Assembly (NCBI GenBank): GCA_030037355.1
Contig: JASHRL010000231.1
Coordinates: forward strand, 1-45,816
Length of the DNA: 45,816 nt
Direction of reading: 5' to 3'
Source of the DNA: Candidatus Acidiferrales bacterium
GTDB lineage: Bacteria; Acidobacteriota; Terriglobia; Acidiferrales; UBA7541
This document shows, piece by piece, positions 1-45,816 of this stretch. The notes under the pieces were generated by a model. That model was not told where the DNA came from. It did no database searches and worked only from the letters and a program-made list of their open reading frames with translations. The translations under genes and the position numbers were made by a program. Position 1 is the stretch's first letter, and every line of letters begins with the position of its first letter.

Positions 1-528
1 CTCAACACAGCAACTCCCGCGAGCCTTGTCCTTCTCGACGAAGTCGGACGCGGCACGGCGACCTTCGACGGCCTGTCAATTGCCTGGGCCGTCGTTGAAC
101 ATCTGCACGAAAATGCCCGCCCGCGCACGCTTTTCGCGACGCATTACCATGAGTTGACCGAACTCGAGCGGCTCTTTCCTGGCATCAAGAATGTCCACGT
201 CTCTGTTCGCGAGGCGGGCAGCGAAATCATTTTCCTTCGCCGCGTCGAACCGGGCACTGCTGACAAGAGCTACGGGATTGAAGTCGCTCGCCTAGCTGGG
301 CTCCCCGCGAGCGTCATCCAGCGCGCCCGCGAAGTCCTGGCTGAGCACGAAAAGAGCGAACATCAGCTTACCGAGGAACTTTCTCCCGGCTCGGCGCTGG
401 CTCAGCCGGTCATGTTCACCGCTGTCGACCAGACCGTGCTCGACGCCTTGCGTGCCGCCGATCTCGACAATTTGAAACCACTCGAAGCGCTGAATCTTCT
501 CGCGGCGCTCAAGAAGCAGCTCTCGTGA
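1..528 (+). CDS. mutS: DNA mismatch repair protein MutS, C-terminal ~175 aa (5' end outside window)
   Basis: Frame 1 is open from base 1 and continuous with track ORF 154..528. The translation [27 protein letters not shown]...[12 protein letters not shown]...[14 protein letters not shown] matches the MutS ATPase Walker B / C-terminal region. Confidence 0.9.
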
Positions 529-1712
529 CCCCGCACTCGCGCGAAATGCTCGTCCTCGGATTGATGTCCGGCACTTCCGCTGATGGCATCGACGTCGCAC
601 TGGTGGGCATTTCCGGCCTGCCATCCGCGCCTCGTGCGCGGCTCAAGAATTTCGCTGCATTTCCATACCCCACCGCTGTTCGCGAAGCTGTCCTGCGTTT
701 GTCCAACGGCGCTCCAACGACGACGCGCGAAATCTGTCAATTGAATTTTCGCCTCGGCGAATTGTTCGCCGACGCTGTCCTGCGCGCTTGCCGCCGCTTT
801 AGCGTCCCGCCGCGGAACATCTCCCTCATCGGCTCTCATGGACAGACTGTCTACCATCAAGGCGCCTCCAGCGCGTTTCTCGGCGCTCGCGTTTCGTCTA
901 CGCTTCAGATTGGCGAACCCGCCATCATCGCCGAGCGCAGCGGCATTACCACAATTGCCGATTTTCGCCCTGCCGACATCGCTGCTGGCGGCCAAGGCGC
1001 TCCGCTCGTTCCGTTCGTCGATTATCTGCTTTATCGCCATCCACGCCATGGTCGCATGGCGCTCAATATCGGCGGCATCGCAAATGTCACGGTGATTCCG
1101 GCCAGCGCGCGCCCGCAGGACGTCTTCGCCTTCGACACTGGCCCGGGAAACATGATTATCGATGCGCTCTCCGTACATTTCACGCATGGTCGCTTGCATT
1201 ACGACCGTGATTCTCGGCTGGCGCTCGAGGGCCGCCTCTTGCCCCAGTTACTGAAACAGTGGCTCGCGCATCCATATTTCCGCAAGCGCCCGCCGAAGAC
1301 GGCTGGCCGCGAGGAATTCGGCGCCACTTATGTGGAAAAGCTCCTCGCATCAGCTAAGCGGAATCACATTCGCCCTGCCGACCTCATTCACACGGCGACG
1401 GCATTCACCGCAGCCTCGATCGCGCAGGCGTTCCATCGTTTCGTCTTTCCGAAGGCTCGCGTCCGTGAACTCATCGTCTCCGGCGGCGGTGCACGCAATC
1501 CGCTGCTCATTGCTTATCTCTGCGCTCTCTTGCCGTCGCTCAAAATCATTCCTGCGGAAGCTCTCGGCGTTCCCGGCGACGCGAAAGAGGCCTACGCCTT
1601 CGCTGTACTCGCCTATGAAGCCTGGCACGAGCACGCCAACAATTTGCCGAGCGCAACCGGCGCGCGCCACGCTGCAATTCTGGGGAAAATTTGTTATGCC
1701 CGGCCGCGTTAG
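525..1712 (+). CDS. anmK: anhydro-N-acetylmuramic acid kinase
   Basis: 395-aa ORF. The N-terminal [16 protein letters not shown] motif and the length are typical of AnmK. The GTG start overlaps the mutS stop (GTGA at 525-528). An alternative ATG lies at 546. Confidence 0.88.
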
Positions 1713-3240
1713 CTCGCGCGTGATCCACGCCGTGCTGTTTTTCTCAATCTTGGCTTTTCTGAGTGGTTGTTCTTCCACCCGCTCGAAGACCGACGCGAAC
1801 ACAGTCAACTTCCTTCTCGAATCCATGCCCACGAATCTCGATCCGCGCATCAGCACGGATGCGTTCTCCGAGCACGTCGACTATCTTCTCTTCGACAGCC
1901 TCCTGCAGCGAGACGACCATCTCGACCTGGCTCCCGACCTCGCCGAAACCTGGAATATGCCCGACGCGCAAACCTACGTCTTCCATCTCCGCCACGATGT
2001 GCGTTTCTCGAATGGCGAATTGCTCACGTCCGCTGATGTCAAATTCACATTCGACTCCATCATTTCCGGCGCGATTCGCACGCCCAAGCGCGGCGCCTTT
2101 CAGCTCGTCGATTCCATTTCCACACCCGATCCCTGGACGGTTATCTTCCATCTCAGCGCGCCTTACGCATCCTTTCCGCTGAATCTAACTCGCCAAGCTG
2201 CTGGCATTGTGCCGCACGATGCCGGTCCCGATTTCTCGCAGAATCCCATCGGCACCGGCCCATTTCGTTTCGTCAGCATGACGACGGACGAAGACATCGT
2301 GCTCGAACGCAATCCGGATTATTTCGGCGGTGCGCCCATGCTCCAGCGCGTTCGCTTTCGCATTATTCCCGATGCACTCGTGCGCGCGCTCGAACTGCGC
2401 AAAGGCTCCGGCGACCTCGAATCGAATTCGCTCACGCCGGATATGATCGACGCGCTTGGCAAAGACCCAAACTTGGAAGTCGCGCGCGCGCCCGGCACGA
2501 TGCTCGCGTATATTTCCTTCAACTGCGAAGACCCTATCCTGAAGCACCGCCGCGTTCGCCAAGCGCTCGCTTACGCGACCGACCGCGAAACACTGATCCG
2601 ATATTTAATTCGCGGCCTCGCGCGTCCAGCGGATAGTCTTCTCCCGCCGAATCACTGGGCATACGACGGCGATGTCACGCATTACGACTACGATCCCACG
2701 CACGCGAATGCGCTGCTCGACGCCGCTGGCTTCCCACGCGGCCCCGACGGGATTCGCTTTCATCTGGAAATGAAGACGTCAACGGACGAATCCACGCGCA
2801 TCCTCGCAGCCGCTCTCCAAGATCAATGGCACCGCGTCGGCGTGCAACTCGATTTGCGCTCGCTCGAATTCGCCACGTTCTATGCCGACATTACGCGCGG
2901 CAGCTTTCAGCTTTACACTTTGCGCTGGGTCGGCGCGAATCTCGATCCGGACGTTTTCGAGTATGTCTTTGGCAGCGACAAATTTCCGCCCGCGGGCGCA
3001 AATCGTGGCCATTACCATAATCCGCAGTTGGATATCTTACTCGGAGAGGCGCGCGTCACCACAGACCGCGCGAAACGGAAGGCAATCCTTGATCAGATTC
3101 AGCAAATCGTCGCCGACGAAGAGCCGTACATCAACCTCTGGTTCTACGACAACATCTGCGTCCATCGCCGTCGTCTTACTAACATCCAACTCTCACCGGG
3201 CGGCGACTTCGATTTTCTCGAGCACGCGATCCTTCGTTGA
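1696..3240 (+). CDS. ABC transporter substrate-binding lipoprotein, family 5 (peptide/nickel type)
   Basis: The track ORF is 1330..3240, but ATG 1696 gives a lipoprotein signal, [25 protein letters not shown]. The body has SBP_bac_5-like segments (LAPDLAETW..., VRFSNGELLTSADVKFTFD, ERNPDYFGG). No permease or ATPase genes are adjacent. Confidence 0.82.
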   Translation: MPGRVSSRVIHAVLFFSILAFLSGCSSTRSKTDANTVNFLLESMPTNLDPRISTDAFSEHVDYLLFDSLLQRDDHLDLAPDLAETWNMPDAQTYVFHLRHDVRFSNGELLTSADVKFTFDSIISGAIRTPKRGAFQLVDSISTPDPWTVIFHLSAPYASFPLNLTRQAAGIVPHDAGPDFSQNPIGTGPFRFVSMTTDEDIVLERNPDYFGGAPMLQRVRFRIIPDALVRALELRKGSGDLESNSLTPDMIDALGKDPNLEVARAPGTMLAYISFNCEDPILKHRRVRQALAYATDRETLIRYLIRGLARPADSLLPPNHWAYDGDVTHYDYDPTHANALLDAAGFPRGPDGIRFHLEMKTSTDESTRILAAALQDQWHRVGVQLDLRSLEFATFYADITRGSFQLYTLRWVGANLDPDVFEYVFGSDKFPPAGANRGHYHNPQLDILLGEARVTTDRAKRKAILDQIQQIVADEEPYINLWFYDNICVHRRRLTNIQLSPGGDFDFLEHAILR

Positions 3241-3264
3241 TCGCAGGGCATCCTGCGCGAAATC

Positions 3265-3903
3265 CTAAGCCTCAATTGCTTTGCGGACTTCTGCCTCAGG
3301 CACGGCTCCTTCGCGGATGATGGACCAATCCGCGCCGCGCAGCGCGACAATCGTCGATGCCAGCGTCCCGCCCGTATCGCCTCCATCAAGAATCAGCGGC
3401 AAGCGGTCGCCAAGCTGTTTCACAAGCTGCGTCGCGCTGCTGCATGCCGGAAAGCCGGAAAGGTTCGCACTCGTTCCTGTCAGTGGCCCGCCTGAAGCTT
3501 CCACCAACTCGCACGCAACATGGGATTTCGGCCAGCGCAGCGCCACGCGCCCGCTGTTTCCCGTTACTTTGAGCGGCAGCCGGTGCGTGGCCTCGACGAC
3601 AATCGTCAGCGCGCCGGGCCAGAATTTGTGCGCCAGTTTCAAAAAGCTGTCAGGCAGATCGCGCGCGAGCGTCACCGCCTGCTCGACGGAATTCACCAGG
3701 ATCGGCAACGCCTTCGTTTCCGCGCGCCCCTTGACGCGAAACACTTCCTGAATCGCCGCCAGATTATATGGGTCCGCGGAGAGACCATAGAATGTGTCGG
3801 TGGGAATGCCGACCACCCGGCCGCGTTGGATCAGACTCGCAGCGTAGTGGATGATGTGCGGCTCGGGGGCTTCAATTGAAATTTTCAGGACTTCCGCTGG
3901 CAA
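3265..3903 (-). CDS. L-threonylcarbamoyladenylate synthase family protein (Sua5/YciO/YrdC/YwlC)
   Basis: 212 aa. The motifs FYGLSADPYN, KGRAETKALPILV and GTSANLSG are typical of the YrdC/Sua5 fold. The track start is a TTG, so the 5' end is uncertain. Confidence 0.82.
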   Translation of the reverse strand: MPAEVLKISIEAPEPHIIHYAASLIQRGRVVGIPTDTFYGLSADPYNLAAIQEVFRVKGRAETKALPILVNSVEQAVTLARDLPDSFLKLAHKFWPGALTIVVEATHRLPLKVTGNSGRVALRWPKSHVACELVEASGGPLTGTSANLSGFPACSSATQLVKQLGDRLPLILDGGDTGGTLASTIVALRGADWSIIREGAVPEAEVRKAIEA

Positions 3904-4037
3904 TGGACACTCGCGCGGCGACGAATCGGCCGTAATCGCAGAACGCTATCACACACCCTCGCACCGCGCAAGCCATCCTAGAGCGAATGCCAAACCGGCA
4001 CTTGCCTTTTCGCGGCAACTTCGGAAAAATAGTCGCT

Positions 4038-4247
4038 ATGTTACCCGAACAAAAGTGTCCCAAGTGCGGCCGTCGCATGTTGCTCTACCGCTGTTCACAT
4101 ACAAATTGCACCACCGAACGTCGTGTCTGTGTTGTTTGCGAATATGGCGGTATTCGCCCGCCCGTCCCATTCTCGCAATTGAGTTTTTACCCGGAATGCC
4201 ACACGGACGGCATGAAGCTCGCCGACGAAAACCGCAACTACGCGTAA
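4038..4247 (+). CDS. possible small zinc-ribbon protein (69 aa)
   Basis: In-frame ATG inside track ORF 3987..4247, within the 415-nt divergent tsaC-like/trmH-like intergenic region. The translation MLPEQKCPKCGRRMLLYRCSHTNCTTERRVCVVCEYGG carries CPKC...CVVC pairs. No clear Shine-Dalgarno sequence. Confidence 0.35.
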   Translation: MLPEQKCPKCGRRMLLYRCSHTNCTTERRVCVVCEYGGIRPPVPFSQLSFYPECHTDGMKLADENRNYA

Positions 4248-4318
4248 CGTCACGGGCAGAGCGCGAATTCGCGCCCGGCGACTTTTCGTTGGCCCCGCTC
4301 TCTGTTAGGCTCCATTCC

Positions 4319-5179
4319 ATGCGCACTCAACCCTGGCGCCCGGCGGCTCGACCTCACGCTGCGCACCTGTCGCAGAGTGCCAAAATCACTTCGCGCGAAA
4401 ATCACTGGCTGAAAACCTTCCGCGCCGCCCTGCATGCTTCGCGTCCTGAAGGTGGATTCATTGCGCTCGAAGGTGTGCGCCTTGTTTCGGAGGCGATTCG
4501 CTCTGGACTGGAAATCGAAGCTATTCTCGCCAGCGATTCCGCCGAACGCTACCTGGCACCACTTCAGGCTGAACTCGATCGCCCGACGCTCATTCTGCGG
4601 ACGACGGACAAGCTCTTCGATTCCGTCGCCGCTACAGAGACTCCGCAAGGAATTGCAGCCCTGCTTCGCCCGCGCGGATTTTCACTCGAATCTCTCGTTG
4701 CTGTGCCCGATCCACTCGTCATCGTCCTCGTCGGCGTACAGGACCCCGGCAACGTCGGCACAATCCTGCGCTCCGCCGAAGCACTCGGCGCTTCGGGAGT
4801 AATTGCCACGCGCGGAAGCGCGCATCCCTATTCGCCGAAGTCCTTGCGTGCTTCGGCTGGTTCCGCTCTGCGTTTGCCGATTCTTTCCGAGCTCGCCACG
4901 CCGATTGCCTTGACGCAGCTTCGTGTTTCCGGACTGAAGATCTTTGCCGCCTCCTCCCCGCGCGATTCCGCTGCACACCGGCCTGATGAAATCGATCTTC
5001 GCGGCCCGGCCGCGATTCTTATCGGCAACGAGGGCGCCGGCTTATCGCCGGAAGTCGAACGCAGCGCGGACGCCCGAATCCGCATCCAAGTTGCAGAACC
5101 GGTGGATTCGCTCAACGCAGCCATTGCTGCCTCGCTCATCCTTTACGAAGCCGCGCGTCAGCGTCGCGCCGTCAGATGA
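4319..5179 (+). CDS. TrmH/SpoU-family RNA 2'-O-methyltransferase
   Basis: The track ORF 3851..5179 has an implausible N-terminal extension. ATG 4319 gives 286 aa with SpoU motifs (VGVQDPGNVGTILRSA, ILIGNEGAGLSPEV, DSLNAAIAASLILYEA). Confidence 0.85.
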   Translation: MRTQPWRPAARPHAAHLSQSAKITSRENHWLKTFRAALHASRPEGGFIALEGVRLVSEAIRSGLEIEAILASDSAERYLAPLQAELDRPTLILRTTDKLFDSVAATETPQGIAALLRPRGFSLESLVAVPDPLVIVLVGVQDPGNVGTILRSAEALGASGVIATRGSAHPYSPKSLRASAGSALRLPILSELATPIALTQLRVSGLKIFAASSPRDSAAHRPDEIDLRGPAAILIGNEGAGLSPEVERSADARIRIQVAEPVDSLNAAIAASLILYEAARQRRAVR

Positions 5180-5195
5180 GCGTTCCGGATAAAAA

Positions 5196-6608
5196 GTGAA
5201 CCTCTTTCGCACCATCGACGCCGAAGAAGTGCCGCAAGGTTCGCGTCCCCTCGCGGATCGAATGCGTCCGCGCACGCTCGACGAAATCGCCGGCCAAGAG
5301 GAACTCCTCTCACCGGGCAAACCACTGCGCATCCAAATCGAGCGCGACGAAATCGTCTCCATGCTCCTTTGGGGTCCGCCGGGATGCGGCAAAACTACGC
5401 TCGCGCGTCTGATCGCCAAGACGAAGCACTCCGAATTCGTTCCTTTCAGCGCCGTGATGTCCGGAATCAAGGAAATCAAGCAAGTCATGGCCGCCGCCGA
5501 GGGCGCCCGGCGCTACGGCCGCCGCACGGTTGTGTTTGTCGATGAGATTCACCGTTTCAATAAAGCGCAGCAGGACGCGTTTCTGCCTTATGTCGAAGCC
5601 GGCACGATTCTCCTGATCGGCGCGACGACGGAAAATCCCTCCTTCGAGGTCATCGCCCCACTCCTTTCGCGCATGAAGGTTTACGTTCTTCACGCGTTAT
5701 CCAGCGAGCAGATCCTCCAACTCCTCCGCCGCGCGCTCTCTGATAAAGAACGCGGATTGGGCGGAGTCGCCGTGGCCATCCCCGATGAGATCCTCGACCG
5801 TATCGCGCAAATTGCCAATGGCGACGCGCGTGCTGCTTACAATACGCTCGAATCTCTCATCCTCGGTACGGAACCCTCCGCGAACGGCAGTCGCGTGGTC
5901 ACGCGCGAACGTCTCGAAGACGTCCTCCAACACAAGTTCCTCCTCTATGACAAGGCCGGCGAAGAGCATTTCAATCTGATTTCCGCCCTGCACAAATCCG
6001 TGCGCAACTCTGATCCCGACGCCGCGCTCTATTGGCTCGCGCGCATGCTGGAATCCGGCGAAGATCCTCTGTACCTCGCGCGCCGCATGGTGCGCATGGC
6101 CAGCGAAGACATCGGCCTCGCCGATCCCAATGCGCTCCACATCACACTCGCAGCCATGAACGCTTTTGATTTTCTAGGTGTGCCCGAGGGCCATCTGGCG
6201 CTTGCCGAGGCCGCCGTTTATCTTTCGCTCGCACCCAAGTCCAATGCGGTCTATACCGCTTATAATTCCGTGCGTGACGATTTGCAGAAGACAATCGCCG
6301 AGCCCGTTCCGCTTCACCTGCGCAACGCGGTCACCGGCCTTATGAGCCATCTCGGCTACGGCAAGGGATACCAGTACGCTCACAACGCGGAGGAAAAAGT
6401 GACCGGCATGACCTGCTTGCCCGAAAGCTTGCAGGGCCGCGTATATTACCATCCGACCGACCAGGGCCTCGAAGCGCGAATTCGCCAGCGCCTCGAAGAG
6501 ATTCGCCGCATCAAATCTAAGCCGTCGGAACCGAACGCTCCGAAGGAGCGGAAGAAGAACGAAACGAAGAAAGACGAGATCAAGTCCCACGTGAAGGAAG
6601 ACGAGTGA
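5196..6608 (+). CDS. rarA: replication-associated recombination protein A (AAA+ ATPase)
   Basis: 470 aa. Has Walker A GPPGCGKTTLA and Walker B VVFVDEIHRFNKAQQDAFLP, plus the MgsA C-terminal region (HFNLISALHKSVRNSDPDAALYWLARM). GTG start. Confidence 0.9.
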   Translation: MNLFRTIDAEEVPQGSRPLADRMRPRTLDEIAGQEELLSPGKPLRIQIERDEIVSMLLWGPPGCGKTTLARLIAKTKHSEFVPFSAVMSGIKEIKQVMAAAEGARRYGRRTVVFVDEIHRFNKAQQDAFLPYVEAGTILLIGATTENPSFEVIAPLLSRMKVYVLHALSSEQILQLLRRALSDKERGLGGVAVAIPDEILDRIAQIANGDARAAYNTLESLILGTEPSANGSRVVTRERLEDVLQHKFLLYDKAGEEHFNLISALHKSVRNSDPDAALYWLARMLESGEDPLYLARRMVRMASEDIGLADPNALHITLAAMNAFDFLGVPEGHLALAEAAVYLSLAPKSNAVYTAYNSVRDDLQKTIAEPVPLHLRNAVTGLMSHLGYGKGYQYAHNAEEKVTGMTCLPESLQGRVYYHPTDQGLEARIRQRLEEIRRIKSKPSEPNAPKERKKNETKKDEIKSHVKEDE

Positions 6609-7750
6609 AAACGGGATTGACAAACCAGCCAAACAACATGAATCCGCACGACACAGAACCTAAGTTCGCAAGGCGCCTGTGCCGCTCTCTCAGTTATTTA
6701 CTCGTCTCCCTATTCTTGCTGGTCGCCGCGGCCTTTCCGTCCCGCGCTCAAGACAAGCCTCTCTCCTCCATCAACCTCGATTGCCGTGCTTTCGCAATTT
6801 CGGCAGACGGGACCGCCGCCTGCGGCGTGTTTCATAGGCTTCGGTTTCAGCACTACGAAATCGAGCGCGACGACATCTGGACCGTCACACTCGACGGCAA
6901 GCGCAAGCGCATCGTCGACGGCGAAACGCTCGTTAAGACGACTTCTCCTTTCAGCTTCATGATCCGCCGCCTGGCCTATTCGCCCGATGGAACAAAACTC
7001 ACCGTGCAAATGACCATCGCTCAGGTCGTCGACCAGCAAGGAACAACGAACGAGAGCGAACTCGTCGATCTGATGACCAGCGATGGAAAGGAAATCCCCG
7101 TCTTCGGCACGCACACCAGCGTCATCGAGGACGGCAAGCAAGCCAACTGGCTCGCCGATGGCGACACCGTTGCCTATCTTGTTTCCAGCGATGAATCCGA
7201 TCTGCTCTATCACATCGGCATCGTTCATCCCAGCAAAGGCGCGGGCCAGACGATTCTGAAAGACCATTTTTTCACGTCCGTCGCCTGGGACGCCCAGCAC
7301 AATTCCGCGATCGCCATCGAGCGCGACCAGCAGTTCACCGGCGCAATCAAGCTTTCGCGAATCGACCTGCTTCACGCGACCGACCAGCCCATCGCCACGT
7401 TGCAGGGCTATCTCGGCCAGCTCACACTCTCTCCCGATGCCGACAAGGTCGCCTATTTCCGCGATGGCGATACGCTCGAGATCCGCTCGCTCGCGAATCC
7501 TCAAATTGCCACGACCGTCCACTGCGCTTACGGTACCATCGCCTGGGGTCCCGACGAGCAGCGCATTCTCCTCAAGCGCGGACCCGAAAAGGATGCAGGA
7601 GACGTTGTCTGGCTTTCCATTCCCAGCGGCGATCTCACGCCGATTCTCTATGACAACATCTACGGCGGCTTTACTGTCTCGGCGCTCACGCACACGATCG
7701 CCGTCATAGAGCCAGGGACAGACCATCTCCTTGTCTTTCCGCTGCACTGA
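6605..7750 (+). CDS. secreted hypothetical protein, TolB-like beta-propeller repeats
   Basis: Signal-like segment LLVSLFLLVAAAFPSRAQD. Recurring (Y/L)SPDG-type blades (YSPDGTKLTV, LSPDADKVAYF). The GTG start overlaps the rarA stop. An alternative ATG lies at 6638. Confidence 0.7.
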   Translation: MKTGLTNQPNNMNPHDTEPKFARRLCRSLSYLLVSLFLLVAAAFPSRAQDKPLSSINLDCRAFAISADGTAACGVFHRLRFQHYEIERDDIWTVTLDGKRKRIVDGETLVKTTSPFSFMIRRLAYSPDGTKLTVQMTIAQVVDQQGTTNESELVDLMTSDGKEIPVFGTHTSVIEDGKQANWLADGDTVAYLVSSDESDLLYHIGIVHPSKGAGQTILKDHFFTSVAWDAQHNSAIAIERDQQFTGAIKLSRIDLLHATDQPIATLQGYLGQLTLSPDADKVAYFRDGDTLEIRSLANPQIATTVHCAYGTIAWGPDEQRILLKRGPEKDAGDVVWLSIPSGDLTPILYDNIYGGFTVSALTHTIAVIEPGTDHLLVFPLH

Positions 7751-7762
7751 CGCTCGTTTGCT

Positions 7763-9403
7763 TTAATTTTGCGGTTCTTGAGCGAAACGCCGGAAGAAGC
7801 TTGCCGGCTCCCACGCTGGCCGCGCCGCATCGTCTGCGACGCGGTCCGCCAGCAGATATAGCAAGTGGCAGAACTTCCCCGCCGCTTCCTGGTCCACCTT
7901 CTGGTTCGTATCGTCGGAGGGCTGATGATAATGCGTGTGAACCCAATCGTTGAAAATCTTCTCTTGTGGTGAGCCTTTTGCGTATCCGAACTTGAACGCC
8001 AGCGCCGGAATTCCTCTCTGAATGAAACTGTATTGATCGCTGCGAATGAACCGGTTGGCCTCCGGCTGTTCGTCCTCAATCACATCCACGCCATCTTCTT
8101 TGCCCGCCGCGCGAATATCGTCGCCGAGCGTGGATTCATCGAGCCCTTGCACCTGAAGATACTGCAGCGGGAAAAGAGGCAAAAACATATCCATATTGAT
8201 GTCTGCCACAATGTCTTTTGCTGGCATAGTGGGATGATTCGCGAAATACCACGAGCCCAGTTCGCCTTCTTCTTCGCCGCAGACAGCGAGGAACAGGATC
8301 GACCGCTTCGGCTTCGTGCCCGATTCCTTGAAATCGTTCGCGATTTGGATCAGCGCGGCGACGCCAGCGGCGTTGTCCATCGCGCCGTTGTAAATGTCAT
8401 CACCATTCACCGGTGCGCCCACGCCCAAATGGTCCAAATGCGCGCTCACGATGACGTATTCTTTTTTCAACACGGGATCGGAACCCTGCAACACGCCTGC
8501 CACGTTCGGCGACTCGACCGGCTTCTTGATCAGCGCGATTGTGGCTCGAATCTCTCCCTGCAACGGAAACTTTGGCAGCGGCTGGTGCGCTTTCGCCAGC
8601 TCCAAAATTTCCGCCATCGCGTGGCCCGAACCCGCGAAAAACTCATCCGCGTCGTCCGGATTGATCGTCATTTCGATTTGTATGCCTTGATCGCGGCGAA
8701 GCTTCGCGTCCGCGAGCTCCAATGACACCACCTGCCTGTTTGCCGCGATTCGGTTCCATGCAATCTCCTGCTCCGCCGGATTTGGAATCACAGCAATCCC
8801 TATTGCGCCCGCAGCCTTCAGCGCCTTCCATCGCTCTCCGAGCGATTCTTCATGCGCACGCAACGGATCCTTGATGGTCGAGGGCCCGCCCGTTAGATAC
8901 ACGGCGATTTTCCCTTTCAAGTCCAGCCCCTCAAGGTCGTCGTAATTCGCTTCCGGCACTTTCATCCCGTATCCGACGAATACCATTCCAGCATTAAGCT
9001 CGGGGGCTGGGTCGCCTCCTGCCCGCAGAATCACCTGATTCCCCAGTGTAAATTGCGTTGGCGTCGAATCTCGAATCAACTCGACCGAGGAATGTCCTTC
9101 ATCGATTTGCCTCGACTCGAACTGCACGGATTGGAAATATCCGACCGTCCCCGCGTCCTTGAGTCCCTCCGCATAGAATTTGTCCGCTACGTACCCAGCG
9201 GCATCCTGGTACTCCGCGCTTCCCGTTTCGCGGCCTTTCATATCATCGGACGCCAAATATTTCACATCGCTCCACCAGCGATTTCCTTCCGCTTTATCAT
9301 CACTGGAGGTCCTCGCCGCCGTAGCGCCGAGCAGGCACACGGCTAACGTTAGAAACGCTGCAATCCATGAATAAGTCGAAACTCGCAGCAATCTATCTCT
9401 CAT
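7763..9403 (-). CDS. M28-family aminopeptidase with PA domain
   Basis: Zn-ligand motifs SAHLDHLG, GAMDNAAGVA and CGEEEGELGS. The N-terminal signal is MRDRLLRVSTYSWIAAFLTLAVCLLG when started at ATG 9403. The track start at 9433 would overlap the upstream gene. Confidence 0.85.
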   Translation of the reverse strand: MRDRLLRVSTYSWIAAFLTLAVCLLGATAARTSSDDKAEGNRWWSDVKYLASDDMKGRETGSAEYQDAAGYVADKFYAEGLKDAGTVGYFQSVQFESRQIDEGHSSVELIRDSTPTQFTLGNQVILRAGGDPAPELNAGMVFVGYGMKVPEANYDDLEGLDLKGKIAVYLTGGPSTIKDPLRAHEESLGERWKALKAAGAIGIAVIPNPAEQEIAWNRIAANRQVVSLELADAKLRRDQGIQIEMTINPDDADEFFAGSGHAMAEILELAKAHQPLPKFPLQGEIRATIALIKKPVESPNVAGVLQGSDPVLKKEYVIVSAHLDHLGVGAPVNGDDIYNGAMDNAAGVAALIQIANDFKESGTKPKRSILFLAVCGEEEGELGSWYFANHPTMPAKDIVADINMDMFLPLFPLQYLQVQGLDESTLGDDIRAAGKEDGVDVIEDEQPEANRFIRSDQYSFIQRGIPALAFKFGYAKGSPQEKIFNDWVHTHYHQPSDDTNQKVDQEAAGKFCHLLYLLADRVADDAARPAWEPASFFRRFAQEPQN

Positions 9404-9413
9404 GCTATGGCCC

Positions 9414-9827
9414 TCAACGAAATCGTTTCGCATGTTCTTTCAGGATGCAAAGATCCATCACTACAAAAATTCCCGCCTCACGTGCACGTTTCGCCGCTTC
9501 TTCATTCACCACGCCTTCCTGCATCCAGACGCATTTTGCGCCAATCTTAATCGCACTTTCCACGACCTCCGGCACAAACTCCGGCCGCCGGAATACATCT
9601 ACGATGTCGACTTTCTCCCGGATGTCTTCGAGCCGGCTCACAGCTCTCTCTCCGAGTACTTCCTTCTCATTCGGATTCACGGGAATAATCTTGTATCCCG
9701 CGCCCTGCATATATTCAGAGACGCCGTAGCTTGGCCGCATTTTCTGCGAGGAAAGCCCGACGACGGCAATCGTCCGGCTCGTTTCCAGCAACTGCCCTAT
9801 CTGGTCTTTCTTGGTCTCAGTCGGCAT
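9414..9827 (-). CDS. CoA-binding domain protein (YccU-like)
   Basis: 137 aa. The motif IAVVGLSSQKMRPSYGVSEYMQGAGYKIIPVNP is the characteristic CoA_binding_2 N-terminus. Confidence 0.85.
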   Translation of the reverse strand: MPTETKKDQIGQLLETSRTIAVVGLSSQKMRPSYGVSEYMQGAGYKIIPVNPNEKEVLGERAVSRLEDIREKVDIVDVFRRPEFVPEVVESAIKIGAKCVWMQEGVVNEEAAKRAREAGIFVVMDLCILKEHAKRFR

Positions 9828-9881
9828 TCGCGCGCTTTTCTGTCACATCAATTCTCACGCTCTGAGCAGCAAAGCGAAATC

Positions 9882-11000
9882 CTATCCTGTGCCGCGCTCT
9901 GCGGGTGCGCGCACATCGCTCAAGACGCGCAGGAACTTTTCGTTCTCTTCTTCCGTCCCGACGCTCACGCGAACGGCGTTCGGAAATCCCATCCATGCCA
10001 TTGGCCTCACAATCACCCCCAGCTTGAGCATCTCTTGCGCCAGCGCATCGCCATCGCCGCCGACTTCCACGAGAATGAAATTCGCCACGGACGGCACGAA
10101 CTTCACTCCGAGCGCGCGCATCCCGCTCTCCAGTTGCGTCAGTCCTTGCCGGTTCGCCTCGAGCGACTTCCTCACGTGCTCCGCATCGTCGAGCGCCGCC
10201 AGCGCCGCGGCTTGCGCCACTCCCGACACCGGAAACGGCAAACGTATCTTATCGATTTCGTGCAAGAGCGCCGTGGGACCGATCCCATACCCAACGCGCA
10301 AACCTGCCAGCCCGTACACCTTGGAAAACGTTCTCAGCACCAGAATATTCCTGCCGGCACGCACCACATCCAACGACCGCGAATAATTCGGCATCGAAAC
10401 GTATTCGTAATATGCCTCGTCCAGCACCACCAGAATTCCCTCGGGCACCTGCGCGAAAAATTCCTCGAACGCATTCGCGTTGAACACCGTCCCCGTCGGA
10501 TTATTCGGATTCGCAACGTAAATCACTTTCGTTTCTGGCTCGATGGCGCGCAGAATCGCATTCAGATCGAATCCATATTCTCTCAGCGGCACGAGAATGA
10601 GCTTCGCTCCCATCTTTTCGATCGCGATATAATAGAGCGGAAACGATCCTTCCGACGTCACCGCGCTTTCGCCGGGCCCCAGCAGCGCCGACGCTGCCAG
10701 ATGAATCAAATCCGTCGAGCCGCTTCCGATGATGATGTTCTCCTGCGGCACGTCCAGGCGCTTCGCCAGCGCCTCGCGCAAGTAGTAGCTTCCGCCGTCG
10801 GGATACCGATGCGCCTCGCTGAACGCCTTCTTCGCCGCCGCGACGCCCATCGGCGACGGCCCCAGCGGATTCTCATTCGACGCGAGCTTCACCGCGCGCA
10901 TTCCCAATTCGCGCTCGACTTCCTCGATCGGTTTGCCGGGAATGTAAGGATCAATTTCTCGGATGTACTGCGGTATGCCGTTGTGCGGGGCGTTTTTCAT
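9882..11000 (-). CDS. hisC: histidinol-phosphate aminotransferase
   Basis: 372 aa. Has LASNENPLGPSP, NPNNPTG and the PLP-lysine motif RTFSKVYGLAGLRVGY. Confidence 0.9.
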   Translation of the reverse strand: MKNAPHNGIPQYIREIDPYIPGKPIEEVERELGMRAVKLASNENPLGPSPMGVAAAKKAFSEAHRYPDGGSYYLREALAKRLDVPQENIIIGSGSTDLIHLAASALLGPGESAVTSEGSFPLYYIAIEKMGAKLILVPLREYGFDLNAILRAIEPETKVIYVANPNNPTGTVFNANAFEEFFAQVPEGILVVLDEAYYEYVSMPNYSRSLDVVRAGRNILVLRTFSKVYGLAGLRVGYGIGPTALLHEIDKIRLPFPVSGVAQAAALAALDDAEHVRKSLEANRQGLTQLESGMRALGVKFVPSVANFILVEVGGDGDALAQEMLKLGVIVRPMAWMGFPNAVRVSVGTEEENEKFLRVLSDVRAPAERGTG

Positions 11001-11008
11001 TTCAAATG

Positions 11009-11827
11009 TTAGCGTCTCGGAAATCGTTCTTTTGCCGGCTCGCTTCGCTTTCGCGCGTAAAAACTCCGCGGTTTGACCCTCACCGCGCCACGTCGCGCAC
11101 CCTCGGTTCCCTTTGGTGCCTCCGCGTGGCGCTCCGCTCTGGCCAGCGCGCGCTCGAGCTCGCTCACTTCTTCGTTCGTCAAATGCCTGTATTGCCCGGG
11201 CGCGAGCGGCCCCATTTCCAGATATCCAATGGCCACGCGCTTCATCTTATCGACCGGATGCCCGCTTGCCATCAGCGCCTGCCGGAATTGGTCTTTCGTC
11301 GCCCCTGAAAGCGTCACCTGCCACCATCCGCCCGCCAATCCTTTTGCGCGCTCCATTTTCGCATGCCCTGCTCGCTCCGCATCGCGAATCTCGGATTCGC
11401 TTGGCATGCCGGAAGTCTTGCAGAGATAAATCTGTGGCAGCGCATGCGCACGCATCGCGCGATTCGCCAGCTCGCCGTCATTCGTCAGCAGCAGCAATCC
11501 CGACGCGTGATATTCCAGCCTCCCGACAGGGAAAACTCGTCCCGGCACTCCGCGCACAAAATCCGCAATCGTTCGCCGGCCTTCCGGATCGCGCATCGTC
11601 GCCACCACACCATCTGGCTTGTTCAGCGCGATATAGACTTTCGTTCCTGTCAGTCGCAGCAGTTTGCCTGCAACGCGAATGTGATCCCTCGCCGCGTCCG
11701 CTTTCGTGCCCAGTTCGGTCACCACGCGCCCATTCACGGCCACTTGTCCCGACGAAATCAGCGCTTCCGCATTTCGTCGCGAAGCGATTCCCGCCCGCGC
11801 AATAATTTTCTGCAGTCGCTCTTCCAT
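11009..11827 (-). CDS. RsuA/RluB-family pseudouridine synthase homologue with a divergent active site
   Basis: N-terminal S4 domain (RLQKIIARAGIASRRNAEALISSGQVAVNG). Core motif PVGRLEYHASGLLLLTNDGELANR, where the family consensus is GRLD. Basic C-terminal tail. Sits in the conserved scpA-scpB-rluB position. Confidence 0.82.
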   Translation of the reverse strand: MEERLQKIIARAGIASRRNAEALISSGQVAVNGRVVTELGTKADAARDHIRVAGKLLRLTGTKVYIALNKPDGVVATMRDPEGRRTIADFVRGVPGRVFPVGRLEYHASGLLLLTNDGELANRAMRAHALPQIYLCKTSGMPSESEIRDAERAGHAKMERAKGLAGGWWQVTLSGATKDQFRQALMASGHPVDKMKRVAIGYLEMGPLAPGQYRHLTNEEVSELERALARAERHAEAPKGTEGARRGAVRVKPRSFYARKRSEPAKERFPRR

Positions 11828-11859
11828 GGAATTTCGTTCATCCGATTCGTGGAGATACC

Positions 11860-12597
11860 TTACGCGCCTGCTGCCTTGCTTTGACCTTCGCTATCCAGCA
11901 AGTCTTGCTCCGTAGATAAATTTTCCTGTGGCGCAATCTGTGTCGCACTGCCTTCCGCGGTACCAACTTCGGTTATCGATTTCACAGATGCCGCCATCTC
12001 TTCGCCGTCGCTCTGAACCGCTTCCTCCGGCTCCGTCGGCGCAATTCCTTCGTCCGCGCCCAGCGCTGCCTGCGCCAGTTGCTCAAATTCCTTCAGGCTC
12101 GGCAGCTCATCCAAATCCGCGAGTCCAAAGCGCATCAGGAAATCCTTCGACGTGCGGTACAGAATCGGCCGCCCCACCGCATCCTTGCGTCCCGCCGTTG
12201 TAATCAGCCGGCGTTCGAGCAGCGTTTTCACCACGCCGCCGCAATTCACGCCGCGAATTTCGTTGATTTCCGGCAGCGTAGCCGGCTGCTTGTACGCGAT
12301 CACCGAAAGCGTTTCAAGCGCGGGAATCGTCAATCGCAGCGGCGGCCGCAGTCCCTTGATAAACCTCCGCACCGCATCGTGATGCTGCGCTTTCGTATAC
12401 ATCTTCCAGCCGCCCGCCACTTTGCGAATCTCGATGCCACGCTCATCCGCGGCGTACGACGCGACGAGCCTGTCCAGCGCCGCGCGTACTTCCGCCTTCT
12501 CTCCGCCTATCGCCGCGACAATTTGCTCCAGCGTCGCCGGCTCGTCCGCCGCGTAGATAATCGCTTCCAACGCGCTTTGCAGTTCCTGTTCGGTCAT
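11860..12597 (-). CDS. scpB: SMC-ScpA-ScpB condensin subunit ScpB
   Basis: LEAIIYAADEPATLEQI..., ETLSVIAYKQPATLPEINEIRGV and GRPILYRTSKDFLMRFGL are typical ScpB winged-helix segments. ATG 12597 (MTEQEL) is preferred over the track start 12657, which would run through a GC palindrome. Confidence 0.85.
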   Translation of the reverse strand: MTEQELQSALEAIIYAADEPATLEQIVAAIGGEKAEVRAALDRLVASYAADERGIEIRKVAGGWKMYTKAQHHDAVRRFIKGLRPPLRLTIPALETLSVIAYKQPATLPEINEIRGVNCGGVVKTLLERRLITTAGRKDAVGRPILYRTSKDFLMRFGLADLDELPSLKEFEQLAQAALGADEGIAPTEPEEAVQSDGEEMAASVKSITEVGTAEGSATQIAPQENLSTEQDLLDSEGQSKAAGA

Positions 12598-12617
12598 GAC
12601 TGATTCGCCTTCAGGGG

Positions 12618-12655
12618 GTCGGAGCCTGCCTGCGCAGGCAGGCTTAAGCTCCGAC
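12618..12655. repeat. GC-rich nested palindrome (REP-like) between scpA and scpB
   Basis: GTCGGAGC (12618-12625) pairs with GCTCCGAC (12648-12655). Inside lies a perfect 20-nt palindrome, GCCTGCCTGC|GCAGGCAGGC (12624-12643). Confidence 0.6.
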
Positions 12656-12751
12656 AAAACAGCGCCCCTAGGTTATTTTCCTTTCGCGCGCTTCATCCGC
12701 GCGATGTATTCGTTTCCCCAACCCAGAATTGTTCTCCACTTGGTATCTTTT

Positions 12752-13540
12752 TCACAAATACTCTTCGTCAATCTTTGCGATCGCCTCGCCGCCTTCGAAC
12801 ACCACATCGAACAACTTGTGCTTCCGCAGCATCACGTCGCCGAACATTTTCTCCTGCACCAGCGCCACCGCTTGCAGCCTCACCATTTCGAGTACCGCCA
12901 GCAGCGCCACAATCATCGCACGCCGCGACGGGCAAGCCTCGAAAAACTCCGTCAGCGACACTGCTTCGTCATTCGTCAGCAGCCGCGCGCGCAATTGCTC
13001 CATCATCTGCGCCACGGTCACGACTTCATGCGTCAGCTCGACTTTTGCGACTTCCCGCCGCCGTTCGAGCACCTGCTGAAACACTTTCACCAGGTCCACG
13101 AGCGAAACAACCAGTTCGCCTTCCGTCTCCTCGCCTTCGTAAAGCGAAAGATCCGGATGCGACCACACATGCGCCTCGAGCTGCTGCTTTTCGTAAAGCA
13201 TCTGCGCCGCATTCTTGAATTTCTCGTGCTCCAGCAGACGATGAACCAATTCCTCGCGCGGGTCGCCCTGCTCCTCCGGCGGCGCCAGCGGATCCACAGG
13301 CAGGAGCATCTTCGACTTGATATGAATCAGAGTCGCCGCCATGTAAAGAAAATCCGCGGAAATATCCACATTCAGTTTTTCCAGCTGATGCAGGTAATCG
13401 AGATACTGCTTCGTGATTTTCGCGATGGGAATATTGTGGATGTCGATTTCCTGCTTGCGCACCAAATCCAGCAGCAAATCGAGCGGCCCTTCATAGACCG
13501 GCAACTGAATTCTGTAATCGGGTTGTGCGTTCGCCGCCAT
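12752..13540 (-). CDS. scpA: segregation and condensation protein A
   Basis: 262 aa. The N-terminal LPVYEGPLDLLLDLVRKQEIDIHNIPIAKIT is the ScpA signature. Lies directly upstream of scpB on the same strand. Confidence 0.9.
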   Translation of the reverse strand: MAANAQPDYRIQLPVYEGPLDLLLDLVRKQEIDIHNIPIAKITKQYLDYLHQLEKLNVDISADFLYMAATLIHIKSKMLLPVDPLAPPEEQGDPREELVHRLLEHEKFKNAAQMLYEKQQLEAHVWSHPDLSLYEGEETEGELVVSLVDLVKVFQQVLERRREVAKVELTHEVVTVAQMMEQLRARLLTNDEAVSLTEFFEACPSRRAMIVALLAVLEMVRLQAVALVQEKMFGDVMLRKHKLFDVVFEGGEAIAKIDEEYL

Positions 13541-13564
13541 ATTCTCTGTTCTCTGCTTTTGTAG

Positions 13565-13603
13565 GGGCGACCTTCAGGTCGCCCGCGGCTGCGCCAGCAG
13601 CCG
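13565..13603. repeat. two tandem GC-rich hairpins (REP-like)
   Basis: GGGCGACC-TTCA-GGTCGCCC (13565-13584) is followed by CGGCTGC-GCCA-GCAGCCG (13586-13603). No U-tract on either strand. Confidence 0.55.
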
Positions 13604-13628
13604 GTGAATCCAATCTAATCCTTCTTGT

Positions 13629-14129
13629 TCATCCGCGCGCAACGCTCGCTTCCCTCGGCGGCGCGAATTTCTTCACCATCAGCGCAATCGCCAGCCCAAT
13701 GCAAAAGAGCAGCGCCAGCACGCCGCTCACTCGCGACGCCACCGTCATCGCCGCCCGCGCGTGCGGCACGCGCGTCATCGGCAGCACCACGAAATTCATG
13801 ATGATGTAAACCACACCGCCGTACACAATGCCGCAAATCGTCGCCTGCCGCGTCAAAATTTTCAGCCTGCGACTCAAAAGATAAAACACCACCGTCCAGG
13901 TCATCGCAATCGTGTAATGAATCGCCACTCCCAGCGCCACCGACGCCCCGCCCATCGTGAACGACCTGCCGTCGATCAGTCCGCTCGCGATATATTGAAA
14001 AATCTGATGCGGCGTGATGTGCCGGAACGCATTGAAGATAATGTTCTCCGAAATATCCAGCGTCCCCGCGACGAGTCCAATCCACACAACCGTCCAGACA
14101 CCGTGCGCTTTTGGCGTATTGTTTATCAC
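13629..14129 (-). CDS. hypothetical integral membrane protein (~4 TM)
   Basis: 166 aa with four long hydrophobic segments (VWTVVWIGLVAGTL, VALGVAIHYTIAMTWTVVFYLL, ICGIVYGGVVYIIMNFVV, VLALLFCIGLAIALMV). The GTG start lies inside a heptad repeat, so the 5' end is uncertain. Confidence 0.6.
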   Translation of the reverse strand: MINNTPKAHGVWTVVWIGLVAGTLDISENIIFNAFRHITPHQIFQYIASGLIDGRSFTMGGASVALGVAIHYTIAMTWTVVFYLLSRRLKILTRQATICGIVYGGVVYIIMNFVVLPMTRVPHARAAMTVASRVSGVLALLFCIGLAIALMVKKFAPPREASVARG

Positions 14130-14155
14130 TCGTCACCGCCTTTGCGCGTTGCTTG

Positions 14156-14183
14156 CTCGTCACTCGTCACTTGGCACTCACCT
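14156..14183. repeat. 7-nt periodic array (4 units)
   Basis: CTCGTCA|CTCGTCA|CTTGGCA|CTCACCT on the + strand, which is AGTGACG-type on the gene strand. Lies immediately upstream of the membrane-protein gene. A further partial unit, TCACTCGTCACC, is at 14126-14137. Confidence 0.6.
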
Positions 14184-14364
14184 GCCCTGAGTGTATTGGC
14201 GAAGGGGCGCTGCATCTCATCCCGCGCCTTCCCAATCGAAAACCGGCTTCCGAACTCGCTCCATCCCCTGCTCGTCAGCAACCGCGACCGGCCAACCCGC
14301 AACACATTTCAAAAATCCTTCCTATTGCGCGCCTTATCTGCGCAAGGTATTCAGCTCGTGCCCT

Positions 14365-15684
14365 TCACTTCCCTTGCGTCACTGGCGAAGCGGCAGGTCT
14401 GCCCGCCCCTTCCCAGTTGAACACTGCCTTGCGCACGCGTTCCATTGTTCCTTCCGCCACTTTCTTCGCCCGTTGCGAACCATCCTCGAGGACTTGCCAC
14501 ACTTCCCGCGGGTTCTTTTCGTATTTCGCGCGCCGCGCCTGAATCGGTTCGATCCATTTCACCAGCGCGTCTGCCATCAGCTTCTTGCAATCGACGCAGC
14601 CGATCGCCGCCGTGCGGCATTCGCGGTCCACGCGCTCGATGCGCGCGCAATCCTCTGCCGATTTTTTCTCTGGAAACAAATTGTGATACGCAAACACAGG
14701 GCAAACTTCCGGCCGTCCCGGATCCGTTCGCCGCACGCGCTGCGGGTCCGTCATCATATTGCGCGTCTTCGCGCGAATTTCCTCCGGCGTGTCGGTGAGC
14801 CAAATCGCGTTGCCATAACTCTTCGCCATCCGCCGCCCATCCGTCCCCGGCACTCTCGGCGTCTCCGTCAAAATCACATCCGGCTCCTGCAACGGTTCTG
14901 TTACGCGCACAAACTTCTTCTCAGATCCCAACGAATCTACGAAGTTTCGGATTCCAATCTTGGCCGCGTGGTCGCGTATGTGAGTAAGAAAACTGCTTCG
15001 TGCCTCGAGTCGAACGTCGGGAAGCTCGGCAATGTTTTGCAGATACCGATTATGCGCCTCGCGGTCCACCTTCCCGAGAATCGCGTAGAAATCAGAGACG
15101 TTTTGAGGCAAGAAGATGTCGCTATCCACATCGAGGCCAAACATCACGTTAAATCTCCGCACAATCTCTCTTGTCATCTCAATATGCGGCGCCTGATCCT
15201 CCCCCACCGGCACGAGCAGCTTCTGCCCCGATTCCCCGTACATCACAATGTCCGCGCTTTGCAGCAGCGGATAACCCAGAAATCCATACGTCCCCAAATC
15301 CTTGTCGCGCAAATTCTCGATTTGTTCTTTATACGTCGGCACGCGCTCGAGCCACGAAAGCGGCGTAATCATCGAGAGCAGCAGGTGCAGCTCCGCATGC
15401 TCCGGCACGCTCGACTGAATGAAAATCGTGGCCTTCTTCGGATCGAGCCCCACCGACAGCCAGTCCGTCGCCACTTCCAGCGTGTTCGTCGCCACCTGCG
15501 AACTATCCGCGTAATGCGTCGTCAGCGCGTGCCAGTCCGCGACGAAATAGAAGCAGTCATACTCATCCTGCATCTTCAGCCAATTCGATAGCGCGCCGAA
15601 GTAATGCCCGATGTGCAGCCGCCCCGTCGGCCGCATCCCGCTCAGCACCCTCGCCCTACGCGCGCTTTTGTCTTCGCTTTTCAC
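14365..15684 (-). CDS. trpS: tryptophan--tRNA ligase (long form, Cys-rich C-terminal motif)
   Basis: RVLSGMRPTGRLHIGHYFGAL (HIGH), GEDQAPHIEMTREIVRRFN, and a KMSKS-like RMAKS. 439 aa. GTG start at 15684; an alternative ATG lies at 15636. Confidence 0.9.
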   Translation of the reverse strand: MKSEDKSARRARVLSGMRPTGRLHIGHYFGALSNWLKMQDEYDCFYFVADWHALTTHYADSSQVATNTLEVATDWLSVGLDPKKATIFIQSSVPEHAELHLLLSMITPLSWLERVPTYKEQIENLRDKDLGTYGFLGYPLLQSADIVMYGESGQKLLVPVGEDQAPHIEMTREIVRRFNVMFGLDVDSDIFLPQNVSDFYAILGKVDREAHNRYLQNIAELPDVRLEARSSFLTHIRDHAAKIGIRNFVDSLGSEKKFVRVTEPLQEPDVILTETPRVPGTDGRRMAKSYGNAIWLTDTPEEIRAKTRNMMTDPQRVRRTDPGRPEVCPVFAYHNLFPEKKSAEDCARIERVDRECRTAAIGCVDCKKLMADALVKWIEPIQARRAKYEKNPREVWQVLEDGSQRAKKVAEGTMERVRKAVFNWEGAGRPAASPVTQGK

Positions 15685-15718
15685 TCGCTCGCCCTGAGAG
15701 AATTTGAAGAGTTACCCG

Positions 15719-16507
15719 TCATGCTAGACCATTGATCGCGGTAACTCGATACACGTGCGTCCAAACAATCGCGTCCAGCCACAAAGCACCGCGATCTGTC
15801 ATAAAACCCCGCCAGCCCATATGCATTGGCGTGTGCCTCGCGAGTACATTTTTCTTCAGTTCAGGCGTAAACACTTGCGCGTAACGACGCAGTAGCTCGG
15901 CCCGGTTTTCCATTAAGTGGTCCTCGCCGTCTATAACCACTCGGAGAGGATAGCTGCACAACGAAGCGACTGCTGCGCGGTCATCAGCCCCAACGGCACG
16001 CTTCAGTGCGTCGAAAAAACTGTCAGCGCCTCTCTCATACTGGCGGTCGGGAACACGCTCCAACAACTTGATATCGTGTGGAGGGGAGATCGCCTCAATC
16101 GACGGTTCACTGTCCTTATCAGATTGGGCTATGATAATTTGGCCGTCCGCTATCCTTGAGGTTGAATCCGGGTAGGACGTCAACTGGCATCCGCTTGGGC
16201 GGAAAAGGATGGATCGCAGACCCGAATCGAAAATGAGATCGAACTTGTCAATAAAGGCCGTATCATCAGGTATCAGAAAATCCCGTCCGTCTCGTTCAAC
16301 TTCGATCGGATACAAGGCTACCCATTTTGATACGAGCTCGCGTTTATCATCCTGCACGGCTGCTCTCAACCCTGCGCAGAAATGTGCCGCAGTCGCCTGA
16401 CTGATATCAACGGGAGCGTCAACGTCTTGCGATTTCGCTTGAGCAGTACCCCCACAAAAAACCAACAGCCCGACAAGGTAAGCTCGAAGCTGGCGTTTCC
16501 AGCGCAT
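15719..16507 (-). CDS. secreted hypothetical protein with internal duplication
   Basis: ATG 16507 gives the signal peptide MRWKRQLRAYLVGLLVFCGGTAQA. The track start at 16543 is a GTG inside a repeat. Visibly AT-richer than its neighbours. Two similar halves. Confidence 0.6.
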   Translation of the reverse strand: MRWKRQLRAYLVGLLVFCGGTAQAKSQDVDAPVDISQATAAHFCAGLRAAVQDDKRELVSKWVALYPIEVERDGRDFLIPDDTAFIDKFDLIFDSGLRSILFRPSGCQLTSYPDSTSRIADGQIIIAQSDKDSEPSIEAISPPHDIKLLERVPDRQYERGADSFFDALKRAVGADDRAAVASLCSYPLRVVIDGEDHLMENRAELLRRYAQVFTPELKKNVLARHTPMHMGWRGFMTDRGALWLDAIVWTHVYRVTAINGLA

Positions 16508-16533
16508 CCCGCTCAGCAGCCTCACTCGTTTTT

Positions 16534-16568
16534 CACTAGCCACTAGTCACTCGCCACTAGCCACTTGT
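16534..16568. repeat. 7-nt periodic array (5 units)
   Basis: CACTAGC|CACTAGT|CACTCGC|CACTAGC|CACTTGT. It spans the acyl-CoA dehydrogenase stop codon and the following intergenic spacer. Confidence 0.65.
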
Positions 16569-17741
16569 TTTCAAAAGCTCTCGCGCAATCACCGTGCGCT
16601 GCATCTCGCTGGTTCCTTCATAAATCGTCAGCACACGCGCATCCCTGTAATACCGCTCCACGTCGCTCTCGCGCGAAAATCCCTGGCTGCCGTGAATCTG
16701 CACAGCCTTCGCGCAAACGCGATTCGCCATCTCGCTCGCGTACAATTTCGCACGCGCCGCCTGCGCGCCGCGCCTCATTGGCGCAATCGCCGCGCCCTGA
16801 TCCCGCATCCATGCCGCGTAGTAAAGCAGCCCGCGCGCCGCTTCGATTTCCGTCTGCATGTCCGCCAGCATCCACTGAATGGCCTGAAATTCGCTGATCG
16901 TCTTGCCGAATGCCCGCCGCTGCTTCGCGTACTTCACCGACGCTTCCAGCGCCGCCTGCGCCAATCCCACCGACTGCGCCGCGATGCCCACGCGCCCGCC
17001 GTCGAGCGCCTCGAACGCGATCTTCAGCCCCTGCCCTTCCTCGCCGATGCGATTTTCCGCCGGCACGCGGCAATCCGTCAGCGACAGTTCCGCCGATTTC
17101 GATAGCCGCAGTCCCATTTTATCTTCGTACCGCGCCACGCGAAACCCGGGAAACGTTGGCTCGACGAGAAATGCCGTCACGCCTTTCGATCCGGCATTGG
17201 GGTCCGCTTGCCCTGACGAAGGAAGGGTCTTCGCGAACACAACATAAACTCCCGTCTGCCCGCCGCTCGAAACCCACGTCTTCGTCCCGTTCAACACATA
17301 AAAATCGCCGTCGCGCACCGCGCGCGCCTGAATCCCCGCCGCATCCGAGCCCGCCTGCGGTTCCGTCAGGCAAAACGAGCCGAGAATCTCCCCGCTCGCC
17401 AGTCGCCTCAAATATTTTTTCTTCTGTGTCTCGCTCCCGTGGTTTCCGAGCGGCGCGGCCACCACCGAATTCGTCACGCTCAGCGTCACCGCCGTCGACG
17501 CGCACACGCGCGCCACTTCTTCCAGCATCACCACGTAGCTGACCGTGTCCATCCCTGCGCCGCCCCACTCCTCGGGGATGAGCATCCCGCAGCAGCCCAG
17601 CTCGCCCAGTTTGCGCAGCTCCGCCGCGGGAAATTTCTCCTCGCGTTCGTAGGCGCGCAGCACAGGACGCATCTCCGTCTCCATGAACTGCCGCACCGTG
17701 TCGCGCAGCACCTTCTGTTCCGAGTTGAGCGAAAAATCCAT
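16557..17741 (-). CDS. acyl-CoA dehydrogenase
   Basis: 394 aa. Has GSFCLTEPQAGSDA and the catalytic-Glu region IYEGTSEMQRTVIAREL. Length is typical of short/medium-chain ACADs. Confidence 0.9.
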   Translation of the reverse strand: MDFSLNSEQKVLRDTVRQFMETEMRPVLRAYEREEKFPAAELRKLGELGCCGMLIPEEWGGAGMDTVSYVVMLEEVARVCASTAVTLSVTNSVVAAPLGNHGSETQKKKYLRRLASGEILGSFCLTEPQAGSDAAGIQARAVRDGDFYVLNGTKTWVSSGGQTGVYVVFAKTLPSSGQADPNAGSKGVTAFLVEPTFPGFRVARYEDKMGLRLSKSAELSLTDCRVPAENRIGEEGQGLKIAFEALDGGRVGIAAQSVGLAQAALEASVKYAKQRRAFGKTISEFQAIQWMLADMQTEIEAARGLLYYAAWMRDQGAAIAPMRRGAQAARAKLYASEMANRVCAKAVQIHGSQGFSRESDVERYYRDARVLTIYEGTSEMQRTVIARELLKTSG

Positions 17742-17803
17742 CCGGCAGGTGTAAACCCGATGCTAGCACAGCATCAATGATTGGCAAGGAGGCAACTTGA
17801 AAC

Positions 17804-18607
17804 CTATTGAGTTATTTTCTTTTGCGGCAGGTTTGTTGTTGGTGGCCCAGCGAGTTTGTCAATGAACTCATCAAGGGACTTGAGTCGCTTTGGTCCGACA
17901 AGCCCGTAATCGTCAACAGCCCACCTCGTACCTCCGATATCGATTGAGGTATGTGTCCCCGGCAAATCCGTCCACGAAACGGAATACTTTCTGCAGAGGG
18001 AGAAGAAATCCTTCCTGTAGAACATCTTTGTCAATCGCCGCACACGGTCCAGTGGAATCGTGTAAGACAACGGACCCATATGTTGCACATTAACGATGCC
18101 AACATACTTCACGCCTCCGTCGCCTGAAATATCAATCGTGTATCCCGGGCATGCGCCCATGCACGTGAATCGCTCGAACGTTATTCGCACACCTACCATG
18201 TCCACCGGGAAAGGAGGGGTAGAGGCAACAGATGGGCAATCTGACTCTGGCGGTGGTGGTTTCAAGACAACGTTGAGACTCACCGATTTCCCGGCGCGGA
18301 GGTTTATTGTCCGTTCTTGTTCCACGAAGTACGCCTTCGTGACGTCCAAAATGTAATTGCCCGGTACGACGCCGTTTATCGCATACCGACCGTCCTGGTC
18401 CGACCACACGCCCTTTACCTTGTTTCCTTTAGAGTCCTTTATCCAAACCACAGCTGAAATTCCGTGTCGCGGACTACGTGGGAATTGAATGAAGATCCGT
18501 CCTTTGATCGACCCTGCAGGAGCCTGTGCTCTAACCCGCGTCGACGTTCCCGCGCAGGCAAGCCACGCCAGAAAAAGCGCTGGGTACAAGTTGCGACGAC
18601 TAAGCAT
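17804..18607 (-). CDS. secreted protein: carboxypeptidase-regulatory-like domain plus Cys-motif C-terminal domain (DUF6438-like)
   Basis: Signal LYPALFLAWLACAGTSTRVRAQA. GSIKGRIF...DQDGRYAINGVVPGNYILDV is CarboxypepD_reg-like. The C-terminal ERFTCMGACPGYTIDISGDGGVKYVG resembles DUF6438 (from memory). Confidence 0.62.
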   Translation of the reverse strand: MLSRRNLYPALFLAWLACAGTSTRVRAQAPAGSIKGRIFIQFPRSPRHGISAVVWIKDSKGNKVKGVWSDQDGRYAINGVVPGNYILDVTKAYFVEQERTINLRAGKSVSLNVVLKPPPPESDCPSVASTPPFPVDMVGVRITFERFTCMGACPGYTIDISGDGGVKYVGIVNVQHMGPLSYTIPLDRVRRLTKMFYRKDFFSLCRKYSVSWTDLPGTHTSIDIGGTRWAVDDYGLVGPKRLKSLDEFIDKLAGPPTTNLPQKKITQ

Positions 18608-18770
18608 GGGAAGCCTGAATGGATGCTACCACAGCCTCCTCGCATCGCCAGTCTTCTGATTTATCGCGTAATGCATCGCGAAGTGATCGCACTCGTAAAT
18701 ATCCCGCCCGCATCGTTGATGGGTAGGGCGCTCTCTGCTACTATCTGCGCAAAATATCGGAGATAGAGAT

Positions 18771-19850
18771 TTGCGAATTCGCACGCGGGGCTCTGCCATA
18801 TTCTTTGTCGGGATTTTTCCCGCTGTCTTCCTTTGCGTAATGTTTTCTTGCCTTTGTGCCTGGGCCCAACAACAAAACGCAGCCGACACGCAAACTCAAC
18901 CTTCGCCTTTTCGGCTCATTAATTCTGTCTCCGGAAGCAAAGAGGTCACGAAGAATGCTGTGGAAACGATCGAGGACCCCCGTACGGTCTTCCACGTCCC
19001 CGAGGACACCAAGATTGTAGTGGTTTTCCAGATTGAAGGTCCCACCGGCGCACATCATCTTCAGGGAAGTTGGAGAAATCCTCAGGGAAACGTTGTATCC
19101 GTCGGCGATGTCGACATGCAGACCTACACACCAAAATTTTTCTGCTATTTCAGCCTCACGCTTCCCGACTCTGTTACGCCCGGCCTCTGGGCCCTTGAAC
19201 TTCAAGTCGATGGCCATCCTTCTGGTGTTCACACCTTTGAGATCGTCTCGAAGCCGAAGCCTGCCCCGCCGCCTCCTCCTGCGCCGCCACCCAGCACGAC
19301 CGACGTCTATCAGCGTGTCGTCGCTTCGAGTGTATTCATCGGCAATTTCGATTCAGATGGAGCGCTTCTCAGGCAAGGCTCAGGATTTTTCATGGGCCAG
19401 AACCTCTTGCTCACGGCATTTCAGGTGATCGACGGCGCCAGTTCATTGCAAATTGATTTTCCAGATGGCTCGCGTACGACCGTAAATCAGGTGCTCACTT
19501 GGAATCGTCGGCAGGATTGGGCTGTTCTGAAGGTAGAAGCTCCCAAGTCGCCACCACTGGAAAGAGCAAAGGCAGGCTCGTGGAAAGTCGGCGACGTTTG
19601 CTACCTTCTCGGCGCTCCAAATGAGTCCAGCCGAACAATTCAAAACGTCGGAATCACGGGATTTCAGGACTCTGCGGAAACTGGCGAACGCCTGAGTTTA
19701 TCGTGGACGGGAAGCCGTCTGACCATCGGCTCTCCCTTGCTTGACGACTACGGCCGGGTGATCGGCGTCTTGGGAGGCAGTCTCGTGCCGGGCGTTGAGA
19801 GCGTTTTCCGCGCAGGGGCAGGCCATTTATGGACGCCGGCCTCGCTCTAG
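18771..19850 (+). CDS. secreted trypsin-like (PF13365-type) domain protein, probably non-catalytic; likely the 5' part of a frameshifted gene
   Basis: Signal-like FFVGIFPAVFLCVMFSCLCAWAQQ, then a Pro-rich linker PKPAPPPPPAPPP. GSGFFMGQNLLLTAFQVIDG stands where the consensus is TNAHV. Also DWAVLKV and RLTIGSPLLDDYGRVIGVLGG. Confidence 0.6.
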   Translation: MRIRTRGSAIFFVGIFPAVFLCVMFSCLCAWAQQQNAADTQTQPSPFRLINSVSGSKEVTKNAVETIEDPRTVFHVPEDTKIVVVFQIEGPTGAHHLQGSWRNPQGNVVSVGDVDMQTYTPKFFCYFSLTLPDSVTPGLWALELQVDGHPSGVHTFEIVSKPKPAPPPPPAPPPSTTDVYQRVVASSVFIGNFDSDGALLRQGSGFFMGQNLLLTAFQVIDGASSLQIDFPDGSRTTVNQVLTWNRRQDWAVLKVEAPKSPPLERAKAGSWKVGDVCYLLGAPNESSRTIQNVGITGFQDSAETGERLSLSWTGSRLTIGSPLLDDYGRVIGVLGGSLVPGVESVFRAGAGHLWTPASL

Positions 19851-20326
19851 AGAACTCCGCCGCTCCCTTAGTCGTCCCAATCTCCATGATCCCCGAGCAG
19901 TCGAACTCGTCACAACCGGTAATGCTTAGTGCCCTGGTTTCACAAGGCATTTTCATTAAACCTTTATCGGCCGACACCCAGGTGCTTTCCGGCGTTCTAT
20001 GCAAAAGTTACCGAAAGCTTGGCGAAACAACTCTCCTCCCCTCCGATCAGTCGCTCAATTTCTCCCGCTCCCACGATTCGCTCGCGGTTGTTATTACATG
20101 GACTCCCGATAAGAAAACGAAATCAACCATGCAATTCCAAATCTATGACCTCGACAACCATTTGCTTGCCAGCTCTCCTCCCGCAAAAATCGACTTACAA
20201 TCTCGTGCGACAACTTATTCCGCAGCGAAATTTTCTCTTTCTTCGTTCAAACCAGGAATCTACCGAATGGATCTTCTACTTGGAGATCTTCCACAGTGGC
20301 GCGGCTTTTTCCGTGTGCAAGAATAG
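19829..20326 (+). CDS. hypothetical protein; probably the displaced 3' part of the preceding gene
   Basis: Overlaps the end of 18771..19850 in a different frame. That frame is open from 19799. The C-terminal domain resembles the N-terminal domain of the preceding ORF (PGLWALELQVDGHPSGVHTFEIV vs PGIYRMDLLLGDLPQWRGFFRV). Confidence 0.45.
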   Translation: MDAGLALENSAAPLVVPISMIPEQSNSSQPVMLSALVSQGIFIKPLSADTQVLSGVLCKSYRKLGETTLLPSDQSLNFSRSHDSLAVVITWTPDKKTKSTMQFQIYDLDNHLLASSPPAKIDLQSRATTYSAAKFSLSSFKPGIYRMDLLLGDLPQWRGFFRVQE

Positions 20327-20406
20327 CCCATGCTTGGCCAAGGCCGACGCTTCCGTCTAACACGGCATCGTCAGATCACGGAGAGCACTTTCAAGGAAAA
20401 TAAATC

Positions 20407-20433
20407 ATCCCCGGCGCCAGCGCTGCTGGGGAT
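20407..20433. terminator. hairpin between convergent genes (weak terminator candidate)
   Basis: ATCCCC (20407-20412) and GGGGAT (20428-20433) flank a loop that contains the palindrome CAGCGCTG. No strong U-tract. Confidence 0.3.
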
Positions 20434-20495
20434 CAGCGCCAGCGCCAGAAATTTTCTGCTTCTCCATCGTTTCAGACGCCTAACCCTAACTGCAA

Positions 20496-22646
20496 TCAGT
20501 GTCCGCCGTCCCAGCCATGGCCGTTGCCATTGCTGAAGTCGAATAGCTCGAAGAGATCGCTGATCGCGGGACCATTCACAGGAACATACGGATTGCCCGG
20601 TTCCGCAATCGGATTCGGGAAATTGTCGCGGCTGCGGTAACTGACCGGCGGCAAATTCCAGTTTCTCTCAATGAACTTCAGAATGGAGACGTGATCCGAG
20701 TAGTTGTGCGCGATACGTCCGCCTTGTGAGTACGCCGATACAACGATTAAGGGAATCCGCGTTCCGTCACCGAAGAAATCAAGGGGCTGAACGTATCCCG
20801 AGTCGTAGTAACCGCCGCCTTCGTCAAAGGTGATGAAGATCGCCGTGTCTTGCCAATACGGCGATGCCTGCACCATGGTCACGATCTTCTGGACAAAGCC
20901 CTCGAAGAGATCGAGCTTCGACGACGATGGGTGGCCGTCGACGAAGGCACTGGGCTTGACGAACGAAACCGCCGGGAGTGTGCCATTGGCGATGTCCGAG
21001 TACAGCCCACCCGAGCCCGTGATATCGTCGATGTGAGCTGTGCGTACGGCAGCATTGTTCATGATGGACGTGTCATACGCAAATGGATTGCAGATGGTGC
21101 AATACTCGTCGGCGGCGGTTATTTTAGCGGTACCGAGTTCATTTTCCGAACCCACCGCTCCGTAATTGATTTGATATGGATCCGACACGTAGTTGTTCCA
21201 CTGATCGCCGTAGTACTTCCACGAAATGTTGTGTGCGATCATCACGTCTCCGATGCTGGGCACAGACGACGGTGGAACCGTAAAGACAGTGTTGTACGGG
21301 CTTGAATCGGTAAACGCGTCATTGCCGTTACCGAACCAGCCCGGGTTGTAATTGTTCAGCAGGTAGTAGTGACCAGCTTGGCAGTGCGGGTCGACCGGCT
21401 TCGGCAGCGACTGGAGATACTTCACGATCGTGGAAACGCCCGGTTGTATGTCATCGGCGCAATCGCTATAGGAGCCGCCGCCATACGGACTTGCACCCGG
21501 CGAACCTGAACCATAGCCGTCTTGCGTGTACCAATTGTTCGTTCCGCCCATCGGGTTGGGGTTCTCTATTTCGTCCAAGACGGTGGGAATTCCGGCTGGT
21601 GTGGTTCCGTTAGTGGCTTCGTCATGAGGAGGAACAGCCGGGTGACCATTGCCGTCGCTGAACCAGATCATATCGCCGTGTCCCAGCATGATGTGATTGG
21701 CGCCCGTGCCACCGTCTACAGACTGGTGGAAGTTGTCGCTCATCGCATACGTATCTGCCAGACTCTTGAAGTACGGAACATCGCCCTCTTGAACATTGTA
21801 GAAGCCCATGGCTGTCGAGCCTTCGCCGGTGGTCACATCGCCCACTGCGTACTCTGTGCTGAAGTTTGTCGGTTGCGGCTGTCCATTGAGCTGAGTCGCT
21901 GAGCCTGCTCCAGCCGTCACTTCGACCCAAGGGAACAGCCTCGCATCACAACCTGATGGGTTCTGCCACGTGGCATTCTCAACGCTGCAATCCAGTTGTT
22001 GCCACATCTGATAGAAACGATGTACGGGACTCGCGGCGTATGAGTTGTATGTAAGCGTTGTGCCGTTCGTCAATTGGAACGGCCCTGCCGGCAACGAATT
22101 GACATTCGTAATGCGGGCGTCGGGCGTCTTGGAGGTCAGGCCGGTGCCGCCGGACACAAGGTCAGGAAGGTAGCTGGTTGGTAGACCCTGCTCGGTTGCC
22201 GCAGCAAGCGCCAAGCTGTCGCCCGGAATGTATGAGTCGAACGCGCCGCCTACAAGCGGAGCGGGAAGAACCTGACCGGGGAAAGAAACCTTGGGTGGGC
22301 TCAGAAGGAAGGCATCCGGAGCCTGATCAACGGCGGCCTTTTGCTCTACCTTATAGAAATTTGGACCGGGAGTTCCGTCGGCGTTGACGATTCCCTCGGA
22401 GAGCAGGTTCCAGACCGATTGCCCGTGTTTGGGCACGTAAGTGGCGAAGACATGATCAAAACTGCGGTTCTCGCCGATGATGACAATCACGTGCTTGATT
22501 GGCGTGACCGTATCGTTGTCGTGTAATCCTGGTAGCGGAGCGGCGCCGGCTAAAGACGCGCCCACCGCAAACTGAAACAGCGCCAGAGCCGCGAGCGCAG
22601 CGCGCAAACCATTCCATGCGTCTGATGCGAACCTCTTAAGCAACAT
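20496..22646 (-). CDS. secreted phosphoesterase-family protein (phospholipase C / acid phosphatase AcpA family)
   Basis: 716 aa. Signal ALAALALFQFAVGASLAGAAP. The motif IKHVIVIIGENRSFDHVFATY is the PF04185 N-terminal signature. Strong SD (AGGAGG) 6 nt upstream of ATG 22646. Confidence 0.82.
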   Translation of the reverse strand: MLLKRFASDAWNGLRAALAALALFQFAVGASLAGAAPLPGLHDNDTVTPIKHVIVIIGENRSFDHVFATYVPKHGQSVWNLLSEGIVNADGTPGPNFYKVEQKAAVDQAPDAFLLSPPKVSFPGQVLPAPLVGGAFDSYIPGDSLALAAATEQGLPTSYLPDLVSGGTGLTSKTPDARITNVNSLPAGPFQLTNGTTLTYNSYAASPVHRFYQMWQQLDCSVENATWQNPSGCDARLFPWVEVTAGAGSATQLNGQPQPTNFSTEYAVGDVTTGEGSTAMGFYNVQEGDVPYFKSLADTYAMSDNFHQSVDGGTGANHIMLGHGDMIWFSDGNGHPAVPPHDEATNGTTPAGIPTVLDEIENPNPMGGTNNWYTQDGYGSGSPGASPYGGGSYSDCADDIQPGVSTIVKYLQSLPKPVDPHCQAGHYYLLNNYNPGWFGNGNDAFTDSSPYNTVFTVPPSSVPSIGDVMIAHNISWKYYGDQWNNYVSDPYQINYGAVGSENELGTAKITAADEYCTICNPFAYDTSIMNNAAVRTAHIDDITGSGGLYSDIANGTLPAVSFVKPSAFVDGHPSSSKLDLFEGFVQKIVTMVQASPYWQDTAIFITFDEGGGYYDSGYVQPLDFFGDGTRIPLIVVSAYSQGGRIAHNYSDHVSILKFIERNWNLPPVSYRSRDNFPNPIAEPGNPYVPVNGPAISDLFELFDFSNGNGHGWDGGH

Positions 22647-22858
22647 TTCGCCTCCTTGTTTTATCGTGGCTTACACCCAGCGAGGCGATAGATAATCGTC
22701 TTGCATTGCAACGTGATGTTTTCATGGTGAACAGAAAAACAAATTCGTGGACGCGGTGTGCCGAATTCAACTGAACGCAGTGCGGAAATGTTTGGAGTTA
22801 GCGCAGCAATGCAGTTGAGACGGTTAACGAACGATGAATGCAAACAGCCGGAATTAAC

Positions 22859-24676
22859 TTAATGGCGCGCGCTGAGGCTATCAGTTCGTGGCGTTTCAGC
22901 GGCGCTCTTGTCACGCTTCGCGGTCTTTGGTTTATCTGCAGGTTCGACGCGAATCATGCCCATCATTCCTTTGTCTTCGTGCTCGAGAATGTGACAGTGG
23001 TATACAAAATCCCCGACGATATTCGGGTCCCGAAAATCCAGACGTATCCTCACCGACGGATATGCCAGTGCTTTGCCGTCGTAATACGGGACGTTCACCG
23101 TGTCGCGTAGGAACGGCTCATTGACCCTAACGCCCATGTAATCGAGGAGCATGAAATGTAGTTGATGGATGTGAAAGGCGTGCAATTCGCTCGACCGGTT
23201 CTCTATGATCCAATCCTCTACCGTACCCTGTTTCGCGATGATGTTGGGCACACCGGATTTGGGACTGAACGGCTCGGGCTTTTGGCCTTCCACAGTAATA
23301 TAAAACTCTACGGCGCTAGTGGGATCATTTGGATCCAGCAGTTTTTCAGAGAAATACAGTCTCCTCGTGCGGACAGGGGTAACGCTTCCTAGCCAAGCCA
23401 GAGTTGGAGGGGCCAGCGGTTTCGGCGAGGCTGCAAGCCGGGAGGTCGGCTCCGGAGCGTTATCTGAGGCGGTAATTGTCGCAAGGGCTCGATTGGGATC
23501 GTTTTCGCCGCCGGGTCCCGTGTCCACGGTCCGCGTTACCAGGAGTCCCGTCTCGCCAGCAGGCGGTCCGGTGACAATAAACTCCATCCGCGCACCCGGT
23601 GGTATTCCAAGATGCGTCTGCCAGTCGACGAAATCGGTCGGCATTCCCTTGGCGGTGTTCAGCGGAACGCCATCTAGGGCAACAAGACCTAGAGGCTGGG
23701 GCGCGCGGTTGTACAAAACCTCCAAATTAAGATACGTAATCGCCGATGCGTTCAACACCCGCCATAGTTGGCGTTCGCCCGGCCTTATTTCGATCTTCGC
23801 CGGCGGATAGTCCGGGTAGGGCACGGGAACAAAATTGATCGAGATATCCTTTGCCGGCTTCCCAAAGCCGGTCCCCGTATTCGCTGCGTCCCCGTCGCGA
23901 TCATAAAATTGCCGCGGCATCACAGGTTCCGATGCCGCAGGGGGAGCGTTTGGGTTCACCAAATCTTGATCGCGAATGACAAATACCCGCTCGGGCAGGC
24001 CAGCGACTACTTTATCTGCACGCTCGATTCCTTCGACAATGATCGCTCCCGATGCTCCTCCCAACACGTCCATCCTTGTGAATCCATGAATGTGTGGATG
24101 GTACCAATACAACCCCGGCGGCTCGTTCTCTGGGACACGAAATCGGTACTCAAACGGCGGGTCGCCCGCTTGGATCGATGTCTTGAGCACGTCGTCCGCA
24201 TGACATGTTGGAGGTATCGTCATGCCATGAAAATGGAGATTCGTAGATGTCACGGTCATCAATCCGCTCGTGCAAGGGTCGGCATGTTTTCCGCCAGCGG
24301 TCTCCACCTGGTGGACATGCTGCGAGTTTTTGTGCAGCGGGTCGGTCAAGTCATTCTTCAAACGAAGAATGAGCAAATCACCCGGATTCAGTCGCAGCGT
24401 GGGCGACTCGGCGCCGTTGTCGTCGACATAACAATAGCGGACTGAGCCGTCGGCCTCCATCTGGTCGCGGAATGTAAGGTCGACTGTTAGGACGCCATTC
24501 TTGCTCCGCAGGTCTTCCGGGCTTGTAACAACGCTTCCAGCCGGCGGCCGCGGACAACTACTCGAGGGAACATTTTGCGCATGAACACACGCCCAGCCGC
24601 CAGAAAAAAAGAAAACCAAAATCACCAAATGAGAAGAAAAGAATGCCTTCAACCTGGCCTTGTTTACAGACTTCAT
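22859..24676 (-). CDS. multicopper oxidase (three cupredoxin domains)
   Basis: Copper-ligand motifs NLHFHGM, WYHPHIHG, HAFHIHQ and HCHILEHEDKGMMGM. N-terminal signal peptide. Confidence 0.9.
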   Translation of the reverse strand: MKSVNKARLKAFFSSHLVILVFFFSGGWACVHAQNVPSSSCPRPPAGSVVTSPEDLRSKNGVLTVDLTFRDQMEADGSVRYCYVDDNGAESPTLRLNPGDLLILRLKNDLTDPLHKNSQHVHQVETAGGKHADPCTSGLMTVTSTNLHFHGMTIPPTCHADDVLKTSIQAGDPPFEYRFRVPENEPPGLYWYHPHIHGFTRMDVLGGASGAIIVEGIERADKVVAGLPERVFVIRDQDLVNPNAPPAASEPVMPRQFYDRDGDAANTGTGFGKPAKDISINFVPVPYPDYPPAKIEIRPGERQLWRVLNASAITYLNLEVLYNRAPQPLGLVALDGVPLNTAKGMPTDFVDWQTHLGIPPGARMEFIVTGPPAGETGLLVTRTVDTGPGGENDPNRALATITASDNAPEPTSRLAASPKPLAPPTLAWLGSVTPVRTRRLYFSEKLLDPNDPTSAVEFYITVEGQKPEPFSPKSGVPNIIAKQGTVEDWIIENRSSELHAFHIHQLHFMLLDYMGVRVNEPFLRDTVNVPYYDGKALAYPSVRIRLDFRDPNIVGDFVYHCHILEHEDKGMMGMIRVEPADKPKTAKRDKSAAETPRTDSLSARH

Positions 24677-24853
24677 TCACCCACGCTTCTGAACTAGCGC
24701 TCAAACTCTCACTGCCAGCGTATCCCTGGAATTGTGACTGCTTTATGAACGACTCTTGAATTCTGGCTGCAACCCTGTCTTCATGCGTACTCACGGTAAG
24801 GTTCTTGCGAAGCAAGTTTTGCAAAACGTAAAACCCGAATTTAGTGGATTCAC

Positions 24854-25636
24854 TCACATCTTTGTAAGTTCGCGGAGCCTTCTTGTCTGTGCCCGGCTCA
24901 CCGGCACTTCGCTTGCGCGTTTGTCATCCATTTTCAGCATGTAGCTCGATTTGAACCACGGCACGACTTCCTTGATATGGTCGATATTCACCAGATACGA
25001 CCGATGCGCGCGCCAGAACCGCTCCGAGTCCAGCGACGCCTGCAACTCTTCAATCGTTCGGTAATTCGACACGCCTTCTGAGTCGCGCGTAAAAATCGTG
25101 ATCGCGCCGTCCTGTATCGACGCATAAACCAGCTGATCCGCATCCACCAGAAACATTTTCTGCTGCGATTTCAGCAGCAGCTTCACGGGCTTCGCGCTGG
25201 CGACCGCTTTCGGCGCGCCCAGATTCTCGATCAGCGTCTCCAGCCTTTCCACCGGCGACGCATTCGCCTCCACCATCTTCTTCGCGCGCTGCACCGCCTT
25301 CGCCACGCGCCCTTTGTCGAACGGCTTCAGCACGTAATCCACGGCGTTCACTTCAAACGCCTGCACTGCGTATTCATCGAACGCCGTCGCGAAAACGATC
25401 TGCGGCGACTTGATCTTTTTCTCCACCAGCCGCTTGATCACGCCAAATCCATCGAGCCCCGGCATTTGCACGTCCAGAAAAACGAGATCCGGCGCGTGCT
25501 CCTTGATCAAGTTCACCGCGTCCAGCCCGTTTTTCCCCTGCGCGACGATATTGATCTCCGGAAACGCCTTCAGCAGGTACGCGAGCTCCTCCCGCGCCGG
25601 CCGTTCGTCATCGACAATGATCGTGTTTATCGGCAT
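24854..25636 (-). CDS. two-component response regulator, LytR/AlgR family (REC + LytTR)
   Basis: IIVDDERPAREEL...DLVFLDVQMPGLDG (receiver domain). C-terminal LytTR domain (FWRAHRSYLVNIDHIKEV...VPVSR). No histidine kinase gene is adjacent. Confidence 0.9.
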   Translation of the reverse strand: MPINTIIVDDERPAREELAYLLKAFPEINIVAQGKNGLDAVNLIKEHAPDLVFLDVQMPGLDGFGVIKRLVEKKIKSPQIVFATAFDEYAVQAFEVNAVDYVLKPFDKGRVAKAVQRAKKMVEANASPVERLETLIENLGAPKAVASAKPVKLLLKSQQKMFLVDADQLVYASIQDGAITIFTRDSEGVSNYRTIEELQASLDSERFWRAHRSYLVNIDHIKEVVPWFKSSYMLKMDDKRASEVPVSRAQTRRLRELTKM

Positions 25637-25866
25637 CCTTCGCTCGCCCCGCGCGACTCGCGCTCAGTATACGCAACGCTTCTCTCGCTGACAATTCGCT
25701 CGACCACGTTTCTTGCGCTCCGCCGCGCAATTTTCGCATCTCCGCTTCCGCCGTGCGCCTCGTTCAAAGCGCCTCACGCGAAGCGTGGGCTATATCAACA
25801 TCGCCTCAGCGCCGTCTGGTCCACGCGTGCAGATCACGCATATATGTACCGCTCACATTTGGTCTT

Positions 25867-26068
25867 GTCATTCCGAGCTTGCCCAACAGGGCGGGCGCGG
25901 ATGCGACGAGCATCCGACGAACCTGCTCGCCTAGGCGAGCCTGCCTGCCGGAGGCAGGGAATCTGCCGTTGCCTTCGTATTTGTAGGGCCCGATTGGTTT
26001 TATCGGGCCGTTGCCGTTCGCAGAACGGCACAAGCATTTCGGCAGGCAGGGTCCGCCTCGCCCTGAGC
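25867..26068. repeat. cluster of GC-rich nested/alternative palindromes (REP-like element or structured RNA)
   Basis: Hairpins: GGATGC-GACGA-GCATCC (25899-25915), CTCGCC-TA-GGCGAG (25925-25938), CCTGCC-GGA-GGCAGG (25943-25957), GGCCCGAT-TGGTTTT-ATCGGGCC (25986-26008), and TGCCGTTC-GCA-GAACGGCA (26011-26029). A long-range pairing joins 25933-25948 to 26040-26061. Shares the GCCTGCCTGC/GCAGGCAGG motif with 12624-12643. Confidence 0.55.
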
Positions 26069-26110
26069 GCATTTCGCATGCGTGCGACGCTCGCTTTGCC
26101 TTCGCTTTTT

Positions 26111-26142
26111 TCCAGCCTCTAGTCTCCAGCCTCTAGCTTCCA
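26111..26142. repeat. 14-nt (2 x 7) tandem repeat, 2.3 copies
   Basis: CCAGCCTCTAGTCT|CCAGCCTCTAGCTT|CCAG, located 22 nt upstream of the Nudix gene start. Confidence 0.65.
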
Positions 26143-26163
26143 GAATCCTGCTATCATCCCTCC

Positions 26164-26706
26164 GTGCCCACTCGCGCAAAGATTCTTTCCAGTCGCACTG
26201 TCTTCCACGGCCCCGTCTTCGACGTCCGCCACGACCGCGTCCTCGAGCCCGGCGGCATTCGCGTGGAACGCGACGTCGTCGTCCACAACGGCTCCGTCGT
26301 CGTCCTTCCCGTTCTCGACGACGGCCACATCATTCTTGTGCGCCAGTATCGTCATTCCGTCGGCGGCTATCTCTGGGAACTCGTCGCCGGCCGCATGGAG
26401 CCGCGCGAATCTCCGCTCCCTGGCGCCAAGCGCGAACTTCTCGAGGAGACTGGCTACACCGCGCGACGCTGGCAGAAAATTCTCGACGTCTATCCCACTC
26501 CCGGCTTCGTCAGCGAACGCATGGTCGCCTTCGTCGCTCGCGGCCTTCGCGCGGGCGCTGCCCAGCCGGAAGACGATGAACGCATCATCGTCCGCGCTTT
26601 CTCGCCTCGCGAGCTCGATCGCTCGATTCGCTCCGGCAAGCTCCGCGACGCCAAATCCATCGCCGGAATTCTCTACTACCTCCGATTTTGCGTGAGAAAA
26701 CGTTAG
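26164..26706 (+). CDS. Nudix hydrolase (ADP-ribose pyrophosphatase-like)
   Basis: Complete Nudix box [23 protein letters not shown]. The N-terminus [15 protein letters not shown] is typical of the ADPRase subfamily. GTG start. Confidence 0.85.
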
Positions 26707-26713
26707 GAACGAA

Positions 26714-26917
26714 GTGCAAGGCACTGTGAAGTGGTTCAACAACGCGAAAGGCTTCGGTTTCATCGGCCGCGACGATGGCGGCCCTGACGTCTTTGTGCAT
26801 CACACCGGCATCGCTGGCGACAAATTCAAAACCCTCCGCGAAGGTGACCGCGTCGAATTCGACATCGTCGCCGGTCCCGAAGGTCAGCAAGCCTCCAACG
26901 TCGTCAAACTCTCGTGA
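26714..26917 (+). CDS. cspA: cold-shock protein (CspA family)
   Basis: 67 aa. [15 protein letters not shown] (RNP1) and DVFVHH (RNP2). The GTG start is only 7 nt after the Nudix stop. Confidence 0.9.
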
Positions 26918-26939
26918 AGTAGTAGAATTGCGAACTAAC

Positions 26940-27701
26940 ATGAGCGATTTGGCCACGTTCATCGGCATCGACCTCGCGTGGAGCGCGAAGAAATTGTCGG
27001 GCATTGCCGTGCTGGAGGGCGGCCAGCAAGGCGCACGACTCATAGACGCATGTCTCAAATCATCAAACGAAGTACGCGCACATATCGAGCCCCATATAAG
27101 GAAGTCTACCGTTGTTGCCATCGACGCGCCGTTGATCATCAAAAACAAAATAGGGCAGCGGCCATGTGAATCCCTGATCAGCAAGCACTATTCCAAGCGA
27201 CAGGCAGGGGCTTACCCGGCTAACCTTTCTTTGCATCCCGATAGCGTCGGCGTTCGCCTTGCCAATGATTTGGAAAACAAATTAGCGTTTAATCATGCTC
27301 CAGTTGTCTCTCAACGTCAGAACAGCCGCATAATGCTTGAGGTCTATCCGCATCCCGCTATCGTCGAGCTTTTCGAGTTGCGGCATATAATAAAATACAA
27401 GAAAGGAAAAGTTGCACTGAGACGATCGGGACAGCAGGAGCTCCAGTGCCGGATTGGCAAGTTACGCTCTTTCTCCCCACCTCTTAATGCCACCCCGATG
27501 CTCTCTGAGTGCTTAGGGATTGATGCTAATTCGCTGCGGGGCCCCGCTCTCAAGGATAACGAGGATAAGCTGGACGCGATCTTATGCGCCTACATTGCTT
27601 ATTACTATTGGTTCTGGGGCAGCGAGCGCAATAGGCTATTCGGTGACATAGAACACGGCTACATCGTCGTTCCCTTCCTCCCGAGCAACGCTAGCCGATG
27701 A
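26940..27701 (+). CDS. DUF429-like predicted RNase H-fold nuclease
   Basis: ATG 26940 within track ORF 26775..27701. Shows the acidic-residue pattern I associate with DUF429: FIGIDLAW, VVAIDAPLII, LEVYPHPA, NEDKLDAILCAYIA. The 3' two-thirds is visibly AT-rich. Confidence 0.68.
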   Translation: MSDLATFIGIDLAWSAKKLSGIAVLEGGQQGARLIDACLKSSNEVRAHIEPHIRKSTVVAIDAPLIIKNKIGQRPCESLISKHYSKRQAGAYPANLSLHPDSVGVRLANDLENKLAFNHAPVVSQRQNSRIMLEVYPHPAIVELFELRHIIKYKKGKVALRRSGQQELQCRIGKLRSFSPPLNATPMLSECLGIDANSLRGPALKDNEDKLDAILCAYIAYYYWFWGSERNRLFGDIEHGYIVVPFLPSNASR

Positions 27702-27775
27702 TGGGATGTCTTCGTCGAGCCTTGCTAGACGTCCTCCGCTCCCCTTTTGACTAAGTTTCCCTTTATAATCCCTCC

Positions 27776-29566
27776 ATGGAAAATCGCGATATTGCCCGCA
27801 TCCTCCACGAGACCGCCCTGCTCCTCGAAATCGACGGCGCCATCATCGGCCGTTATCGCAGCTACGAAAAAGCTGCCGAACTTCTTTCGAGCATTCCCGA
27901 GCACGTCGAAGAACTCGCCAAAGATCGCGCCAAGCTCACTTCGCTCCCCGGCATCGGCGAAGGCATGGCCGGTCACATCGACGAAATCCTCGCCACCGGC
28001 GACTACAGCCTTCGCAAGAAGCTCCTGAAAAAATATCCCGCGACGATCCTCGATATCCTTTCGCTTCAGGGCATTGGCCCGAAAAAGGTCGCGCTGCTCT
28101 GGAAAAAGTTCAAGGCTGGTTCTGTCGAAGACGTCGCCAAGCTCGCGCGCGAAGGCAAGCTCCGCGACATTGCCGGCTTCGGCGAAAAAACCGAGGAGAA
28201 CATTCTCAAAGCCGTCGAATTTTTCCAGCGCTCCAGTGGCCGTGTCCGTCTCGACGTCGCCACCAACACCGCCGCCGAAGTCGCCGAATATATCCGCAAG
28301 CTCGGCGGCAAAATCGAATCCGTCACGCCCGCCGGCTCGCTCCGCCGCGGCAAGGAAACCATCGGCGATCTCGATTTCCTCGTGATTCCCGCCGGCCGCC
28401 CCACGCAAAAAGCCATCGACGCCATCTTCGATCACATTTTGAAATTCCCTCCCATTCAGCAAGTTCTCGCGCACGGTGAAAATAAAATCAGCTTCTTGCT
28501 GACCAATGGAATGCAAGTTGACGTCCGCGCCATCGCGGAAGAAAGCCACGGCGCCGCGCTCCTTTATTTCACCGGTTCGAAGGAGCACAACGTCGCTCTC
28601 CGCGGCCGCGCCAACGCCATGGGCTACACGCTCAACGAATACGCCCTCAGCACGCTCAAAGGCGAGCGTCACGTTGCCAGCAAAACCGAAGCGGAAATCT
28701 ACGCCAAGCTCAAGCTGCCTTACATCGAACCCGAGCTGCGCGAAAACACTGGCGAAATCGAAGCCGCCGAAAAGGGCGCGCTCCCCAAGCTCATCACTCT
28801 CGACGATATTCGCGGCGATCTGCAAATGCACACCACTGCTTCCGACGGCCACAATTCCATCGAGGAAATGGCCGAAGCCGCGCGCGATCTCGGCTACGAA
28901 TACATCGCCCTAACCGATCATTCGAAAAGCGTCACTGTCGCCAACGGCCTCGACGAAAAGCGCACGCTCGCGCAAATCAAGAAAATCCGCGAAGCCGAAA
29001 AACGCGTCGGCGGCATTCGCCTTTTCGCCAGCAGCGAAGTGGACATTCTCAAGGACGGCTCACTCGATCTTCACGACGACGTCCTCGCCGAACTCGATAT
29101 CGTTCTCGTTTCTATCCACTCCTATATGAATCTCGAACGCGCCGAAATGACCGATCGCATCCTCGCCGCCATTGAAAATCCCTATACGCAAATCCTCGCG
29201 CATCCCACTGGCCGCCTCATCCTCAAGCGCGAACCTTACGATTACGACATCGAAAAAGTCCTCGACGCCTGCCGCAAGCATGGCGTCGTCGTCGAATGCA
29301 ACGCCGCTCCCGAGCGCCTCGATTTCCGCGACGCGAATCTTCGCCTCGCCAAGCAGCGCGGCGTCAAGGTCGTGATCTCCACCGACGCGCACTCCACCGC
29401 GCATTTCGATCTCATGAAATACGGCGTCCAGACCGCCCGCCGCGGCTGGCTTGAGGCTCACGACGTCGTGAATACCTTCCCGCTCAAGAAATTCCTCTCT
29501 GCCCTTCGTCCCAAGCCTGCCCGCTCCGGCGAGCACAGTACAGCCCGTAAAGCAACTGCGCGCTAA
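27776..29566 (+). CDS. polX: DNA polymerase X family protein with C-terminal PHP domain
   Basis: 596 aa. HhH motifs (LPGIGEGMAGHI, LQGIGPKKV), the Pol-beta nucleotidyltransferase motif GSLRRGKETIGDLDFLV, and the PHP segments LQMHTTASDGHNSIEEM and TDAHS. Confidence 0.9.
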   Translation: MENRDIARILHETALLLEIDGAIIGRYRSYEKAAELLSSIPEHVEELAKDRAKLTSLPGIGEGMAGHIDEILATGDYSLRKKLLKKYPATILDILSLQGIGPKKVALLWKKFKAGSVEDVAKLAREGKLRDIAGFGEKTEENILKAVEFFQRSSGRVRLDVATNTAAEVAEYIRKLGGKIESVTPAGSLRRGKETIGDLDFLVIPAGRPTQKAIDAIFDHILKFPPIQQVLAHGENKISFLLTNGMQVDVRAIAEESHGAALLYFTGSKEHNVALRGRANAMGYTLNEYALSTLKGERHVASKTEAEIYAKLKLPYIEPELRENTGEIEAAEKGALPKLITLDDIRGDLQMHTTASDGHNSIEEMAEAARDLGYEYIALTDHSKSVTVANGLDEKRTLAQIKKIREAEKRVGGIRLFASSEVDILKDGSLDLHDDVLAELDIVLVSIHSYMNLERAEMTDRILAAIENPYTQILAHPTGRLILKREPYDYDIEKVLDACRKHGVVVECNAAPERLDFRDANLRLAKQRGVKVVISTDAHSTAHFDLMKYGVQTARRGWLEAHDVVNTFPLKKFLSALRPKPARSGEHSTARKATAR

Positions 29567-29647
29567 CTTTGTATGGCGCGGCACGTCCAATCAGGGGAAC
29601 TTTTCGGCCAAGCTGTGCGTATCTGAAGCCAATAGGAGGATCACCTA

Positions 29648-30511
29648 ATGCGTCGTTTTTGTTTTGTCGCTTTCGCGCTGTCTGCGTTGGTTTTCGCAGC
29701 GATGGCCATCTCTCCGTCAGCCCATGCTGACGACTGGTCCAAGACCTACAAATTCTCTGGCCGCCCGAATCTCCGCGTCACCAGCAACGAGGGCCACGTT
29801 GACCTCTATTCCTCCGCCGACGGCCAAATCGACGCCCATATCACCACGCGTGGCTGGACCATCGGTGATCGCGGCGTCAAAATCACGGAGAGCCAGTCCG
29901 GCAACGACATCAATATCGACGTTCACGTCCCTACGATGCATTTTTCTTTCGGCTGGACCGATCGCTCCGTCCGCATCGAACTCCGCATTCCTCACGAAGC
30001 TGACTTCGATGTCGAAACCGGCGACGGCAGCGTCACCTCCCAGCCATTTCACGGCCAGCTCCGCATCTCCACCGGCGACGGCAACATCGACGCCAATGGC
30101 CTCAAGGGCGACTTGCGTCTCCATTCCGGCGATGGCCGCATCACCGCCAGCGATCTCGATGGCTCGCTTCGCGCCGATTCTGGCGATGGTCACATCGAAG
30201 TTCACGGCCGCTTCGATGTGCTCAGCCTCGAATCCGGCGACGGCGCTGTCGTTGCCGAAGCTGCTTCCGGCTCGAAAATTTCATCTGACTGGTCGCTTCA
30301 CTCCGGCGACGGCAGCATCACTCTGCGCCTTCCCGATGGTCTGAACGCCGATCTCCACGCGCATACCGGCGACGGCCACATCGACCTTGATTTTCCAGTC
30401 ACCGTTCAGGGTTCCATGTCGGGCTCGACCATTCGCGGCAAAATCGGCGCCGGCGGCCCGCCGCTGACGATTCGCACCGGTGACGGCTCGATTCACATCG
30501 AGAAAATGTAA
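29648..30511 (+). CDS. secreted DUF4097-like beta-strand repeat protein (GDG-type repeats)
   Basis: Signal FALSALVFAAMAISPSAHA. Eight (S/T)GDGx(I/V) units roughly 20 aa apart (TGDGSV, TGDGNI, SGDGRI, SGDGHI, SGDGAV, SGDGSI, TGDGHI, TGDGSI). SD AGGAGGA upstream. Confidence 0.75.
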   Translation: MRRFCFVAFALSALVFAAMAISPSAHADDWSKTYKFSGRPNLRVTSNEGHVDLYSSADGQIDAHITTRGWTIGDRGVKITESQSGNDINIDVHVPTMHFSFGWTDRSVRIELRIPHEADFDVETGDGSVTSQPFHGQLRISTGDGNIDANGLKGDLRLHSGDGRITASDLDGSLRADSGDGHIEVHGRFDVLSLESGDGAVVAEAASGSKISSDWSLHSGDGSITLRLPDGLNADLHAHTGDGHIDLDFPVTVQGSMSGSTIRGKIGAGGPPLTIRTGDGSIHIEKM

Positions 30512-30586
30512 CCGTCGCATGATCAAAAAGTGAGTCACACGATTCACGATTTTCGGTTTTTCTGATTCGCAGGCGAGGAGGTTCTC

Positions 30587-31342
30587 ATGCGTAAAGCGGC
30601 TCTGCTTTTCGGAATTCTCTGTTTCGTCGCGCTCGTCTCAGCCATTCGCCCCGCTGCCGCTGACGATTCGCAATCCGATCACGAATGGTCCAAGACTTGG
30701 ACCATCTCGCCGTCCACCCAATTCCATCTCGTCGCCGACCGCGGCAGCATCCACATTACGCAAGGCGCCGCAAATTCCATTCGCGCTGTCGTCACCACGG
30801 AGGGCTGGCGCATCGACTCCTCCGAAGTCTCCATCTCCGATTCGCAGGATTCTCAGCGCCTCGATCTGCAAGTCCCCGCCGGCTCGAATCTCGATCTCGA
30901 GACCGGCTTTGGCGACATCCTCGCCGATCCGCTCCAGGCCCAGCTTCGCGCCAGCACGGGTTTTGGCAACATTCATCTCAGCGGTTATCAAGGCCGTCTC
31001 CGCGCCGATACCGGTTTCGGCGACATGAACGTCGACGGCCATTTCGACGCGTTGATTCTCAAGACCGGCTTCGGCACCATTCGCGCTCAGGCCGATTCCG
31101 GCTCGCGCATCTCCGACGACTGGCGGCTTTCCTCTGGCTTCGGCGACGTTAGCCTCGGTCTGCCCGACGGCCTCAACGCCTATCTTGACGCTCACACCGG
31201 CATGGGCCGCGTTTCTTCCGACCTTCCCATCACTATCGCCGGCTCAATGGAGCATTCTTCCATCCACGGACGCATCGGTTCCGGCGGCCCCAACATCAGC
31301 ATCGAAACCGGCTTCGGCTCCGTGCATCTGAACCACACGTAG
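30587..31342 (+). CDS. secreted DUF4097-like beta-strand repeat protein (GFG-type repeats)
   Basis: Signal LLFGILCFVALVSAIRPAAA. Seven (S/T)G(F/M)Gx(I/V/M) units. Shares the (D/E)WSKT(Y/W) N-terminal motif and the ...GGP(P/N)(L/I)(T/S)I(R/E)TG(D/F)GS(I/V)H(I/L) C-terminus with the preceding gene. SD GAGGAGG upstream. Confidence 0.75.
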   Translation: MRKAALLFGILCFVALVSAIRPAAADDSQSDHEWSKTWTISPSTQFHLVADRGSIHITQGAANSIRAVVTTEGWRIDSSEVSISDSQDSQRLDLQVPAGSNLDLETGFGDILADPLQAQLRASTGFGNIHLSGYQGRLRADTGFGDMNVDGHFDALILKTGFGTIRAQADSGSRISDDWRLSSGFGDVSLGLPDGLNAYLDAHTGMGRVSSDLPITIAGSMEHSSIHGRIGSGGPNISIETGFGSVHLNHT

Positions 31343-31366
31343 TCCGCGAACGCGCGCTCGCAATCT

Positions 31367-32842
31367 CTAATTCGCCATCGCGTTCCGCAGTTCCCGCACC
31401 GCTCCGGGTATCTGTTCAACAGGCGTGCTGCCAAAACCGACAATGAATCCTTGCCGCATGGCCTTGCCATAATAAAGCCGCGAGAGCGGCACCAGCGTAA
31501 TCCCCCGCGCCGCCGCGCGCTCCGCAATTTCCCGATCCGAAATTCCCTTTACCATCATGCAGAAGTGCATTCCCGCCTGCGCTCCTCCGATTTCCACCCG
31601 CGCTCCCAATTCCTCTTGTATGCACTGGATCAAAACGCTTCGCCGCTCCGCATACACCGCTCGCATCCGCCGGACATGCCGCGAAAAATGGCCCTCGCGA
31701 ATGAAATCCGCCAGCACCGCCTGATGGAACGTCGCCGGCCCGATGTCCATCGCAAACCGCACGGCGAGAAATCGCTCCACAAGGTCTTCCGGCGCCACAA
31801 TGTATCCCAGCCGTACCGAAGGAAAGAGAACCTTGCTGAACGTTCCGATGTACACCACGCGCGAATTCCGATCCAATCCCTGCAGCGACGTCACCGGCAT
31901 GCTTTCATAGCGGTACTCGCTGTCATAATCATCTTCGATGATCCACGATCGATTGCTTTCCGCCCAATCCAGCAATTGCAGCCGCCGCGACGCGCTCATC
32001 GTCACGCCAAGCGGATACTGATGCGACGGCGTCACAAGCGCTGCTCGCGCGTTGCGGCATTTTTTCACGCCGCTCGCCACGTTCAGCCCTTCTTCATCCA
32101 CGGGAACAGGCACAATCTTGCAGCCGCTGAATTCAAATACGCCCCGCGCATACGCATATCCGGGTTCTTCGATCCATAGGCGGTCTCCCGCATCCAGCAG
32201 CACTCGCGCCGTTATCTCCAGCCCCTGCTGCGAACCGCTCACAATCACAATCTGGCTTGCATCGCACCGCACGCCTCGCGCCGTTCGCAGATGCCCCGCG
32301 ATCGCCTCTCGCAGCTCCTTCAACCCCATTGGATCGCCATAATCGAGCGTTCGCGCACCCGTGCGTCTCGCGTGCCGCGTCACCAGCCTGTTCCAGATTC
32401 GCAGCGGAAAATGCTCAGAGGAGACCTGGCTGGCAAGAAAAGGCCCTAATCCGCGGCCCGCAAAAAAGCGCTCTCTCGCCGGAAGTTTCGCGCATCGCTT
32501 GGAAATTGCCCTTCGCGTGGACGTTCTTTTCGTTGACGTCTCGCGCCCTGCCTGCCCCGCCCCGCTTCTTTCCGGCAGCGATCTCGATACCACCGTGCCC
32601 GACCCCACCCGGCTCTCGAAATATCCCTCCGCCAGCAGTTGCGCGTAAGCATTCAGCACGGGAATTCGCGACACCTGCAGTTCGGCCGCCTGCACGCGGC
32701 TCGACGGCACACGCTGCCCCGCTCGCAAACTCCCTTCCAAAATCGCCTTGCGATAGCCTTCATACACTTGCCGGTAAAGCGATTTCGACGCCTTCCGTGT
32801 AATCGAAATAATCGGCGACGTTATCGAAGGAACTCTCTTCAT
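31367..32842 (-). CDS. MocR-family transcriptional regulator (GntR wHTH + PLP aminotransferase-like domain)
   Basis: SLYRQVYEGYRKAILEGSLRAGQRVPSSRVQAAELQVSRIPVLNAYAQLLAEGY (GntR HTH). PLP-lysine motif IGTFSKVLFPSVRLGY. ATG 32842 is preferred to the track GTG at 32914. Confidence 0.85.
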   Translation of the reverse strand: MKRVPSITSPIISITRKASKSLYRQVYEGYRKAILEGSLRAGQRVPSSRVQAAELQVSRIPVLNAYAQLLAEGYFESRVGSGTVVSRSLPERSGAGQAGRETSTKRTSTRRAISKRCAKLPARERFFAGRGLGPFLASQVSSEHFPLRIWNRLVTRHARRTGARTLDYGDPMGLKELREAIAGHLRTARGVRCDASQIVIVSGSQQGLEITARVLLDAGDRLWIEEPGYAYARGVFEFSGCKIVPVPVDEEGLNVASGVKKCRNARAALVTPSHQYPLGVTMSASRRLQLLDWAESNRSWIIEDDYDSEYRYESMPVTSLQGLDRNSRVVYIGTFSKVLFPSVRLGYIVAPEDLVERFLAVRFAMDIGPATFHQAVLADFIREGHFSRHVRRMRAVYAERRSVLIQCIQEELGARVEIGGAQAGMHFCMMVKGISDREIAERAAARGITLVPLSRLYYGKAMRQGFIVGFGSTPVEQIPGAVRELRNAMAN

Positions 32843-33000
32843 TGGCGCGAAATCATAATGGCTATATCGAATGAGCGTCAAGTGGATATTGCGTATCACC
32901 GCTTTCTCGGGCACTCTGCGTCCGTATGCTTTGGCCGAATCGGTTCTCCTACTTTATCTCTCCGATCTGCCTTCCCAACCTGCAACCCGGAGGATTCTCG

Positions 33001-33297
33001 ATGCGCAAAATTCTGAAAGGAAAAATCAAGCCAGCCTTCGCCGCTCTCGCTCTGCTCGCATCGCTGGCCGTCGTTCCAACCAGCATCGGCGCGCAGGATC
33101 AGTCCATGAACGACATGAAGCCGAAAGGCAAAGTCGTTTACGTCTGCGCTTGCCTGAAAGACAAATCCTGTTCTTGCATGACGGAGGCCAAGACCGAAGG
33201 TCCGTGCTCTTGCGGAACCGAAGACGGGCCGCCGATGAAGGCTGTGTCGAAAGACAGCGCTTGGGCCAAGGCCAATCGCGACGCGCTCGCTCACTGA
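33001..33297 (+). CDS. small secreted cysteine-rich protein (98 aa, three CxC dyads)
   Basis: ATG 33001 is preceded by a GGAGG SD. Signal MRKILKGKIKPAFAALALLASLAVVPTSIGA. The mature part contains VYVCACLKDKSCSCMTEAKTEGPCSCG. Confidence 0.6.
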   Translation: MRKILKGKIKPAFAALALLASLAVVPTSIGAQDQSMNDMKPKGKVVYVCACLKDKSCSCMTEAKTEGPCSCGTEDGPPMKAVSKDSAWAKANRDALAH

Positions 33298-33531
33298 GCC
33301 ATCGCCGTCTGAGCCTTCTTGCTGAACGTTGGACAGTCACATGAGTGCGAGGTCTGATTTGATGCGCAAATCTCTACGCCAGCCGTACGAATCGCCTTCA
33401 CTTGGCGCAACTTCGGCCGCGCTTCCCACGCGCGCAGCCCAATTCTGCGTTTGCCGTACGAAAAGCAATCATTCTGCTCTGCGCCACGCATCCCAGCCGC
33501 GTCTTCGCAGGAGCCTATCGGGAGCGAATCC

Positions 33532-33990
33532 GTGAGCGAAACTCTAAACATCTCCATTTCGCCGTCGCCAGCCGGCGAGACGCCGGCGCTCGAGGAAATT
33601 TCTTCCCAGTCCTCAAAGCTGCCACGGCCCCGTCGCGGCCGGATCGCCATTAAAAACGACGGCAAGATTCTCTTCCTCAATCCCGCCGTTATTCTTACCG
33701 TCGAGGCGCAGGGCAACTACGTCGTCCTCCATCGCGAATCTGGCCCTCTTCGCCTTCGCGAGTCCATCTCTCTGATGGCCGAAAAGCTTTTCGCTTTCGG
33801 ATTCATCCGTATTCATCGTTCCGTGCTTGTCAATCGGTTTTGGGTCGAGGAAATCCGTCCGCTCGTCGCTGGCGATTATCTCCTGCGCCTCACCGGCGGC
33901 AGAGAGCTCACCGTCACGCGCACCTACAAGAAGAATCTCCTCTCGCTCGCCGAACTTTGGCTCACGAATGACAATTTTTCTGCCAACTGA
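33532..33990 (+). CDS. stand-alone LytTR DNA-binding domain protein (no receiver domain)
   Basis: The LytTR core is RIAIKNDGKILFLNPAVILTVEAQGNYVVLH...FIRIHRSVLVNRFWVEEI...LTVTRTYKKNL. GTG 33532 has a GGGAG SD 8 nt upstream. The track start at 33451 is a TTG, so the 5' end is uncertain. Confidence 0.75.
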   Translation: MSETLNISISPSPAGETPALEEISSQSSKLPRPRRGRIAIKNDGKILFLNPAVILTVEAQGNYVVLHRESGPLRLRESISLMAEKLFAFGFIRIHRSVLVNRFWVEEIRPLVAGDYLLRLTGGRELTVTRTYKKNLLSLAELWLTNDNFSAN

Positions 33991-34117
33991 GCATCTCTCC
34001 GCATCTGGCATTTGCAGATGACGCGGCAATTATCCTTTGCGCGCGTCGCTGCATCTCTTTACAGCGCGGGCCATCCCATCTACTCTCACTTTATCTTTAG
34101 TGACAGGAGTCTAGACA

Positions 34118-34948
34118 ATGGCAAACCCCTCGCTCAATAACCCCGTCTGGCGCGAAACTGCGAAAATCTATCTCGGTCACAACGTCTTCGGAGTCGCTGC
34201 CATTCTCTTCGGAATCTTCACTGTGTCTTGGCGTCCCTTTAATCTGTTGCAACAGGCCCAGGCGCTCGGAAGCGCTCCTCATCGCGAGATCCTGATCTAC
34301 CTTGTTGCCGCTATCGAAATCCTCGCAGGTTTGGCGATTCAATGGCCAAAGACGGCGCGCATCGCAGCGGCCGCTCTGGCGATCCTCTTTACGCTTGTCG
34401 CTTTGTCGTGGATACCGGGCATCGTCGCTAAACCGAACGTCTTTTACACCTGGGGAGCAGTCTTCTACGTATTTTCCAAGGCGTCCGGAGCGCTCATCGT
34501 CTATGCCATGTTTGCCCCCGGCGGTTCCCGGTGGGCATCCAGGTTGGCTCGGTTCGCGTGCATCTCCTTCGCCCTCTGCCTGATTTCCTTTGCCATCGAG
34601 CAACTTGAATTTTTCGCCCATACAGCAGAGCTTGTCCCCAAGTGGATACCTCTCGGCCAGAATTTCTGGGCCATCGCCACCACGATTGCTTTTTTTCTCG
34701 CCGCCATCGCCCTGCTCTCCGGACGGGTCGCCCTTCTCGCTTCTCGCTTGACCACCGCGATGCTCATCGGCTTCGGCGTGCTGATCTGGGTGCCCGTGTG
34801 TTTTGGAAATGTTCATAACCTGTACAATTGGTCCGAGAACTTGGACAATCTGGCGATCGCCGGCGCGGCATGGATCGTCGCTGACTTTCTTAGCCAATCC
34901 CGCTCGGGCAATAGATCTCCCGCAGCATCGGACGCCCTCCCCACATGA
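34118..34948 (+). CDS. polytopic membrane protein (~8 TM), paralogue 1 (DoxX-like features)
   Basis: 276 aa and highly hydrophobic. An AGGAG SD lies 9 nt upstream of the ATG. The second half, ARFACISFALCLISFAIEQLEFF...LVPKWIPLGQNFWAI, is homologous to the next gene. Confidence 0.7.
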   Translation: MANPSLNNPVWRETAKIYLGHNVFGVAAILFGIFTVSWRPFNLLQQAQALGSAPHREILIYLVAAIEILAGLAIQWPKTARIAAAALAILFTLVALSWIPGIVAKPNVFYTWGAVFYVFSKASGALIVYAMFAPGGSRWASRLARFACISFALCLISFAIEQLEFFAHTAELVPKWIPLGQNFWAIATTIAFFLAAIALLSGRVALLASRLTTAMLIGFGVLIWVPVCFGNVHNLYNWSENLDNLAIAGAAWIVADFLSQSRSGNRSPAASDALPT

Positions 34949-35766
34949 CGGCTGAAACTTCTCTGGACAAAACGATTGCAGCTATCCTGCGCCTCGGTCG
35001 CCCCATCTACGCGCTCGCCATCGCCGGACTCGGCATCGAAACCATCGTCTACGCACACACTTCGGTTTTCCTGTATCCCTTGGCCGTTCATCCGCGCTTC
35101 CCCGCAATCTCCGTTCTGCCTTTCCTGCCGCCGATTCCTTCGCTCGCTTATGTCTTCGGAATCGTCATGGCTTTGCTCGGCTTCGGTCTTCTGTTCTGGC
35201 AAACGCTTCGCACCTCCGCGCTCGCGCTGGGGACTCTCCTCTTCCTCGCCACGCTCATTCTCGACGCTCCTCGCAACGCCGCTATCCCCGGCAGCATGGG
35301 CCTGCGCACCATCGTCTTCGAACCTCTCGCCATGGCTTGTATCGCCTGGCTTCTTCCCGGCGCAGGCCAGATTCCTGCCGGCCTCGAACGTTTCGCTCGT
35401 TATCTCCTCGCCATTTCATTCGCCGTTTTCGGCGTGGACCACTTCCTGGCTCTCGCTCCCATCGGCACGCTGATTCCCGGCTGGATCCCCTGGCACGTTT
35501 TCTGGATCGCCTTTTTCGGCGCCGGATTCATCGCCACCGGCATCAGTCTTGCCTTCAACATTCTCGTGCGCTGGAGCACAGCCTGTCTCGGCCTCATGTA
35601 CATGATTTGGGTCCTCACGCTCCATCTGCCTTCTGTCCTCGGCTTCTACGTCATCGCCGGCCGCACGAATCCCGTCTCCCTCATGTCCAGTTTTCTCATT
35701 GCCGTCTCTCTCTGGGGAGGCTCCTGGGCTCTCGCGCGTTCCCAGACGCGCCGTTTATCTGCGTAG
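34945..35766 (+). CDS. polytopic membrane protein (~8 TM), paralogue 2
   Basis: The start overlaps the upstream stop (ATGA at 34945-34948). ERFARYLLAISFAVFGVDHFLAL...LIPGWIPWHVFWIAFF aligns with paralogue 1. Confidence 0.7.
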   Translation: MTAETSLDKTIAAILRLGRPIYALAIAGLGIETIVYAHTSVFLYPLAVHPRFPAISVLPFLPPIPSLAYVFGIVMALLGFGLLFWQTLRTSALALGTLLFLATLILDAPRNAAIPGSMGLRTIVFEPLAMACIAWLLPGAGQIPAGLERFARYLLAISFAVFGVDHFLALAPIGTLIPGWIPWHVFWIAFFGAGFIATGISLAFNILVRWSTACLGLMYMIWVLTLHLPSVLGFYVIAGRTNPVSLMSSFLIAVSLWGGSWALARSQTRRLSA

Positions 35767-35949
35767 TTGCGTGACCGTACCCCTCATCGCACTCTGCAAT
35801 TCTGGAAGGTGGATGAAATTTTTCGGCACGTTTACCTGGCTGTATTATCTTGCGGTATGATGCCTCTGTGCTTACGCGGCGTCCCTACCGCAAATCGCGC
35901 AGCGCGAGCACAACCAGCCCTTTGTGATTTAATTTTCGAGGAGAAAATT

Positions 35950-36351
35950 ATGACCAGGTCCAAATATCTCTTGCTGGCTGCTTTGGCTGGAATCTGCTTC
36001 ACGCTTGCGGCTCCGAAAGCTCAGGCGCAGGTCACCGTAAACATCGGGCCTGCTCCTGTTTGTCCTTATGGCTATTTCGACTATGCGCCGTACGCCTGCG
36101 CTCCCTACGGCTATTACGGTCCGGAATGGTTCGTCGGTGGCGTCTTCATCGGAGCTGGCCCTTGGTTTCACGGTCCTCACAATTTTCATGGCACCGTGAA
36201 TAACCATTATGATCCGCACCACGGCTATAAGGGCCCCACGCCCCGCCGCAACCAAAAACCCAGTCCGAACATGCACCCTGAACGCGCGAAGAACTTCAAA
36301 GGCAATGAAACGCGCGACGGCCGCGGCCACACCGTCGCTCCGCATCGCTAG
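35950..36351 (+). CDS. small secreted Gly/Tyr/Pro/His-rich protein (133 aa)
   Basis: ATG 35950 has a GAGGAG SD 8 nt upstream. Signal MTRSKYLLLAALAGICFTLAAPKAQA. The mature part is GPAPVCPYGYFDYAPYACAPYGYYGPEWFVGG...HGPHNFHG...HYDPHHGYKG. Confidence 0.6.
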   Translation: MTRSKYLLLAALAGICFTLAAPKAQAQVTVNIGPAPVCPYGYFDYAPYACAPYGYYGPEWFVGGVFIGAGPWFHGPHNFHGTVNNHYDPHHGYKGPTPRRNQKPSPNMHPERAKNFKGNETRDGRGHTVAPHR

Positions 36352-36378
36352 AAACAGCTTGCGCGGATCACGCTCCTC

Positions 36379-36419
36379 GCCAATTTCCGGGCGGCCCATC
36401 CGGCCATCCGGAAATTGGC
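36379..36419. terminator. 12-bp perfect inverted repeat between convergent genes
   Basis: GCCAATTTCCGG (36379-36390) pairs with CCGGAAATTGGC (36408-36419) across a 17-nt loop. There is no U-tract, so it could equally be a REP-like element. Confidence 0.4.
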
Positions 36420-36524
36420 CGCGCGTCTCATGATCAACCGCCGGAGAGTCTCTAGTGGTTTACTGCGAACTCTTGGCATCGTGACAGAAGAAGTGGCGAT
36501 TTAGACCGTCCGCGAAGTTTTGCA

Positions 36525-37499
36525 TTACTTCGCGTGAGTCGCGCTGCCTCCCGATTCTGTCCGCGCGTGCCACGTCACTTCCTTGCCCACATCAATCACC
36601 AGCAAATCCTTGGCGACGACAAGAGGCCCCGCATATTCCGTCCGCACCGCGCGCTCTATCCCCGCTGCATCTTCGTAGTGATAGACCACTGCCAGCTTCG
36701 GCCTCACCGCCGCGAATACGCGCCCCGCATCTTCCGCGCTCGCAATCGTACGCTGCGCTGGTGGCGTCGGATTCGTCGCTCCCACGCTCCATGCCGCGTG
36801 CATCACGCAATCCGCGCCGCGCGCAAAATGAATCAGGTTCTCCGAAAAGTTCGTGTCCCCGGAAATCACCACCGCGTGTCCGCCGTAATCCACGCGGTAT
36901 CCGAACGCCGGCTTCACGTTCCCATGGTCCACCAGAAATGCCGTCACGCGAACTCCGCCTTCATCGTACGCAATTCCCTCCTCGATATCCTTTGCCGTAA
37001 TTTCCACGCCCGCGCTCGGCAGATTCTCCGGAGCCGCTTCGCGCGCCGCGATGTCTCCCGCAAACGCCTCCGCCAAATGCGTCGCCATACTCTTTGTCCC
37101 GCTCGGCCCAAAAAGTTCCAGCGCATCGGGCCGTCCCAGGAACCATCCCGTCAGCCACAAATCCGGCAGCCCCACCACGTGATCCGAATGCAGGTGCGTC
37201 AAAAACACCGCGTCAATTTCGCTCGCCTTCACTCCCGCTTGCGACAATCGAATCACCGCGCCGCGCCCGCAGTCAAAAAGCAGCCGTTTCCCGCCCGCCT
37301 CGACCAGAATCGCCGCCTCAAATCTCTCCGCGCTCGGGTACGGCGTCCCCGTTCCCAGCATCGTCACGCGAATCGCATCCGCGCTCTTCGCCGCGCCCGC
37401 CGCATTCACTGTCGTCGCGGCGCACGCCACTGTCATCAGGCTCGCCAGCGTCACGAAAACAGTCCGTCGGAAAATGATTTCCCCGAATCGCATCGTCAT
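36525..37499 (-). CDS. secreted MBL-fold metallo-hydrolase
   Basis: HLHSDHVVGLPD (HxHxDH) and HAAW... Signal MTMRFGEIIFRRTVFVTLASLMTVACA. Several in-frame ATGs (37529, 37505, 37499, 37493). 37499 has the best GAGG spacing. Confidence 0.8.
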   Translation of the reverse strand: MTMRFGEIIFRRTVFVTLASLMTVACAATTVNAAGAAKSADAIRVTMLGTGTPYPSAERFEAAILVEAGGKRLLFDCGRGAVIRLSQAGVKASEIDAVFLTHLHSDHVVGLPDLWLTGWFLGRPDALELFGPSGTKSMATHLAEAFAGDIAAREAAPENLPSAGVEITAKDIEEGIAYDEGGVRVTAFLVDHGNVKPAFGYRVDYGGHAVVISGDTNFSENLIHFARGADCVMHAAWSVGATNPTPPAQRTIASAEDAGRVFAAVRPKLAVVYHYEDAAGIERAVRTEYAGPLVVAKDLLVIDVGKEVTWHARTESGGSATHAK

Positions 37500-37793
37500 T
37501 CGCATCGCCTCATTAGGATATCGCCGCAATTCAAATTTTCTCGCTCGTGACGCAGGGACTCAAATTCGAACTGCTCCGCTGCCCACCCGCGCTTTAATTC
37601 GCCTGGTTTCGACATCCTCTCCCCTGCGCAAACTTTTTCTCGTTTGTGCCTGCCCGTAGCCGCACTGTCTCCATTTTCCCACGCCCTTTTCCCGGACAAT
37701 TTTCGCCTTCTCCCATCGAATCAGCAACTTAGAGTTCTCCCGCCCAGGCACCCCATTTGCTCCCATTGCATCTGTCCTTAGAAGGAGGCTGTA

Positions 37794-37895
37794 ATGGGTA
37801 AGATTTTCATCATGGTCATCTCATCCATCCTGGTTTTTCTTTGCTTCGCTTCCGGCATCGAGCATATCGGCCCCGGCCCTTCGCACAAGAATTGA
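37794..37895 (+). CDS. possible 33-aa hydrophobic peptide
   Basis: Too short for the ORF track. A perfect AGGAGG (37783-37788) lies 5 nt before the ATG. Translation: MGKIFIMVISSILVFLCFASGIEHIGPGPSHKN. AT-rich local composition. Confidence 0.35.
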   Translation: MGKIFIMVISSILVFLCFASGIEHIGPGPSHKN

Positions 37896-37995
37896 CCTTT
37901 CCTCACCCGCCGCTTGCCTCCTCCTGACCCGGTTTTCGCTTCCATCTCTTTTTCGCTCCATGCTTAAATAGAAACGCACATTTATTATTACTCAG

Positions 37996-38946
37996 ATGAG
38001 CCTTCGCCAATCCAGTCGCACCGCCGAATACATGGCCTTTTTCCGCGCGCTGGAAACGGCTCGTCCGGCGAAGCGCCGCCTCTTTACGGATCCTTTCGCG
38101 CGCCATTTTCTTCGCCCTTCCCTGCAGCGCTTTGTCCGATTGTCCCGGTTCCCCATTCTTCGCAATTCTATTTCCGGCTACGTCGACCGCCGCTTCCACG
38201 GCGCGCGCACTGCCGCCATCGCCCGCACCATCTTCATCGACGACGCTCTGCGCGCCTCTCTCAAAAAGAACATTCGTCAAGTCGTCATTCTTGGCGCCGG
38301 TTTCGATTGCCGCGCCTACCGCCTTCCGGAAATGAGCGCCGCCACCGTCTTCGAAGTGGACCACCCTTCCACTCACGCTGCCAAACTCGCCGGCCTGCGT
38401 AAATTGCTCCCCAGGATCCCCGCCCATGTCCGTTTCGTCGAGATCGACTTCAATCGCCAGAAATTGCCGGACGTTTTGGCGCAAGCGAATTTCCACTCCG
38501 CGCCGCCGTCTGTATTTCTTTGGGAAGGCGTCACCAACTATCTTCAGGCCGATGCCGTCGACGCCGTTCTGCACTTCGTAGCCAGTTGCCATCCCGGCAC
38601 GCGCTTGATTTTCACTTATATTCATTCCGGCATTTTGGACGGCTCCGCTTCCTTCGACGGCGCTGATCGCATGATCCACGAAGTGGCGAACATGGGCGAG
38701 CCTTGGACGTTCGGCTTTTCGCCGCAACATCTGCCCGTCATTCTCCGCGAACGCGGCCTTTCTTTGCGCGAAGATTTATCCTTGTCCGAATGCCGCGATC
38801 GCTATTACGGAGCAGCCGTCGCCGCACGCATGGCTGGTTACGGTTTCTATCACGTCGCCGTTGCCGACGTTGCTCAGGCAACCGCCGATGCGCCTCTTGC
38901 CCGCATGACATCTCTGCAAGAAAGCTCCGCAGTCAGCCGTGATTAG
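37996..38946 (+). CDS. class I SAM-dependent methyltransferase (LCM / TIGR00027-like O-methyltransferase family)
   Basis: RTAEYMAFFRALE, DPFARHFL, VVILGAGFDCRAYRL, FEVDHPSTH and LWEGVTNYL are the family motifs. Confidence 0.85.
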   Translation: MSLRQSSRTAEYMAFFRALETARPAKRRLFTDPFARHFLRPSLQRFVRLSRFPILRNSISGYVDRRFHGARTAAIARTIFIDDALRASLKKNIRQVVILGAGFDCRAYRLPEMSAATVFEVDHPSTHAAKLAGLRKLLPRIPAHVRFVEIDFNRQKLPDVLAQANFHSAPPSVFLWEGVTNYLQADAVDAVLHFVASCHPGTRLIFTYIHSGILDGSASFDGADRMIHEVANMGEPWTFGFSPQHLPVILRERGLSLREDLSLSECRDRYYGAAVAARMAGYGFYHVAVADVAQATADAPLARMTSLQESSAVSRD

Positions 38947-39604
38947 CATCGAGTGCGCAGCCGTCCTCTTCGACATGGACGGCGTTCTCGTCGATTCGAC
39001 TCCCGCTGTCGCTCGTGTCTGGGGCTGGTGGGCGCGCGAACGCGGCCTTGACCCGGACAAAATCATCCGTCAGGCGCACGGCCGCCCGAATCTTGAAACC
39101 ATCCGCGAATTGCTCCCGGGCGCGGATCACGCTGCGGAGACTTGGAAAGTCGAGCAGCGCGAACGCGAAGACACCGCAGGCATCATCGCCTTGCCCGGCG
39201 CGCTGGAAATTCTGCGCGCGCTTCCCGAAGATCGCTGGGCCGTCGTCACTTCCGCGACGCGCGAACTCGCCGAGTTGCGCCTCCGCGTCGCTGGCCTTCC
39301 TGCGCCAAAGAACCTGCTCACCGCCAGCGAAATCCATCGCGGCAAGCCGCATCCCGAGCCTTATCTGAAAGGCGCCGCGCTTCTCGGCGTTTCAGCCGCG
39401 CAATGCCTCGTTGTCGAAGACGCGCCCTCCGGCGTTCGTTCCGGCAAATCCGCCGGCGCGCGTGTCCTCGCTCTTCGCACCACTGCTTCCGACGCCGATC
39501 TCCTCGCCGCCGGCGCCGATTGGCTCGCCGACACTCTCGCCGCGCTCTCCCCCGCCAAAGTCTCTCCCACTCGTCTTTCTTTTTCTCTCAACAGCCCGCG
39601 TTAG
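38939..39604 (+). CDS. HAD-superfamily hydrolase (subfamily IA phosphatase-like)
   Basis: Motif I AVLFDMDGVLVDS, motif II VVTSATR, and motif III/IV KPHPEPYL...VVEDAPSGVRSGKSAG. The GTG start overlaps the methyltransferase 3' end by 8 nt. Confidence 0.85.
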   Translation: MISIECAAVLFDMDGVLVDSTPAVARVWGWWARERGLDPDKIIRQAHGRPNLETIRELLPGADHAAETWKVEQREREDTAGIIALPGALEILRALPEDRWAVVTSATRELAELRLRVAGLPAPKNLLTASEIHRGKPHPEPYLKGAALLGVSAAQCLVVEDAPSGVRSGKSAGARVLALRTTASDADLLAAGADWLADTLAALSPAKVSPTRLSFSLNSPR

Positions 39605-39673
39605 CCATCATCCCTGCCGTTCCCTGCGCGGTCCCCATCGCTCCTCGTGCTTACGCTTGTTAATTGGAATGCT

Positions 39674-39703
39674 TTCAAAAAATTCTTTCCTCCGTCGTAT
39701 AAT
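39674..39703 (+). promoter_or_regulatory. candidate sigma70-type promoter for the kinase gene
   Basis: TTCAAA (39674-39679), an 18-nt spacer, then a perfect TATAAT (39698-39703), about 115 nt upstream of ATG 39818. Confidence 0.3.
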
Positions 39704-39817
39704 CCACCTGCCCTTGAACCCCGGAACCCACGTCGGCCCTCAGGAAGTCGGTCCGTTTTGCGGATGTGAGCGCTGCAGGCGATCGCGGGCGAAATTTGGC
39801 GCGGCACGAGTGGCCTT

Positions 39818-42502
<2,685 letters not shown>

Positions 42503-42534
42503 GTCTCTCCCTCGCGCTCACAGCGCTCATTTTG

Positions 42535-42552
42535 TCAAAACGAATTGCAAAT
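42535..42552 (+). repeat. direct repeat copy 1 (TCAAAACGAATTGCAAAT)
   Basis: Exact 18-mer repeated at 42840-42857. Weaker similarity continues for about 40 nt (CGCTTC..CATGAT/CATCATG..TCCTGA). Confidence 0.7.
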
Positions 42553-42619
42553 TGCCCGCCGCTTCACACATCATGTGTCCTGATCGACTAGGCATCACTG
42601 CCCGAACCGAGAACTCATA

Positions 42620-42799
42620 ATGTCATCAGGCAGCCACATTAACTTCAAGGGCATCCTTGCAATTATTCTTCTGATTGTCACTCCGCTTAGCATCTTTAAG
42701 ATCCCGAACACCAAACAACACATTTTTATCGACCTGCTCGCAGTGTTTTGGTGTGTATTTATCGGCGTTTTGTTTTGGTACGGCTGGGACAGGAATTAA
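42620..42799 (+). CDS. possible 59-aa two-TM membrane protein
   Basis: One codon below the ORF-track cut-off. Translation: MSSGSHINFKGILAIILLIVTPLSIFKIPNTKQHIFIDLLAVFWCVFIGVLFWYGWDRN. Strongly AT-rich relative to its surroundings. Weak SD. Confidence 0.35.
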   Translation: MSSGSHINFKGILAIILLIVTPLSIFKIPNTKQHIFIDLLAVFWCVFIGVLFWYGWDRN

Positions 42800-42839
42800 C
42801 CTCCGCAAGAAAAAGCCCTGCGCTGATCCTGTCCGCTCC

Positions 42840-42857
42840 TCAAAACGAATTGCAAAT
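42840..42857 (+). repeat. direct repeat copy 2 (TCAAAACGAATTGCAAAT)
   Basis: Identical to 42535-42552. Lies about 95 nt upstream of the ino1 start. TTGCAA-N17-CATGAT could be a promoter. Confidence 0.7.
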
Positions 42858-42952
42858 CCATCTCGCTTCGCGCATGATATTCGTTTTCCTGACAGGCGCT
42901 TTTCTCTTATACGCGATTTTGCGCGCCTGATTTTTTGACTGAGGAGATGGGA

Positions 42953-44266
42953 ATGCGGAAACCGGGAAAGATCGCGCCCGCCAAGGGCAAGCTCGGCGTT
43001 TTGACGCCCGGCGTCGGCGCGGTAAGCACCACGTTCATGGCCGGCGTCGAACTCGTGCGTAAAGGCGCGGCGCTGCCTATCGGCTCGTTGACGCAGATGG
43101 GAACGATTCGCCTCGGCAAACGCACCGAAGGACGCGCGCCGAAAATCCGCGACTTCGTTTCTCTCGCGGGCCTCAACGATCTCGTCTTCGGCGGCTGGGA
43201 CATTTTCCCCGACACGGCGCACGAAGCCGCGAAAAAGGCCGGCGTGCTCGACGCCTCGCATCTTTCCAAGGTTCAGCCGTTCCTTCAGGGCGTCAAGCCC
43301 ATGAAGGCCGCGTTCGATCAGAACTACGTCAAGAATCTCCACGGCACGCACGTCAAGCAGGCCAAGAACAAATTCGATCTCGCCGAGCAGCTTCGCGACG
43401 ACATCCGCGAATTCAAGAAAAAATCCAAAGTCGATCGCACCGTCATGGTCTGGTGCGCCTCCACGGAAATTTTTCTCAAGCCCGAAAAAATTCACGACAC
43501 GCTCGCTTCCTTCGAGCGCGCCATGAAGGAGAATCACGAGTCCATCGCGCCGTCGATGCTCTACGCTTACGCCGCGATTCAGGAAGGCGTGCCCTTCGCC
43601 AATGGCGCGCCGAACCTGACCGCCGAACTTCCCGCGCTCGTCGAACTCGCGAAAGAAAAAAACGTTCCCATCTGCGGCAAGGATTTCAAAACCGGCCAGA
43701 CGCTGATGAAAACGATTCTTTCGCCCGGCTTCAAGGCGCGCATGATCGGCGTGAAGGGCTGGTTCTCGACGAACATTCTCGGCAATCGCGACGGCGAAGT
43801 CCTCGACGATCCCGGCTCGTTCAAAACCAAAGAAGAATCCAAACTTGGCGCGCTCGAATATATTTTTCAGCCCAAGCTCTATCCCGAACTCTACGGCGAC
43901 CTCTACCACAAAGTGCGCATCAACTATTACCCGCCGCGCGGCGACAACAAAGAAGGCTGGGACAACATCGACATTTTCGGCTGGCTCGGCTATCCCATGC
44001 AGATCAAAGTCGATTTCCTGTGCCGCGATTCGATTCTCGCCGCGCCGATCGTGCTCGATCTTGTTTTGTTTCTCGATCTCGCGCAGCGTGCCGGAATGCG
44101 CGGGATTCAGGAGTGGCTCAGCTTCTATTTCAAATCGCCCATGTGCGCGCCGGAACTTTATCCCGAGCACGATCTTTTCATCCAACTGATGAAACTCAAA
44201 AACACGCTGCGCTGGATGATGGGCGAAGATCTCATCACGCACCTCGGCGCCGAATATTACGACTAA
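42953..44266 (+). CDS. ino1: inositol-3-phosphate synthase (myo-inositol-1-phosphate synthase)
   Basis: About 437 aa, matching bacterial/archaeal MIPS (GVLTPGVGAVSTTFMAGV, NGAPN, GKDFKTGQT, SILAAPIVLDL). ATG 42953 is 6 nt after GAGGAG. The track start at 42935 is a TTG. Confidence 0.9.
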   Translation: MRKPGKIAPAKGKLGVLTPGVGAVSTTFMAGVELVRKGAALPIGSLTQMGTIRLGKRTEGRAPKIRDFVSLAGLNDLVFGGWDIFPDTAHEAAKKAGVLDASHLSKVQPFLQGVKPMKAAFDQNYVKNLHGTHVKQAKNKFDLAEQLRDDIREFKKKSKVDRTVMVWCASTEIFLKPEKIHDTLASFERAMKENHESIAPSMLYAYAAIQEGVPFANGAPNLTAELPALVELAKEKNVPICGKDFKTGQTLMKTILSPGFKARMIGVKGWFSTNILGNRDGEVLDDPGSFKTKEESKLGALEYIFQPKLYPELYGDLYHKVRINYYPPRGDNKEGWDNIDIFGWLGYPMQIKVDFLCRDSILAAPIVLDLVLFLDLAQRAGMRGIQEWLSFYFKSPMCAPELYPEHDLFIQLMKLKNTLRWMMGEDLITHLGAEYYD

Positions 44267-44432
44267 TGCATCTTGCCCTGCGGCGCGCTCTCGCGTTGCG
44301 GCACCCCCATCTTTCACCGCGCCGGTATTGACTTCGGCGCGCGTTTCGCGTTTACTCTAGCGTCACAAGCCTTGCTCGCTTTCCTCAAATAACGCTCATT
44401 TTCTGGTACTTTCGGGACATTACGATTGTCGC

Positions 44433-44459
44433 GGCCCGGCTGAACGCGGGCCATTTTTT
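44433..44459 (+). terminator. GC hairpin followed by a T6 run (ino1 terminator or leader attenuator of the next gene)
   Basis: GGCCCG (44433-44438) and CGGGCC (44447-44452) flank an 8-nt loop, followed by ATTTTTT (44453-44459). Confidence 0.5.
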
Positions 44460-44494
44460 GTGAGTCAAATTCGAACTTGAACGGAGACCCAGCC

Positions 44495-45394
44495 TTGCGA
44501 AAACTGTCCCTGTGCGTCACCGCACTCCTTCTCGGGTGCATCGTTTTTCTTCCGGCGAATTGCTTCGCGCAAACGCCGAATGCCTCCAGCACCACGATTA
44601 CATCGCTCAACGCGAATGAATCTTCGTCGCTGGTTCCCGCTGCGCCATTTGCGGCGAATGATTTCAGCGTTTACGGCCCTGCGGCGCCGTCTTTGGCCCT
44701 CGCGCCCGCGACGCCATTGACTCCGCCGCCCGATGTGCCGATCCTTTCGCGCATCGGCGTGGGGATAAAAGTTTCCACGCTCGGCGCGGGCATCGAAGCG
44801 GCTTACAAAATCATTCCGCATCTCAATGTTCGCGGCGGCTTCAATGACTTCAGCTACAGCCGCACGATCAACACCAACGGCTTCAGCGCGGATGCCAGCC
44901 TGCTGCTGCGCTCCGTCGAAGCCCATGTGGACTATTTCCTCATCGGGCCGCTGCACATCAGCGGCGGCGCGCTGCTCTACAACAACAATCACGCGACGGG
45001 CAATCTGACCGTCACGGGCGGGAACAGCTTCACGCTGAACAGCAACACCTATTACAGCGACCCAGCTGATCCGGTCAACGGCACGGCGACGCTCGGACTG
45101 AACAAAGCCGCGCCGACGCTGACGTTCGGCCTCGGAAATCTCGTCGGGCGCCACCGCATCAGCGTCAACTTCGAAGCGGGCGTGGCGTTTCAGGGTTCGC
45201 CGACGGTGGGCATGAACCTCGCCGGCCAAGCTTGCACTTCGTCTCCGTGCGTCGACGGCGTGAATTCGTTTCAAGTCGCGACGGACGCTGGCTTTCAGAC
45301 CGACTTGCAAGCGCAGTGGACGAAGTACAGCAACGACCTGACGGCGTTCAAGTTTTACCCGATCATTTCGCTCGGCTTCAGCTTCAAGCTCTAG
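44495..45394 (+). CDS. outer-membrane beta-barrel protein (porin/OmpA-like barrel family)
   Basis: Signal MRKLSLCVTALLLGCIVFLPANCFAQ from TTG 44495 (GGAG SD 8 nt upstream). An alternative TTG lies at 44477. The sequence shows alternating hydrophobic beta-strand patterning and the C-terminal motif ISLGFSFKL. Confidence 0.75.
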   Translation: MRKLSLCVTALLLGCIVFLPANCFAQTPNASSTTITSLNANESSSLVPAAPFAANDFSVYGPAAPSLALAPATPLTPPPDVPILSRIGVGIKVSTLGAGIEAAYKIIPHLNVRGGFNDFSYSRTINTNGFSADASLLLRSVEAHVDYFLIGPLHISGGALLYNNNHATGNLTVTGGNSFTLNSNTYYSDPADPVNGTATLGLNKAAPTLTFGLGNLVGRHRISVNFEAGVAFQGSPTVGMNLAGQACTSSPCVDGVNSFQVATDAGFQTDLQAQWTKYSNDLTAFKFYPIISLGFSFKL

Positions 45395-45415
45395 TTTTTT
45401 TCGAGTCTTTCCCGG

Positions 45416-45455
45416 CCCCATCCTTTGCGGCGTACGCTGAGGATGGGGTTTTTTT
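45416..45455 (+). terminator. rho-independent terminator
   Basis: CCCCATCCT (45416-45424) pairs with AGGATGGGG (45440-45448) across a 15-nt loop, followed by T7 (45449-45455). Begins 22 nt after the barrel-protein stop. Confidence 0.75.
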
Positions 45456-45510
45456 AGCTTGCGGCACCTCTCTCTCCGGCAAAAATACGAGCCTGCGGAA
45501 CATGAAAATT

Positions 45511-45590
45511 TGTCCCGATTAGAAGTGTGCTCCGGTGAATGTTTTCAATCACTTGCGTCTCCGCCATTGGAGTTTTGTGTCCCGATTAGA
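45511..45590 (+). repeat. two direct copies of GTCCCGATTAGAA, 67 nt apart
   Basis: Exact 13-mers at 45511-45523 and 45578-45590. Each is preceded by TTTGT/TTGTGT. Confidence 0.6.
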
Positions 45591-45816
45591 ATTTCCTCTT
45601 TTGCGGCGGAAAATGGGAAGGAAGCGCCGGGAGGATTCTCTTCGGAGCAGGCGCGAGCTTCGGCGGCGGCGACGAGGCGATTGACGACGGGCAGAAGATC
45701 AGCGGCCTGATTGAGGACGGCGACGCGCTGGGCTTCGAGGCCGGGTTTGGGGCCTTGCGTGTGGATGCCGCGGAGCATGGCATTGAGTTCTTTGCGAGCG
45801 GGATCCGAAGGCAAGT
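45545..45816 (-). CDS. possible 3' end of a gene continuing beyond the window (unknown function)
   Basis: The minus-strand frame is open from the window edge to the stop at 45545. The GC-rich part (45620-45816) looks coding. No family recognised. Confidence 0.3.
   Translation of the reverse strand, partial: LPSDPARKELNAMLRGIHTQGPKPGLEAQRVAVLNQAADLLPVVNRLVAAAEARACSEENPPGASFPFSAAKEEILIGTQNSNGGDASD

Follow-up and report, generated by a model that had tools for sequence, protein, structure and literature searches.

A probable rRNA-binding pseudoenzyme at the rluB locus of the Acidiferrales: repeated loss of the catalytic aspartate in a conserved RluB lineage

Introduction

Do the pseudouridine synthases of ribosomal RNA matter for the pseudouridine that they introduce, or for their binding to rRNA during ribosome assembly? 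This is an old open question, which has so far been approached in bacteria mainly by means of engineered catalytic mutants. The locus described here raises it in a natural form. A window of 45,816 nucleotides from a Candidatus Acidiferrales bacterium (the whole stretch of DNA that was analysed; contig JASHRL010000231.1) carries, in the place where rluB is expected, a gene for a protein of 272 amino acids, in which the catalytic aspartate of the pseudouridine synthases is replaced by glutamate. A preliminary description, made from the sequence alone, had suggested that this gene may encode an RNA-binding protein that is catalytically dead or altered. The analysis presented here addresses the residues of the cleft, their distribution among relatives, the selection acting on the gene, the predicted fold of the protein and the presumed target, and weighs the readings that these permit.

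Gene, domains and genomic context

The open reading frame at 11009..11827 (minus strand) consists of 272 codons and a TAA stop at 11009-11011, and its description as an RluB-derived gene draws on the translation, Pfam matches to S4 and PseudoU_synth_2, sequence matches to RluF and RluB and an AlphaFold2 model. The N-terminal S4 RNA-binding domain (residues 3-43; 11699..11821, minus strand) scores 46.1 bits with PF01479 against a cut-off of 22.8 and holds Arg17, the counterpart in the alignment of the Arg17 by which E. coli RluB anchors RNA (PMC3919597). It is followed by an ex-catalytic domain (residues 61-232; 11132..11647, minus strand), for which a partial PF00849 match, the structure match and dN/dS together indicate a synthase fold that is kept around a remodelled cleft; the PF00849 (PseudoU_synth_2) match, 40.1 bits against a cut-off of 26.8, spans residues 65-148 and covers only positions 2-93 of the 152 in the profile. 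The basic C-terminal tail (residues 233-272; 11012..11131, minus strand) is predicted to be disordered (pLDDT below 50 at residues 237-269) and varies in length and sequence among orthologues. Both the intact S4 domain and the basic tail given in the preliminary description are thus recovered. Among solved structures, the sequence is matched best by RluF and RluB of E. coli (E of about 2e-26, HMMER). Scores against the RluB equivalog model NF007976 of NCBIfam (98.2 against a cut-off of 290) and the subfamily model TIGR00093 (83.3 against 109.3) fall below their thresholds.

The neighbourhood is that of a canonical rluB. Upstream, scpB (11860..12657, minus strand; PF04079, 171 bits) is separated by 32 nt from the start codon of the RluB-like gene and is itself preceded by scpA (12752..13540, minus strand; PF02616, 116 bits), which bears out the scpA-scpB-rluB slot proposed earlier. 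Downstream, a class I/II aminotransferase gene, taken as hisC (9882..11000, minus strand; PF00155, 206 bits), begins 8 nt past the stop codon. In Terriglobales, Bryobacterales, Blastocatellia and other Terriglobia families, it is canonical GRLD proteins that are encoded in this scpA-scpB-X slot, and hisC often comes next; both synteny and tree placement assign the gene described here to the RluB orthologous group. On the opposite strand, an open frame of 536 amino acids (9402-11012, plus strand) runs antisense to the whole hisC-like gene; it is Arg/His-rich and of low complexity, and looks like a by-product of base composition.

Residues of the catalytic cleft

The motif II region of the 272-aa protein reads FPVGRLEYHASGLLLLTNDG, and the segment downstream of motif II reads ANRAMRAHALPQIY. 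The aspartate expected in motif II (GRLD) is absent, and its position, aligned by HMMER with Asp107 of RluF and Asp110 of RluB, is held by Glu105 (codon GAA at 11513..11515, minus strand). Arg103 (11519..11521, minus strand), which aligns in the same way with the intercalating, base-flipping Arg108 of RluB, is kept. In the K-x-Y motif, Gln132 (11432..11434, minus strand) stands in place of Lys/Arg, a clade-defining change, and Tyr134 (11426..11428, minus strand; HMMER alignment) preserves the conserved motif IIa tyrosine, Tyr140 in RluB. The motif III segment runs S174-G-A-T-K-D-Q-F-R-Q183, so that neither the canonical Lys/Arg of motif IIa nor the canonical motif III string E-G-R-N-R-Q-I-R-R is found in this protein. 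The Glu-bearing motif II string, its GAA codon, this motif III segment and the segment at the L(M)HP position, as the preliminary description had read them, are all present in the translation of the open reading frame. Its remark that the region between the motifs looked shortened also holds: Tyr134 to Trp168 comprises 34 residues, against mostly 42-49 in 118 canonical representatives.

Two residues of motif III need to be told apart. Asp179 (11291..11293, minus strand), a newly conserved acidic residue, corresponds by residue counting on the alignments to Arg194 of RluB and Arg187 of RluF, whereas Arg182 (11282..11284, minus strand) aligns with RluF Arg190 and thereby retains the conserved catalytic basic residue of motif III (R190 in RluF, R181 in TruB). 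RluF R190 has been named as the catalytic arginine (PMC3973310). By this count, the residue replaced by Asp179 is not the catalytic arginine of motif III.

Structural and mutational work on related enzymes gives these residues their meaning. In RluB, Arg17 acts as an RNA anchor and the motif II arginine dislodges the target base and flips it out; in RluA, changing that arginine yields inactive variants (PMC3919597). The RluB variant Y140F keeps about 3% of the activity, which makes the tyrosine important and not essential (PMC3919597). When the catalytic arginine of TruB is altered, even conservatively, the rate falls 2500-fold or more and binding is kept (PMC3973310); since so slight a change is so costly, the active sites of pseudouridine synthases are finely tuned.

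Glutamate at the catalytic position is genus-wide

The gene was found in 30 of 41 related genomes, and the source names of the relatives are Candidatus Acidiferrales/Acidoferrales (Acidobacteriota). Within the same GTDB genus, GRLE is present in each of the 19 full-length copies, its glutamate encoded by GAA in 14 and by GAG in five; the sister family of the same order carries GRLP and, in one case, GRLS (codons CCG, CCC and TCC). Among the best 120 metagenomic clusters (53-95% identity), 115 fit the motif pattern, every one of them with Glu, and three others read GGLE. Because Glu105 recurs in all 19 genus genomes, with both codons, and in 115 metagenomic clusters, it is no sequencing artefact; a sequencing error or a private mutation is rejected by the genus-wide glutamate with its GAA and GAG codons. 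As synonymous codons vary both within the genus and within the sister family, the residues at the catalytic position are real and maintained. The departure from aspartate that the preliminary description had noticed in one genome therefore extends beyond it, with Glu throughout the genus, Pro or Ser in the sister family and Asp in some members of the wider clade.

One unpublished genome (G001, locus L006) is among the 19 of the genus and enters some of the dN/dS pairs given below, and two others (G031, G129) enter tallies only. Conclusions rest on unpublished genomes alone in a single case, namely that the genus g16 is of the Glu type (G112 and G137; loci L127 and L126).

A remodelled clade nested among canonical RluBs

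The wider sample was drawn as one representative per 50%-identity cluster from about 15 billion proteins, of which the best 150 by score were retained and joined by several loci and clusters already obtained. In the resulting 171 aligned rows, the catalytic position holds Asp in 130, Glu in 26, Pro in 14 and Ser in one. Trees were quick maximum-likelihood searches with SH-aLRT support only, from which the catalytic column was excluded. All sequences without the aspartate, together with some that bear it, form one clade (SH-aLRT 99), which is nested among canonical RluBs from other families of the Terriglobia and from other Acidobacteriota and sits on a long stem branch (0.26-0.34 changes per column).

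The clade (n=52) differs from the canonical sequences (n=118) in a set of cleft positions. At position 105, it has Glu in 26, Pro in 13, Asp in 12 and Ser in one, against Asp in all 118 canonical sequences; at position 132, the basic residue of K-x-Y, Gln in 51 and His in one, against Lys in 110 and Arg in eight. The glycine of E-G-R-N (position 176), invariant in the canonical set (118 of 118), survives in three clade members and is mostly Ala, Pro, Ser or Val in the rest. Position 179, that of RluB Arg194, is Asp in 48, Glu in three and Asn in one, against Arg in 84, His in 15, Asn in 12 and Gln in five of the canonical sequences. Asp179 and Gln132 are thus newly conserved across the clade. 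Motifs IIa and III also lie closer together, separated by 34-41 residues in the clade and mostly by 42-49 in the canonical group.

Residues that contact RNA or assist in catalysis have largely been retained: Arg17 in 51/52 clade members (118/118 canonical), Arg103 in 51/52 and Arg182 in 46/52. The Tyr134 position is Tyr in 43, Trp in six and Phe in three, against Tyr in 118/118 canonical sequences, and the flipping arginine is also gone in a few members, which read GGLE, GNLE, GSLD or GNLD. The tree requires at least seven switches between Asp and non-Asp at the catalytic position, six of them forced by well-supported branches. Within the GTDB family of the present genome, the remodelled type occurs with Asp in four other genera and with Glu in three, among them g16.

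The C-terminal part is far longer in many members of the clade (P0123-P0131, P0136, P0141), where extensions bring the total to 410-630 amino acids, against 272 here.

Selection and predicted fold

The gene is under purifying selection and its predicted fold is intact. Across 161 pairs within the genus, the median pairwise dN/dS is 0.14 and the maximum 0.27; in the 25 closest pairs, values for the ex-catalytic part range from 0.01 to 0.21 and are as low as those for the S4 part. Of the 19 genus genomes, 18 have an uninterrupted reading frame and the remaining one a TGA towards the end of the match, and protein identity across the two families is 45-80%. The aspartate is therefore absent from a protein that is nonetheless conserved under selection, the pattern by which pseudoenzymes of the RPUSD3 kind are recognised. 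The AlphaFold2 model has a mean pLDDT of 84.9, with only the basic tail disordered. Over model residues 1-230, it superposes on the RNA complexes of RluF (3dh3; Z 21.4) and RluB (4lgt; Z 21.0) with an rmsd of about 2.4 A over about 228 residues, and it matches RluE at Z 19-20 and RsuA at 19, which places it within the synthase fold.

Other copies, deletions and a tandem pair

A search with PF00849 and with a canonical RluB query found no second canonical rluB in the present assembly, which is 95% complete; the one further RsuA-family gene is a member of a different group, and the possibility of a back-up copy raised by the preliminary description was in this way followed to a negative result. 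The genome has just two other PF00849 genes, one RluD-like (contig C152) and the other a canonical RsuA-family gene (C171:5547-6260 of contig C171; L002:1363-2130). The latter encodes 255 amino acids with GRLDKASEG and EGKNRQIRR, passes TIGR00093 with 149 bits and scores alike, at about 93-101 bits, with the models of RsuA, RluB, RluF and RluE. In other Terriglobia families, members of its orthologous group (SH-aLRT 100) occur together with canonical RluB. As a search of 24 genus genomes recovered genes of this type from only nine, the remodelled protein is the sole RsuA-family member in most genomes of the genus.

The RluB-like gene has been cleanly excised, leaving hisC directly behind scpB, in four genomes of the order (G025, L120:1504-3334; G026, L121:1444-3435; G040, L122:362-2100; G032, L123:427-2190). 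They are 78-100% complete (three of them at least 95%), and their only PF00849 match is an RluD-like gene. Given this clean deletion, the RluB-like gene is dispensable in these four genomes.

One genome of the same family (G131) carries both forms in tandem after scpA-scpB (contig C1, about 1933815-1935335): a remodelled GNLE copy with the glutamine and a degenerate motif III (L152:2315-3070) and, about 30 nt later, a canonical rluB (L152:3100-3834) with GRLD, PKTY and EGRNRQIRR, which groups with the RluBs of Terriglobales (SH-aLRT 95-98). Since this canonical copy is not the sister of the remodelled clade and is absent from the other sampled genomes of the order, its placement suggests a later re-acquisition as more parsimonious than an ancient tandem duplication. 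The retention of both copies also suggests that the remodelled one is not redundant with a real RluB.

The presumed target

The present assembly contains no 23S rRNA. In the 23S rRNA of five relatives (four from the same genus and one from the sister family), U2604 and U2605 (E. coli numbering) and the helix-93 sequence are unchanged, and the idea that a mutated target uridine had made the enzyme useless is thereby rejected. As to a role beyond modification, E. coli RluB has been found on stalled pre-50S particles (PDB 9cl9; PMC11912913), and inactive variants of RlmB and RlmKL still aid 50S assembly in E. coli (PMC11194073). Wild-type RluB gave no growth rescue of an E. coli strain devoid of ten modification enzymes (PMC11194073), for which reason an assembly role for RluB itself is not established.

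A probable non-catalytic descendant of RluB

The gene descends from RluB, has lost the aspartate within a remodelled cleft, and is maintained by purifying selection with an intact predicted fold. Taken with the Pro and Ser forms of the sister family and with the search that found no second RluB-lineage gene in the genome, these results support the early proposal of an RNA-binding, catalytically dead or altered protein in the RluB slot. We would put at about 0.7 the probability that the gene encodes a non-catalytic, rRNA-binding descendant of RluB, that is, a pseudoenzyme. The protein probably lacks synthase activity, and there is a modest preference for 23S rRNA or pre-50S particles as the place where it acts. 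The kept RNA-contact residues and the precedents above make docking on 23S rRNA, at its helix-93 stem-loop, or on the pre-50S particle, as a non-catalytic helper (a chaperone or a placeholder) the most likely form of that function.

The simplest history has two stages. In the ancestor of the Acidiferrales/Acidoferrales order, RluB of the scpA-scpB-rluB-hisC operon would have had its cleft remodelled in a single episode at the root of the clade: Lys/Arg became Gln132, Asp179 took the place of RluB Arg194, the EG glycine was lost and the hairpin was shortened. The catalytic aspartate would then no longer have been required, and it was replaced repeatedly, becoming Glu in the present genus and Pro or Ser in the sister family; some genera kept it. 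The S4 domain with its anchoring Arg17 is preserved, as are the intercalating Arg103 and the fold as a whole. The protein most likely still docks on helix 93 or on the pre-50S particle, where it would aid as a binder rather than by making pseudouridine.

The conservation of the altered residues adds a nuance to this scheme. Glu105 (within the genus), Gln132 and Asp179 are each strongly conserved, a pattern that looks like a new constraint rather than simple decay and could point to altered chemistry or a new ligand. That the remodelled cleft forms a new site with a distinct, selectable activity on RNA, whether a changed specificity in binding a flipped base or new chemistry, is a minority prospect that deserves some weight; if the cleft were such a site, a distinct activity would account for the retention in G131 of the remodelled copy beside a canonical rluB.

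Alternative explanations

A function unrelated to helix 93 of 23S rRNA, in which the less basic cleft binds another RNA or ligand (for example, a regulatory or stable RNA), seems to us rather unlikely. It would suit the conservation of the clade-defining residues themselves (Gln in 51/52, Asp in 48/52) and the length of the stem branch of the clade, and the tandem pair of G131 would then suggest different jobs for its two members; nevertheless, the S4 domain, Arg17 and Arg103, by which helix 93 is read in RluB, are kept, the operon position is unchanged, and nothing within the window indicates another partner.

We regard it as improbable that the protein is still a pseudouridine synthase, with Glu105 as nucleophile or base, or with Asp179 in the role of the catalytic aspartate. 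Such activity would fit with the invariance of Glu105 in the genus and in the 115 metagenomic clusters, with the presence of Asp179 in 48/52 clade members irrespective of the residue at 105, with the retention of Arg103, Tyr134 and Arg182 and with the unchanged target uridines; as judged by secondary structure, Asp179 also begins the motif III helix of the model, three positions ahead of Arg182, and may be near the cleft. Close relatives within the clade, however, have Pro or Ser at position 105, neither of which can act as aspartate does, and others are devoid of the flipping arginine or of the tyrosine; on these grounds, catalysis is not a constraint on the clade taken together. In addition, two positively charged cleft residues (K/R132 and the RluB-R194 position) have been replaced throughout the clade. 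In TruA, the change D60E is reportedly inactivating; a literature search for Asp-to-Glu mutants of pseudouridine synthases returned nothing. The 2500-fold fall in rate on a conservative change of the catalytic arginine of TruB (PMC3973310) also speaks against this reading.

The reading as a decaying gene or incipient pseudogene, or of the glutamate as an assembly error, could point to the deletion of the gene in four genomes of the order and to NCBIfam scores far under the cut-offs (98 against 290 for RluB, 83 against 109 for TIGR00093), but it is already contradicted by a frame that is intact in 18/19 genus genomes, a median dN/dS of 0.14, 45-80% identity across two families, the use of both synonymous Glu codons and a confident fold prediction.

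Comparison with known systems

The protein remains close to E. coli RluB (PDB 4lab, 4lgt, 9cl9), the pseudouridine-2605 synthase, with which it shares the S4 domain and the RsuA-type fold (Z 21.0, rmsd 2.4 A over 229 residues) and equivalents of Arg17, Arg108, Tyr140 and the motif III arginine. With RluB and its canonical Acidobacteriota orthologues, it further shares the slot after scpA-scpB and a basic C-terminal tail, and it is nested in the RluB group. It differs from RluB in Glu for Asp110, Gln for the K/R of K-x-Y, Asp at the Arg194 position and Ala for the EG glycine, in a hairpin between motifs IIa and III that is about 8-15 residues shorter and in a score far under the RluB equivalog cut-off. 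The best single match is E. coli RluF (PDB 3dh3, 2gml; E 2.1e-26, Z 21.4, 33% identity), the pseudouridine-2604 synthase, which binds the same helix-93 stem-loop as RluB. Nevertheless, RluF has the catalytic Asp107 and a second-shell acidic Asp109 where the present protein has Glu105 and His107, and both synteny and the tree place the gene outside the RluF lineage.

Among synthase-fold proteins that have been repurposed, the nearest parallels act in mitochondrial ribosome or RNA biogenesis: human RPUSD3, with Gly at the position of the catalytic aspartate (PMC12710931), and kinetoplastid mt-LAF3, in which that aspartate is dispensable (D211A; bioRxiv 10.1101/2023.02.23.529727). Both are eukaryotic organellar proteins of the RluA family, whereas the present case is bacterial, belongs to the RsuA/RluB lineage, lies at the ancestral rluB locus and offers a graded series within one order (Asp kept, Glu, Pro or Ser, gene deleted). 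This kind of pseudoenzyme is thus already known from mitochondria, and its bacterial RluB-lineage form is new; the literature searched gave no description of a bacterial pseudouridine-synthase pseudoenzyme. By analogy, the selected function may be binding rather than chemistry, as for the E. coli variants RlmB E198A and RlmL N309A and the tRNA chaperone TruB (PMC11194073). The RlmB and RlmL variants are engineered mutants of active enzymes, whereas here the catalytic residue was removed by nature and the protein kept.

The order thereby provides a natural experiment on the question posed at the outset, in which an RluB orthologue has lost its aspartate several times and is still under purifying selection. 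Forms with Asp, Glu, Pro and Ser, deletions and one canonical copy that was probably regained are available within it as a natural set of variants for the study of non-catalytic function. In public annotation, relatives of the protein are named '23S rRNA pseudouridine2605 synthase' (JGI) or 'S4 domain-containing protein' and 'pseudouridine synthase' (NCBI), of which the first, an automatic name, probably overstates the activity.

Follow-up and report, generated by a model that had tools for sequence, protein, structure and literature searches.

A receiver-less LytTR gene and a pair of DoxX-like membrane protein genes as candidate cargo of a predicted MocR divergon in Acidobacteriota

We consider it on balance probable that a receiver-less LytTR gene and two adjacent genes of DoxX-like membrane proteins (memA and memB) lie distally in a MocR divergon, the cargo of which would include a stand-alone LytTR transcription factor originating from a two-component regulator. 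Comparison of sequences and gene neighbourhoods suggests that memA, memB and the LytTR gene are co-regulated MocR cargo rather than a dedicated switch built of a regulator and its membrane inhibitor; such a switch had been proposed in an earlier note on this DNA, by analogy with the LytTR regulatory systems (LRS), which include HdrRM and BrsRM (Zou et al. 2018, PMC6193735). The window, i.e. the whole stretch analysed, is 45,816 nt of contig JASHRL010000231.1 (assembly GCA_030037355.1, Candidatus Acidiferrales bacterium, Acidobacteriota).

According to the ORFs, the plus strand carries in this order a gene of a small Cys-rich protein (33001..33297, 98 aa), the LytTR gene (33532..33990, 152 aa), memA (34118..34948, 276 aa) and memB (34945..35766, 273 aa), and mocR is located on the opposite strand (31367..32842). 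The ORF coordinates agree with the 127-nt spacer (33991..34117, plus strand) that had been described between the LytTR gene and memA, and with the ATGA overlap (34945-34948) in which the memB start meets the memA stop. The distance between the small gene and the LytTR ORF is 153-234 nt, depending on the choice of a TTG or a GTG start. Co-transcription of the LytTR gene and memA from the MocR-proximal promoter stays putative because of the gaps of 234 and 127 nt in front of these two genes.

The mocR product combines a GntR wHTH domain (Pfam GntR, 8e-12) and a class I/II aminotransferase-like domain (Aminotran_1_2, 1.8e-25) in one protein. Its orthologues (57-83% identity) begin at MKR and are divergent from the membrane or LytTR genes in every related locus; a divergent MocR gene stands beside the membrane pair in every orthologous locus, whether LytTR is present or not. 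The start of mocR is most likely the ATG at 32842-32840 (MKR...) and not the upstream GTG at 32914, since the orthologues begin with MKR and the longer ORF would overlap a conserved promoter/operator block.

This predicted 55-nt block (32852..32906, plus strand) was defined from an alignment of 14 loci and characterized further by a degenerate pattern, a PWM and a promoter scan; in 28 loci a distance of 13-30 nt separates it from the MocR start. Its components are two direct boxes, AATGGCTAT (32857-32865) and AGTGGATAT (32881-32889), with a 15-nt spacer (24 bp centre to centre, about two helical turns), and one inverted element, CCGCTT, at 32899-32904. The block overlaps a sigma70-like mocR promoter on the minus strand, TTGACG (32881-32876)-18-TATGAT (32857-32852). 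The degenerate pattern had 46 matches in 1.94 Mb of locus DNA versus ∼1 expected (an estimate from information content, not from shuffled sequence), all oriented with the downstream gene. A PWM built from 36 sites has a single match in the window with score 63.9, the next best being −4.5; this one copy is 680 nt 5′ of the LytTR start. In dozens of Acidobacteriota loci the block recurs 5′ of memB, memA or receiver-less LytTR genes. It was found 60-250 nt 5′ of a stand-alone memB in at least 12 loci with no MocR or LytTR gene nearby, upstream of receiver-less LytTR genes in loci L150, L163, L171, L177 and L178, and as a second copy directly 5′ of the LytTR gene in L012 and L014. The histidine kinase-response regulator operons that belong to this LytTR clade were searched for the block as well, with no match.

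An arrangement of two direct boxes and an inverted one is the most frequent type of MocR operator, and MocR factors typically repress their own genes and activate divergently transcribed targets (PMC5320631). At our locus the features of such a divergon that can be seen are the divergent layout and a conserved multi-box block common to the mocR promoter and remote memB genes. We infer that the block is the MocR operator: MocR would bind the two direct boxes and the inverted one and, from there, would repress its own promoter and control the divergent genes. The constant divergent MocR gene and the conserved block would explain the gene linkage as co-regulation, and the adjacency of memA and memB to LytTR would reflect shared membership in a regulon, not the relation of a regulator and its anti-regulator. 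DoxX-like genes elsewhere are targets of envelope oxidative-stress regulators (PMC7907618).

The first gene divergent from mocR encodes a small secreted protein, with a signal peptide and CAC...CSC...CSC motifs; GGAGGA is located 6 nt 5′ of its ATG. L009, L010 and L012 carry an orthologue (64-88% identity) at the corresponding position, and matches to an HMM of the small protein were detected in L016, L017, L021-L024 and L027. The protein has no match in Pfam or NCBIfam.

The LytTR ORF is real as first described, with a GTG start at 33532 and GGGAG 7 nt 5′ of it. An in-frame TTG at 33451 is an alternative start that would yield 179 aa; database protein P0121 (152 aa, 98% identical) begins at the same GTG position. 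The presence of a complete LytTR domain was borne out by Pfam PF04397 (E = 7e-17, residues 72-165 of the 179-aa form; 61.9 bits versus a 22.6-bit cut-off, model positions 2-95 of 98 aligned). Response_reg has no Pfam match in the protein, as had been noted, and the orthologous regulators (L012, L014 and P0121), checked for a receiver, have none either; the receiver is missing in 66 of the best 120 LytTR homologues. The protein is made of a disordered N-terminus (∼45 aa, as singled out earlier), the LytTR domain and a C-terminal helix. In the AF2 model the N-terminal 60 residues are disordered (pLDDT 45-55 in the N-terminus), and the LytTR fold is confident (pLDDT 84-94 over residues 61-160). 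Foldseek matches of the model include 3d6w, 4xqj, 3bs1 and 4cbv (probability 1.00, target TM-score 0.76-0.80); for AgrA, ComE and 3d6w the target TM-score is ∼0.78-0.80. Sequence comparison shows strong purifying selection on the LytTR domain. All 20 of the 20 invariant residues of the LytTR clade are kept in the alignment; the last 26 codons differ from those of L008, the closest strain (96-98% protein identity), by six synonymous and no non-synonymous changes; and dN/dS is ∼0.05 for the L012 and L014 orthologues.

Alignment shows that the LytTR protein is derived from a two-component response regulator of LytS/LytR type which lost its receiver by decay. Receiver-less homologues align with remnants of the receiver N-terminus and of the ‘KPF’ region, faintly and in only some paralogues, and receiver-bearing relatives with ∼50% identity adjoin PF06580 histidine kinases. 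In a neighbour-joining (NJ) tree of LytTR domains, which is poorly resolved (58-70% identity throughout) and was used for cluster count only, MocR/DoxX-linked receiver-less copies fall into at least three clusters. The protein would now be stand-alone, with activity set by its expression level, i.e. by MocR, and not by phosphorylation. Another regulator in the window, of REC+LytTR type (24854-25636, minus strand), was considered as a source of the receiver-less copy and rejected at 24% identity.

That memA and memB are paralogues was confirmed by BLASTP (25% identity, E = 4e-6) and by profile-profile comparison with hhalign (97.8% probability, E = 9e-13, 235 columns). The eight TM helices ascribed to the proteins agree with the AF2 model of memA, which has eight long helices (pLDDT 69). 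As to the DoxX-like label, 29 of 30 memA homologues match Pfam DoxX (best 4.8e-9), and 12 of 27 memB homologues do so weakly (best 0.003). As to the window proteins themselves, memA scores 17.1 bits, under the 23.6-bit gathering score of the DoxX model, and memB has no match. The DoxX similarity is located in the N-terminal four helices; a comparison of the N- and C-terminal halves of memA, testing for a 4+4 duplication, gave E = 0.011 over just 35 columns (hhalign). An NCBIfam search gave no match for the membrane proteins, and Foldseek, run on the memA model with the PDB as target, returned nothing better than E = 0.1 and TM 0.35.

Both are large and conserved families whose members mostly stand alone: memA has more than 1100 homologues, mostly in Acidobacteriota (JGI label ‘YphA (DoxX/SURF4 family)’), memB has 446, and the two are paired in ∼8 lineages in either gene order. 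Residues D165, H166, H184, H227, E126 and R121 are invariant in memB; such polar and His residues are expected of membrane proteins with a function of their own. Family membership, these conserved residues and the pairing in either order indicate that memA and memB are probably effectors with an autonomous function, related to envelope redox or quinones, and that they likely work as a hetero-pair.

In a survey of gene neighbourhoods, three independent lineages have a LytTR gene directly 5′ of a DoxX-like gene, in agreement with the earlier expectation. Constant linkage was not observed. The membrane genes are mostly not syntenic with LytTR in relatives, an outcome that the earlier note had named as refuting its proposal; the pair occurs with LytTR in 3 of ∼10 lineages and without it in most orthologous loci (∼7 of 10 pair loci: L001/L015, L009/L016, L010, L017, L021, L024 and L027), and 80 species-representative memB loci all lack a LytTR neighbour. 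L010, the closest sampled relative locus (identity 83% for MocR, 82% for memB and 88% for the small protein), has no LytTR gene and carries memB and memA in opposite order; in L023 a piece of a LytTR gene with a frameshift is found close to the locus. In three loci the LytTR gene directly precedes membrane genes of the same orientation, at a distance of 127 nt in the window, 14 nt in L012 and 27 nt in L014; the gene that follows it is memA in the window and a second memA-type paralogue, not memB, in L012 and L014. A membrane gene is placed upstream of LytTR in L135 and L168. DoxX-like genes adjoin 6 of 15 receiver-less LytTR loci. In small and phylogenetically non-independent samples of loci, a DoxX-like neighbour was observed for 4/12 receiver-less versus 1/63 receiver-bearing LytTRs (p = 0.002) and a MocR neighbour for 6/12 versus 6/63 (p = 0.003). 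A DUF1440-like protein is among the divergon genes in some relatives. Receiver-bearing relatives (L112, L119 and L123) sometimes adjoin memB, MocR or DUF1440-like genes as well; the linkage therefore predates receiver loss.

The spacer motifs to which the earlier note drew attention are present, but a meaning for them was not borne out. GCATCT does occur at 33991, 34001 and 34051, but it is not enriched (26 copies in the whole window versus 30 expected), and two of the three copies are changed in L008 (GCATTT and GCCTCT). The CATCTG-N7-CAGATG hairpin at 34002-34020 is likewise there in the sequence, but both arms are altered in L008 without compensation. Between the window and L008, 7 of 127 spacer positions differ, which is close to the rate at fourfold-degenerate sites in the flanking genes; judged by this comparison, the spacer is changing at the neutral rate, and no conserved element was detected in it. 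The spacer RNA is folded somewhat more stably than shuffled versions of it (z = −2.8), and neither terminator features nor conservation was found in it. Scans of the spacer and of the region upstream of LytTR detected no sigma70-like promoter and no intrinsic terminator.

Other explanations have to be weighed against the MocR divergon. By analogy with LRS, the DoxX-like protein(s) may sequester LytTR at the membrane until a signal sets it free to switch on transcription, that of its own operon included. We regard this as unlikely, even though a soluble receiver-less LytTR precedes co-oriented polytopic membrane genes in three loci, receiver loss correlates with a DoxX-like neighbour, the order in L135 and L168 resembles that of Bacteroides LRS-like loci (PMC6193735) and known LRS membrane partners are non-homologous between types. 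What speaks against it is that the membrane proteins live without LytTR in most lineages, that their invariant residues fit a function of their own, that the membrane partner differs between loci and that a similar linkage is sometimes seen with receiver-bearing regulators. No membrane gene adjoins the clade members P0122, P0123, P0125, P0161 and L110, and Pfam places memA and memB outside DUF3021 and DUF2154. The hallmark of LRS, connected with autoregulation, is a set of 9-bp direct repeats spaced by 11-13 bp and placed ∼10 bp before the −35 element of the operon (PMC6193735). It has no counterpart 5′ of LytTR, memA or the operon: no such repeats (≤2 mismatches) were found in 33298-33560, 33985-34120 or 32843-33005 (chance expectation 0.4-1), the repeat scan yielded no motif common to the loci compared, and the sole conserved repeats, those with a 15-nt spacer, occur in LytTR-less loci too. 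A combined form, in which the receiver- and kinase-less LytTR is gated post-translationally by a redox- or quinone-sensing DoxX-like 8-TM pair with the whole set under MocR, seems to us improbable; if true, a DoxX-gated LytTR would be a new LRS class in a diderm phylum.

It is similarly improbable that the block is bound by the LytTR-clade regulator itself; in this model LytTR, receiver-bearing or not, would be the master regulator, memA, memB, the small gene and mocR would be under its control, and MocR would be a target or co-regulator. A LytTR-clade protein is a candidate binder because the reverse complement TCCACTTGA is similar to the LRS half-site ACCACTTA, as is the third box ACCACTTT in L163, L168 and L014; moreover, the direct repeats of the block are 9 bp long, and copies of it stand directly 5′ of LytTR in L012, L014 and L177. 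On the other hand, its 24 bp centre to centre exceed the 20-22 bp typical of LytTR sites, its architecture fits MocR, it is well conserved in loci and contigs with no LytTR nearby and fixed at the mocR promoter, and it is missing from the histidine kinase-response regulator operons of the clade and their neighbours. Finally, the LytTR gene could be an unrelated passenger or a decaying truncated response regulator, placed by local rearrangement and with no regulatory tie to the membrane genes. Its patchy presence (L010 lacks it), the decayed receiver and the frameshifted fragment in L023 agree with this idea, which we hold to be very improbable in view of an intact ORF with a good Shine-Dalgarno sequence, the complete set of invariant residues and the confident fold, the synonymous-only divergence from L008 together with the low dN/dS, and the recurrent link to MocR and the block in at least three sequence clusters.

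Acidobacteriota are abundant in soil and have seen very little experimental genetics. If the MocR divergon model is true, the locus represents a previously undescribed MocR regulon in this phylum with a well-defined predicted operator for reconstruction, and its cargo combines DoxX-like membrane proteins with a transcription factor that shed its two-component input. It would then be a concrete case of a response regulator turned stand-alone and rewired under another regulator, and would point to conditions (a PLP-linked effector, envelope redox) for studying the large ‘YphA/DoxX-like’ 8-TM family. For receiver-less LytTR genes beside a membrane gene, adjacency alone is too little to call an LRS.

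The locus shares with LRS a soluble ∼150-aa LytTR regulator without a receiver, beside co-oriented polytopic membrane genes whose products have no recognisable enzymatic domain. It differs from them in that the membrane proteins are 8-TM paralogues of the DoxX superfamily usually found without the regulator, in the absence of 9-bp/12-bp operon direct repeats, in that MocR, a further regulator to which a conserved operator of its own is ascribed, dominates the locus, and in that regulator and membrane protein are not inherited as a unit (3 of ∼10 pair loci). With LytS/LytR systems (YehU/YehT-type) it has in common a LytTR domain ∼60-66% identical to those of acidobacterial REC+LytTR proteins beside PF06580 kinases, and the C-terminal helix; unlike them, the window regulator has no receiver, phospho-acceptor or adjacent kinase.

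DoxX-family membrane proteins known from elsewhere are those of the M. tuberculosis DoxX-SseA-SodA complex and of the DoxX operon that belongs to the RpoE2 regulon in H. influenzae and to the SigE regulon in Neisseria (PMC7907618). The likeness lies in the DoxX similarity and in the predicted control by a dedicated stress- or metabolite-responsive regulator. Family members of about four helices contrast with the eight helices of memA and memB, two divergent paralogues in tandem, and no partner enzymes adjoin the pair. A full-text literature search found nothing mentioning both ‘DoxX’ and ‘MocR’, and a search on DoxX with LytTR gave nothing relevant. MocR-type PLP-dependent divergons are exemplified by GabR-gabTD and PdxR-pdxST (Suvorova & Rodionov 2016, PMC5320631). 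As in these, the regulator is divergent from its presumed targets and the motif recurs 5′ of remote regulon members; unlike the GabR and PdxR divergons, the cargo is not one of PLP, GABA or taurine metabolism and consists of a secreted Cys-rich protein, DoxX-like proteins and a second transcription factor.

The nearest database proteins to those encoded here come from Candidatus Acidiferrales/Acidoferrales MAGs, in the Acidobacteriota. The LytTR reading frame, the spacer behind it and the two membrane-protein genes described in the earlier note were all found in the sequence. The LytTR gene (33532-33990, plus strand) likely starts at GTG 33532, since GGGAG lies 7 nt before this codon and the 98% identical database protein P0121 has the same length of 152 aa. 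Its product contains a complete LytTR domain (Pfam E=7e-17) and gave no receiver match in the same search, as had been claimed. In the structural model (AlphaFold, 26 homologues) the N-terminus is disordered, while the LytTR fold is predicted confidently and superposes on AgrA, ComE and 3d6w. The window also encodes a second, complete REC+LytTR response regulator (24854-25636, minus strand), which adjoins a multicopper oxidase gene (22859-24676, minus strand) and has only 24% identity to the receiver-less protein.

The first membrane-protein gene, memA (34118-34948, plus strand), starts after a spacer of 127 nt 3′ of the LytTR gene, and the start of memB (34945-35766, plus strand) overlaps the memA end by ATGA. 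The proposed paralogy was supported by BLASTP (25% identity, E=4e-6) and by profile–profile comparison (97.8% probability, E=9e-13, 235 columns); the two genes are distant paralogues. Eight transmembrane helices are predicted in the memA model, in line with the earlier description. The label ‘DoxX-like’ holds clearly for memA at the family level (29 of 30 homologues), but the similarity of memB is weak. The order of the two genes is A-B in the window and in the homologous loci L001, L017 and L021, and B-A in L009, L010 and L016; the order flips among close relatives, yet both genes are always adjacent. An ATGA overlap was present in each A-B locus examined (the window, its closest strain L008 and L001-L003), and gaps of ∼15-70 nt were seen in the B-A loci examined (L009, L010, L012 and L014). 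The constant pairing suggests that the two proteins act together. Behind memB lies a gene for a 133-aa secreted protein (35950-36351, plus strand) rich in Tyr, Gly and Pro (…VCPYGYFDYAPYACAPYGYYGPEWF…), which is kept in L008, absent from L010 and without a family match.

Three GCATCT hexamers and a small hairpin, to which the earlier note had drawn attention, do exist in the LytTR-memA spacer, but a meaning for them was not borne out. Because L008 carries uncompensated mutations in two of the hexamers and in both hairpin arms, and because the spacer differs from that of L008 at 7 of 127 positions, close to the fourfold-degenerate rate (10/153 in memA, 4/174 in memB), we treat these motifs as presumable chance occurrences. 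The spacer RNA (33985-34120, plus strand) is predicted to fold more stably than its shuffled versions (z=-2.8), with a GC-rich stem, GACGCGGCAA...UUGCGCGCGUC, at its centre; no U-tract was found in this RNA.

Loci with memA homologues (75-78% identity) were fetched and compared by BLAST and HMMs. In the recurring locus type, a gene for a MocR-type regulator (GntR + aminotransferase-like; 31367-32842, minus strand, in the window) lies on the opposite strand and is followed by a varying mix of genes for a small Cys-rich secreted protein, a DUF1440-like membrane protein, a LytTR protein and the two DoxX-like proteins. MocR was present in every locus of this type among those fetched, and LytTR in only three lineages: the window with L008, L012/L013, and L014. 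The gene located 14-27 nt after LytTR in L012 and L014 was ruled out as memB; it is a second paralogue of the memA type. Of the relatives sampled, L010 has the closest locus (identity 83% for MocR, 88% for the small protein and 82% for memB), with no LytTR gene and no remnant of one detectable by tblastn. Apparent decay of the locus type was seen in other MAGs: MocR is split across several frames in L009 (1458-3036, minus strand) and L022, and L023 has a frameshifted piece of LytTR on the far side of MocR (2231-2542, minus strand). Upstream of mocR, two tandem DUF4097 (‘toastrack’) secreted proteins are encoded (29648-31342, plus strand), and synteny of this pair extends to L009 and L010. The small secreted protein (98 aa; 33001-33297, plus strand), whose gene comes first in the divergon of many relatives, carries a conserved motif with three CxC pairs, KGKVVYVCACLK.KSCSCMTEAKTEGPCSCGTE; it belongs to no Pfam or NCBIfam family and may act in the periplasm as a metal- or redox-binding protein.

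Among the best 120 LytTR homologues, the receiver is absent in 66 and present in 54. Several receiver-less proteins retain a short N-terminal stretch aligning with the receiver N-terminus, lack ∼70 core receiver residues and align again near the receiver ‘KPF’ region; judged by these alignment remnants, the clade consists of response regulators with the receiver deleted or decayed. PF06580 histidine kinases are encoded directly upstream of receiver-bearing relatives, with genes for DUF1223 and TonB-dependent-type outer-membrane proteins often nearby. Such kinase-regulator operons occur in L097, L100, L105, L113, L160 and others, where DUF1223 (CxxC) proteins and CarboxypepD_reg/TonB-type outer-membrane proteins of ∼1150-1230 aa recur in the flanks; the receiver-less copies in L168, L110 and L178 still have neighbours of this kind.

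The neighbourhood survey proposed in the earlier note was made from two sides. At 15 receiver-less LytTR loci, a DoxX-like gene adjoined LytTR in six (the window, L012, L014, L135, L150 and L168) and an intact or fragmentary MocR gene in nine; several had neither (P0161, located between carbonic anhydrase and hydrolase genes, and the isolated P0123 and P0125). A memB profile scan with one genome per species produced 80 loci, most with stand-alone memB genes and none with an adjacent LytTR gene by HMM; the sensitivity of this HMM is adequate, as it picks up even the window's other LytTR domain, at 23% identity. When only loci sampled independently of the window were compared, MocR was found within 4 kb of 6 of 12 receiver-less versus 6 of 63 receiver-bearing genes (Fisher p 0.003), and a DoxX-like gene near 4 of 12 versus 1 of 63 (p 0.002), p-values that are indicative only since the loci are phylogenetically non-independent.

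When the DNA directly 5′ of the MocR start codon was aligned between loci, a conserved block of ∼55 nt emerged. The window copy (32852-32906) reads ATCATAATGGCTATAT-N9-GTCAAGTGGATATTG-N7-CACCGCTTTC, with two 9-bp direct boxes 24 bp apart and an inverted CCACTT-like box. A minus-strand sigma70-like promoter, TTGACG-18-TATGAT, overlaps the block, with 10 nt between its end and the MocR ATG. The mechanically called MocR ORF (GTG 32914) extends 24 codons into this region (32843-32914, minus strand); given the promoter and block there and the position of the promoter end, we consider these codons non-coding, and homologues begin at ATG 32842. With the −10 hexamer so close, the mocR mRNA may be leaderless or nearly so. 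A degenerate pattern of the block had 46 matches in 1.94 Mb of fetched loci versus ∼1 expected by chance (estimated from pattern information content), all 46 oriented as the downstream gene. Apart from the copies near MocR, matches precede, by 60-250 nt, stand-alone memB genes lacking a nearby MocR or LytTR (e.g. L029, L032, L033, L053, L063, L075-L077, L081, L082 and L087) and lie upstream of receiver-less LytTR genes (L150, L163, L171, L177 and L178); the block also recurs before memA and small-protein genes across Acidobacteriota. A second copy directly before LytTR in L012 (4467-4516) and L014 (4471-4520), ∼50-70 nt from the receiver-less LytTR start, suggests that the gene may have moved together with its own operator; in L014 this copy is only ∼225 nt from the MocR-proximal one. 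Where this LytTR clade is encoded in a kinase-regulator operon, the fetched loci showed no block. A PWM built on 36 unique sites matched the 45.8-kb window once only, with no match before LytTR or memA there. The commonest MocR operator architecture combines one inverted box with two direct boxes, the latter separated by two to three helical turns, and MocR factors usually combine autorepression with activation of divergently transcribed targets (PMC5320631); on this basis we assign the block to MocR, as the probable operator of its regulon.

We regard it as somewhat better than an even chance that the LytTR and membrane genes make up the distal portion of a MocR divergon, their adjacency reflecting shared membership in the MocR regulon. 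The cargo would comprise the Cys-rich secreted protein, the DoxX-like membrane pair and a LytTR factor that descends from a two-component regulator and now stands alone. MocR would bind the block, the MocR-proximal promoter would drive the window's genes in spite of the 234- and 127-nt gaps, and the expression level would set LytTR activity. In Haemophilus and Neisseria, DoxX proteins are controlled by envelope-stress regulators, and in M. tuberculosis they belong to a thiol oxidoreductase complex (PMC7907618); by analogy, memA and memB may encode redox-type effectors. That the LytTR protein itself binds the block is improbable: the boxes resemble the ACCACTTA half-site, which raised this reading, but the spacing and distribution of the block speak against it. 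Slimmer still is the chance that the LytTR gene is a passenger or pseudogene, a view contradicted by purifying selection on the receiver-less gene (dN/dS ∼0.05, L012 vs L014; no non-synonymous and six synonymous differences from L008).

Overall, the observations of the earlier note are mostly confirmed, and its interpretation is supported in part. It had proposed a LytTR regulatory system (LRS). By the definition of Zou et al. (PMC6193735), the receiver-less LytTR regulator of an LRS is co-transcribed with its membrane inhibitor, often a DUF3021 or DUF2154 protein, and 9-bp direct repeats with 11-13 bp spacing lie just upstream of the operon promoter. The window likewise has a receiver-less LytTR regulator, but its membrane genes match as adjacent genes only, such repeats are absent at the locus, and co-inheritance of regulator and membrane protein was not observed at loci of this type; on these sequence comparisons the locus should not be classed as an LRS. 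A mechanism of the LRS kind is unlikely, though kept alive by the correlation of receiver loss with a DoxX-like neighbour. The divergon reading supplies a testable operator and regulon for the large family of DoxX-like 8-TM proteins, and one case of response-regulator rewiring that followed receiver loss. The locus is best described as a MocR divergon with a stand-alone LytTR factor, both of known kinds, in an unstudied phylum and with an uncharacterised cargo.
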